64,000 nucleotides of DNA, taken from contig CP089276.1 of NCBI GenBank assembly GCA_023920165.1, positions 4,526,001-4,590,000 of the forward strand, written 5' to 3'. The notes under the pieces were generated by a model, which was given only the letters and a program-made list of their open reading frames with translations, searched no databases and was not told where the DNA came from. This DNA comes from Curvularia clavata. Lineage: Eukaryota. A program made the position numbers and the translations under genes. Shown in pieces: positions 1 through 64,000 of this stretch; within the stretch, counting starts at the first letter, position 1; every line of letters begins with the position of its first letter.

Positions 1-700
<700 letters not shown>

Positions 701-810
701 GATGACGGATTCCAGGTAGCCGGTAAGATTGATGATCAGGAGCTACTCAAGGAACGGGTACCAGGTTGATCGAGGATTTCGTTTCCTTTTATCCATTACT
801 TCCATAAACA

Positions 811-1128
811 CTAGCCAAGACGTGTTGAAAGCATGCTAGTCGGAATTCTTCTAGGTCAAGGCCGAAGAAGAAGCACGTGGAGGTTAACAAATTGAGAGAA
901 GCGAAATCCCACGAGTAACGAGACATGAACCTTGTACGCCTTAATAGGCCAAGCTTTTCCACCTTTGTAGCCCGTTATATTCATCAATAAGAGAAGATCA
1001 TCTGCCCGGGCGACTAAAAGCTAACCGGCTTCGATCCCCTCAAACTTAGGGCGAACTTCTATTCATCAATTGGGCTACGCGATCACCATTTCAACATGTC
1101 GGTAGATTTCCAAATGGATTTCTTAGCC
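811..1128 (-). promoter_or_regulatory. Candidate XlnR-type sites upstream of the xylanase
   Basis: GGCTAG (811-816) and GGCTAA (1123-1128) on the minus strand match the XlnR consensus GGCTAR. Short motifs, so chance occurrence is possible. Confidence 0.35.
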
Positions 1129-2050
1129 GCGTCCACGAATAAATGCCTAGTAACAAGAGACGTTCATTTCGCATTTCATTTACTATGGGCCAGGGCTGGT
1201 GATCGGAAATATATTAACCGGCCAATAGTATAGCCTCAGCATCTCAAAGGCGGATGGTACCAATATGGTTGCTCGGAACAAAACACCGCCTAGCTTGGCA
1301 CTTCTCTTGGCAAGGCTTTTCCCCGGAATTACTACGGGTAAGGAGACCGGTTATTGTGAGCACTGAGCGAAACAAAATAATCGATGAAAAACAAGGTGTG
1401 GTGGATGCGAGTGAAGCATTTGGCAATGGGTAAAATCAACAGGTTAAAAAGGTCAGACGCTATACCGAATTTGGAAGAGCAGCTAATTACAGAAGTCCAT
1501 TTAGCTATTTTGCGAGATTCTTGCGGCTGCTTATTCGAGGTAGTAGCTGATAACTTGAGTTTGATGGCTCGACGAGGTCCATTTTAGGAAGCACCGTAGT
1601 CCTTCGCCGTTTTCGGTCGTATATATTGGCTTACGTATCACTGGACAGCCCGACGACAGCGTCGTTTAAAATAGTAACATCGGGTATGGCAATCAACACT
1701 GGAATAACAATCCGCTGGTGCCGATTTGCTGTTTTTCTCAGAATCAATGCTGAAGAACCGTTTTCTTCCTTTCTCATACATGACTACCCGCTCTCAGTGT
1801 TGATGTAGTTTAATTAGGTGGGAGAAATTTGAATATCAAGCTTCTCGAACTCTACGTCTTAAGGAAAGACATGTGTTCCGAAGATTAAACACGTCAAAGC
1901 AGGCACTGGCTCGTACAGCATGTCAACCCGCTAGTTTGCAGACGCTATAGATTTTTAATTACTATCACTGGTCATCCCGCCATGATGTGGAGGCCAGCAT
2001 GCGCCTCACTGAATAGAAAGGGTCAACGGTCCAACATTATATATTTACAG

Positions 2051-3115
2051 CTACAGAACAGTCTTCGAAGACCTTGCTTTTTCGGGAACTCTCAGCTGAC
2101 ACCTTCCTGACTCCAGGGTATTTACACGTTCTTCAAGGCTGATAGTTTCTACATGCTCAACACTGGCTTCATACGTGTTCACAGATGACTCCGTTTTACC
2201 GTGATCTCTCAAGCTGATCTCATCTATCCTTGAAAAAGCCCCCGTGTTATGTGTGCTCGTGCCCGAATTAGTCTTCTTGCTTCCAGTCCATCTAGCAAAG
2301 CTAAGTGTGTTTTTTCCCATGGTTCGTGGGTTGCTGAGGAGGTCTTTGTGTTTGACAATGCTGACAAGGCGATTGAGAACCGAAAACTCGATTTTGAGCT
2401 TGATGCTGTAGATAGCCGTTTTGTAGGTGGTCTGGATTTCGTAGTGGCCAGAGAATTGAACCGCTAGAAGAGTGACGTCGAAGATGAGGACTACGACATT
2501 GACGAGGATGAGATGTCTGAGGAGCTTCTTGAGAGGCTCCGGAGCCTTGCTGCCTTCTCCACCTAGCAGTAACACTGTATTGTAGATGTATATCATGGAA
2601 ATGATGGTTTCTTGGACAGAGAGTACAACAATTTGTATCTTGTCATAAACCAAAAAGCCGGGGAGGAAGCGAGCCGAATGCTTCGAATTCGCACCCATGG
2701 CTAGGGTGAAGAGTGGAATGCCGAGGACGACGCCAGTGAAAATGATCATGTACAACACCCAACGGATTCGGGTCTTGTCGCGAACGACGAGATGAAGACG
2801 GGAATACAAGACCACTGATTGCCCGATAACCATGCATGCCCAACCCACACCGATTATAGCGCTCGATAAGAGGTCCAAGGTGGTAACCTGGAAGAATTTG
2901 AGGACGAATCCGACTGCGTGAGGAATGATGCCGAATGTCGCGATGGTGAAACTCCAAAAGTACAGCCCACTCCGTTGTTTGAATACGGCAAATATCAGGA
3001 TCATGACCTCGATGGCATTGTACAATCCTATGGCGAGAAACGCGGACATGGTCATTAAAATTGACAGGTGTGCAGTGACACCACCAACGATGCCTACATC
3101 CTTCTCTTGCACCAT
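2051..3115 (-). CDS. Fungal multi-pass integral membrane protein (DUF7703-like)
   Basis: Intronless 354-aa ORF with about 7 hydrophobic helices. Motifs GLYFWS, GQSVVLYSRLHLV, QETIIS and YSIKLKIEFSVLNRL are typical of this fungal family (recognised from memory). Confidence 0.8.
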   Translation of the reverse strand: MVQEKDVGIVGGVTAHLSILMTMSAFLAIGLYNAIEVMILIFAVFKQRSGLYFWSFTIATFGIIPHAVGFVLKFFQVTTLDLLSSAIIGVGWACMVIGQSVVLYSRLHLVVRDKTRIRWVLYMIIFTGVVLGIPLFTLAMGANSKHSARFLPGFLVYDKIQIVVLSVQETIISMIYIYNTVLLLGGEGSKAPEPLKKLLRHLILVNVVVLIFDVTLLAVQFSGHYEIQTTYKTAIYSIKLKIEFSVLNRLVSIVKHKDLLSNPRTMGKNTLSFARWTGSKKTNSGTSTHNTGAFSRIDEISLRDHGKTESSVNTYEASVEHVETISLEERVNTLESGRCQLRVPEKARSSKTVL

Positions 3116-6100
3116 GTTTTCAGGCGTCGGTTGCCTACGGGAGAGTGGAAGATGTGGTGCGGAATCAAGCCGGGTGTTGAATGGAGCAGATAACGATGCT
3201 CTGCAAGGATGACATGGAGAGCGTGCGCACTGAAGTTGATGGATCGTCTTCAGAAGCTGCGATATGGGTGCATTCCACAGCAGGCCACATCATACGAGTA
3301 GCCATGGTTAATACATACTAGTAACTAGCTGGTGGCACGCGTCTCCTTCGCCATCGCAAACCTTCAGGGTCGTCAGTTGCCCGCCTTAAGAAATCGAGCT
3401 ATCTTAAGGGGGACTACGTTCCAGACGGACGGCCGGGTGGCGTTCCCCGGATTGGAGACCGGGTGCTGGTTGGCACGGGCTGGGTTAGCCGCACAAGCGG
3501 GATATTGTGGTTGGCTCCGTGCTCGGTTTCGCAGATGCGCGCTCAACAGTGGCGTCTGCGCCCGCATGCATCGTGATGGGAATCTGTTGCTCATTTGCAG
3601 GCTTCAGGTGCCTAGCCAGGCTTTAGACTGTCAGGCTATGACCCGCATGCGCCAAAGTATAGTGTGCCTCGTCCGACCACTTGGTCCTTGGGACGGGATC
3701 ATGCCGAGGTGTGAGATGCTTGTTGCTGATTAATGGCATGTCGGCCGGAGGATATCAGCCATAGGATTTCTTGTCGAGGTAAGGACTTCCTAATTTGTCT
3801 ACACTGAATGGGTTGAGCGAGTTTGGTGGTGCCGCGATACTGTCCCCCCACGTCTCAGCGCATGACCGCTTCCGTGTCTTCCCATTGCAAGATTATCTCG
3901 CTTACTAGATGCTTGTAGTTGTATCTTGCATAGCCAATAAACATTATATAGGCTCCATGAATCCCTGAAGTCACAGCGCTAGACTTATCATAAAAAGCTA
4001 TGTCTCAAGATTCTTAGGATGGCCTTCTTAATCGTAAATGTGAAGGTGGGCGTACTCAAATCCAGTGCACTTGATCACTGCCTGCGTGGAATGGGTCCGG
4101 CCATCTACTGCTTCTTGACCACGTAAGAGACGATGGTCAGCGCATGGAATAGATACCCCCAGAATCCTGCATGTACTGGAGGCGTCTTGGGCTGAAATTG
4201 TAGCCTTGGTATTGGATAGGAGCAATTCAAACTATCCTTCTTTGAGCCATGTATAATAAACTTTGGGGTTCCTCTGGTCACGCCGCTGATCAAGTTGGGC
4301 AGCATCAGTGCTCTAGGGCATCTACGGATTGGCTGTGCTGTTAGAACCACTCCAAACGCGCAACCCGCTCTGACCAGGCAAGCAAGTCCTGTTTCAAAAT
4401 ACCGTGCTCTCCTTTGGTCCCGTTCTTGCACGCGCCCCTACCCCTTACCTGGCAAGCTTTGCGACTAATTTCACCCAAGCGTCTGTCATGGTTGCTTATT
4501 CCACTGCTTTTACGATTCAGTTACCCTGCAAAGCGAGCTCTGATTATTTACACATATGTAGATAGGTACACGACAAATCCTTGCAGCGGTGTGGCGATAA
4601 TGCAGTCATTAGTCTTGGAGTTTGACGTGATTGGTCCACATCAAAATCTCATCTACTCAAGGGTACTAGTGCAGCTTGGCCGACGCGAATGAATAACGTA
4701 CAGCAAATTGTGCTCTCAATGCATCCTCACCAGGTAGTGTTAAAGGTAATTGTGTCTTCTCTATATGCCACCGTGGAGTAGCGCACCTTTGAAAAGCAAT
4801 CAAGAAGCAAGTCAAGCGTTTGAGACACATCGCGCCTTACGACCATGCATTGTCGAGAAGGAAAACAAAAGAGAACCACATGTTGGCAGCTTGTAAAGCC
4901 CATCACAGTGTCAGATGGAGCTAATCATATCTGAAGAATCTTGAAATGAAAAGCCAACGTGTAGTTAGTAAATGCCTTACAATGGCCTTTATTACATCGA
5001 CACCAACTGGATACTGCCCTATATCTTCGATCACCACAGGTTCGTCCAAGTAAGCATTGCCTATGCGTCTATCTAGGTTTTTGCTATTCTGTTGGGTACT
5101 GCGCAATACCATGGCCTGTGACCAACCTGGAGCGCACCGAGACGTCTTTTTGGTTTTTTTGAAAGCTCAGTTGCTAAATGACGGTTGCGTTCCAGAGGCG
5201 AACCAGACGTTTACCCAAGTATGGCTGAGCACTGTACCATGGTCACCCAAGCTCTAGTTGAGATTGGAAACGCTCTTTCAGCACCATCGTGACCAGCAAG
5301 CCGAATAAATGGAACGGATGTGCGAGGGAAGGAGAAGACGCTGTTGCATTCACCTATGGGTTTTGCCCAATATGCATACATCGGGTTATTGTATTCGGGA
5401 TGAAGAGTTGCAGCCACGCCAGTAGAAGCTGACATAGTATGTAGGCAGACGAAATGCATATTGTTGTTGGGCAACAGGCTCAACGGCGCAATGTGCACGG
5501 GCACAGCTTCGGGGCAACGAACAGCGGGTTGCCTGCGTCACGACGGGCGGCTTGGGTGGCGGCGTTAGAGGGCTGTGCTAAGATCGTCAGGGCGCATCAG
5601 CTGTCGTATGGTGACCGTATGTAACCTCTGAGGCGCTCCAGCTGAAGTTGACGTGCATGGCGTGGCGTCACGGGGCGAAGGGGCTGCTGTCGTGGCCAAA
5701 GAGCGCCTTCCCGGCTCAGCCATGCCGAAGGCGAGACTCTGCATCGACCGCGCTGTGCCCACTACGCACCCGTTCACCTTACTCGTATATACCTAGTACA
5801 CTGCAGCCTCACACACCTCTTCAATTCAGTATGCCAGCCGCGTGTTTCCGCCATGGCCATGGTTGTCATCTGCCAATCGCGGCGGCGTTGACATCTTCGC
5901 CTCCTTCTCAACATCACTTCTTGGCATATATTCTTCGTGCACGTGCGTACTGGGCAATATGATACTTGCGCAACATACCAGGTAATCCTTGTTTGAAACA
6001 GGCGTTGCCTGTCCTGTGCTCTAGCGTACAGTGGGTTTTCTTGACTTGTTCCCCGACAGCTACGGACACGAGTGCTAGGTATAGCTTCCAGGGCCACTTC

Positions 6101-6358
6101 GAGAGCTGCGTGAAGACGAAGCATTCCTCAATCCTATTGAGCTGTAGATGCCGAAAGACAACCCAAGTGTAACAAATGGCACAAAGCAGAGTGTACGTAG
6201 AAACTCTTAGCACCTTGAGAGAACAACTGTATTGTTACATTGTTTACATATCGTGATTGTAGCGTTGCTGAAGAGTGTAAAAAGACTAAAAAGGACAAAT
6301 ATGCAGGGTCCTAGGTCTGAGCAGGAGATTGTACGGCTACGACGTGCAACTGAGCCGC

Positions 6359-7378
6359 CTACTTCGTTGCAATGGTTGGGACAGCCAGCCTTGGGAACAA
6401 AGTCTTTGCAGAACTGTTCTCAATCCCATCTCGATATTCAGCACTCAAGGTCTTACTAGCGTCCAATTGTTTGGTTGTTCGCTTGATAATCTCTGGAGGG
6501 CAGTTCGGGAAATCGCTCCCAAACAAGATATGGCCCGGCTTCGCGATGGCTTGTAGTGCAGCTAATTGCTCTGGCGCGCTGCACATTGCAGTATCGTAGT
6601 AAAACCATCCAAGCTCTTCGCGGATGTCCTCTGCGCTCTTCTGGATAAAAGGCGTCGATGCCAGTCCAGCCACACGAGAAGCGACCATAGGTAGCGTACC
6701 ACCTCCATGTGAGAGGATGATGCGACAGTCGGAGGCGTGCAAGCGGAGTCTATCACTAAGGATAAGATCCATCGCTGTGCGCGCTGACTCGTGGGGATAG
6801 TCCATCATAGGCAGTGGGAGGCTCTTGTTGACTTGGGTAACACCGACCGCAGAAGTAGGATGAATAAACACAACAGCCTTGCGCTTATTAAGTTCTTGCC
6901 AGATGGGAATAAAGTCCGCATGGCCAAGGTAGCGATTGTCTGAGCCATAGCGTGTCATGAATACAACTCCATCAGCGTTGAGTTCATCTAAGGCGTATCG
7001 AATCTCCGCAAGGCATAGCTCAGTGTCGCTAAGAGAAGGTACACTGGCGAAGAATCCGTAATGTTCTGGGTCCGAGTCACGCACTTTGGCTGAGAACTTA
7101 TTCAGTTCACGAGCCAGCGCTGCAGCTTCCTTTGGGATCGTCTTGACAGTAGGACCAGGAGATGTGTGGCTCAAAATTGCAGTATTTACTCCAATACTCT
7201 CGCATAATTCGCGGTCGCTCTGGATGGTCCACTCTGGCACGTACCATCCCGAAGGATCTCCGCCTTCCTCTTCGAGTGCTGAGACTACAATTAGCGATAG
7301 ACTCAGTATTTCAGAGACACACATACCTTGCGCATAGGCGGGTGAGTAGACATGATGGTGAACGTCAATCTTGCCCAT
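6359..7378 (-). CDS. Amidohydrolase-2 family metal-dependent decarboxylase (6-methylsalicylate/ACMSD-like)
   Basis: Motifs KIDVHHH, VFIHP, ILSHGGG, YYDTA and ILFGSDFP. Probable in-frame 48-nt intron at 7279-7326 (GTATGT..GCTAAT..CAG). Confidence 0.88.
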   Translation of the reverse strand: MGKIDVHHHVYSPAYAQGMCVSEILSLSLIVVSALEEEGGDPSGWYVPEWTIQSDRELCESIGVNTAILSHTSPGPTVKTIPKEAAALARELNKFSAKVRDSDPEHYGFFASVPSLSDTELCLAEIRYALDELNADGVVFMTRYGSDNRYLGHADFIPIWQELNKRKAVVFIHPTSAVGVTQVNKSLPLPMMDYPHESARTAMDLILSDRLRLHASDCRIILSHGGGTLPMVASRVAGLASTPFIQKSAEDIREELGWFYYDTAMCSAPEQLAALQAIAKPGHILFGSDFPNCPPEIIKRTTKQLDASKTLSAEYRDGIENSSAKTLFPRLAVPTIATK

Positions 7379-7894
7379 GGCTGTAGTTGAGAAGTAACAA
7401 ACAATTTGTAGTCTACAATGTTGCAGGCACAGGATGAGAATGGATGTGTTGTCGCTCTATATATTGGAAGGACGGCTACGTCATAGCGGCTATGTTAGAA
7501 ACCAAAGTATGTGTTCCGCGATCAAACACGCCGAACATAACCACCTAAACTGTATCCTTCCAATAATCCACACGACCGAGCCTGCCAGCGGAGACACTGG
7601 CGGTACCACCGGTGCTGCTGTCGGCCGATGATGCTCGGTGGTCAGACTGGAACGGAACAAGCTAGTAGCTCGTTTGGGAATAGTCGTAGTCACAGCCAAT
7701 CGCTGCATGATCCGAACTGTGCCGAGTACAGACTTCTTGAATCCTCTGCGACGTTCCTGGGGCCTTCGGGAGGGCCGTTAAATGTCACGATATAATAGCA
7801 CTAATAGCTCAAATACCGACGCAACCTAATGGCACCTTGATTCAGTATTCAACGCCCTCCTTTGGCTCTCAGCTCTTGTCCATTTCATACAATC

Positions 7895-8737
7895 ATGCCT
7901 CATCTCACCGTTCCCGGCGCAGTCCTGCATTACGAAGTCTTCGGTGCCGGAAAGCCTCTTTTTGTCTTCATACCCGGCGCCGATGGCAGAGGGAGCATTT
8001 TCCATCCAGTTGCCAAACTTCTAGCAACCTACTACACCACCGTTTGCTGGGACCGACGAGGCTACTCACAGAGCTACCTTGTCGGCGCCCAGGACTTCCA
8101 ACACCGGCTCCAAGCGGACGCTGATGATGCTCACCGCCTCATCCAACACCTTTCACCCACAAGCGTTGCCACCGTCTTTGGAACTTCTTCTGGCGCCGTC
8201 GTTGCCCAACAGCTGCTTAGCACTCATCCTGAGTCGGTAGAAAAGCTGATTTCTCACGAGCCGCCCTCGTTTTCGCTTCTTCCTCATGAGAAACAGGTCC
8301 AAGGGCGCAGTCTAATTGACCATATTTACAACACATACCGCTCTCAGGGCTACGAAAGCGCAATGAGCGTTTTCACTTCGGGGTTGTCTAATGGGCCTGA
8401 AGCAGAGATCATGCGCTCCTGCATGGATGCGAAACGTGGCGATGAAATCCGCGCCAATTGTTTGTTTTGGTTTGAATTCGAACTTAGACAATATACAGGC
8501 GCTGAAGTCGATATCGAGGGTCTGAGAAGGTCGAAGGACAAGCTGGTTCTTGTTGCAGGGGAGGATAGTGGAGACGGACCCTCTGTTGAGCCAATGAGAG
8601 TGCTCAGCGAAGAGTTGCAGGTGCAGCTCTTAAGGGTGCCCGGGGCCCACCTGGGATATGTTGTTGATCCGGCAGCATTCGTAAGGCGGCTTTTGGATCT
8701 ACGCGACAATCTGCGCGATAATCTGCGCGACAGATAG
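7895..8737 (+). CDS. Alpha/beta-fold hydrolase (esterase/acyltransferase-like)
   Basis: ATG at 7895, intronless. IPGADG oxyanion region, WDRRGYSQS, nucleophile GTSSG, HEPP and C-terminal PGAHLGY. Confidence 0.88.
   Translation: MPHLTVPGAVLHYEVFGAGKPLFVFIPGADGRGSIFHPVAKLLATYYTTVCWDRRGYSQSYLVGAQDFQHRLQADADDAHRLIQHLSPTSVATVFGTSSGAVVAQQLLSTHPESVEKLISHEPPSFSLLPHEKQVQGRSLIDHIYNTYRSQGYESAMSVFTSGLSNGPEAEIMRSCMDAKRGDEIRANCLFWFEFELRQYTGAEVDIEGLRRSKDKLVLVAGEDSGDGPSVEPMRVLSEELQVQLLRVPGAHLGYVVDPAAFVRRLLDLRDNLRDNLRDR
8697..8732 (+). repeat. 12-bp tandem repeat x3 (ATCTRCGCGAYA) at the 3' end of the hydrolase
   Basis: ATCTACGCGACA ATCTGCGCGATA ATCTGCGCGACA, encoding LRDNLRDNLRD. Confidence 0.9.
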
Positions 8738-9080
8738 AAGCCGAACAACAGGGATAGTTAAGTTCAAACGAGAGCATCTACGTATGTGAATTGCCTACGT
8801 TTCCCAAGATGAGGGTTTCGGTTGGGCATTGTTTTTTCCTATATGATGAAACTAACGCTCGGTTACCTCGGGATCCCTATTCGGGGGTCTTTTTGTTAAC
8901 CTGTCTCAATTGGCGACAAAGGTACTGGCTCAGCTCCTGCCACTGGGTATATGGCCGCGCACGGTTGAATGTTCATCACATCTTTCACACTGGTGAGCCA
9001 GTACGGGCAATCCGCTAACCGCGCTTTGGCACATGCTGGATGGGTAAACTATGTTGGCTTGTACCTTACCAATTCTACAA

Positions 9081-11268
9081 TTACAGAGTATGTTCTGCGT
9101 TGAAAATCGATTCGAAATCAAAATGAAAGGGGAGATCTTGAAGCAAATTTGAAAAGTCAATGTCTGCAAAGCCTTCTCTGCCAGGGTCGCCGTTCACCAA
9201 CCGCGCTGAGGTTGAATTATCCTCTATTTGCTCTATCCTTGTGACCATTCGCTGCAAAGCTGACTTGCAAACCTTGACCGCCTCGCTTAGGTGCTCGTTT
9301 TCCTGAAAGAACATCTGAGCGTTTTGCCAAGCCGCTTCAGTCGTCGAACGTGGAAACATGTCGAGCCGTAAAGTGGAGACAGCGAGGACCATAGCTGCCG
9401 TGTACATGTAGTACACCCTAAACCACCAAGCGGGCAGAATAGTGCATATGTCAAGCATGCTATACTGGGTGATAATAGATATGGTGTTTTGCGCGGCTCT
9501 GACACATTCTGAAGCACATCTTTCTAGCATATGCTCAGTCAAAATGCCATTCGGGTGGCTGTCGGGATCTGTTTCCGAGCAGTATCGGGCCAGTAAGGGT
9601 CTGAATAGAAGAATTCGTGAGTGTAGAAGTCTGCCAGAATATTAGTATGGCATTGATTCAATCTGACATCCTGTATGTCACTTCTTAGCGTTCTTACCGC
9701 AGGTGAAGAACAGCGGCTTGTCTCGTAGTAGAGGCATCGCGCAAGGAAGAGGAGCTTTCGTATTTCAAAGATCCAGGCAAGGAATTCTCCCATCTCCTCA
9801 AACAGCCATCAAACCGGAGGATATGAGCCATGTTTTTCTCTGCTTTGCTCGGCTCAAGAAATTGTACGTGTCCCACGCTAGAATTTTGAGTCCGTGGTGG
9901 TGAAAAGTACCTCCAGACTGCACAATAAATAATCTCAGACAATTCCAATGAAGCCGCCACGAAACCATCATAAGTAAGCTGATCATTCCTGTCTTCCTCC
10001 GAACTCAAGTGGGATAGAGATCGGATCGTTGATGCTGTGTTGTCGGGGATCATTGAGGGTCGCCCATGAGCAATGCATATTGTTCTAGATCGAGTATGAG
10101 CTTTGTATGACATATGGGATGCTTCTCGTCGTACCTGTCCATGATGACACACGACTGCCAGACACGACGCTTGAGAGCCGCACCTTCATCGCCAGGCGTC
10201 GACCAAACCTCTGTCAGATGAAGACCAAGGCTTTGCGCAATTCTCACAGCCGAACCTACTGTCATCCAGGTCTGATGAGGTTGGTTTGTGCATTGCAAGT
10301 ACTGGCTAATTAATAGTAGACATTGCACTAGGTCAATTGATCCTTTCTCCCAGACAGTTAATTGGAGAAGGGCTTGTGCTCGTCGAAAATACTTTCCGCT
10401 TAACCGCTCTCTCCCGTTTCGATCTGTCGATTCATGCAGCTGAACAGCGAATGCGAACATAGCATTAAGGGTGCTCAAGAGTATTCGTTCATCGATATCG
10501 GCGGTCTTGCCGAAGAACAGAGCATTATATGATTGCATAAAGCGTGACCTGTCAGGTACCGGAAAAAGTGGGTGCATAACAGACCAATAAGTGTGGACGA
10601 GTTCATCAGCTTGCCTGCGCGGAGGCAACTCATACTCCGTAGCATCGGCTAGACTGTTGAGCACATTGTCACCGTGAGGGGAGGGGAAGATCGGAACATC
10701 GACCAGCGGTGTAGCAGATGGACTCTGAGGCGTGGACATGGCCCCAGATCGTAGGTCGATTGCTGCTTTGATTTGGTTGGTAAAGGCGCTATGGCTACTA
10801 TTGCCAAACCTGGCATTAGTTGCACGATTATTGCAGTCCGTATGGGAGTCAGTCAACGTGGGCAGCGCTGGTTCTGGCCCATATATATTGTGCGGTTGAG
10901 ACACTAAACTTATTCCAGGCGTCTGAAAGTCTCTTAATTGTTGATGCTGGATAGGTTCACTCCCGAGTTCTGATAAAGGAAAAATCGCCTCTCCTGACGG
11001 ACTTGGGATGGGCAGCCTCGAAGTTGAGTGCTCCGCAGTGTTTGGTGAGTATTCACATTTTTCTCGAAGTGCTGGTCTTTTCAGACAGTTCCCGCATACT
11101 AACACTTGGTCAGCAATGGATTGGACGAGTATACTACGACACCGGACCTGGCCGAACAGCATCGCATTTGATCTTCCGTCTGCGACAAACATCGCAGGCA
11201 TGCACGACCTTGAGGCGCTTCCTCCGAGGCATTGGAGCCGATTGGCTAGCAGAGCACCTTGGATCCAT
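9081..11268 (-). CDS. Zn2Cys6 transcription factor with fungal-specific TF domain (multi-exon)
   Basis: ATG at 11268, then RKRLKVVHACDVCRRRKIKCD, an intron, and CGNC..C. Middle homology region has LPPRRQADELV, HPLFPV, AVRIAQSLGLH and KRRVWQSC. C-terminal exon contains LPAWWFRVYY. Confidence 0.9.
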
Positions 11269-12214
11269 GAATACTATTGTATGAATATGGTCTACACAAC
11301 CTCAGAGCGGGATGAAAGAGGACGATGTCAGATTTTGCAGCTGGCGAATCGCTGTTCATTCCGTATCGTTAGTGGCAACCGCAAAGTCTCAACCAATCGC
11401 TGTACGACCCGAGATATCCTTAAGATCCGCGCATCCCGAGCGGGAGTCCCACCCAATGAGTTCGTCGCGCCGACGCATGTTCCGATCTCCAACATTTGTA
11501 TCACCACTTCCACCAAGCTATAGCCAGCCTAACGGATTATAACACGTGGCAGACACGGTAGTGTTGTGTCCCTCCAGAAATAAAAGCTAGGACACAAAAG
11601 TGGGTTAACTCCAAGGGCCTATTGGGTAAACCAAATCGGAGGCTCCAGATTGCGACAAATGGTGGTGAACCGGCGCCGAATGCTGATCAAGGCAAAACGG
11701 AGAAGTAATCGGCGGTTCTTTTCCGGCAAGAAACACTAGATTTCTATCAAAATGGAGGCTTCAATTTGCTAGCGTTCACTACTAGCCTAAACTAGCTATC
11801 AATGTTAATAGTGTTTGTTAGGCAGATAGGTTCCTGTATTCTGAAAACGCGATAATCACTGAAATCTCAAAACAGTACCTTGATGGACGACCAGTCAGGT
11901 AGGAGAACAATGTCTTTACGTCTATATGACTTATGTCGCTGCACAATCTGCCTTGTGAACATCAGTGTCGCGAGACGCTACAATGGCAGTCTAAGTCGGA
12001 TTGTTCTACCCGCTGGTACCATGCCCACGTGCGCTGTCCAACGCAAGTTGTGACGCGGGGCGGCGCAGGTGGCTCGATGTGCCCAGCATCCGCTCAGCCT
12101 GATTTCATGCACTGCCTCGACAGGCAGCCTTTACAGCAGCCCAGCAGAAGCTTCCTCTGTCTGCCTCGCTCTATCGCGACTATACCTTTCTGCTGTCGAC
12201 ACTGTTAAAGTTGT

Positions 12215-13020
12215 TTGCGTCTTGCCTTTTCTAGACTAAGCTAAGATCGTAAATACTATATAGCTTCTCTACTTTGATGGGCTAGGGAAGCTCGTCTTAA
12301 CAGATTTCTATGGTAAAATAATCCTGCCCTACACTATTCTATTGTATAGATAGAGCGATGCTAAGAATTTTATTGAAGATATATTAAGTGGATCTATAAC
12401 AAGAAGAAAGAAGATTATTAAAAACTTAGGTTCTATACTAGTTAAATAGTACAGGACGAGCTGTAGTACTTCTAGATCGATATATACACTATATTGATAG
12501 ATGTAATCTTTACAAGTAGTTAAAAGTAATTAACTTGGTATTTTAGTAGTATACAAATGTTGTCAGGACCTGACCCAATCTGGGCCAGTCTAGTCCAAAT
12601 TCCCCCCGCCCTGGCTATATTAGTCAGCTAGGGCTTGCTTAGGACTATAAAGTTCCAGTGATCGCTAGAGACGCTCGATAGCGATTCATCTTGTGAATCT
12701 ATGGCTGTTAAAGCATAGTTCTCTCTAATCTGTCTCGTGCTGTACTATTATCCTACTAACAGTCTAATACTCTATAGCTGACTCTATAACTATCATAGCT
12801 AGCTATCTATGTAAAGATTTCTATGTAGTGTATTTATATATATAGTAAACTACTATTAAGTTTCTAGAAGATTCTATTATTTAGATCTCTAGTTATACAC
12901 CCCTGTAGTTTGAGATTTTGGTGAGATTTGAAGTGGCCCATTCGCCCGTGAGGTACGTTAATAGTATTAGATGAACCCTACATATAGACTACTTTTCACG
13001 CACTAATGGTGTAGTATCTC
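12215..13020. mobile_element. AT/TpA-rich RIP-degraded repeat relic containing a roughly 200-bp LTR-like segment (12561-12761)
   Basis: Abrupt rise in AT and TpA with no ORFs in the supplied track. The inner segment starts TGTCAG and ends CTAACA (CTGACA with one RIP-type G>A) and contains a TATAAA. No matching TSD was seen. Confidence 0.5.
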
Positions 13021-13175
13021 AGTTTCTGATATGTATAGGCAAGTATTCCCCTACTACGCGTAGACCAGGTGTAACAACTGGCAGCATTTTGCACAGCTGC
13101 AGTCAATCTACTGATGAAATGGTAGGAAAATTTGCAAATCACTCAAATCAGGAATAGTGGGGGCTTTGTGTGGAG

Positions 13176-15099
13176 CTACACGGGAAGCGAAAGCGGCCAC
13201 AACGCCAGACTCCAAGTTCGGGACTCTAGCCCTCCAAAACCGCCATGACATGTTCGCTCCAGAAAAGGGCGAATCCCAGTGCTCGTCCCACCAGCAGGAT
13301 AAACCCTCGTCGTCAAAGCCGTGCGTTCGTTGACGAAGACTTGGACCACGCTGGTATCGTACACCACGTGGAATGCCAGTGCCTCGACCATCGGCCTTCC
13401 AGCAAAGTGTCCGTCCATGCGCCGCTGCTCAAACACGAACAGGGTGTGGGGCGCTTCTTCTGGACATGTTCGGATCCCGTGAAGTGAGGTAGAGCAACTT
13501 CGGTCAACGACAATCGTCTCGGACTTTGCGTTAAAGTAAACTCGGGTGAATTCGGCTGCGGAAAAGCGCATTAGTGCGTGCATTCCTTTGTATCACATGT
13601 CCGTTCTTACTGGATGAATGTATAATGTCGAAGCCCACTTTGGCAACGTCTTCCTCGACCTGAAACTCTGCCTTCATCTCCCATTGCGACCAGGCTACGG
13701 GAAACACGAAGCCGCCGCTCCAACTGCGTGTGGGACTGTCCCTTGAGGGAAATTTGCTTCCTCGCAGTTTACTTAATCGAGGATCGGGCACAGCACATAG
13801 CGTAACCGTTGTGAAGCTAGAGCAATGCTTATTCTCTGGGATCAACTCGATGCAGCCGATAGACTGAAGTGGAGAAGATAATGCGCCTATGACAGATGTC
13901 AAGACTTGCATTTTGAGAACTCGTGGCAAGGAAATAACGCCAGCCCATCCCTGCCGCTGGCGGACTTGTGCATCAAGGTCGTCTTCGAGAATCCAGCCGT
14001 ATATGACTTGCTGCTGTGTTTGTGGATCCCAGAACGAGTTGCCCGCATAGTAAAGGCCATGATCCAGTCTACCTCCAAAACGAAACTTCATTTGTACACC
14101 AGCCGCAGCCGTGAGGGTGCCACAAAGCCACATCTGCGCATTGGTGGCTCGAAAGTTACCCTTTGTGCGTATCGTTTCTGCAGTGGCGAGCCGACCTTCA
14201 ACGCCACATATGAGAAAATCGCGGAATTGCTTGCCATCAGTACTTGCCAAAGTTACAAAGTTGCTCACCTCCCAATTCATGCCAAAATCTCCTGTCCATC
14301 GCGGCGAAGGGCAAAAGTTCAAACCAGGAGTAATCAGCGGGCCAAGATACTCCCATGTATCGAGTGCATGGGCATGAACCTGATAGAGGAAGACAGTTGG
14401 CGTCTTGCCTCGAATTCCTCCTGCTACCACGGCATACAGTGATTTCTTGTCCGGGTTCAATGACTGTTGCTTGACAAGCTTTTCCAGGGATGGCCAGGAA
14501 GCTACAAATGGATCTCGCCAGCCAGTCACGTCGATTCCCGATGGAGGTTCCGCGAGGACTGGATTGCCTGTGTGTCTTTTCCATGTCCTCCCAGAGTCAT
14601 TCGATGTAGATAAAGCGACTGCCTCTGATGTCCGAAAGTATGGCCGTGTGTAGTGAATAGGGAGGCGAGACACTGAAGTATACAGCGCTGTCAAAGTGCC
14701 ATTCTCTGCACCATCAATTGCGGTAGGTACAAGACAACCGGTGAATACACCTCCGGGATCACATTGTGCAGAGGGCTGCATAGATGGATTACTTGAGACC
14801 TGCCAAGTGAGAAGATCGTGGGATATTGCGGCGCCCCAAGAGATGTTACCCCATTCTGTGCTGTTTGGATTCCATTGAAAACCAAGATGATACAACTTGT
14901 TGATCGGATCGTAGCCAGGTGCACAAGGGTCGTTGAGCCAGCCACGAGGTGCCACGAGATGCAGACGTGGTCGCCATCGCTTACCTGGTTCAGGTGCCGC
15001 GTCGATGTCAAGAGGGGCGGAAGATATGCTCACAATAGGTAGTTTCTTGACTACCGGAGGAGTGGTTGAAGTAACAATGAACGACGTTTGTGAAGCCAT
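13176..15099 (-). CDS. Intracellular GH32 beta-fructofuranosidase (invertase-like)
   Basis: Catalytic motifs WLNDP, WRDP and WEV, with no signal peptide. A 55-nt intron at 13556-13610 joins in frame to the beta-sandwich exon (DTSVVQVFVN..TTRVYP). Confidence 0.93.
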
Positions 15100-15492
15100 A
15101 CCACCAGAGTTTCGAAAGAGGGTCTGTACACGGTAATCGGAATATACAATCCACGGGTGTTCAAGCTATTAGAAAAATTCCTCCACGTAATAACGAGAAC
15201 GTCATTTCAAAGCATTCATGGTGGCAACCACTCATGAGCGCCGCCCGTGGGTAGACATTATCATCCATAGCCAGGCGTTTGGAAAACTAAGGCCTCGCAG
15301 CATCGATATCAAAATCTGGGAATTTGCCCAAAGTGGTGTAGCCTTGGTCAATGGCTAGGCTGGAGCTCGACGGGATTTCGACAAGACGGGTTAAGTAGCG
15401 AACCGTGCGGGGCTGGTGCGACAATGGGCGGCTCGCCTGATCGGCAATTGTGAACGCACATGCGTTGTCGGCACAGGTCCCCGCAGATACCC

Positions 15493-15506
15493 CCGTGGGG
15501 TGTCCG
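15493..15506 (-). promoter_or_regulatory. CGG-N8-CGG site overlapping a CreA-type GTGGGG
   Basis: Minus strand reads CGGACACCCCACGG. Plus strand has GTGGGG (SYGGRG) at 15495-15500. It lies in the divergent GH32/TF promoter. Confidence 0.45.
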
Positions 15507-15657
15507 ACTCCACTCTGTAGCTCGGTGCGTGTTTTGCAGAGCACAGGAGCTTGTTCATGCCGTACCACGATCCAACTGTCAACGGGATGCCTATCCGGTT
15601 CGATGCGGTACCGCTCTTCGAGTATCAAACCAACCTTCTGATTTCCGCCTAGGCAAA

Positions 15658-17855
15658 ATGGGTGAGCAGGTCATCTTCGATAGCACCCTTGTCCGAACTC
15701 TGCAAACACGGTCTTGCGATCAATGCTTTGTACGCAAGAACAAGGTAAGTTGTTTGAGCTCCCGTTTGAACTAACTGAAAGTCTTATTAAACCAATTCGG
15801 GCAGTGTAGTCGACATGCACCGTGTCATACATGTGTTGCACATCAAAGACCATGCACATACAAACGCCGATCCCAGTACCGTCGGCGGGCGCCATACATG
15901 TGTGTCTCTCTCTAAGGAATTTGTTTTGTGACAATCTCTACATGCGTGATATCATTACGTTGTTTGCGTACTTTGAAGAACCTCTGCGTCGTTACGTAGG
16001 ATGCTAATGGAAATCCAGATCTAGTACCCAATCCTCCACAAATGAAATTGCCTCAGATTTTTCAGCAAACGAGATGCCTAGTCTCAGAGTCGCTGACGAG
16101 ATAGGTTTGCAAAACGGAAACGGGAGCACATCACCAGAGGCAATGGATGTCGAGAATAGGGGTATTGTAGAGGCTGATGACACAGTCAACGACCTGCTAA
16201 TGTCTATCAACCAAGAGTCCGCCTTTGACAGCTTTGACTGGATGAAACTCAACGTGATTCCTTATATGACACCTACGACGCAAGACGACACTATGCTGAT
16301 TGGGAATATCCCTTTGTTACTTGGGGACAGCATACCAGCGTCATGGTCACAACCGTCATGGCCAGTCAATGTTCAGAACCTCGATCCGGACCCACATCTT
16401 CAGGTTGCGCGTTCCGCAACGATTGGAAACATCTTGCACATCATCTATCTCTTCCTTGATCGTCTACACGCGTCGATGCCTTTCTTCAAGCGGTCCTACT
16501 TGATTGACAACATTCACGCACAGCGACCCTTGCATGATCAGTCGTTCAACGCGCTTATACATGCTATCAGCGCCTTGACCGTCTTCCAGATGGTTCAGAA
16601 AAGCTCTGGGCACCCGAACATAACGGATGAAATTGATAAGGCAGAAATGTTCCTCGCAGAAGCCGTGCGATTGCATTCTCATGCTGATTTTGGAGAAAAC
16701 CCGGTTTTGGAGCATGTCCTCACCAGCGTTTTCTTATTTGGTTGTCAGTTTTCAAAAGGCAACCACCATGCTGCCAGATTTCGGCTGCGGGAAGCAGTTA
16801 CCCTTGCCGAAACCATGGGTCTGGATGACCCGCAAACATATGAGAGTGTTTCAAGGGACGAGAAGGACAGAAGATTAAGGACTTTCCTCTGTCTGACTGT
16901 TATCCATCGGTATGTAGCAAGGCTAGCATAACCGCAGTCTCCCTCTGCCGCCATTACTAACGAAATATATAGCGTATATGCCATCCAAAGAGATAGTCCA
17001 GTAAACGATTATCTTCTCACTAGCAACCGCTTGCACATGGTTCGCAGTACTCTGAAGCAGTTAACTATGAATTCAGGCCAGCAGGACGAGAAATCGGTAG
17101 CGGGACTGGGCTATATGGTGGACCTGATAGACTGTGTCGATTCTGCATTTGTGAAATGTTGGAGAAACCAATGCTGGGAAGACCCACAGCCTAATCACAT
17201 TTCAGCAAGGACCATCTCTGCGCTTTTGCAACGTCACACAGCACCCATGCCCATGAGGGAATCGCCAAACGATGCTCAACGAGCCGACGTCCTCATTACC
17301 AGACATTGGATTTGTCACATACTTTTGGACCTCGCTTCTCGACACGGGTTTTTGCAGAAAGAAAACCAGCTAGCCCAGATGAGGCCGGACTACGCGTTGA
17401 CAATAGCGCGTGATGCTATTGAAACATGCGAATCCCTTGAAATGGCGTCATTGGAATGTCACGGGATCGGTTTGGTATGTATCAATCTACGACCATCGAA
17501 TTGAACTGGTGTAGCTGAGACATCAAAGGTGGAGAAGCTTTACGATATCATCACAAGTGCTATTAAAGCCACACAATCAGCTGAGATTATTCCTGAGAGA
17601 CCTCATCTACATAGTGCTGCGTTCAACCAAGACGAAGATGCCATACGAACATGGCCATTGGGAACGATAGTTGATCCCGCTCCAACTGACGAAGATGGCA
17701 GCCTTTGGCATGACGAGATGACGCACTCAATAAGTACTCCGTGTTTGACCGATATTGCAAATCGGTTTCTTGTCATATTTGCGTCGTTTCGCGGTGGGAA
17801 GCATCCGTACCTGAAGCCATATATGCGAATGCTCTGTGATTTGGATCTCGACTAA
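15658..17855 (+). CDS. Zn2Cys6 transcription factor, AmyR/MalR/InuR-like sugar regulator (multi-exon)
   Basis: ATG at 15658. CDQCFVRKNK|CSRHAPCHTCVAHQRPC spans intron 15745-15804. LREAVTLAETMGLDD, QRADVLITRHW and LECHGIGL|VEKLYDI resemble the AmyR/MalR-type C-terminus. Confidence 0.88.
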
Positions 17856-18158
17856 GGAGCGGTGAGACTCTCTTAATGGGTATGTACATGAGGAATTCTG
17901 TTTCTGCTCATCGATTTGAGCTAAATCTTCATTTAGACAATGAAAATGCTTTTCGACAAATTCCATACCAGGTTACGGCTATCTTCATCTCACGTTTTAT
18001 CCTCATCCTTATATCTTTATTTCTCAAAAAGCAGTGTAATATTCAATATCCTACAACAATAGTTGCAGCCCTCGATGCATCGGGGCATTTCATTCCGCTA
18101 CGGGCATTTTAGCCTATGCCTATCCGTTCCCAATTCCTTGAGAGCCATAGAGACAAGT

Positions 18159-19848
18159 TCATAGCTTCTCAGTATGTGTTACTTGTAAGCCAGCTTTATC
18201 TTCATTCATGAAGTTTTCGATATTTACGCTGCACACATAATCTGAGACGCCAGTTAGCGGAAGTTTCTTTCGTCTACCCGACAAAAATTTGCTTACTTTT
18301 GAATTGTCGCGCTGGAATGCCTGCCTCAAACATCTCATCTAGCTCAGCTGGGGTGCGTCCTTTGGTCTCGGGGAACCAGAAGAAGGTTACAATGATGCAT
18401 CCCAACATCCAGCCCGCAAAGATAAGGTACGTCTTGGGTCCAAGATTGGCACTGGCGCATTATCAGTATCTTGGCAATAAACCAAGGGCTGCAAAGCAGC
18501 CAAGTAGAAGAACTTACGGGGCGTTGGCGATGTACGGCATGATATATTGGACAGCAGTCGAGAAACAGGCCAAGACGAAGAAGGAAAAAGCACTCGTCTT
18601 GTTTCGTAAGCGAGCAGTTGGCATCTCCCCCGAGACAACATATGTCAACGGTCCAAAGCCTGCAGCAAAGAAGAATGCAAACATGCAGCAGAATGCGGCG
18701 ATGGTCTGGCTGAGTCTCTGGTTGTGGAGGTAGTCGGTGAAACCCAATACACCGATGACCAGGTTGATGAAGAACAGAATTATGAAAGTAGTCAGCGCCA
18801 GTGGGCGTCGGCCAACCGCATCTACAACGAAGAGACCAGTTATCGCACCACCAAAGGCTAGGATCGAGGTTGCTAGGGCCAAGAGAAACGGACTGATACT
18901 GCTACCGATTGTAGCTAGAAAGATCACTGCGTAGTTGGTGGCAAATACAATGCCAGAAAGTTGTTGCATGTTGGCGATGCTGAGTGCCAACAACGTGCGG
19001 CGAAGATTGACACCTTTGAAGATATGTGTCCATGGTACCTCGACGTCATTTGCTCTTAATGCCGCTTGTGCCTTCAATGCGGCAAATTCGGCTTCGATTT
19101 CTTGCTCGTGATACCCTTTCCGCACCATACGAAGGCTCTTGAGCGCTCGCGAGTCTTCACTGCGAGTAAGGTAAAAGGTTGGCGAATCGTCTATGAATAG
19201 GAAGCCGATGACAAGGATAACCGGGAAGGCAATTTGTAAACCCATCGGAAATCGGAAGGCGAATTGGCTCATATCGGTACTGACAGCCCAGTTGATTCCG
19301 TTGGAAAGCACGGCTGCGGAGTCAATGGTGACGATGGACAGCCCAATGAGCACTCCGCGTAGCTCGTCAGGTGCAATCTCAGCCAGAAACGTCGAGCCCA
19401 TCACAATAAAGAGAAAAATGGCTGCATTAGCAAGCCAGCGCCCAATGACGAGCTGTGCCATGCCAAAGGCAGACGTTTGAATTGCCGCTGCTACGGCACT
19501 CAAGACACATCCAAAGATCAATGTCTTGCGTCGCCCCCACCTATCGCCGCAATATGCGGCCAGGGGAAGTCCGAGAAGGCATCCAGTAGTAGGGACAGCC
19601 GTCATGACACTGATATCGGTAGACGTAAGAACTGGCCCTTGTGGGCTTTTGCCAGTCCCGAATTGCTGAACAAAAGGGTGCATGGCGAGAATGCCACCCA
19701 TGACGGAGCCATCGAAGCCGAAAGTGAAGAATACCAGCGCGAGTATGAAGCTGGAGAAGATTAATCGAGGGTTGTGGACGATATGCGAAGTCCACGGTCG
19801 ACGCTGTACCGCAACGCGTGTTACATCAACAGCAGAAGATGTCTCCAT
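18159..19848 (-). CDS. MFS sugar porter, MAL-type alpha-glucoside/sucrose permease-like
   Basis: Motifs FGFDGS, DRWGRR, AEIAP..LRG, QQLSG, VGRRP, GEMPTARLRNKT and PETKGRTPAELDEMF. Two 3' introns give the C-terminus ..VTHTEKL* with stop at 18159. Confidence 0.92.
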
Positions 19849-20392
19849 GATGTCCGAGTGAGATGTGTAACGAGATGATTGGAGAAAGTCGCTGGTTCAC
19901 CATTCAATCTCGGTGGTGGATCGTTTTATGTATGATCCGTTCGCATGCACACTTACCCCAGGTTTTCCCCAGGCCAAACGTGCAAGGGGTCGGCACGTGG
20001 AAGCGTGGCGGGTATGGATCGAGGCGCCACTGAGGTCGAACCAGAGAACATGAGGCATTTTCCCGGGCGCGGAAGAAACTCCTAAGCGCCCTCGTCCTGG
20101 GATTTGCCTGATAGTGCGGAGGCCGGTTGCGCGTGCGAAGTCTGTTCATTCGATTGCGGGGATTGTCCATATTTGGTCTAGCGCGACCTGGAACGTTCCA
20201 CCCCAGGTATGGGCCAAATCGAAGTGCCGAATCGCGGAAACTGTTGCACTTGTGACACAATGTACAAAAGCTGGTCCTCCACTTAAATCGCTAGTTTTTG
20301 TGTGTATTTGTCCACAGACATCGTTGCATACAGTTAAGCTATTGTGGGTGCCCGTTGCGTCAGTCAAAGCTCTCAGTAGAACAACTTCCACC

Positions 20393-22191
20393 ATGGTCGC
20401 TGCCGGCGGTGAGGCTATTGACTCATTTCCAAATTACGAACTCAATCACAAACATCTTGGAAAGCTCATTGGACTCTCAAGAGGAGATGACATAGTTCAA
20501 TTTCGCGGTGTCCCATTTGCTACCATTGCCGCGCGTTTTCGTCAAGCTCGTCTTCTGGATGCCCTACCGCGGCAGCCATTTGATGCAAGAAAATCTGGGT
20601 AAGCCGACGACGCACAAAAGAAAAGCGGCATTTATATGTTCTAACAAATTAAAGCCCAACTTGTCCTCAACCGCCACTACCATTTCCTTCCTACTGGGAA
20701 GCATCGTTACCAGAAGATTTCCCGCCATTACCTGCACCCCTACAGGATGAATTCAACTGCCTCAACCTCAGCATCACAACAACTCGATCCATCCTTGAGA
20801 GTGACTCTGAGAGAGGACTCCCTGTTCTATTTTTCATACATGGCGGAGCATTTGTTGGTGGAAGTCAGTCTATCCAACTTGCTGGACGCGAGATTTACGA
20901 TGCGACGAACCTTGTACGCGCAAGCATAGCACGCAACCAACCGGTTGTGGTTGTTACTTGCAACTATCGCGTGGGCCCACTAGGATTTCTTGCATCTCAG
21001 GAGCTTGCGGCTTTTAATAAAGAACATGGTGAGCCAGTCGGAAACTACGGACTGCATGATCAGCGACAGGCACTGGAGTGGTGCAACAAATTCATATCTG
21101 GCTTTGGTGGTGATGCTGAAAATGTAACAATCCAGGGCACAAGTGCTGGGGGTAGTTCGGCACATTATTTGAGCACTTTTCGATCTCGAAAGTTCAAAAG
21201 AGCAATTTTGGCGAGTGGGACGTTGACAGGCATTGGTCCCATGCCATTGGCTTACCAACAGGAAAGATTCACCGCATATGTGTCCAGGCATACTAGCAGT
21301 GATGGTAGGCCTTCAGCAGATCCAGTATCCTTGCTGCAATCTATTCCTGTTGATGATTTCGTCAAGCCAATCACGGCTAGCATATATCACCCGTATATCG
21401 ACGGCGACTGGATCTTGGGGGCAACCATGCAGGATGTCTGCGACGTTTATAAGGAAGAAGCTGCACCAGATCTCATGATAGGGGCTTGCGATTTTGAGGC
21501 ATGTCCCACTCTTCCAGACACACATGGACCATTTTTATATGCTAACGGTGATTCATAGGCCGATCTAACGCAACTACTGCTTATAGATGACATACCGTCA
21601 ATGAAGCCGGCACCCGACGACCGCATGCGTGCAACAATTTTCGATCTCGCATCTTCAAACGGCATGATTGTTTCTCCTAAAAAGTTCCCAGATGCTTATC
21701 CCGATGTGACGGAGGCGTACAATATCAGCTCAGCTCTGGAGCATCCTTCCTCAGCAATGTATAGATGGGCCAACCTTTTGGCTGATATGGCGTTCAGAAT
21801 TCCGCCCCTGCATATTGCCGCCCATCATCCCGCCAACGTCCTGCTTTACGAGATTCGCTGCAAGAATCCGTATGAGAAGTGGGCATGGTCATTCGGACGA
21901 GCTAATCATGCTGTGAATGATGTGTTTCTCTTCGATGTTGCGCCGGATCTTATATCTGAGCAATTGCAAAGTGCGCATGCGGGTAACGTGGCGCAGATCC
22001 GAGCTGCTTGGCTAGACTTTTGTTATGGAAAGCTGCCGTGGATGCCGTATAGGCAGCAGGACAATAGACTAGGCCCTATCCATGTTTTTGAACATGGTGA
22101 AAAAGGTCGGGATGCTGAGAGTTTAGAAGAGGCTGTTGGACAAGATATGGCAGCTCAGTGGAGAGCGGTTTTGGATGCGAATAAGTTGTAG
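20393..22191 (+). CDS. Type-B carboxylesterase (intracellular, multi-exon)
   Basis: ATG at 20393. Motifs QFRGVPFA, DEFNCLNL, HGGAF, NYRVGPLGF, GNYGLHDQ and FGGD. Nucleophile GTSAG, with candidate acid (GACDFE) and His (ANHAV). No signal peptide. Confidence 0.92.
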
Positions 22192-23012
22192 CCTTAATTG
22201 CGCATTCTCTTTGCGCTCAGTCGACAACAGAGTTGTATTCAGGAACACCTCTACGCAAGTGTCCAGAACAGTAGATTGCGAATCTGGTATATTCATCTCT
22301 ATATACCGGACGTATCCTGCTGCATTAGCTCTAAACAATATACGCAAGAAGGCTACCAAGGCATTGAATCATAACAACTGTGGCAACCACAGCTAGTATT
22401 GACAATAGTCATCTATCTTGCTACAATGTAAGATAGCTTCGTGGGCCGCCATTCTCCAGTTCCATCATTGGAGGGATAAAAGCATAGAACTTCGCACGTA
22501 ACAACCAAAACATGACATAACCACACGAGTGAAGATTGACTGTCTACGACGCGACCACAAGGATCTGAAACCCTCTCATAGCACGCGAGCGTGAACTTCT
22601 CGTTCGTATAGTGTTCAGTTGCCCCCAAACAATTGCGAGTGTAGCTGAGTGCTTATCAGAAACGTTTTCATTTAGATTAAAATACTTGTAAGAGTTTCTA
22701 GATAGACAAAAGCGCTCTGTCAGTTGGTTTGATCGCCAGAGTCCTCTGTTTCGTATTCCTGAAAGAGCTTTTAGGTCGACTTCTTTAGCGTCATCGAATG
22801 GCCTTTAACTCAGCAAACAACACCTGCAATGATGTCCATCGTCAACTAGTGCGCACGCATTTGTGCTTGGCATAAAACTGCCGAGCAAACGACATATTAT
22901 GCGCATCTAGTCGAAACCCCATCTATCAAAACCAATACACATTCGCCTTGATATCATCACCTTCTTAGAGTTAAAGATTATGAATGTACTTTTATGATTA
23001 CAGAAGAAAAAT

Positions 23013-24929
23013 TCAGAGCGGACGCAACGCTCCGCTGCGGTCCTCTGACCATCGTCCTGCTATAGCTTGCCGCATACCTTTACCCCAAAATGCGACCGGT
23101 AAGGCGACTAACCCACCCACGATCTGGAAGACCATAAGTTCAACTCCAACCCATAGATATCCATGGGCCTCAACCCAAGGAACGAGAGCGAAGCTCATTG
23201 CCCAAGAAATAAAGTAGCAACCTCCGATAACCACCGCAAGTGCTGGGGCAGCCCACCTTGGAAACGCTTCGGCAACCCACAGAGTATTTGCGGTCATTAA
23301 CATGACGAGAGAGAAACCATGACCTCCATAGGCCATGTAGATGCAGGCAGGATGCCATTGGAATTTGACTGTAAGTCCATAGAGGAGTGAACTGAAGGCG
23401 CCAACAATGATCGGTAAGACGTAGGCGATCAGGTAGTGCTCCGCCTCCAAAACGCCATGGTTGCGCTGTGAAAGCCTCTTGAGCCCATTGCAAGTAATCA
23501 CCCAACACACAGGAAGTCCTATCAATGCCCCTACGCCTGATGCTACGTAGACGGTGCCAACAATCTCAGGCGAGATATTGTATGGAGGTTGGGTGAGTAT
23601 GCGGCTATTTGTTGCGCCGATGAAGATCATGCTTGCTGAATTGAAACCAGACGCGACGAAGACCCAGAACAGAAGCGGGTTGGCGGCGCAATATGCCATC
23701 TGAATATAGCATCGACCTGCTGACCTCCACGATGCAAATGGTGATCGTGAGAGACCAATTCGGTCGCGGAAGCCTGCAAAACCTTTACGAATTGGGTATT
23801 CTGGGAGGTCTCGATATATGGATGAGTTTTCTTCACGGTCTTCGTATATCGTCAGCTTCTCGGTCGCACTTTGCATGAGAATGAGACCGTTGAAAGCCAC
23901 TGTCGGACGCTTAAAGTATGTTTCGGGATAGAGGATGAAAGTGACAAGAAGTGAAACGAAGACGGGTATAGTCCAGTAATGGTAGAATCGGCGCCAGCTC
24001 TGGCCATAATGTGCAATGACTGGTGCAAGTGCAACACTAGATGTGCCAAAGCCTCCTGCAACGCACCACATGAACGAGACTGCTCGTGGTCTTTGATTGA
24101 TGTAAGTCAAATCGATGACCATCAGAAAAGCCTTGTATAACTGTCAGTGAGAAGTGTTATAAAATGTGATGTTTGCCGCAACTCACCAAAGAGAGACCGA
24201 GTCCTTCACTGAGGCCGAGGAAACACACAGCAACCACCAATTGAGCAAAAGATCTTGCCTCAGCAGCACCGAGTGTGGCGAGCAAAACAATCATGGTGGC
24301 AATCAGGATTGTTGGCCGACGGCCCAAGCCTATCGAGAGAGGTACCCAAACTAGGCATCCGATTCCCATAAAAAGAGCTGGGCCAGTGACTAGTGCTTTT
24401 ATCAACCACGGAGCTATGTTCTGCAAAATTCTCATTAGCCAAGCATCTTAGAAAAGAGAGCAATGTAGCTGACCTCGTGTTCGAAGGTAGTCTGGATACT
24501 GTCCAGCATGACACCTGCCGCTTGTGCAGCACATAAGTTGACGGCGGAGAAAAGGACAATGGCAAAAAACGCTCCGGCAGTCTTCCTCTGGCTCCAGTTC
24601 AAAGGATCGGCTTTGCTTTCCGATGCAACAGGCAGCTTAAGGGTCCTTCCGTCATTAGTGACAAGAAAGGTGGTACCGGTCAGATTATATGATTCGCGTT
24701 TTGCGCTAGTTAAAATGCTGGCAGTCCTCGGTCTGGCACATGTCTTGGAAGAAATGGAAGGCAACCGGTTTATTTCTGGAACAGGAGGAGATGACAAAGG
24801 AGACATTTGACGAGGAACGACGATCGGTTCAATCTGAAGTGGGGGAGCCAGCTCTACCTCGGGGTGTGGATCTTCCAGCGGCGCAGCCTTGCTGGAGTAA
24901 GTGCCAGTAGGAGAAAGCATGATATCCAT
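23013..24929 (-). CDS. MFS transporter (HOL1-like, multi-exon)
   Basis: First ATG at 24929. Motifs DPLNWSQRK, GRRPT, YPETYFKRP and NHGVLEAEHYL. Multiple TM helices across three exons. Confidence 0.8.
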
Positions 24930-27900
24930 GCTAAAGAAGGACCAAGGAAACGAGTCGACAATACGAGGCAAGCCAAAAGTGGACCATAAGTACCAACGGC
25001 TAGGAATGCAGGAAACACTGGGGAACGAAAATCATTGCAAAGAACGCCACCACTGCCTTATAATCAATGGGACCTCACTCCCGCAGCTCACGCGTACACG
25101 GGTATTACCGTTAGCCGTCCGCAGATCATCTTCTTTGACGCGAGACTTCAAAGTTTAAAGTTCCTTTGAACGCCTCCGAACACATGTCATAGGATCCGGG
25201 GCATTGGAGTTGCCCAAGCAAAACCAGCAGGAAAGTAACATTTCGTCCGCCAATGAAGCTCTGAACTCGCGATGATATCCGGATGTGGAACGACCGGAGA
25301 GCCTCCAGGCATCACTGATTGGACCCAACGAGCCTCAGTTGACCAAAAGGGCACAGGATTGCCGAGCATGTCAAAAAGCACAACTTTGTGGAAGCCGCCG
25401 GCCGTAAGCCGGTGAGAACCAACCTTCAAACACGCTAAATGAGAGGACAGCGGGTGTTAGTGGCCGTTGACCCGTGCGTGTGCGGAGGCGACCGGCAGTG
25501 CTGATTCGTCGCTGGCCAACTTGTCTAGCTATCTTGGAGGAATGTCTGCGAATAAGGACTTGGGGCTCAAACGGGATGGCGTTTCGTGACTGTCATGGGC
25601 CAATCTGCTTTGTTACGCGAGAATGGAGGTGTCTGCGTTTCACAGATAATAGGCACCGCTTGATTGAAGTAGAGACTAGGTAACATGGCGAAGGCTAGAG
25701 CATAGCATCTCACGCCACGATCATCCCTATTGAAACCCTCGTCGCTTTGGAAGATTGTTTAAACTTCTTCCTGCCCAGGCCATGAATTCCATCCATTCTA
25801 GTTAAATGCGAGTTGTTGATAGGAAATGACATTGGCCCGGGCTTGACAGCTGCCCAAATTAGCGTTTAGAATGACATTGACAGAGCCTAACGCAACGTGT
25901 ATAAGACGACATATTAGGAATCTAGGCCTCGGGATCAACATGCTGACATTCTTTTCGAAGTTGTCCTTGATTTACGATAGAGAGCGGAGTTCTTGGCAGA
26001 AACGTGCCAAGGGACCTTCTCTCCTCATTTCGGGCTTACACTGTATGCTACTCAAGAACTCGCCCTCAGCAATTGTTCCCGCTCCAGGCCAGCTGGATCC
26101 TTCGAATCTCCAAGATAATGCTCATCAACCGAAAAACGTGCAGCTTCTTAGCTCAGAGGTGATCGTGGTCATTGCTTTCATTTTTGATGAATTGAGTAGC
26201 TAGGAAGCCTGTATGGGATTTGTTATCTTGCGGGCCGAGCGGTTTGCTGACAAAATTGCGGCTGTTTTGCGGACGTACTATTACGGAGTAAGTTGGGGGA
26301 TGTGCGTACGTGCATAGATAGGGCTGAGGTCGATCGCCGCTCGTGTTCTAGGACCTGGTCGATTTCCAACCCAGCTTCTGAAACGCAAAGCCCCTTGAGC
26401 GCCCATGTCGCCTACCTGCAGTTTGGGCTTGCGAAGAAAAGCCCACTACATACATCACATAGAGGATGCCTGCATCTCCGCACTATAATATGTCTTATTT
26501 CATGACGCCAGTCCGTCACACCAACGTGCTTTTCTGCAAGAGAGGAGCATTAGTTAGAGAATCGCGAATGCGCTAACTGCAACACAGCAAGATTCATGAT
26601 TCATGACCACATGTCCTGATGACAACCGACAGCCGAAATTGGTTTCGTCCAAACTTTGCTTGGGTGGGCAGAAGTGATGCGGCCGAAGTCATGGCAACGA
26701 TGCAGGTAGACGTGGCTTCAAATTGTGCTTAGAAGAGGTCCAAACTATGGTCTCTCGTCATCTGTCGTTCCTGCCTCAAGCCGGCGAGATAGATGGTTAA
26801 CGTGGTACCAAATATGAACACTCTATAATTATCATATAATTCCTGGAGACCTGCTTGTTCAGCGGCAAACTTAATTGTATACTTCTGCTGGAACAAAGTT
26901 AGAATAACGAATCCTGGGTCGAGATGACGAAGCCAGTGAACCATGTACGAGCATGTTCGTGCTTTTGAGCAAATACGCTTTGGCTGAACTCTGATGATCG
27001 AGGTCATTTCCCGGGGCTAGAGTGAACATGCTCATTGCTGGGATGGGGAATCGAATTCTTAGACTCGAAATCACCACGTCCCTGACCCAATTATGGATCG
27101 TTGAGTTGGGAAACCAGACTGCACAAATCCTTACATTGACAACTACGCTCTCAAATGGAGTTTTACGGGTTCAAGCAACCTTGTGTTCACCGTCTTAACC
27201 TGACTGTTGTACGATACTCGTTGTGTTCTAGCTTAGTATCAACCAGATCGCCGACATGAATCAAAAACCCAACCTTTTCGTAACACTTTTTCTTGCTTGC
27301 TCATGTTTTCTACATACACCACCAGAACGCCTGGAGATCCGGCAAACCTTCCCTTTTCCCATACTCGTCGTGACTTGAAACTCGACTATCCATGCAGTCA
27401 CGACGTCACTGGCTTCATCACAAGCTTATCGAACGGTTACACCGAACACAATCCTTGAGTAAATCTAGGCAGATCTTTTGCTACCAGTGATGCTGGAGCA
27501 TCGTAAATCAAGGTGTTGATGTAGGTCCGTATGAGTTTACCATTCTTTTGTAACAATACCACGCACGACATACATAACTTGGACCGATATATTCAGCTTG
27601 ACAGGACTGGCGCATGTTTCATGGTAAAAATTCAACTGGTCTAGAAAGCGAAAATTCGGGATAGAAGATAAAAGGAACCAGCGTTAGCTACTGTGTAGAT
27701 ACATTGTTCTAAAATGTTACTGGACGAGATGATGGCATTTGCAAATGTGTATACGGTTCACAGCGATGACCGGTAAACCGTTCTATAGTCATTCAAAATC
27801 TATGCTTCAAGTGCGGAATCTGAACTGCTCATTTGAAAGGGGAGTGATGAGCCTGTGGCCGTTCATTCCGTATAAAATAAGAGGATCCTCGGCTTCAAAA

Positions 27901-28837
27901 AAGGCTGCACGACTGCCAAGCTGGTCAGTGTCAGCGATCGCCTCTAATGTCCCCAACTTCGTACGCACTTGGAGATACTTTGCGTTATTTCTTTCACTTC
28001 ATTACTTTGCTAACATGTTCGATTCATTCAAGTCCCATGCTGAACGTGGCCCATATCTCATCAGTGATTTTGCCTCTCCGTCGTGAAGGAGATAATCGTC
28101 ACTGTCTCGTCAAGAAGAATCATGTCGAGAAAAAGTCCTCAACTACAGACTGTTGGACCTGATCATGCTTACGGGCTGGAGAAACTGATAGCACACAAGC
28201 CCGGAACTATGTGGATCATTGAAGATCCCACCTGTCAGCCCGGAAATCGCCATTCGTAGACTTCGATCGATACGTGGAAAATCCTGGTCAGAGCGTCTGT
28301 GCTAGTGAAGCGTCAATCCTGGTTTGGCAGTATTACGTGAGATACAGTAGGTTGAAATCAAAGATTGGGCAGCAGCGATCTACAGTGTTTGCCAAATTGA
28401 GCTCAGATTTCCACAATAGAAACAGACCGAATAGTTTGTTGCCACGCATAGCAAACCAGCATGATAGACCAGTATCGTTGGAAAGAAAAGGCCAAAAAAT
28501 TGGACGAAGGTGTTGTTCTACTAACTACTCGAGACATTCCGAAAAACTCTTGGGTATCGCGCACAGAGACTGAGAAAACATAGGGGCGTTCAAAACAACG
28601 TGAATAAGCAGGAGGGAAGCAAATTATGCACTCGGGTACGCTGTTCAACAAACATGGGAATACAGCTGATGTGGAGCAAGGCAGAGGCCATTGGGTATCT
28701 GAAGCGAGTCAGAAAGAGAAGCCACCAAGAAAACTGGTGGCAGGAAAGGACGTGTATGTGTTCTAAGGTGCGGTGGTTATGCACGATTGAAAAGAACACG
28801 AAATAGGCGAAATTGAGTATCAAGGCAAAGATGAACA

Positions 28838-30485
28838 CTATCCGTTGTACCAGCCATTTGATCCAACATTTGCTTCTTCGGTTTCACGATGCGGTATAAG
28901 GGGTTCTTTGATGTCAAAAGCATCAATGAACATGTGCCAAGTGGGGTAGTCGAGGCTGAACACGGCTTGGTGTTTTTGAACGTTGTCTTCTCGTTGCTCT
29001 GAGACGCCACGAGGGGCTGCTGGTACTGTCCAGGTGTTAGCGCATGAATATTGAGAACAGTCAGCTGCTCGTACCTAGTAGCGGAAGGCCATCATCATCT
29101 TTGACAATTTTTGCGTTGCCTTCTCTTACCAAGAAGCTAATGTAGAAGAGGTTCTCGATCGTCTGACCAAAATCACGCGGATTGATGGCAAAATCGAGCA
29201 GATTGACGGCAGGCTCTCCGTCCGTAGTCATGGCCATTCTGGAGCGACGGAGAGCGGCGACTTGAGACTCATCGTCGAGCTCACTCTCCGGAATTTCGCT
29301 GAGCTCGCTCTCGACACGATCTGCCCCTTGCTCGGTATGATCAATCAGTCGTTTTCTGATGCCCTTGACAAGATTGGAGAGGTTGTTATTCTCGTTCTGC
29401 TGAATGTCACCTTCTTTGATCTCTTGCGGGCGAGTAGCAGGGCCAACTGGTTGCCGTTGGGAGCGAGCCTTCCGCTGAGTTGCCGTACGAATGCGTTTCT
29501 GCACAGACAGTGGGCCGAGAAGGAAGCTAGCCGTAGGTGGTCGCTTATTGCAAGGAAAGCAAGCTCTTCTACCCAACAACGCCCAATCGAGGCCATCTGC
29601 ATCGTCATCATCGTCGTCGCCGCCCACCGGAATTGCCGGCGCGTCCTCGTCACCGGCAACATAGCCTCCTGATTTCATGAAGTATATGCATTTTGAGACG
29701 AATTGGTCCAAATCAATGCCTGCGCTGTAGCTGCCCAAGGCGTTGTTGAGCTTTTTGCCCGCCAGATCACTCGCATTGACCAAGAAGCGGGAGTCCACTG
29801 TGGCATCGGCGGTTTGGCGTACTTTGCCAAAAAGGCTGTTTTGAGTTCTGAGTGCATCAAGAAGGCCACTGTCACGCGATTTGATCAGGTCGTCACGATT
29901 ATCTAGCCTGATTAGTTAGGCTCATGTGGCCAGGCAGGTGCTGCTAAACCTACCATCGAGCATGCGCTGGTGGTCGCGCATAGTTGCACGCAACCGTCTT
30001 CGCTTCTCCGGATCTTGGTTCGGGTTGTAGAACCTTAGGTCGCCCTCTTCCTCTTCTTCATCGCCGTCGTCATCCTCTTCTTGTTGTTCTGCCTGAAAAT
30101 GAGATTGTGAGGGTGTGTCCACACTCTCTTCGTCATCGTCGTGGTCTGCCTCGTCGTATATCCGTGAATCAGCCATGCTGTAATCATCCGTTCTCCTCCG
30201 CTTACTGCCATTGCCGTCTGTTGAGCCTGAATCTGGTGTGGGCATGCGCGCCGACGCGACCCGCAGACCTCTTCCCTTGGCTCGCCGCGGGGTCTTATCG
30301 CGTGTTGCAGGCGATTCGTTCTCCTTGTCCGAGTTCATGGATCGACTGGGACTGATAACAGAATAGGACGATGGGCGCCCATTAGTTTCGGTCCGGGGCG
30401 CTACAGAGGGGTCACGATATAGCGAATCGACGGTGGAGGCGCGTGTTTGTGGCGTGGCCGAGAGGTGTGTGTTGAGGCGTGCCAT
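28838..30485 (-). CDS. nse4: Smc5/6 complex kleisin subunit Nse4
   Basis: YNPNQDPEKRR, QTADATVDSRFLV, FLLGPLSVQK, FAINPRDFGQTIENLFYISFLVREG and KHQAVFSLDYPTW..IKEPLIPHR. Stop at 28838. Confidence 0.93.
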
Positions 30486-30597
30486 GCCGAGGGGGCAGCA
30501 ATGGCAGGAGCGGGGGATGGATACGACGGCGGTGGAAGAAGAACGACGAGGGGTATAGGGATAGTTGGGTACTGCCGTGGTGTTGAGGTCGCCTTGT

Positions 30598-30633
30598 CCT
30601 GTGCCTGTGCCTGTGCCTGTGCCTGAGCCTGAT
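30598..30633. repeat. (CCTGTG)4 plus 2 degenerate hexamer units in the nse4/vps34 intergenic region
   Basis: CCTGTG x4, then CCTGAG and CCTGAT. Confidence 0.9.
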
Positions 30634-30905
30634 GCCGACAGGTTGACGCGGTTAGCCTAGCGCGACTTTTTGTCTGACCCAAGCGCGACTTCAATTCGTC
30701 AGCCAAGCCGCGCGCCACCCCCACACCTGTGGCGCGGCCTGGATATACTAGCCACAAAGACACCCCCACTCACCACCTGCTGTTCTAGCTAGCCACACCT
30801 CCCGCTCTGTCATGTGTCCCTAGGTCGTTCAACCAGCTTCACCGCACCCGCTCAGCGATCCCTCCCCATGGCATGCCGTAACCAGCTGCTTCCTCACCGC
30901 GCACG

Positions 30906-33739
30906 ATGGAGGCCTTCAACTTCGCCACGTCTCTGGACCTGACCGAGCTGGCTGTCCATGTGCGAATGTAGGCAACCAACCCACCCTCACAACGTCTCGC
31001 ATCTGTGCTCAAAAGGTATACAGTGATCGTCTGGACGGACATCAGAAGCCCATACCCTACTCAGTCTTGCTGAAGCGACCCGACCTGAGACACCGCGCTT
31101 CCATCATCAAGTGAGTCGCCCATCGTTTGGTCAAAACAAAACGCCCCATGTACTGACAGCTGCTTCGTAGCCCACATTTTGAGCTTTACGTTACGGCGCA
31201 GATATGGGCTGATAGCAAACCCCTTACCGTCCCTGTTCAGACCGCCTACAAGTCGTTCAAGAATGCGCGCATATGGAATGAATGGCTCCAACTACCTGTC
31301 ACATATGCGAATCTACCCGCATCCGCCCAGATCGCCATCACCTTGTGGGATCTATCGCCCGCCGAGGACAAGGAGTCCAACCTGCACGCCGTTCCCTTTG
31401 GTGGAACTACCATACCACTGTTCGACAACGACAACACATTGCGCAAGGGCAGGCAGCGCTGTCGGATACACCGCTTCAAAGCCGCCGACGGCCTTACCAA
31501 CACCTCCACACCATGGGTCATTCAGCCAGCGCGGAGACCCAGGAACGCCCAGGTGACCGAAACCACTGTCAATGAGCAGGTAGCGGAAATGGAGCGTTTG
31601 GAAGGGCTCCTCAAGAAGCAGGAGATGGGCGACCTTCCAACAAACAATTGGCTTGATGGGCTGGTCTACAAGAAAATGATGCAGATACGGAAGGATGCTT
31701 TGAAGGCCGAAGCCGCCGCCCTGAGCCGACAGGGCAAAGTCAACGGCAACAAAAACGCTGTCGATGCCGATGCAAAGTCCGAGGATCAAGAACTTTTCTA
31801 CCTTGATATCGAGCTCCCGCGCTTCGATCATGCCGTTGTATTCACTGACGTCGAGTACCCACCGCCACCTGTTTCCGACTTGCGGCTGCCCGCTGAAGCC
31901 GATGTAAGACTACGCCCGCCACCAGAAGTCTCCTTTGGGCCTGGCATAGACATTGATGGGGTAGGATACGGCGATGCTGATGCGGAACGGCTCATCAAAA
32001 TTTATGATCCTGAGGTTGGGCGAAGGGTCAATCCTGCAGAAGACAAACACCGCGAATTGATGCGAAGTCAGCAGACTGATTCCCTGGACCGTGACCGGAA
32101 GCCAAACGTCCACGTTCGCGATAAACTAAACATGTTGTTGTCCAAAGGTCCTCTCGAGGAAATCACTTCCCATGAACGAGATGATATCTGGAAGTTTAGG
32201 TATTTCTTATTGCGCGACAAGCGTGCCCTGACCAAGTTTGTAAAGTGCGTCAATTGGAAAAATCCACGAGAGGTCCGGCAAGCGGCACCCCTACTCGAAA
32301 AATGGGCCGAGATTGATGTAGACGACGCCCTTGAACTACTTGGTCCTCACTTTGACCACCCTATTGTACGAAGCTATGCCGTCGAGCGATTGAAGAAAGC
32401 GGACGATGAAGAGCTCCAGCTGTACCTCTTGCAGCTGGTTCAGGCGCTCAAATACGAAGCCCCAGGTGAAGGAGACGACTCATCGCTTGCACGCTTCTTG
32501 GTCACCCGCGCTGCTAACAGCTTCACCTTGGGCAACTTCCTCCACTGGTATCTTATGGTTGAGATTAGCGACGTTAGTACCGATCAGGCCCCCGAGCATC
32601 GCGATCTGTTTGCCAAAGTCGAGTACGACTTTATGGTCGAGCTTGAGAAAACACCAGAAGGCATCGGCATTCGCAAGACGTTTCAACGCCAAGGCGAACT
32701 ACTGACCATCCTAGCCAAGATATCAAAGGATGTGCGTTTTGGTGGCGGGGATCGGCCTACAAAGATTGCGCGTCTCAAGAAAGCCATCGCGGACCCGAAA
32801 AATGAGCTGACTAGTTTCGACCCGCTCCCGTTACCGCTTGACCCTTCGGTCTTCATCACTGGCATCTCGACCGAGGACTGCAACGTTCTGAAGTCATCAC
32901 TGTTGCCCATGGTCTTGTCATTCAAGACAACATCAGGCACTCCTTACCCCATCATCTTCAAAACCGGTGACGACCTGCGCCAAGACCAGCTCGTCATCCA
33001 GATCATTACCCTTATGGACCGACTACTCCGTAAAGAGAACCTCGACCTGAAACTTACACCCTATCGCATCTTAGCTACTTCTTCATCAGCTGGAGCATTC
33101 CAGTTCGTACCAAGCATGTCAATCGCCGCAGCATGTCAGAAGCACAGAGGCAGCTTACTGGCCTATCTGCGAGCCAACAACCCAGATGATAGTGCTCCAC
33201 TTGGCGTACGAAAAGAAGCCATGGATACATACATAAAGTCTTGTGCTGGTTACTGCGTAATTACCTACCTCCTTGGAGTGGGCGATCGCCATCTTGATAA
33301 CCTCTTGCTCGCGCCCTCGGGTGCCTTTTTCCACGTCGACTTTGGGTACATACTGGGTCGTGATCCCAAGCCATTTGCGCCAGCCATGAAGCTCTGCAGC
33401 GAAATGATTGAAGGAATGGGCGGGGTTCAGCACCCCAACTACCTCGCCTTCAAAGAATACTCGTACACTGCGTGGTCTACCTTGCGCAAATCCTCGAACC
33501 TGATTCTCAACCTCTTTGCTCTTATGCAAGGAGCCAACATTCCAGACATCAAGGTTGAGAGAGAGGGTAGCGTCAGGAAGGTGCAAGAGCGCTTGTGGCT
33601 TGGTAAGGGAGCTGGTGGAGGAAAGGGAGAGGATGAGGCTGCGAGGGATTGGGAAAGGTTGATCGAAGAGTCACTTGGAGATTGGAAGGCAGGGATGATA
33701 GACTGGGCCCATGATCTTGTCCAGGGCTGGCGAAAGTAA
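30906..33739 (+). CDS. vps34: Class III phosphatidylinositol 3-kinase Vps34
   Basis: ATG at 30906 (MEAFNFATS). Two short 5' introns lead into a C2 region (SKPLTVPVQTAYKSF..WNEWL). Helical domain has YLLQLVQALKYE. Kinase motifs FKTGDDLRQD, GVGDRHLDN and HVDFGYILG. Confidence 0.97.
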
Positions 33740-33914
33740 ACCATGATAGGAAAGTAATGGTAAACGTTAATTCTAGTGGCACTCACCCATTTTCTTCAAT
33801 GTTTACATAATTGTCCATGCAACGCAGTTGTGATTATGAAAGCTTATCTCCAGTCATTATAGCGATAACTATGATTCTTCCTTTGCACTATTCGAGTTCG
33901 TCTTCTCTACTCTA

Positions 33915-34910
33915 TCACTTTAGCCAGTCCGTCTCAACCTCCTTCACCATCTCTGCCAACCAGGGTTCGTCCTCCTCGTATATTGAATCATCAAAACCAT
34001 GCTCGCCGGGCGGCGTAACCAGTTTGAATTTCGTTTCCGGAAACAACTCCCTTGCTCGGTCTACAAACTTTTCTGTCCCTTTTACAGGTACCAGCGTGTC
34101 GTCCTTTCCATGTAAGATGTATGTTGGCACAAAAGACTTTGCACTCTCGATCCGTGTGTAGGGCATAAGATGCGGGCCTGTGCCAAAGAACTCGTCCCAG
34201 CGCCCATGCGCCTGTAGCATCGACATGACGGCGAGACGAGCAGGTGGGGTGGCTGCGCTGATGACAGTGCCCGGTTGAATGCTGGCAAGAAACTTATCGA
34301 GTTCTTCTCTTGGCGGAATGCGCTGTCCCATGGTAATGTCATCTGGGGAGTGGGGAGAGTTGAGTACTACAGGATATTGGATAAAACAAGCACGGAACGT
34401 CTTCTCGGGAAGTGAGAGAACCGACTGAAGCGACATCCACCCGCCTGCAGAATCCCCTGCTACTAAAACTCGAGACAGATCGGGTTCAATTGAGGGGTCC
34501 TTGGACTTGAGATACGTGGACAGCGAAGTCGTAAGCCAACTTCCGAATGAAGCAATGTCGTCGAGGATGTCGTCACCAGTGTGTTCTGGAGTCAAGCGGT
34601 AGTTTGGGACAACAGCAATTGCGTTGTTTCGGATGAAAAAGGGCACCAGGTAGGCGGAAAACCATTCTGGATACATTGCTGTTCCTGTTGCCTAAGAGGT
34701 GGTGTCAGTAACTGGACAACCGTTTGTCGTCGCAAGGTTGCTTACCAGCCCGCCGCCGTGCCATCTAACCACTACCGGATGCTTCCCTGGAGTAATGTCT
34801 TTAGGCACGAGCACATTAACCTCTATCTCATGGTCTTTTATCTTCTTGTATGAAGTCGTGTATACATTGAAATTGTTAAAGCGGGTTTCGGGCGTCGTTC
34901 GGAGCGACAT
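33915..34910 (-). CDS. Alpha/beta hydrolase fold-3 (HSL-like esterase)
   Basis: WHGGGL, an intron, NYRLTPEH, nucleophile GDSAGG, HGKDDTLVP and GEHGFD. Confidence 0.9.
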
Positions 34911-36012
34911 GTTTGTGCGGGGTAATCTATACTTAATTCTACGCCTCTCTTAATGTTGAAATGAAGCAATCTGAATGAATTTCCGGCGTCAGTCGAGCAG
35001 GGAGAGGTTTCTGGTGTGATCGTCTTATGTATCCGACCTCGGACAGTACATGGTAAGCCTCGGGTAAAAGTCGTGTTTATGTCCCCATGATGCGGTAGAG
35101 CCTCCAGCCAATGGAAGAACACAGAGGTTGATAGAGTCCGATCCACGTGATAACGTCTATTGCTTAGTTATTGTCGTCAGCCTATACGCGGGGGTAAACA
35201 TTTCACGCGGAAATTTTGAAACCTCCGAGAACCATCGCTTATTCACAGGTCGCGGAGTTAGGCGTAATGTGGAGTTAGGATAGTAGAGTCTGGGCACTTG
35301 TATGTTCATCCCGACAAGGACATCTGCGTTCATGGTTTGAGTCCATACTTGTGGTATTTTTTAAACACATGAGCGTAGCCCTTTACGGCTCCCCCATTGT
35401 CTCGTTACAATACGCATTGGGTTATACGCGGTGGGGTGATGATTTCTAGTACGTCATCAGAAGCCGTAAGCGAGGAACGACTGAGTAAACGCTCATTTAG
35501 AGCGATGGTCCCATCCACACGCAACATAGCGCCACCATCCCTCCTTGAGGAGTGGCAGTTGAAACTAACTATATTCAATCACAACCTGCATAATAGTAAA
35601 TGGTGTGCTAAGGTTCATCTAATGGATTTGCCAGCGCTAGCGACGTAGACATATCTTATCAGGATGATAACAACATTGGCAAATTAGAGCTGCTGTAGGC
35701 TGTATTCTCTCGCGAAAGCCAGCTGGTTTTAGTTACGGCGTTTACGCGACCTACTCTGAGGTTATGCACAGCCTTGCCCTCTACCCCGCAAGTGCGACAC
35801 ACTCACCAATTATATGATAGATTGTTTCAGCGGTGCTTCTGCCTGATATCAGCCCGACATGCTATATGAAAAGACAGCACCCGTGAGCTACTACACAGAG
35901 AAGATTTGCATAGAAAAGGGTTGATTCCTATAAAAACACATCAGCGTGGCTTTGGTCCATACCTCCTTCCCTGTCTTGTCTCCTCGCTAGTCGTCTCGCT
36001 GATTCCCGCATT

Positions 36013-39000
36013 ATGTCGATCAGCCGATTCAATACATCTGTAGTATCCGGTACGAACGAAAATACGCTAGCTCTCGTCAATTTAAACGTCGATCTGTCCC
36101 TACTCAAGCTGGAAGCTCCAAGTGAGTTCAAAGATCTAGGACGCTCTTTGACCCGCCAACGTCGCGAGATCGCGGAAGATGGTTCAGTCCATAGGACTGC
36201 GCGACGTCTTGGTGCCGTCTTCGAGGGCATCGCGCCACACACTCCTAGCCTGATCCGAGCATATGGCTCTAGAGTATCAGAGATCTCTAGAGATTCATCA
36301 AACGAAGGGCTTCTGTCCAGCCGTGGCGTTTTTGCTGATTGCGCTGGCATGGATGGAACATCTGTCTGGGCTGCAGCAACGTCTGGTAAAACAGCCATCG
36401 CGGTACACCTCCTGGCTTGCATGCTCGCCCGAGCCTGGTCTAGTTCCCAAGCTACTTCCATCTGGGTTGAGATCATCGAGGCTCGGCGGCAAGACTTGCG
36501 AAAGCAGATTAGCGACGGGCTTTACAACGACTCTACTCAGCTTGGCTTGGCATTATCTGCGGACCTGTCTCGAAATGACCTTGCTGAATGGGACGCATCT
36601 ACCAGGGCCTGGCTTCAAGTCGCAGATGATGTGCAGATCAGTCGGCAAAAACAGCTCATGCTCATCATAAACAACGTGAATATTCCGGTGAATCAAGGGT
36701 CTGCAGCCTTCGGAACATATGCACGTGTTATTGAGGCTTGGAAGACAGCGACAGAGACCATCGAGAAAGTCATTCGAGGGCAACCGCACAATGTCGCGAA
36801 AGGGTCTGTTTTACTTGGCCTAGCTGCTTGGCATCTCTATCCTAACATTTTGGTCCTGGGGCAAACCCCTACTACAGTCAACTTCAACGATCCTGTTGTG
36901 GAGGAATCCGGTCAGCTTACCATTGGGCTATCAAATCCAGATGCCAACAAAGACGAGGGCGTGTATTGGTCCCTTTCATTATCTCACCTTCGCTTCTACG
37001 GAGATCCGGTCAGGGTTACAAGTATCACGACAAGGGATGCCTCCAGGCTGAACATAGATGAGTTCCATCTTCTCGTTTTAGGTGGTATAATTGCTGATTG
37101 GGGGGGCCTCTACGCATTAGACCTTCTTAAGGCAGCTGAGTTTTTTGTTTGTCTGGATAACATAACCTTTCGTTCCAATGAAACCTCTAGCCTCCAACCT
37201 TGGAAATGGCACTGGATCCATTTGTTGGGCACAGCATCACGGAAACTTCTCACTTCAGAGGGTACTGAAAGAGACCTGGCAGTGAACACCATCGCACTTG
37301 GCCAAAGGCGTGGTAGAAGCTTGTTACGAGAAAGCGCATCCAGTATACCTCCTCTTTTTGGATTGTGTGACTCGTGGGTTCTCCATATCCTCAAAATGCA
37401 TGATGATCTTAACTACACGTTCGACCAAGATGAAACAACAGGGATCGAGATGATGAGATACATTGCGCAAAAGCTTCACCTTCAACATGCAGAGTGCATC
37501 ATCAGAGTCAGAGGTGCATCTAAATATGTCACGGCGATTCCGCATAGAGACAAAGATCGCGAATACCACATCAACTGGGTTGAGACCGAACCATCCTCGT
37601 CATGGGATGGTATCTGTACCTGTCACGAGATGGGTCATCATTGCCACGCAGGACGATGTCCTTGCATCCTCCATGGTCAATGGTGCTCCTATGTCTGTCA
37701 TCCAGAGGGTATGAGCCTACAGAATACGCCCTGTCCAGGCTGCCAAAGAAGTGATCTGAGGATCGAAACTACACAAGAAAGATACGACTGCAAGAATTTG
37801 AAAGATCACGAGAGTTTTCGATATATAAAGGGCTCTCTATTCGATACCCTTACTCTACCCCTGACGCTAAGCGATCTTGGGATCAAGTCTAAACCTGGCA
37901 AAGACAAACCCTACGCTGGAGTTGCCCCACTGTTCGCAATTCAAACGAGATCGAATGCAGTTCGCGATGGGAGGCGATACCTTTGCAATTGCTTTTACGA
38001 GCCTGCGAGCGTCAAATCTCCAACATTCGTCCTGATTGCAGGATCAGCAAGTGATGTAGGGTTGTTTTTGAGAGCCGATCTTGGTCTCCGAGCCAGGAAA
38101 AGAAGGTTACACGAGGCACAGAAAAGGGCGCAAACAGAAAGAAACCACACCATTGACCAGGTCATAAGCTCTATGAAAACGGGTCAGATATCTCCAAAAC
38201 ATGTCGTTCGATACCTTACTGCGCTCCAGGAAGGCGACCCGATTCACACGCCTACATTCAGGAAAGGTCTTGAGATTCGCCACTTTGCTGATCGCTTTCT
38301 TTTCGACTCTCTTCATGCCCTTTCGCTTGCAACCAAAACGTTTACAGATCTACCAGGGGCAACGATCGATCTCAAGATCATCAGTACGCATTTACACCGG
38401 TCTTTGTGGCTTCCATCACAAGGTGTACGGTATCTCAGCCGCCAACAAAAGTTTGCATGCATAGCAATGTTCGAATCAGGCTTATACAACATTGATCCGG
38501 CTGTGATGCAAGATGTCATTGCAATCTCCTCTCGCAATAGCATTTTCGCCTCAGCAATACTCCACAATGACCCGGGTTCTCTTGACCATGTTGATGATGT
38601 GCGTAGGGTGGTTGGAAATGTAGGTAAAACGGGAATGGTCTTGATGGTCGCCCCGCAAGCACCGCGAACGAAAGGAGTCGACCTAAACGAATTTCGTCTC
38701 GTGTGCCACAATCCGTTTGATGGCAAGCCAGAGGACAGCTTTAAATCCACTTCGCTTCACCTCACTTTCACTGAGTTCGAGCTACCTGTCGACATTGGAG
38801 AACGAGGAGCTATCGACAAGGATCTTTGTTTTGTGGAGACGCTTATTCAAGTTTACGATCGGAACCAATGGATTGCTGACATCGACGTCCTACCAGTATT
38901 CCATAATGGAAATGATGCTGTGCGCCGCAACACTGTGAGCTGTACGGGATGCTCCTCCACAATACCATCGGAACTCGTGTCTATCGATAACTGGGAAGAA

Positions 39001-39549
39001 CTGCTAGAAATCCCGAACGATCTTGGCAAGCTCAGAGTTGCAGTTTTCAGGGCGTATGACAACTGGCTTGCAAGACTCGCTGCTGCTTGCATCTGCCAAC
39101 AAAAAGGTCTACGCATCGTCATCAATCCTTCAAAGGATGTTTGTTGGCATTGTTGCTGCACAAAGAGGTGGAATTGGACCCCGGAAACACTCCGCAAGTC
39201 CAACATGGTGCTGCGCGATTCCATTCAAATGGATGTAACTGTAGATGAACAAGTTGGCGAAGCGGAGATTGCTATGGATAGCTTGAGCAGCTCTGATAGT
39301 GAAAGCTCTTCTGACGATGATAATTCCGCATCACAACCAAGTCCAAACACCTCTTCTGAGAGCGTGTTTGTGGATAGCGGTTTGCGATCAGTAGCCAGGT
39401 CCTTGCTTTCAGTGCGGATCAATCAAGAGCCAAGTAGAGCTTATGAATATGACGGGTATGAATCTGACGAAACTGTCATCAGAGACTCAGATTCTGACGA
39501 CGAAAACGATGCACTGAACACATATATCCCACAGGTCTTTATCTGCTGA
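36013..39549 (+). CDS. Uncharacterised 1178-aa fungal protein with an internal Cys/His cluster and acidic tail
   Basis: Long intronless ORF. The N-terminus (NENTLAL.NLN.DLSL.K.EAP..TARRLGA.FE..LIRAYG.R) resembles a widespread Pezizomycotina hypothetical family (from memory). No function is assignable. Confidence 0.85.
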   Translation: MSISRFNTSVVSGTNENTLALVNLNVDLSLLKLEAPSEFKDLGRSLTRQRREIAEDGSVHRTARRLGAVFEGIAPHTPSLIRAYGSRVSEISRDSSNEGLLSSRGVFADCAGMDGTSVWAAATSGKTAIAVHLLACMLARAWSSSQATSIWVEIIEARRQDLRKQISDGLYNDSTQLGLALSADLSRNDLAEWDASTRAWLQVADDVQISRQKQLMLIINNVNIPVNQGSAAFGTYARVIEAWKTATETIEKVIRGQPHNVAKGSVLLGLAAWHLYPNILVLGQTPTTVNFNDPVVEESGQLTIGLSNPDANKDEGVYWSLSLSHLRFYGDPVRVTSITTRDASRLNIDEFHLLVLGGIIADWGGLYALDLLKAAEFFVCLDNITFRSNETSSLQPWKWHWIHLLGTASRKLLTSEGTERDLAVNTIALGQRRGRSLLRESASSIPPLFGLCDSWVLHILKMHDDLNYTFDQDETTGIEMMRYIAQKLHLQHAECIIRVRGASKYVTAIPHRDKDREYHINWVETEPSSSWDGICTCHEMGHHCHAGRCPCILHGQWCSYVCHPEGMSLQNTPCPGCQRSDLRIETTQERYDCKNLKDHESFRYIKGSLFDTLTLPLTLSDLGIKSKPGKDKPYAGVAPLFAIQTRSNAVRDGRRYLCNCFYEPASVKSPTFVLIAGSASDVGLFLRADLGLRARKRRLHEAQKRAQTERNHTIDQVISSMKTGQISPKHVVRYLTALQEGDPIHTPTFRKGLEIRHFADRFLFDSLHALSLATKTFTDLPGATIDLKIISTHLHRSLWLPSQGVRYLSRQQKFACIAMFESGLYNIDPAVMQDVIAISSRNSIFASAILHNDPGSLDHVDDVRRVVGNVGKTGMVLMVAPQAPRTKGVDLNEFRLVCHNPFDGKPEDSFKSTSLHLTFTEFELPVDIGERGAIDKDLCFVETLIQVYDRNQWIADIDVLPVFHNGNDAVRRNTVSCTGCSSTIPSELVSIDNWEELLEIPNDLGKLRVAVFRAYDNWLARLAAACICQQKGLRIVINPSKDVCWHCCCTKRWNWTPETLRKSNMVLRDSIQMDVTVDEQVGEAEIAMDSLSSSDSESSSDDDNSASQPSPNTSSESVFVDSGLRSVARSLLSVRINQEPSRAYEYDGYESDETVIRDSDSDDENDALNTYIPQVFIC

Positions 39550-40549
39550 TTTTCGGAAGTAGATGCCATTGTTCAAACTGCTCACAATGGAGGATTGCCG
39601 AAGTAGGGCTTGAGATGGGGTGGACCATGGAGTCGAGCACATACACATCCCAAAGCTGGCAGCCCCGTTCCATCATCGCCTTAGATGAGGTCCAGTGGGG
39701 AGGTTGCACATCAGAACACTCGCAGGCTCCAGCGGACGGAAGGGCGGGAGAGCCAATAGTTGAGAGCGTTTACGTAGGTCTCTTCATCAAGCAAAGAATC
39801 TAGGTGTTATGTAATGTAACGTTGAGAAAGGACGATCGGCGACGCGTGGGAAGTGGCAGACAGAATCGCATTGCAGTGGGAGTCTTCCTATTAATGATCA
39901 GCAGGCTCGCATGGGTCAAAATGGTTGCTTGATAGTGTGTGGGATAGCGACAGCTGCAGCAGTTCTGTAGGCGGTCTAATTTGTCCCGGCCGAAGGATGC
40001 AGCTAGGGTGCCGCCGTGCCTCGTGCGAGAGACCGTCCCGCAGCGCCGCGCCGCGACTATGTCCTGGTCACGACCATGCTTCCGACCTGCAACTGACTCA
40101 ATTACTCCTGTTGACTTTGGTACGCGGGGTTGCAGCAGCGTTCTGGATCGCGTCATTTCCGAAGGGGCACGCCGACCGGGATTATGGTCAGCGTACACTG
40201 TGGCAGCTTTTCTCTCTCCTAAGTACCTGTCGCCGAGCTGGAAACACGTACAAACACGTGCGAGCACGTAGGTGTAGGGTAAAAGACTGATTTCATGGTT
40301 ATACCCTCTCAAGCAACCATGCGTATGTCGAATCAAGATTATGCGCAGACTTTAAGCCCTGTCACGTGAGCTGCGCAGCTATAGCTACGTCACATTTCAC
40401 CCTTTGTGCTCCGTACTCTTACCACGACTGCACCAATCATCTCAGAGCACGCATTGAACGTAAAGCCAATAGCACGTTCCAGTTGTCGCTAAATAGCTGT
40501 CGTGTTAGAGTGACCAGTTGTTATCTCTGCTTGTAAATCAACAGCCCCA

Positions 40550-42237
40550 ATGGCAGAGCGGGTGCCTGTGCTCTGGTGTGCCAAGTGCAATAAGCCTTTC
40601 ACCAAGCGTCAGTATCCTCGCCTGCATACTATCTCAATGCATCAAGAGACATCATACTGACCGTTTTTGCAGATTCGGCACTGAAGCGTCATGGATACTA
40701 CTGCCGGTCCAACACGAGACCATCAGTGCCGAGACGGCGGTCATGTGCAGCCTGCGCAAAGGCCAAGACTGGCTGTGACAACGCCCTGCCGGCGTGTTCA
40801 CGCTGCGCCCAAAAGGGGTTTACATGCCATTACCCATCCAAGTCCGCAGCTAGGCGACCCGATGCTGTAGACACGCGTCGTCCAGTCTCTACCGACCCGC
40901 ATAATCTCCATCATAATCGGACGAGCACGATCGTGCCAGAGCAGACTCATGATCTTGAACAGATGACACCAGTCAGTAACTCTCCCATGCTCTTCACTGA
41001 CATGGAGTGGAACTTCGACGATATTACTGCCCTTGCCGATTTTATGCACCCCACACCTCAATCGATATTTCCTTCAATCACAGCATCGTCTTCGCCTGCT
41101 AAGCTTCCGGATACAATAGATCCGCAATCTCAACATGCTCATCCATCACGGCAAAACAGCCCCCGTCGACAGCCATTGAATCTCTCCATCTCGCCGGTCC
41201 CCAGTCCTAACGTTCGATCAATGATTCAACGACCGAAAATACACCCTGGAGCGGACAGAACGGCAAGCCTGATCTTCTTCACATTGAAGTCTTACCCACT
41301 GATGCTGCGTCAAAATACTCTTCCGCCCTTTATACACCCGAGCTGCGTATCCTTCACAGATGGAGGTATAACACCAGAGCCACTTGAAAATTGCATAACG
41401 TTGATGCACATGTTTGCAGGAGGAGCCCAAGGAAGCCGGAGGCTGTTTTGGCGAAATGTGCAGCAAGAGTGCGAACGCATTTGTGACCAGAGTCAGTCTC
41501 TCAACAAATGGGATCTTCTTAGCGCCATGCAAGCTCTTTCAATCTATGTCCTAATCCGTCTAGATGAAGGCGAGACTGAGCACAATAATTTCGACCATCT
41601 TCTGGAGAGGGCTGTTATTGTGAGTTTCTTATACCCGCGTTCCCTAGATACATTTCTAATTTTCTTTATCTTAGCTTACTGCAATGCAAATTTCTTACGA
41701 CGATTTTGAATGTCGCACGCATCATGTATCATGTAGCAACAAGTCTGGGAGTAGCTGGCAAGACTGGGTTTATAAAGAGTCTAGGCGAAGGTACATCAAC
41801 AATCGTTCAGCGGCTTCAATACTTTGCCTGCTAACAACTTTTGCAGACTTGCAGTCATCTATCGCATTCTTAACAAGCTCGTCTTCTTTAGTCCAGCAGC
41901 GATGTGTGATATGCCTGCTGAGTTCGTGATTGCGCCTTTACCCGCGAAACGGCAGCTCTGGGAGGCTAAAAATGCAGAAGATTGGAAGATGCAGAGCCAG
42001 AAAGAGGTACGCGAACAAGTATCATACGCGCTAGCCGTAGACGGCAAGGTTGTCAAGCTGAACCAGCGTCGGTTGTCCTGCCGTGATGCGTGGCTACCAT
42101 ATACTTCGTTTAATGAAGACACGGCTTCCCAGGACCATGAAAAAATGACTAATAGCACCGCAACCTGGTGGGCAGAATGGTGCTCTGGCATGGACAGTAT
42201 GGGGGCGCTGATCATGCTTGCGGCTTCTATGGCTTAG
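40550..42237 (+). CDS. Transcription factor with N-terminal C2HC finger plus Zn2Cys6 cluster (multi-exon)
   Basis: ATG at 40550. CAKCNKPFTK|HSALKRHGYYC precedes RRRSCAACAKAKTGCD..CSRC..C. Further motifs LPPFIHP, WVYKESRRR and LPAKRQLWEA. Confidence 0.88.
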
Positions 42238-42317
42238 CGTCATGGATTGGTAAGTAGAATCGCGCCTCAATTTTGACTTCAGCTAACTGTAGCATAGTAT
42301 TATCGCAATCAACTTCT

Positions 42318-43150
42318 GTTTCAGAAAGTGTACAAGCCCAAAAAAGTTTGCATCGAATCACCCTGTAAAGGCAGTGCCACAGTCTTCTATTGTGCTGATC
42401 AAGGACGCGGTGTGTCAACGGTCGCAAAAGCCAACAAAGTCTTCGTCGCTAAATGGGAAGTCATTCAGTCGAAGTCAGTGGTGGGTGGTCTCAGGGCGGT
42501 GGCCATGTTCCAGCGACGACTAACAACGGCTCGGGTGTTGATCAGGCCTGCCTCAAAGCTAAGGTTATGATTGCTAACAGACATATTGTAACCACTAACT
42601 CATGTGAGAACACTGATCTGTATCGCTTTCTCAGAGGAGGTAGGCTCGGCTTTGGCGGTGTCCTTTCCATGACTGTCGAGGCTCACCCAAATCTTCGGGT
42701 CGTCACCGTAAACTTCTGACTACGGTGTCACGCGACAACGCCAAATACACTTCGGGCCCGCCTGATGCTGTCACGATAGTATTACAAAGGGCTCCGGATC
42801 CCACAGACAGTGAAGTGGGTGGATACGGGTTCTGGCCCAACCAACACAACTAAATTGCTGCGAATAATCCCATGTTGGAGTACAAACGCCCAGTCTGGAC
42901 TGTCAGCAAGAATGCGGGTCATGAACTCGATATTTGTTGGAATCTCTGGTCAGTGAGCTAGAGTTCAAACGTTGATATTCACACTGACTATGTGACGCAT
43001 ACTGATTTGCGATCCCTCTAAGCCATCAAAAATTATAGAGTAGACTGCGCTGTACCATGAGATATCGTTTAGCCTGCCAAAGTCGAATATAATTTAAAAA
43101 GCAGCAATGCCCAGGATGGTCGGTTGAGGAGTTCTATCAGTATCTTGAGT
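42318..43150 (+). pseudogene. Degenerate FAD-linked oxidoreductase (BBE/VAO-like) fragment
   Basis: GGWSQGGGH.PA...GSGVDQ...IVTTNSCENTDLYRFLRGG matches the FAD-binding region. Frameshifts and stops are present, the 5' part is missing, and a later fragment reads DAVTIVLQRAPD..GGYGFW. Boundaries are approximate. Confidence 0.75.
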
Positions 43151-43824
43151 TGAGTTTGTTCGCGATGCAACGATACTGATCCAGTGGAATAAAGAGGACT
43201 CTTAAGATGGATGTCCTAAAACACAGCCATATGCGAGATCTTTTTGAGATACACTTGTTTCACTCTACTGCGTCTTCAGCGACCGATAGAGAGAAGTAAA
43301 AGATTTTGCTGCATTCGGGTGCTTTTTTGACCGAGGCCTCATTTTTGATGGTCGCCACAGAGAATTCGATTGTGATTGCTGCCAATTCCCAAATGTCAAA
43401 ACTGCGGGACCTTGTTGAAGGAAACGAATCTAGAGGCTGTCGAGGTAAACTAGGCCCTAAGGAGATTGTAAATATTGGCAATGTTTCTGTTAAACTCTTT
43501 CGATTTCTGTCCGCTTTGGTACATGGTAGCGATAAGTCACCGGAGATGATTTGTCATGTGCGACGATATGTGGTGTGGGTCCGACTTTCATGTGTCGGCC
43601 GGAACAAATTGTACGCCAAGACGAAGTATTTGGAGACTCCAACGTGCTTATTTCATGGCGCTTTCTTCTCCAAGATATATAAAGACAACAGGAAATATGT
43701 CCCATCAACTCCAAAGCTGTAAATCAATTGGCATTTCATTCAGCCTTTACTTCCCAACCGACTACAGTCCAACTTCCCAATCTCAACCTAATTACTCACG
43801 CCATTCCCTCTCCAACATCTAGTC

Positions 43825-44775
43825 ATGTCCGAAAACCCTCCCTTCCCCTCTCCCGTTAAACGATGGCACGACAAAGCTCAACCTGCCGGTGATCCCAGCC
43901 TTCCAGCGCTCTCTCAGAAAGGCAAATCAATTCTTGTCACTGGTGGAGGCAACACTGGCATTGGAGGAGAGACAGCACGCTTCTTTGCTCGTGCAGGTGC
44001 CGCGCGCATCGGTCTTCTGGGACGTCGTGAAGGTCCTCTGCTTGAGAACAAAGCCGCTATTGAGAAAGAGTGTCCTGGCACAAAGGTCTTCATTCAGACC
44101 ACTGATGTTACTGATGAGGCCTCGGTCAATTTCGCTTTCGACAATTTCGCAAAGGATGGGAAGATTGACACCCTCATACACGCCGCTGCCACAATTGGAC
44201 CCAAGGAGAACTTCACCGATGTCAACGCTCGTGATTTCCTTAAGGGCATCACGGATAATATCGAGGGCTCCCTGTGGGTTGCGAAGGCCTTCATCCGCAC
44301 TGCTGCACCTGATGCGCACGTCGTCGCTATCAACTCATGGGGTTCACATATGAGTCTCAACGACACCTTCGCCTCATACTGCGTTGCTAAGATGGCTGTG
44401 TACCGCTTGTGGGATACCGTGCTTCTTGCGCAGCCTAATCTCAGTGTCTTCCATACCCAGCCTGGTGTTGTCCTCACTGAGATGAACCTCAACGTCGGAG
44501 GCGCAGCAAGCTTCAAAAACATTGAGACAGACGATGGTAAGTTCTGCAATACTCGTGCATGCCGTTACGGGACTAATCAACCTGTAGTTACACTCCCTGC
44601 AAGCTTCAACCTCTGGCTCTCAACCCCAGAGGCTCGCTTTCTCAAGGGCAAGTTTCTGTGGTGCAACTGGGATATCGAAGAACTCAGATCGCGCGCTGAA
44701 GAACTAAAATCAGGAAGACTTCTCAACCTTGATCTTAATGGCTGGCCGTTTGAGCCTACTACGAACTGGAAGTAA
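43825..44775 (+). CDS. Short-chain dehydrogenase/reductase
   Basis: VTGGGNTGIG, catalytic YCVAK, and EARFLKGKFLWCNWD. Probable in-frame 51-nt intron at 44537-44587. Confidence 0.92.
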   Translation: MSENPPFPSPVKRWHDKAQPAGDPSLPALSQKGKSILVTGGGNTGIGGETARFFARAGAARIGLLGRREGPLLENKAAIEKECPGTKVFIQTTDVTDEASVNFAFDNFAKDGKIDTLIHAAATIGPKENFTDVNARDFLKGITDNIEGSLWVAKAFIRTAAPDAHVVAINSWGSHMSLNDTFASYCVAKMAVYRLWDTVLLAQPNLSVFHTQPGVVLTEMNLNVGGAASFKNIETDDGKFCNTRACRYGTNQPVVTLPASFNLWLSTPEARFLKGKFLWCNWDIEELRSRAEELKSGRLLNLDLNGWPFEPTTNWK

Positions 44776-45529
44776 ATGGGAAAAATAAATGCAAGATCTA
44801 GGAAAACTAATGTAGAGGAAGCAATTCTTACAAAATATTGATGGAACTTTAGTTGCTGTATGCTGCGAAATCACCTGATATTACATGACTAGTAATAGCA
44901 AATCGCATGTGTTCTATAACTGCCGCTGAACTTGACATTGCAGGCAAACTGGTTATCGAATATCCTTTGCTGAAGATCAGACCCTTCTATGGGCTGTACA
45001 AAGTCTAAAGATTCCGTTCACTTTCTGAACCATTGGTAGGGCCCCTTTGAGCGATACGCTTCGATCCTTTTTAGCATTTCTGCGGTAAATCGGAGCCAGC
45101 AGCAACTGTAATTACAGCAGATACCACATTTCCGTGTATGTATCGTGGCACATGTTTACTCGGATACAGCTACGACGAGAATACATTGAATGTGTTTGCC
45201 ACTGAGTATGCAAATGGCATGTCGAACGCGCGTTTTGACAGATACCTACACAGTAGTGAGGGGGTCTGTGGTCGAGGCGGCACAGAAGAGATCGATTGAA
45301 ACTTACCAATGAGAACACAAACCCTCCCTATCGCAGCCGATTGTTAAACCCTCGTAAATGCAACACGGTCGCCGAAGTCGACAATTCAGAGAAGTTTTGG
45401 TTACAGACGGAGTCTCCAGCGAGCCGAAACCCCGAGATTCCAAGGAGTGTAATTGCGTGTCAGAGGTGCGTGAACAATCATCGGAGCATCGGCGTGGCCC
45501 GAATACTCAGCACTGACCGTGCGGTAAAG

Positions 45530-45880
45530 CTGGGCGATTTCGAACGTGCACTGGCGGTGCTACTTAGCGCTGCGCAACCTCTACTTCTTCTTCGCTACCA
45601 GCCCTATCAGCAGCTCGTTTGACATGCCCAGCCAGTCTAAATATACAGCCGGCAATACGTACCTAACGGTTGGCCCAGCACCGCCGCGCGCGCAACCTGA
45701 CTGCGTTAGTGTTGTACACATCAATCAAGCTAGTGGCGCGCCATTAGTACCCGCATCCACACTTTGATGCTGCACTCGAATGAAAACATGTATCCTATCG
45801 CCTCGTTCACGTCACTGGGCGTCGAATCCCTCGCCACCATTGAGCTGCGCAACTGCATCAAGCGCAGGTTCGACGGCCAA
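45530..45880 (+). pseudogene. Relic of a reducing polyketide synthase (KR C-terminus and ACP)
   Basis: SNVH..LYFFFATSPISSSFDMPSQSKYTAGNTYL, then after a frameshift LAQHRRARNLTA (KR domain). This is followed closely by SLGVESLATIELRNCIKRRF (ACP motif GxDSL, with D>E). Confidence 0.75.
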
Positions 45881-46311
45881 ACTGACCCTCGACGCCATGA
45901 GGGCTTGGTGCGTGATTCAGCATCTAAACAAAGAGACAATATGTACTTAGACATGAAGGTCTCTTAGACCAGTGAACACATAGGTTGACGCTTATCTTCT
46001 TGAACCCTTCTCTCTCATCTGCACCTGCAACACTCACATGTGTCTACCCTTCCCAACCAACATTTGCTAACAGCCAATGGACCCTTACTGTCCTTTGGCC
46101 TATGATCCATGCTGTTCGTGTCAGCGTCAACTACATATAACTATACCAAGTCTACCATGGTTTCCTCGACCAGGGGTTTGTGCAACGGCACATTTATGAA
46201 ACTGTACATTCCATGACTATAGCTGAACAGAGCATACAGCTGGTGTGGTTGATTAGTGTAAAGCCATTGTGATTGCTCGCAGTAGTACTACTGCCTTCGT
46301 CACACTGTTCT

Positions 46312-46350
46312 TTCAGCTGCGTTATTCAGCTGCGCTATTCAGCTGCGCTA
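46312..46350. repeat. 13-bp tandem repeat x3 (TTCAGCTGCGYTA)
   Basis: Three adjacent units, each containing the palindrome CAGCTG. Confidence 0.9.
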
Positions 46351-46507
46351 TTTCTCAACCGTAGTTTCCCCTGAGCTGATGTTCTGACATTTACTGTCCT
46401 CCTACTTTACAATCCCAATAATGCCTGCATACAATTGTGTATAATATCTGAACTTAGTACTTTACGTATCATTCAATCAACATCGTTCCCACGAAACAAC
46501 GAACACC

Positions 46508-48678
46508 ATGAACAAGCCATCTACGAGTCACTTGACTACAGAGCGCACCCAAGAACAGACTCAATTCCTCGAGTCCAATACCCTACAGCAACGAGAAAAG
46601 TCTCAAGGCTGGAGATCCGGTCTGCTTTGGTGTGGAATCTCAGCTTTGGTCGTATTTTTCGTAAACATCTCTGCAATAGCTTGGTCAAGCTCCCGTCATA
46701 GCCCAGGCGAAAAAGATGGAAGACAGATACTGTATCAAGGAAGTTGCGAAACAGCTAAAAGGCTGAACATTGCTATACATTTGCTCATCAATGCTTTAAG
46801 CACAGTCTTACTGAGCTCGAGCAACTACTGTATGCAATGTCTATCTGCGCCATCAAGAAAAGAGGTAGACAAAGCCCACTCGAAATGCAAATCGCTGGAT
46901 ATTGGAATTATGAGCATCCGCAATCTGAGACACATTGCTCCAAAAAGGGTTGTCTTATGGTCGATCTTAGCTCTATCTTCCATACCTTTGCATCTGTTGT
47001 AAGCATGACACTCATACTTTGCCCGCATTTGGCTAACTCGTAACAGCTACAATTCTGCAGTTTTCCTCACTATCGGCAAAACTATGTATCGTACGATTCA
47101 AGTTTCCTCTGGCTTCATCATTTCACCATTAACAGACAACTTCATATCCTTGGATTCACAAGATATCGGCGAAGAAGCCATGAGCGACGAATTCAAGGCC
47201 ATACGTGACGAAGAGGCCATGCGCTTGAAGAGGTTACATGGCGTGGGTGGTTTGCGCAGACTTGACAACCTGGCATGCATAAACACCTACGCCAAAATGT
47301 TTCAAACTCAAGGTAGTCTTCTCTTGGTGGTAACAAACTCGACTTCCATTGTATATGGTGATATATCATGTGGCACGTTTGACTGTTGGGTCTGTAATGA
47401 TGATGAAATGAGCTGCGAACTCAGTCCAAGCACTAACGATTTGCGGGCTCACCCTGCTGGTTGGCAGCCAGGAAGCTCCCAACTTACTGTCTCGTATTGC
47501 CTTAGCGAACCACTACCAGAGGAATGTAAGGTGCACCTTACTCTGCACCTTGCCGTGGTAGTCACAGCGTTAAGCTTGATTAAGGCTGTAGTTATCATAA
47601 GCCTTTCCCAAAGACTTAGAGAGTCACCGTTAGTGACAATTGGCGATGCAGTCGCTTCATTTCTCTCGACACCAGAACCTTCAACCAAGGATATGTGTCT
47701 TGTTTCTAAGCAGGATGTAAAGAAGGCAAAGGACGTCTGGCCTAATGAGGGTAAGAGATTTGAATCCAATAGACTCAGACTCTTCTCATCTGCAAGTAAA
47801 ACGCGTTGGACGCTTTTTAATCTTCTGTAAGTATCCAAAGGGGAGGACTTTCCAATTTTACTAACAACCATAACTAAAGATACCTTGGATATCTTTGTGG
47901 GGTCGCTTTCGTGCTCTACCAATCCCTTCTACGAATCCACGCCTACGGTTCCGAAGCATTGGGCAGAATCCGTCAAGTCGGTATCGGCAGATCAACTGAC
48001 GTAGCTTCGCTACGGCTTCCAGGAATGGAGTCCACGAGTCCAGGTGCTTTAGTCGCAACCATCATTGTAACAAACCTGGGGCAACTTATCGCATCCTTGA
48101 TATATTTCTCCTATAACAGCCTCGTCACATCAATCGCCACTGCTCTAGAGTGGGAGTCTTATGCTTATCAGCGTAAGGGACTACGGGTATCTGGAACATC
48201 GGATGGCGAGCAGCGATCCACCTACTTCCTGCAATTACCATATCGTATTGCTCTACCTCTGATGATAGTTTCTGGGCTCTTGCATTGGCTCGTCTCTCAA
48301 TCTGTCTTTCTCGTCAGTCTTGAAATATATCTATACAATAGCCAAACTAACCTCTGGAGTGTCGATATTATCGGCGGCGTGTTCAATGTGGGATTCTCTC
48401 CACTCGGCATGATTCTCATTATGTCGACAATGATTCTCATGATCCTCTTCCTCTTTATTACCGGTATGATGCGCTTCCGAACTGCTACGCCTGTCGTGGC
48501 AAGCTGTAGTGTTGCTATTGCTGCAGCTTGTCATACTCGACCAGGGGAAGAAGGGGAGGATTCATGCATATCAAAACTGCAATGGGGAGTCACGGGTTAT
48601 GGCATAGATGGTGTTGGGCATTGCGCATTCTCTAAAGGACCTGTCACTAAGCCACAGCACGGAATGCTCTACCGTTGA
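46508..48678 (+). CDS. Fungal membrane protein, DUF6536-like (three exons)
   Basis: GSC..LNIAIHLLINALSTVLLSSSNYCMQCLSAPSRKEVDKAH..DIG, PLVTIGDAVASFL, QRSTYFLQLPYR and LQWG..GHCAFS. Family recognised from memory. Confidence 0.85.
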
Positions 48679-49489
48679 AGGACCTAATTGTGGCTGTAAA
48701 TAATTCAATGCCATATTTGGAAGGGGTAAGAGCTTCATCTTCTTGAGTGATGTATTCTTAACAAGACTTGTAGAGTCATTGTTCATAAATTTCAGATAGG
48801 CAAGGTTACGGAACTATGAGATAAATTCCTCGTGAATGCCTCGATTTTTGATGCGTCTTTGGCAAGGTAGTCTATGGCACTTAGCTGGTATTGCCTTTTG
48901 CTTGAGCATCGATATGAGTTTGCATTGTGAGGCTGAAGGACAAGCTCTCGATATAGCAACGGATTTGTTGTGCGAGCGGCGGCGTTTGTGGTACTCTGCA
49001 TATCGATTTGACCGTGTATTGAGTACAGTATTAGGTTGGCCATTTGGAATCACTGATGAGTACCACAGTCTTGCCAATCACATTGGATGATTTAAAGTCG
49101 TCCCCGTTGCTGCGCGCAACTGGCGCAAGAGGGTAGTGACTCGCTATCTGCGAAAAGACGGTATCGTCTTGTGTCCTGCCATAGTATATTAATGGTACCT
49201 ATATACCACCAAGTACCGGCGTCTTGGGTACTCAACTGCAGCGACAGTGTTTGTTGCATCTTGCTGGTAGTAGTATTCTCCACAAGAACATGATCTCAAG
49301 CTCAGGGAATAAAATTTCTATGCGCCATATTTGGATTATGGAGTCAAAATCAGATTAGCGGAATCAGCTGTAGTTCGCATCAAGGAGAGCGCACAGGTAC
49401 GGGCAGTGTGGATCAAAACGCTGGTATGGAGACGCTAGTATTCTGGAAAGGAGGCCTACAAACCAACGGCTCTGTCAAGCAACCAGTGC

Positions 49490-52400
49490 TTATGTTCCAT
49501 CCATGAGGTAAAGCTGCCATTCGTTCTTCACCTTGCACTGTTTCAAAATCTTCATGTGTGGAAGACCTTCCTGTACCTTCGGGGTATCGATCTTTGCAAT
49601 ACCTATGATGCAGTTGATGCAGATGAAATGATTCTTACAATCAGCACACCATAGCCCTTGAGCCATGGCAAGTATGTATGCTAGACCCATGTTAGCCGCA
49701 AGGCCTCAACAGATCTTAGTATAGAGAATTGAGCTGCTTACCTTGCTGACAGTAGTTGCACACGACTTGGTTCAAGACGTTTTTAATGGACCTCATCACT
49801 GTAAACTTGTAGAGATAGTGCCTATGCCCGTGACGATTGGTGAGGGTGCATTCTGCACAGAAGCAGTCGCCGCAGTCTTTCTTCAGGCAGAGAGAACCAC
49901 CTTTGTCAAAGGCGAGATCTGAAATCCAGGTAAGCAAAACTGTGGGTCCAACTCAAGCTGAGATTTGGGGGAAGATTGGAATACTCACTCTTTGTGCAAA
50001 GCGCACACTTCAACGGTGTGGGGTTCACAACTTCCGGTAAGTTCCCCATTATTTCCTTGCGGCGGCATGACCGATAGGAGACTCTGCGATAAAGCTCCAA
50101 AATGAATGGTGTGATAATCAGCCGAAGGTGCAAATGGATGTGACTGTGGTGTTTGCCTTCTGCAAATCCTGCAAATTGTAAGCCCTGCAACCATTCACGC
50201 TTTAAGTTGTACATACTTTCGGGGCACTGCGAGCAACCCCATAGACTCTTAACTGCTTCTTGGACGTTATCTGGCCCCGAATCTTCGTATACAACTTCGA
50301 AAGTGCCAAATTGGTGTTTTCCAGTATGCTCTTCGTCTCTCTCAAAGCATTGCAGACAAAGACTCTGACTTGATCCGAATCCACTCCTACAGGTACGACA
50401 AAAGTATCCACGCTCCCCGCCGGCGAAAACTGGTCATCGAGTTAGTGTTATGTGTCTAGAGATTGAATGAGCCTCACCTCTATTACAACGTTCGCAGTGT
50501 CCGCCAAACCAAGTCAAACTCAAACATTGACAGTCGCTCGTGACCCACTGGTTTTCTGTGTTCCAGAATGGTGGATAGGTTGCAAAGAAAGACCGGTGAT
50601 CAGGATGCATTTCGCGGTGCTCTTTGAAGAATTCGATGCGGCGATCGTGGTAACCCACACAATTACGGCACAAGGCCTTGTCGCACTCTTGACATTCCCA
50701 GCGGGACTTTGCGTCTTTTGCGCAATACTTGCACGAGGCAGAAGGCTGAATTCCAGCAGGAAGCTTCTCCATCCACTGCATAACGTTGAAACGAAGCATG
50801 TTGCGGAGATGGGCTGGTTCATGTGAATCGTGACAATCCTCGCAGGTAAAGAGCTGACATTCTATGCATAGAAACATCTTTTCGAGATAGGGTATTCCTA
50901 AGTATATGTCAGTATGGGCAGGCTGTTCGGGACTAAATTTCGACCAACTAACCCCTGTGACATTCTTCGCAAAATTCCGCATAGACAGTGGACATTGCGT
51001 GGAATCTTTGATATGCATGCAAGTCTAGAGAATGCAGCGTCAGCTTTTGTTTGACCTGATACTTGAGACAGCCTCTTACGTAGAACCTTACTCACCTTCT
51101 CCAGCAATGTAACCAAGCCTTTGCCCAGATGTCTTCATCATGTTTGCGCACTTGTTGAAAGCAGTTGCAATGTCTGGAGATTTCATATATGTTCCAGTGT
51201 GAGCCATAATCTCGCCAAGGGCTTCCCACTCATGCAGCCTAACATCTGCTAGGCCATGAAGTACATTGAATCGGAACAAGAGGTTATTTTCAACCATGTC
51301 TTTATTTCTCTTCCTAAACCGGGCATTCTCGTCTTCGGTGTCTGTGACTAATTTGGCAAGTGCTTTACCAAGATCTGCAACGTTGCTAGCGAGGACGTTA
51401 GGGCCGGGTGCGGCACCGGTGCCGACGCTGACAATCAGCCTTTCTTGGTTTGGCCAAAGCTCTAGAAGATGAATTATTAGAAGCAGTTGTATAAAAGCAA
51501 GGAAGACTCTGTACCTCTAGACTCCTGGTCGGCCTTCTCAATGGGGTTGTTGTATCGCAATGCGCCATCCACATACTTCTGGTATCCGATCTGGATTGGT
51601 GGGAAAAAAGTAGATGCAGCCGACGTCGCTCTAGCAGCTTCCCAGATTTTGCAAATGTCGTAAAGATCATCCCACTCGCCGTCACCGCTTCTGTAGCTGC
51701 GGATGACAACCGTATCCGCATTGATGCCTTGGGCCGCGCACACAAACACTTTGGGCGAATCGCCGGAATCGTCCTTGAGCAATTCCGTCTCCGAAAGGCC
51801 TCGATCTCGGCACATTTCCTTGACTACCTGTTCCAAAGGCTCAGACTCGAACTTGCCATCTGCCCTCAGCGTTGCAAGAGCGCGACCCGCAACGTTGCCT
51901 CTTGAGTGCACTGGCGTAAATATCTTTTGTGAAAGGGTTTTGTATGCTTCGATGGCTTCGGCGACAGACATACGCAGGCGCCCTAGCATGATTGCAATTA
52001 AACCCCCAGTACTTGTTCCGGCGATCATATCAAATTCCTGCCACGGCTCAAGCCTGCCACCACGCTGCTGTTCGAGACGGTCCATAAGATGCTTCACAAT
52101 CATCAAGCTCGCCAATCCGCGGACGCCACCACCATCAAGACAAAGAATCTTGCGAAGTACAGAGGCATGTCCCTCGGTTTGTACTCGAAGCACCGACGGC
52201 TCAGGCTCGTTTTTCGGGGCCTTTCTGGATGGAGCGGGAGCACTGACGGGGCTAGCGACTTCTCTAAAGCTTGGAGATAGCGCTGGGGTTGGGGCTACAG
52301 AAAGTGTTTCCATTTCTTGTTGCAGACTCATCATCTGGTTGGGTTGCATAGAAGGCTGATACAAGAAAGACGAGGGTGGCGAATTCGCTGGTTGATATGC

Positions 52401-53436
52401 CTGTAGTTGCATCTGTTGCTCTTGTTGCTGCTTCTGCTGCCAAGGCATCAAAGACTGTTGGTATGGCGCTGAATGATGTTGCCATTGCGGAGGAGGAGGA
52501 GGAAAACTCATAACTGGAGTCTCCACTCGTTGGCGCTGTGGAGTAGGAGGAACTGTTGTAGGGTAGTTGTTTGAAGGGTATGAAACACCGGGTGCGGAAC
52601 TTCCCGGTGGAGGTGGTGGGCTCATGGCCCAGCCTTGGGCTTGAGGTGGTAGGCTCGTGGCGAGCACCTGGGGCTGAAGCGATGAACTCATGACCGGAGG
52701 GCTCGGATGCGTATCTAGCATTTGAAGCTGAGGTGTTTGTGATGCAGCGACATTCCAGCCTTGGTCGGAAGCACTACCAGAAGGTAATCGTGGTCGCGGT
52801 TGCTCAACCGGCATCTGTGACGGAACAGACGCGACAGTGACGGTTGGGCTTGCAACGTCATCAACAGGATGCAACGGAGCCTGAGGCGTCTGTTCCTCAG
52901 AAGCGATTGTTACCCCTTCTCCAGGTAGTTCCACGGCAGAGGGGGCTGAAACAGCAACCGGAGTCGCAGAAGTTGCAGGTGCAGCCGGCGTTTGCCATGT
53001 CGGCGTGTTGCTAGCAGGCGGGCTCAAAGCCTGACGTGGTGGTAATGAAGAGGGAGGAGAAGCTGCAGGCGACGGTTGTGAGTTCGAATTCAGATGAATG
53101 TTCGAGTGCTGTTCCTGCTGTTGCTGCTGTTGCGGATATTGATTTCCTGATGATTGAGAAGGCGTATGAGATTGTGGCGGTGAAGAGAGAGACTGCTGTG
53201 GAGAAACTGCTTGGGGTTGGTACTGCTGGTACTGCTGTTGTGGGTATTGGTTGCCTGGCGACTGCGATGGTGTGTCTGCCTGTGGGGGTGGAGACAGAGA
53301 GTGCTGCGGAGAAAAAGCTTGCTGCTGATACTGCTGCGCGGGAGCTTGGTAGGGATTTTGTGCTTGGAACTGCTGGTATTGCTGTGTTTGAGCCGGCGTG
53401 TACAGCTGTGTCTGTTGGTACTGCGGAAGCGGAGTC

Positions 53437-53468
<32 letters not shown>

Positions 53469-53918
53469 CTGCGGCGGCGGCGGCGGCGTCTGCTGATACT
53501 GGTGTATATGCGGCTGGTAAGTCTGGTTGGGTGGTGAGTTTTGTTGTACTAGCGGTACTTGGTGGGACCACTGCGGGGGCTGAGGTGTTGCTGGCTGAAG
53601 TTGAGGCGACTGCACGGCACTGTACGAGTATTGCGGTTGTTGAGGCTGTGTCTGCTGGTTCAAGTATGTGCCAGGGGGTTGTGACTGGTGGGGCGACGCA
53701 TATGGCAGAGTATCGGCGTGAAGGTTAGTGGATGAGCTGGCTGGGACGGGCTGCTGATGGAAATATGGCGAAAGGCCGGTGGAGGGTGAGGGGTAAGGCT
53801 GAGCAGCGGGTGCGTAGGAGCTCTGCGACTGGTACTGTGGTGTGTTGTTACGATTGGGCGCAATCATAGGCTTGAACTCGTCGACGAGTTTCTTGCCTGC
53901 TCTGATCAACGACGACAT
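49490..53918 (-). CDS. Patatin-like phospholipase with Q/P-rich N-terminus and C-terminal array of ZZ-like zinc fingers (8 predicted exons)
   Basis: Patatin motifs DGGGVRG, GTSTG, ARATSAA, DGA, SVGTG and FRFNV. Predicted introns 51462-51514, 51025-51095, 50898-50952, 50430-50477, 50169-50216, 49919-49988 and 49681-49741 keep one open frame to TAA at 49490. Confidence 0.82.
53436..53489 (-). repeat. Coding trinucleotide tracts: (CCG)6 poly-Pro followed by (CAG/CAA)12 poly-Gln
   Basis: Encodes PPPPPPQQQQQQQQQQQQ in the patatin gene. Confidence 0.9.
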
Positions 53919-54793
53919 GGTCAGCGAGGTCGAGACGTCGATGGAGGGGTGCGACGGACCTGCAGATAGGGCAGGCTACGCAGACTTCTTATTCTTAGAA
54001 CACGGCGGCAGCCTTGTCGGGAGGTTTAGTCCGGTTCGAGGCTTGAGCCATATTGTTTTCAGCCGCACATGGCGGAAACTGGCCGGATTTGTTATACGTA
54101 CGGCTGGACGGATGGTCACGCGAATGCAGCCACTCAAGGGGAAGCGACGCCATAAATGGCAATGGCGTCTAGAAAATGGCCGGCTCTGCCCGCCATGTCC
54201 CCTCACCATAGTTACGAGTACAGGAGGGCGAAAGCAGGATACATGAGGGCTCAAGATATGCCTGGACGTGGTATGAGGTTGTAGTGTAATCTAGCGCCCA
54301 GGGCGTTAGGGTTGCCTACTAGCATAGTAGAGTTTGGGGTAAAGCCCAAAACACCACGTCAATCAGCATGCGTCAGACTATTGCAGCAACACCACTGATG
54401 AGATAAGTTGCAGGAGTACCCGCGTAGCGCAAATCCAAGTAGAGTGGACATGAATAGCGTGGATCCGCTTGACGAGATATTGGAGTATTTGGCCGCACGT
54501 CGCATCGCCGTGTGCAGGCGGGTGTCACCAGCAGGGCATTGTGAGATGACCTAATACTCGGCCATGGAAGAACCGGCTGCCATTGTTTGAGTCAAGATTG
54601 CATCTGGCCACGGCTGGTACATCGAGTGCGATTGGCTGAGATTTGAAGGCTGCGCGTGGTACAGCATGTGGTGACGGCTCGCATCGACCCAATGCATAGG
54701 CTTCAACCCTGCAGCGTATCTCATCCTGGCCTGGTACCATGTCAATGTTCCATGTCGCATGCTGTAGTATTAGCGCATCGCTGTGAAGGGGGG

Positions 54794-56257
54794 CTCTCGG
54801 TGGACTAGAATAGCCGGACAACCATCGCCCCCACCAAAACAATGCAACCCCTGACATGCAACCACCCACCATCTCACCACCACGTACTCAAATATATTGA
54901 TTTCATAAGCAAAAGTAGTGTATTTTACTGTCCGAATTCAAATATTACAATGCCAAGATGTAAAAGATTTATGACGCCGCCGCAGGAGCTAGTTAAAGAT
55001 GCTGATGCACCACCCCAACTTGACACCCCTCGACGCGCCGCCATTATCGCGATACTCTATTATTGCGAGATACAGAAGCTACCATGTAGTTACAGGCGTA
55101 TTTCCAAAACACTTGGCATACTAAAATCTACGATATCCGACGTTGCCGCGTCCCGACGATGCCGCCGACTGCAGCACTCTGATGAGCTCGATCCACGCGG
55201 CATGCCGCCAAAATTCACCACGTCCGACGCCGACGCTGTTGCCACATATATCAAAAATGCTCCGTTTCATGAGAAGAGTGATTCTTGGCAAGATTTGGCT
55301 GAGAAAGCTGGTGTAGTGAAGGAGTATAAGCATGAGAAAGGTGCAGAAAACATTCAGTGGAGCTCTCATTACATATAATGACGAGTTACTCGACTCTTAG
55401 GCATTAAAACACACAAAGCTATTACTAAAGAACGTTATAGTCCGGCATAACTTGACTTACGTAAGGCATACGTCGATAGGTATCTTTCTAAGAAGCTGGA
55501 TGCACGAGACTGGCGCAATGTGCTCTGGTGTGATGAGCTTTACTGGATGACTGGCCCTAGATATCAGAAAAATATTAAAAGAGAGGTAGGCCAGGCTGCC
55601 AAATATCACCCGGATAACATCTAATATAAAAAAAATTACAAGCCAAATCCTGAATTACAAGATCACTTTCACGTCTACTGTATTATTGGTTACAACTTTG
55701 CATGGGCTCTACTCTATTCTACTACGTTAGAAAATGGTAAAATGGATAGTAAAACATATACGGAGTACGTCCTGCCTGAGTTGCAGAAGTACTTACTTAG
55801 AGTGGGCGGTGAATATATTCTGTGGCAGGATCGCGATTCGTCTCACACCAGTAAGAAAACTCTCCGCTAGATAGAACTCTATGGTATGGACTATATCCTC
55901 TTACTACCCAAATCACCCGATCTTAGTGTTATGGAGACCTGGGTTTCACCACTCAAGCGCCAATTTTGGCAGCAAAGCTGTACTACGAGGGTTCAGGGGC
56001 AGCAGCGTTTTCGTTGGATTTGGCGTGCACTTGAGAAGCTTAAAGTCAATAAAACTATTGACAACTACCCACTACGACTCTAACAAGTTCGGGATATATA
56101 TCAGTATAGAGCCTCGCGCTTCTGATAATTTTTTTTGCATGTTTTGAAATGTAATTTTGGCTGATTTTGGCTGTATTTTAACGTGTTGTTGCATTGTGAC
56201 GCGTGTGCGCGACTTTGGTGGGGCGGGGGTTGTCCGGCTATTCTAGTCCACCGAGAG
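54794..56257 (+). mobile_element. Tc1/mariner-superfamily DNA transposon (DD34E), 1464 bp, inactivated
   Basis: Perfect 30-bp TIRs (54794-54823 and 56228-56257; CTCTCGGTGGACTAGAATAGCCGGACAACC), extending imperfectly to about 45 bp, enclose a transposase frame. Confidence 0.92.
54950..56125 (+). pseudogene. Tc1-like transposase pseudogene
   Basis: Single frame with no frameshift. HTH-like N-terminus, then WRNVLWCDE, WQDRDSSH and SPDLSVME, with 34 residues between the second D and E. Six in-frame stops start at 55376, 55379, 55448, 55622, 55868 and 56081. Confidence 0.9.
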
Positions 56258-58450
56258 GGGGGATGAGGGATGCGAGGGGAGCCTCGGCGTTAGGCACCTC
56301 CGACATCTCCGATTGGCTAACAGCCTCACGTAAACACCAACCAAACCTACCCTACGCGTCATGGTTCCACTCCCTCATGAGATGCATCTCAAAACAGCGC
56401 ATTCGCCCCTCAACACACTGCATTCTCCGGCTCCCTTCAAGCCTGTCTCTCACTATGCGTCGTCGAGTCATGAGAACTTTGCGCGACCACGGAAAGTCAC
56501 CCAGTCCTTGACCACGCCCCATGGCATGCCATAACTTCCACGGCAGGGCCGCTCAGTTGGGCATTATACTAGGCTAAGCCGGTGCAACGGTACCACTTTA
56601 TGCGCATGAATGCTACATTCAAGACCCTCTGGCTTCTCACAGACTTTTTCTAAGCTCTAGGCCGGCTCAAGCCGACAGCAGTCTCCCCTCCTTAGCAATG
56701 GGTGCAAAGATACTCGCACTTTTACCATTTCCAAAAGCGCAATTCTGTTCGCCAACTTCGCCGCATTACTCCTACATATCGCGAATGGCCGAGAGGGCCG
56801 TTGTTTTATGAGACAGTATAACAAATTGGGCCGGCGAAGGCATAACAAGAAGCAGAGGAACGTGCTACACATTCGGCACTTAAGCTTCCTTTGGCCTAAC
56901 ACAGGAGAGCGAGCGATACTCAGACATTTTAGGGACAATGCAATCATGAGTTTGAAGCATGCCGACTAGAAGGGTGCGACAACACTCCTACCTGCGGCGA
57001 AGCACAAGATTCGAGGGCAGCCTAAACAATATGCGGTGCGCAACGTCAGTGCACACACATTTCGTCCAAGAATACGACTTGAGATGCATCATGAGCAGTA
57101 CACCAGTTGCGACAGCCCATAAATAGGGTTGATGACTTGTGGGGGCAAGGGTGGATATTTCCAAGTCCAGCTGCTGAAATCTCTGGGACTATGTGACTGA
57201 CGATATGGGATCAGCATGAGAGTTGATACACGTGCCAAGGGGCTGGGTAAGAATTACTAAATAGCCTTAACCTTGGGGATACACCCAGACACAACAAAGA
57301 CTTAACACATACGGCTCGCCGTTCTCGGTCAGAGTGTGACAATCACAGTGAGCTGGGTGCAAGATGATCTGCCCTCTTCGAGCTTATGCCTTGTCAAGTA
57401 TTGCAATGTGCAGCCTCATGCAATTGTATCCTGTTTTGTTCGCTACACACATCAGCCTTCTACCAGGCTGTGGCATACTTGCTATCATGGTTCAATCTCA
57501 TTCACTGCGCAGTGCTAGTCCATGCAGCCACTCTCTCAAGTATGAACCAGAAACACCGCCGCGCCAACAGGATTTCTTGAATCCGCCTTGCACTTGCCTG
57601 CCTCGTGGTCGCCGACACATCTGTTTGTTTATTCGAACAGTACTCTGGCAGCCGTGCAGAGATTCATCTGCCGTCAACACATTGGACGGCCAGTCCGAGA
57701 TTCCTATATCGCAGCTTTTCAGCTTACCGCTGACTATTGTATCCTACTACTGGAGAGATGCCTCGTCATGAAACGCATTATGTCGTGTAGAACAAGCGCC
57801 GCCGTGGTGCAAAGCCCTACCATGTCGACAATGTTGAACCGAATCAAGACTATGATGACGCCTATGATTGAGAACCAACGCCCCTCGTGCACATGACAGT
57901 GACGACAAAGACCGCAAGGCGAATATGTGGAATGTCTCTGTAAGCTACTACCGGTTGAACTACTACCTAGATATGGATAAAAACTCCAAGTCGAAGCTTA
58001 TTCTAGTATATATGTAGTAGACCTCTTTTGCTGTCTTGTATGATTTAGAAGTTGAGTTCTGCAATTCAAAAAGGTATACAATCGCTAGATATAGACATGA
58101 ACCCTAATACTAAGTCCATTTTGGCGCAATTCGCAGCCTGAGTCGCGTCTCATATTAGTTCGGAAGTTATATCACTCGTGTCCCTACATTCTATATAGTT
58201 AGATTATCTCGCCATAGAAGCTCCTTATGTTGACCGCTATATGTCTACTTCCTTAGCTTGATGATAGTGACATAGCTTAGTGTAGAGACAAAAATTTGTC
58301 TCTGGACGTCTTATAACAGCTAGCTAGAGGGAAAAGAATAAGAATATCATAATATCCTTCTGCTATGGTTTCTATTAAGCCCTCAAAGAAAGTAACAAGA
58401 TTTGGTCTAGAAATTCCTCCAAACTAGGCCTTTTTTCAAATCCTCATGCT

Positions 58451-60606
58451 CTATATACAAACAAGACAGGAGCGAAGATATTCCTCTACCTGAACAGTGC
58501 CAGATAAAGTAGCCACTATCCCAATGTACCCGTCAGGCCTGACCACAGTGATGCGTCCTTCATCTTTTGATACACCATATATCTCATACGCGTCTTCTTT
58601 CTGCGACAATCCATATGTCCGCATCTCAGCAAGCTGCTTCACACTCGCGGGTATCTCAGTCCACTCGAATCTTTTCTTTAGAGGGTGAATGACAACGAGA
58701 TCGATCGTGCCTGCAGGAAAATGATCTATGATCTTACTGCATGATATCAGGGAGAGTTGAGAGACCCCTGATTTGTCAATAAAATCATTGCTTGCAAGTA
58801 CAATGACGCGGTATCTGCCTACTGAAGGCATCTCTTTGATCCACGTCAGCTAAACTGTAAGTTATTGGTAATGCAAGCTAATGATACGTACCATCGTGCA
58901 ATTGACGAGTAGTTGCATCCGCATAACGTTTTACTTCGACATTGAGCAAACGCTTTCCTGGAATCAATTCACCACATAGCCGATCGTTTAAATCAAGTCG
59001 GGGTTCAACTGGCATCCGAACCAATATGCTCGGTTGATAATGAAGACCGCATCCGCTTGTGAACCCGCTGCCTTCCCTGAAGACACGAAGGAATTCTTCG
59101 TGCGTAAGACCTGAATCTGTAGAATCTGCAGACCCAATCTTACCAGAGAAGATGTGGGAGAATTTCGTGTCAAATTCGATGAGTTGGCGGGCAGTGTCAG
59201 CACGCTCCGACTCAAAAGTTTCCAGTATTGGGTCCGCCACTCCTGATGAAGGACGCGGCGTCAATCCGTGGATGCTGTGAGCGAGTTTCCATGCAAGATT
59301 GTAAGAGTCCATCATAGACACGTTCATGCCTTGCCCGGCTTTTGGACTATGCGTATGACACGCTGCTACTGTCAGTTTGTGTTCGCTTCAGAAAAGGTAT
59401 ATGGCTTAGCTCACCGTCGCCGACAATGAATATTCTGTCGATCCCGTCAGGTGTTCTTGCAGAGAATTTGGGCGTCATTCGTTGACCTATCTGGTACGCA
59501 GCCCACCAATCTGGCGTGGTCCCTTCCTTAATACTGATACTGTAAGGGAAGAAGACCGCTCGTGCTTGCTCGAAAATATAGTCCAGTGTTACAGCTGCAC
59601 GTTTCTTTTTAGCGGCTGACTTCTTATCTATTCCAGAATCTTCATCTCTGTTGACCTCCCCCGGCACTTGTACATATAGGCGGGTAAGATATTCGCCTGT
59701 GGCAATCTGTTCCCTAGGAATAACCATGACTGATCCTGAATCTGAATGTACTGCACACCGCTTACGGATATCAGGAAAGTCTGTAGTTGCAACAAAGTCA
59801 CAGACTCCCCATATATGGTCCGTCGTCTCACCCTGAAGACTCAGTCCCATGCATGTTCGCACTTGTGATCGGGCACCATCAGCCCCAATAAGGTACTTTG
59901 TGCGTATGGATCCCTGCTTCGTACTGCCATCAATGTCGTCATATTCGTATCTGACAAGAATTGGAAACCTGGGATTAGCCTCATCTACAATGTACTCGAG
60001 GAAGCGATGAGATCTTCGAATTGTGTCCTCGGGTGCATATAAATGAAGGTTCTCTTGAAGTATCCGCTCGATGCGACCTTGGTGGATCGTAACTTCGAAA
60101 GGGAAACGAGCAGGCACGTTCACGTCAGGCACGAACTCAGAGCGCTCAATTCCTCTTCTGGTGCCACTGGGGCTCTCCTGGGAACCCGCAGATACCGGAT
60201 TCCAGAAGGCGACCTCTTCCATATGACAACCTTCATTTATGATCTCGGCGGCTATCCCAAGGGACTGAAGGACCTCCAATGTTCGAGGTTGCAGACCATC
60301 TGCTTGGCCAGCCTTCAATGTTCCAGGTTTGGAGTCTAAACAAAGTAATGAAGATCCGGTGATCCCATATCTGGCCAGCAACAAGGTTAAGAAAAGACCG
60401 CTTGGCCCTGCCTTTTCGCGAACGTGTCAGTGACGATATTATTTGAGGCCTGTATTCATACTTACGCCGATAACAACAACTTCGCGACTCTCTTCTTGAC
60501 TGGGCGAAGGTTCTGGTCTGGCTGAGAGTCTTGGGAGAGGCAGGGCACGAGAAGGAAGGATCCTGAGGTCTCTTGCTGCATTCGATGTCTCTTGAAAGAC
60601 CGGCAT
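58451..60606 (-). CDS. Phenol 2-monooxygenase-like flavoprotein hydroxylase (multi-exon)
   Basis: ATG at 60606. VVVIG|AGPSG, GQADGLQPRTLE, GADGARS, FIVGD|ACHTHSPKAGQGMNVSMMDSYNLAWKL, and a C-terminal thioredoxin-like VVRPDGYI. Confidence 0.93.
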
Positions 60607-60947
60607 AGCGTAAAGATTTATAAAACAATTATTCGATTACTCTTGGGACTATCAATAGGTTAGTGTACGGTACCCTGGAGCATTTAATAGTTTTATGTCA
60701 GAGATACTGCCCACTGTTGAAGGGCTTCGGAGAATGCCACAGTCACATGACATGCTGTCGCCGGATCTTCGGCTCATATCCGACTTCCGGTTGAGATTTT
60801 ACCGGAGGCGTCCTGGCCTTCCTATTCGTCGCACCATGGCTATAAGCAGAAAAGCGGAAAACCGGCATTAATGAACATAAAGCCCCGGCTCTGCCAACAA
60901 CCTTAAATCTTCCGCCAGCGACTGTCGCACACCTCGAAGCATTCCGA

Positions 60948-63609
60948 ATGCAGCCTCCGTCCGAGTCAGGCAGCATAGTACAACCGGGACAGAGTACGTC
61001 CCTTGCAGCTGCGCATCCAACACCAAAAAGATCCCGTAATCATCCGCGGGTGAGCCATGCCTGTCAGCGATGTCGCGCAAAGAAGGCCAAATGCGATCAG
61101 CAACAGCCGTGCTTGAATTGTGTGAAGCACGATGCTGACTGCGAATACACAATCAGAAGGCGCAGTGGTCGAAAAAAGAAGCAAGCTTACGGAAGCACCA
61201 CTGAGATGCCAAGTGCCCCCCTTTCTCCACAATTTGCTATTAGGAGTCAAATTACACCAAACGAAAGCGAATTGCGTGAGCCTCCTCGTGATGCAGCATT
61301 TTCTGGTAAATTCTGCTTTGGTTCTCCGGTTTCCAGCGGCATCGATGTCACTGACCTCAGACATCAGATTTTGCACCTCGGACCTTGTCCGCAAATGCCT
61401 TGGACGTAGTAGGCGATATCAACCAGCGCACTCAGGGCACAGAGTTTTACGGCACGTCATCTAACTTTGTACTCCTCAACCAGCTCTTTTCATTCGCCCG
61501 GCAACATGGTCCCTCCAGATATGTATACTTTGATGGTCATGAATCCACGTCACATCCTTTCCCAATGAACAATGATAGCCGTAACGAGTTGCACATTTCA
61601 TATGGAAATCGTCCATCGAACTTTCATGCGTCCAATGTTCAGCCCGGCATGACTGCTCTGTCCAAAGATCGCGTTTCTGTCATTGATATATTGTCAAATG
61701 AAGAGGCGCTCTCACCACCTTCAAGATCAAAGACCCCTCCACGGTTCGCGAATGGCCAACAGGTCGAATCAAGTGATACGGTGCCGGATCACAGCTGTGT
61801 ATCAAATGGGCGGTTGGGCTCAACACTGCGTGAGAGCCTTTTGGCGGTCCCTGAAAGTGCTCGACGCGAGCATATCGCCGATGCAATCAGTTCTCCATGC
61901 AACAGCTCAGTCCAGAACGACCGGGAAGACACGGTTCCGTCTATTCATGCTTTGAAAACACAACTGGAAAAAGCATACATTAATATCTTCTTCCAGAACT
62001 TACACTATGTCCATCCCATGCTGGATCCAGTCCAATTCGAAGAACTTTGCGAAAGAGACATATGGGGCCCGCATACTACCATTGGAAGACGCAAAGGATA
62101 CAAACATTTCTCTGCACTTTACAACATTGTTGTGGCAGTGGGTGCTCTTATCGCCGGAAAAAGCGTTCTTGAGGATCTGGGACAGGACAGGCAGGCACGT
62201 ATAGCGGAATTGACCTCGCCCAGGACCTCTGAACGGCGTGTCTCTTCTCAAACAATTTCCCGCACGTATTTCCGAAAATCTAAAGAGCAATTAGGGGACA
62301 CATCCGCAGTATGTTCCTTGGAAAGTGCGCAAACACTCCTTTTAATGGTTGAATTCCCTCATTTTGCGTTCAATGCTACTTGCTGATGCTTGCGCAGTCA
62401 CTCTACTGTCAGAACTCCCACATGCCACACAGATGCTACATGTACTGTGGTCAGGCTGTTCGTACCGCTCTTGCCATTGGCCTTGCAAACGAATCAACGT
62501 CAAGGTCAACAGAGGACCGAAAAGCTGCGCGACGTACTTGGTGGTGCATCTACTCTCATGAGATTGATATGAGCTGCAGTTCGGGGAGAAGAGATAGCTT
62601 GAGGAAACCACAGAGTTATCAAATCCCGCTGCCTCTGATCAAGGACCCGATTGTCGGGGTTCCTGATGCACCCGAGACTGAGCACAAAAGCGTCGCTATG
62701 ATAAACGAGATGGTACGCTTTGCCACTATCCTTCGCCGCATATCTAAAGAGCTGTATCATGATGCCAAGGGCCTCACATTATTGGAAAAATCAGTAGTTG
62801 CAATGGAGCTTGATGAGCTCCTTAGCAATTGGAAAGCCGGTCTACCCGAGTGGCTTGACTTTGGCAACCTCTCTTTTCGGGAGGAAGAGTGGGCAGGAAA
62901 AGTTAAGGTTGTTTTACACTTGAGGTACTTGAATGCGAGGATGCTGGTACATCGACTATTCTTGGCTACGCCCACAGATCATGACTGGTTGGATATATCT
63001 GATCATGTTGGACTCTGTCTAAACGCCGCAAGAGAGACAATCCAAGTTCTCCATGATGCATATGCTCATCGCCACTACTTTCGCACGTGGTGGTACAACT
63101 CAACGTATACTCTATACGCTGGTATGATCATTCTCTATATTGTCATGCTTCGGGCCACCACTTTGCGAAGTGAGGACCTTTTAAATGATGTTCTCAAAGC
63201 TCAAAATATTCTACAGTCAATGAAGGAAGCGAAAGTAGCTCTTCGGAGTGCAGAATTATTACGGGAAGGTTTGGAGATTGCTCGGTCGAGGAGCCAGCGT
63301 GAGGCACCTGACTCTATTCCAATTTCTGGCAGTCGTACAGACCAGGTCAACGATGAACCGCAAGATCAAGGGTCCGTCAACAACTTGGGGCTAAACGCCA
63401 ACTATCATTTTCCCGAGACAACATTTGCTGCGAATGGACATGACGCAGACCCTGAAAAGCTATTCGCATCATTCATAGACCCAGGTCTACTACAAGATTT
63501 TACAACAGGGTTGAACGCTTCAGCAGACATGGACTGTTCTGCATTCCTGTTTGATGATATCTATAACGATAGGCCAGGCCTTTATCCAACGCTCCAGCCT
63601 GGTGTCTAA
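60948..63609 (+). CDS. Zn2Cys6 transcription factor with fungal-specific TF domain (multi-exon)
   Basis: RVSHACQRCRAKKAKCDQQQPCLNCVKHDADC, EFYGTSSN, AVRTALAIGL, RRTWWCIY and YFRTWWYN. Confidence 0.92.
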
Positions 63610-64000
63610 TCTACATCTGGAACGGGTAGGTTGTCGATGAACCTGAATTTGCCTTTCAAGCCAGCAATCGCCTCTTCTGCCTTCTGCCTCCGCAACTTCG
63701 CTGCGGCTTCATCGGTGACGAGGACAAAATCGTAGGAGATGAATGCAGACCCCAATTTCACCTCGTAAGCATTGGCTTGTTGTTCATCTTTAACTTTCTG
63801 GAGTGAAACCACCAAAGAGTCTTTGACACCAAATACTGCGTCCGTCGATTCGTATGGATCATCCTTCAGATACAGAGCACTGTAGAGTTATCAGCTGAGA
63901 TCAAAATGCGACCACGGCTTACTTACGTTATGAGGGGATCATACCCCTCCTTCTTGAACATGAAATGCATGTGGCTCGGTCGGTAGGGATGACGTTTCAA
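63606..64000 (-). CDS. Intradiol ring-cleavage dioxygenase (catechol/hydroxyquinol 1,2-dioxygenase), 3' end only
   Basis: RHPYRPSHMHF (Fe-ligand histidines), YDPLIT|ALY..DPYESTDAVFGVK, YDFVL. Stop TAG at 63606-63608. Confidence 0.92.

Follow-up and report, generated by a model that had tools for sequence, protein, structure and literature searches.

Why does a type-B carboxylesterase gene sit beside genes for a GH32 enzyme, a sugar porter and a Zn2Cys6 regulator, and on what substrate might the four products act together? The window analyzed here (a 64-kb stretch of 64,000 nucleotides) carries these as four intact, spliced genes in two divergent pairs, GH32/regulator and porter/esterase. This arrangement had been read from the letters in an earlier note, and it is borne out by gene models built from the window sequence, all four of which are full length with open frames. 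The 544-bp promoter that the note assigned to the porter and esterase matches the ATG-to-ATG distance in our models. The features are as follows.

13176..15099, minus strand: GH32 beta-fructofuranosidase, SucB-like, predicted to be intracellular, 622 aa; intron 13556-13610
15100..15657, no strand: divergent promoter of GH32 and regulator, 558 bp ATG-to-ATG, from the gene models
15658..17855, plus strand: Zn2Cys6 transcription factor, probably AmyR-like, 633 aa; introns 15745-15804, 15900-16018, 16910-16972 and 17475-17528
18159..19848, minus strand: sugar porter (PF00083), 522 aa; introns 18452-18517 and 18242-18296
19849..20392, no strand: divergent promoter of porter and esterase, 544 bp, from the gene models
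20393..22191, plus strand: type-B carboxylesterase (PF00135), 560 aa; introns 20599-20654 and 21499-21558 (GC-AG)

Gene models and predicted functions

Splicing was assessed with contigs of four public runs from two studies, presumed to derive from RNA, whose depths cannot rank gene expression. All nine coding introns are skipped by these contigs: seven in all four runs, the GH32 intron in three and the GC-AG intron of the esterase in two. The contigs also place a 5'-UTR intron of the regulator at about 15598-15652, inside the GH32-regulator gap. A public 813-aa GH32 model that includes a regulator domain (P0121) was rejected as a mis-joined annotation, because the contigs agree with the short intron and a GH32 of 622 aa. 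Contigs of run X7 do not cover the GH32 coding region, an observation that carries no weight as evidence.

The GH32 protein has both domains of its family (PF00251, the N-terminal beta-propeller, E 4e-41; PF08244, the C-terminal beta-sandwich, E 4e-18), and alignment with solved fungal fructofuranosidases locates every catalytic motif: WLNDP (D57), WRDP (D196) and NWEV (E277). It is 42% identical to Aspergillus niger SucB (An15g00320) and, by a hydropathy heuristic, is the only one of the genome's three GH32s that lacks a signal peptide. These features suggest an intracellular beta-fructofuranosidase related to SucB. As the sole non-secreted GH32 of the genome, it could therefore simply serve sucrose use.

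The esterase, identical to that in a Curvularia clavata record, belongs to PF00135 (E 1e-44, Pfam search) and has a catalytic triad (S232, E350 and H467) and an HGG oxyanion motif. Across 75 esterase sequences, the triad Ser, Glu and His are kept in 74, 73 and 75, respectively, and the hydropathy heuristic detects a strongly hydrophobic N-terminus in none. The earlier note's claim that GH32 and esterase both lack signal peptides agrees with this heuristic, which is distinct from SignalP. The structure modeled for the Bipolaris maydis orthologue (pLDDT 94) resembles cholinesterases and carboxylesterases with a TM of about 0.7, and in a fold search the nearest solved structures, 19-27% identical, belong to general type-B enzymes. 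Since sequence and fold searches alike returned only such general relatives, with no clue to substrate, they do not indicate the acyl group.

The porter was assigned to PF00083 by Pfam search, with 12 segments in a hydropathy scan. It falls in a distinct orthogroup, and no paralogue in the genome comes close to it (E 1e-38 or weaker for the nearest). Its nearest non-orthologous matches, 25-31% identical, bear mixed names such as maltose permease and glucose transporter, which does not bear out the label "MAL-type" in the earlier note.

The regulator has six zinc-cluster cysteines at residues 20-46. Its exons, searched singly, gave no Pfam match; exon 3 resembles members of Fungal_trans and AmyR-type clusters, and by these features the protein is probably AmyR-like. 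Homologues with 25-36% identity occur in four metagenome loci (L006, L011, L012 and L013). Two minus-strand matches to CGG-N8-(C/A)GG (15493 and 15634) lie between GH32 and regulator, and the porter-esterase gap has no match; the pattern falls outside the ten best of 64 CGG-dyad patterns in 15 intergenic regions. A search of these regions with the 64 patterns and with 6-8-mers, against 200 shuffles, found no common promoter motif; the best pattern reached p = 0.01, which is not significant after 64 tests.

Linkage and co-inheritance of the cluster genes

Among 50 esterase orthologues from named species, 33 are linked to a porter or GH32 orthologue, one is non-adjacent and 16 come without data; in Verticillium albo-atrum, esterase and porter are non-adjacent. 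The linked neighbor is a porter in 28 of the 50 and a GH32 in at least 14, with both present in at least nine. Metagenome loci with a porter orthologue numbered ten, six of them long enough to be testable. The esterase was present in five of these six, GH32 in five and the regulator in four, and all four genes occurred together in three, each time in a different order. In control loci with distant porters, by comparison, a distant carboxylesterase was found in 1/38 and GH32 in 0/38; neither occurred in the 11 control loci longer than 10 kb.

The head-to-head porter/esterase layout recurs in metagenome loci L005, L006, L007 and L012. The direct neighbor of GH32 is the esterase in L007 and one Talaromyces model, and the porter in Fusarium. 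Ten flanking ORFs of the window have no orthologue-level match in the orthologue loci; flanking genes of the window (an amidohydrolase, an alpha/beta hydrolase, the left regulator and a membrane protein at 23-25 kb) were placed outside the conserved unit. Linkage of the core genes thus persists through shuffled order and independently of flanking genes. The earlier note had named a lack of co-conservation of the esterase as the finding that would count against its reading; we found the esterase linked to both porter and GH32 in Dothideomycetes, Sordariomycetes and Eurotiomycetes, and to the porter in Leotiomycetes as well.

Identities of 25 linked esterase-porter pairs correlate (Spearman 0.85 overall and 0.78 between classes). 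The esterase and porter trees both join Zymoseptoria with Exophiala and Ilyonectria, both join Leotiomycetes with Aspergillus and Talaromyces, and in both AU tests reject class monophyly. The esterase is therefore not only linked to the cluster genes but co-inherited with the porter.

Additional hydrolase genes accompany the cluster in some loci. A GDSL hydrolase gene sits between GH32 and porter in L011, a CocE/S15 hydrolase gene sits between GH32 and esterase in L012, and a chlorophyllase-like gene adjoins the porter in L009. In Fusarium circinatum, an S9/BD-FAE-like hydrolase is part of a gene model fused into the porter.

A candidate pathway for acylated beta-fructofuranosides

We propose that the four genes probably form a catabolic cluster, with its own regulator, for breaking down acylated beta-fructofuranosides. 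The most plausible substrates are plant sucrose esters with hydroxycinnamoyl and/or acetyl groups, such as the maize antifungal smilaside A, and the reading also takes in acetylated fructo-oligosaccharides. The porter would bring in the intact or partly de-acylated ester, and the cytosolic esterase would strip acyl groups, chiefly where they sit on the fructose ring and keep a GH32 from acting. Cytosolic GH32 would then cleave the freed sugar to glucose (or acyl-glucose) and fructose, and the AmyR-like regulator would switch on the gene set. In some lineages, accessory esterases of other folds may take off other acyl groups. The outcome would be carbon gain, together with detoxification where the ester is antifungal. 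Here we infer localization, co-regulation, step order and substrate.

The logic of import, de-acylation and cleavage, already put forward in the earlier note, is a sound inference because the esterase passed the test of co-conservation. The note's suggestion of Solanaceae trichome acylsugars fits the carriers poorly; phenylpropanoid and acetyl sucrose esters fit them better. According to the available part of one report, acylation of the furanose ring blocks GH32 hydrolysis, and yeast invertase had no activity on an acylsucrose (PMC6482016). Acylation at fructose C-3 is described as common among cinnamoyl sucrose esters in the accessible portion of a second source (PMC6273327), and a third, likewise available in part, describes acetylated diferuloylsucroses of maize as antifungal and related esters in rice (10.1101/332056).

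Literature searches, including by locus tag, returned no description of this four-gene cluster and no report on how fungi degrade sucrose esters. A bolder proposal, which we offer tentatively as possible rather than probable, is that fungi have here a mobile pathway, so far undescribed, whose dedicated substrates are phenylpropanoid sucrose esters of plants. Defense compounds such as smilaside A and smiglaside C of maize would be imported, de-acylated and consumed, and whether a fungus tolerates them would depend in part on whether it has the cluster. Absence of the cluster from Fusarium graminearum would fit that fungus's sensitivity to smilaside A. We considered this point and do not claim it: the name is missing from the orthologue rows listed, which include only 15 of 84 Fusarium porter-cluster members.

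Many plant families contain sucrose esters, some of which serve maize as inducible defenses against fungi. The cluster gives four candidate genes, found in cereal pathogens, root endophytes and harmless molds. If the proposal is true, it would assign a substrate class to one unstudied esterase orthogroup and one unstudied porter orthogroup, and the cluster could provide regioselective sucrose-ester hydrolases.

Known systems and alternative readings

A physical cluster of sucB and inuR with a porter gene was reportedly found in A. niger by Yuan et al. in 2008. SucB is an intracellular GH32 of the same subfamily as the cluster enzyme, itself predicted to be intracellular, and InuR is described as closely related to AmyR (PMC10142829), which the cluster regulator also appears to resemble. 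The present cluster differs in its obligate-looking carboxylesterase partner and in that most of its GH32s fall outside the SucB clade in a quick tree.

This likeness bears on an alternative in which two units have merged, porter and esterase acting on a different acylated glycoside, and GH32 with the regulator making up an ordinary intracellular unit for sucrose or fructo-oligosaccharides like SucB/InuR. Such a merger would accommodate the excess of esterase-porter over esterase-GH32 linkage, the resemblance of the non-secreted GH32 to SucB, and the confinement of CGG-N8-(C/A)GG matches to the GH32-regulator gap. However, GH32 stays with the esterase-porter pair despite shuffled gene orders, adjoining now one partner and now the other, and 18 of 19 cluster GH32s lie outside the SucB-containing group, itself supported at only 84% in the quick tree. 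The lower GH32 count may also stem from the matches listed, the best 120 of 366. On the other hand, the GH32s listed for Aspergillus versicolor, Talaromyces proteolyticus and Sarocladium strictum, which are on contigs of other lengths and group with SucB, speak against the four-gene reading. We consider a merger of two units unlikely.

Other systems share parts of the proposed catabolic cluster. Fungal MAL clusters likewise combine a porter (a maltose permease), an intracellular glycosidase and a neighboring Zn2Cys6 activator (MalR), but their glycosidase is a GH13 alpha-glucosidase, whereas the present cluster has a GH32 and, in addition, an esterase; the word "esterase" is absent from the available main text (PMC11930586). 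The Fusarium FDB1/FDB2 clusters for benzoxazolinone detoxification are also patchy, with reported horizontal transfer and a plant defense compound as target, and one has a putative carboxylesterase. Their chemistry, in contrast, is that of a lactamase and an N-malonyltransferase, and the accessible part of the report mentions no GH32 or sugar porter (PMC4726666). ASFF1, a plant GH32 of wild tomato, works on acylated sucrose and is blocked by furanose acylation; it is, however, an enzyme of plant biosynthesis with no activity on plain sucrose, and the part of the paper at hand reports no importer or clustered esterase (PMC6482016).

ASFF1 cleaves pyranose-acylated acylsucroses (PMC6482016, available in part), the same chemistry that would be needed if the substrates were Solanaceae trichome acylsugars (sucroses with short branched aliphatic acyl groups) and the cluster a counter-defense of Solanaceae-associated fungi. 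Fusarium oxysporum f. sp. lycopersici does carry cluster genes (FOXG_17621 and FOXG_17623). Named carriers nevertheless range from grass pathogens to root endophytes and saprotrophs; among them are the cereal pathogens Bipolaris, Zymoseptoria and Oculimacula and genera such as Talaromyces, Exophiala and Cephalotrichum. Alternaria and Botrytis do not appear among the esterase, GH32 and porter orthologue rows listed, a point whose weight is limited by rows without a species name and by unlisted cluster members. A Solanaceae-specific role thus seems very improbable.

Similarly improbable is a biosynthetic or transfer module, in which GH32 would transfructosylate and the esterase transacylate to yield an acylated fructoside or inducer. 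Acyl_transf_3 genes do flank two of the three complete loci (L006 and L011), but the two are only 26% identical to each other and were rejected as core genes, and a Pfam search of the window found none beside its cluster. Within the clusters the accessory genes encode hydrolases, and pairing a sugar porter with an AmyR-like regulator is a catabolic layout. Finally, the genome's many paralogues (34 type-B esterase and 78 sugar-porter matches) leave room for the esterase to be a chance neighbor of a three-gene sugar cluster, an idea largely refuted by synteny and trees: linkage recurs in four classes against a control rate of one in 38 loci, and the trees are congruent with each other while discordant with fungal class.

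Gene models, transcription and predicted enzymes

The core comprises four intact genes arranged as two divergent pairs. Between the facing ATG codons there are 558 bp in the GH32/regulator pair and 544 bp in the porter/esterase pair, so that the gene models bear out the two divergent pairs and 544-bp gap described in the earlier note.

15099-13176, minus strand: GH32, 622 aa, intact; Pfam PF00251 and PF08244
15658-17855, plus strand: Zn2Cys6 regulator, 633 aa, intact
19848-18159, minus strand: sugar porter, 522 aa, intact; Pfam PF00083
20393-22191, plus strand: type-B carboxylesterase, 560 aa, intact; Pfam PF00135

In the 32.4-Mb, eight-contig assembly the window occupies C3:4526001-4590000, and the esterase query exon matches Curvularia clavata protein yc1106_05224 at 100% identity. 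No Pfam match was found for the regulator, whose exons were searched singly; its six cysteines are spread over exons 1 and 2, and exon 3 is similar to Fungal_trans and AmyR-type clusters.

Splicing was assessed using contigs of four of 16 listed public runs, from two studies, whose RNA nature is the tool's guess. Because these contigs skip the modelled introns, all four core genes are very likely transcribed. All nine coding introns are skipped, seven of them in every run, the GH32 intron in three of the four and the esterase GC-AG intron in two; contig depth provides no basis for ranking genes. Two public models look wrong, both conflicting with the run contigs: the 567-aa esterase model P0001 continues into the GC-AG intron, and the 813-aa GH32 model P0121 includes a Fungal_trans domain, apparently joined on from the adjacent regulator gene. 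Transcript contigs also run unbroken across the convergent regulator/porter 3' ends (17855-18241) and place an intron near 17880-17936 in the regulator 3' UTR. Between the window and the strain of the runs, residue changes account for five of six coding differences in the regulator (16050-17762), none of four in the porter, two of five in the esterase and three of seven in GH32, numbers too small to interpret.

Judged from their sequences, both the esterase and GH32 seem to be active enzymes of the cytosol. Across 75 aligned esterases (the window model plus P0002-P0075), the triad residues S232, E350 and H467 are conserved in 74, 73 and 75, respectively. Near the N-terminus, the Kyte-Doolittle mean over 11 residues stays below 2.0 in all 75, and by this hydropathy heuristic, which is not SignalP, the esterase lacks a signal peptide, as previously read. 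For the B. maydis orthologue, the predicted structure (pLDDT 94) resembles those of cholinesterases and carboxylesterases (TM about 0.7, 19–27% identity), which fixes the fold and gives no substrate. The NDP, RDP and Glu motifs are present in GH32, which shares 42% identity with A. niger An15g00320, named sucB in PMC5701360. A profile search found three GH32 genes in the genome; the other two have signal-peptide-like N-termini, judged by eye, leaving the window gene as the only non-secreted one, again in line with the earlier reading. No homologue of the core porter, esterase or regulator was found within about 10 kb of the other two.

Conservation and co-inheritance of the four genes

The four-gene cluster is real and conserved, and the esterase is a true member of it. 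Co-conservation of the esterase with the other genes, a check proposed in the earlier note, is seen in 33 of 50 named rows (linkage to porter or GH32), in five of six testable metagenome loci and in concordant trees. Each row stands for one named species or species group from P0002-P0075; unnamed rows and the repeats P0033, P0041, P0044 and P0063 were excluded. Linkage meant locus tags or accessions at most four apart, a gene model running into its partner, or contigs of identical size. By these measures 28 rows link the porter orthologue to the esterase, 17 of them through a tag or accession; 14 link GH32 to it, eight of them through a tag, accession or model; and nine link both. A further 16 rows are without partner data, and Verticillium albo-atrum is the one row with a partner away from the esterase. 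Examples include Cephalotrichum SPO04563/65/66, F. oxysporum FOCG_15298/15299/15300, F. nygamai FNYG_07359-07361 and Bipolaris, where the esterase is three accessions from GH32. In A. terreus the porter, GH32 and a regulator-like sequence are side by side, esterase not seen. In addition to its main cluster, F. oxysporum has further, more divergent porter genes (FOXG_15085, FOXG_14395, FOXG_21711) and a further esterase (FOMG_18875), among records P0279, P0303, P0044 and P0063.

Scanning metagenomes with the porter alignment returned 48 loci. Ten contain a porter orthologue; four of these span at most 3.6 kb and hold no further core gene, and six are long enough to test. GH32 accompanies the porter in five of the six and the regulator in four, and all four core genes occur in L006, L011 and L012, each in a gene order unlike that of the window. 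Among 38 control loci with distant porters there was one distant carboxylesterase and no GH32, and the 11 such loci longer than 10 kb contained neither. The genes flanking the core in the window do not accompany it in related loci. Separately, L006 has a second porter, and at L031:780-4548 a distant porter and a different carboxylesterase form a divergent pair that may be a parallel porter-esterase module; the 5.7 kb of this locus contain no GH32.

Esterase and porter identities are correlated across 25 linked pairs (Spearman 0.85) and in between-class comparisons (0.78; n=218, not independent). Both trees contain, at 99–100% local support, one group of Zymoseptoria, Exophiala and Ilyonectria and another of Leotiomycetes, Aspergillus and Talaromyces. 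AU tests on 14 of the 25 pairs, picked after the first trees were seen, rejected a monophyletic Sordariomycetes (porter p 1e-46, esterase p 4e-79) and a monophyletic Eurotiomycetes (porter p 8e-11, esterase p 0.004). The correlated identities and concordant class-crossing trees show that the esterase-porter pair moved or was kept as a unit, through either transfer or ancient duplication and loss.

Candidate substrate and relation to known systems

Since porter, cytosolic esterase and cytosolic fructofuranosidase stay together under one regulator, the simplest account would be a single imported molecule bearing both an ester and a beta-fructofuranosidic bond. The porter would import it and both enzymes would act inside, with one AmyR-like regulator over all. 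Published chemistry suggests why both enzymes would be needed: PMC6482016 reports that furanose acylation prevents hydrolysis by tomato ASFF1, a GH32, and that yeast invertase leaves an acylsucrose intact.

An acylated fructoside of some kind is the probable substrate; a phenylpropanoid sucrose ester specifically is a tentative proposal. Many plant families contain cinnamoyl sucrose esters, in which fructose C-3 is a frequent site of acylation (PMC6273327). The study 10.1101/332056 gives about 0.1–0.2 mM smilaside A and smiglaside C in maize roots after infection, in vitro inhibition of F. graminearum by smilaside A, and related esters in rice. Carriers of the cluster include Bipolaris, Curvularia, Zymoseptoria, Oculimacula, Cadophora, Ilyonectria, Talaromyces, Aspergillus and Exophiala, along with F. 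verticillioides by its esterase, partners not seen. Carriers this varied are more in keeping with a widespread class of esters than with Solanaceae trichome acylsugars; of the two substrates first suggested, the phenylpropanoid esters fit better and the trichome acylsugars poorly.

Accessory hydrolases of four unrelated families occur in four lineages. L011 has a GDSL acylhydrolase between GH32 and porter, L012 a CocE/S15 hydrolase between GH32 and esterase, and L009 a chlorophyllase-like hydrolase (weak match) adjoining the porter; in F. circinatum one gene model takes in a monocarboxylate-type permease, then an S9/BD-FAE-like hydrolase, and continues into the porter. F. mexicanum and F. phyllophilum have the permease-hydrolase model too, each on a contig the same size as that of its esterase. 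These genes would point to an ester substrate, the two inside positions (L011, L012) weighing most because fungal genomes are hydrolase-rich. Unrelated Acyl_transf_3 genes lie near the L006 and L011 clusters.

Alternatively, though we consider this unlikely, the cluster could be two units: porter and esterase for a different acylated glycoside, GH32 and regulator for ordinary sucrose use. Against the main reading, GH32 linkage is documented less well than porter linkage, and no shared promoter motif emerged across cluster loci. Among the 120 of 366 GH32 matches listed, those of A. versicolor, T. proteolyticus and S. strictum belong to the SucB group and are on different-sized contigs, and a quick GH32 tree with a weak backbone places one cluster GH32 (L011) inside the SucB-containing group. 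Being the only non-secreted GH32 in the genome, the window enzyme may also be used for plain sucrose. The two-bond substrate would account for all four genes together and offers a clear, testable hypothesis.

The four-gene cluster is apparently undescribed so far, and genome-wide cluster catalogues may include it without a function. No account of it, or of fungal sucrose-ester breakdown by it, was found in literature mostly outside subscription journals and partly accessible, and the available portion of PMC11397724 does not describe it. The window cluster would work by uptake and cleavage, as MAL-type clusters do (PMC11930586), but these have a GH13; the window cluster has none and is therefore not a MAL cluster. 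It is similar to the A. niger SucB/InuR system (PMC5701360, PMC10142829), whose SucB and InuR are possible orthologues, and close in spirit to Fusarium FDB detoxification clusters (PMC4726666).

Neighbouring features of the window

Left of the core, at 6359-11273, a divergent amidohydrolase-2 and alpha/beta hydrolase pair lies with a Fungal_trans regulator, possibly for aromatic-compound catabolism; this group is not conserved with the core in the related loci compared. At 23013-25031 (minus strand) is a multi-pass membrane protein, MFS-transporter-like by eye, with no Pfam match and not found in related loci. Just left of GH32, at about 12560-12770, a ~210-bp repeat sits in an AT-rich stretch with a raised TA/AT ratio; it has 47 genome matches (71–84% identity) and, since many are paired about 7.1 kb apart, is probably a solo LTR of a retrotransposon.
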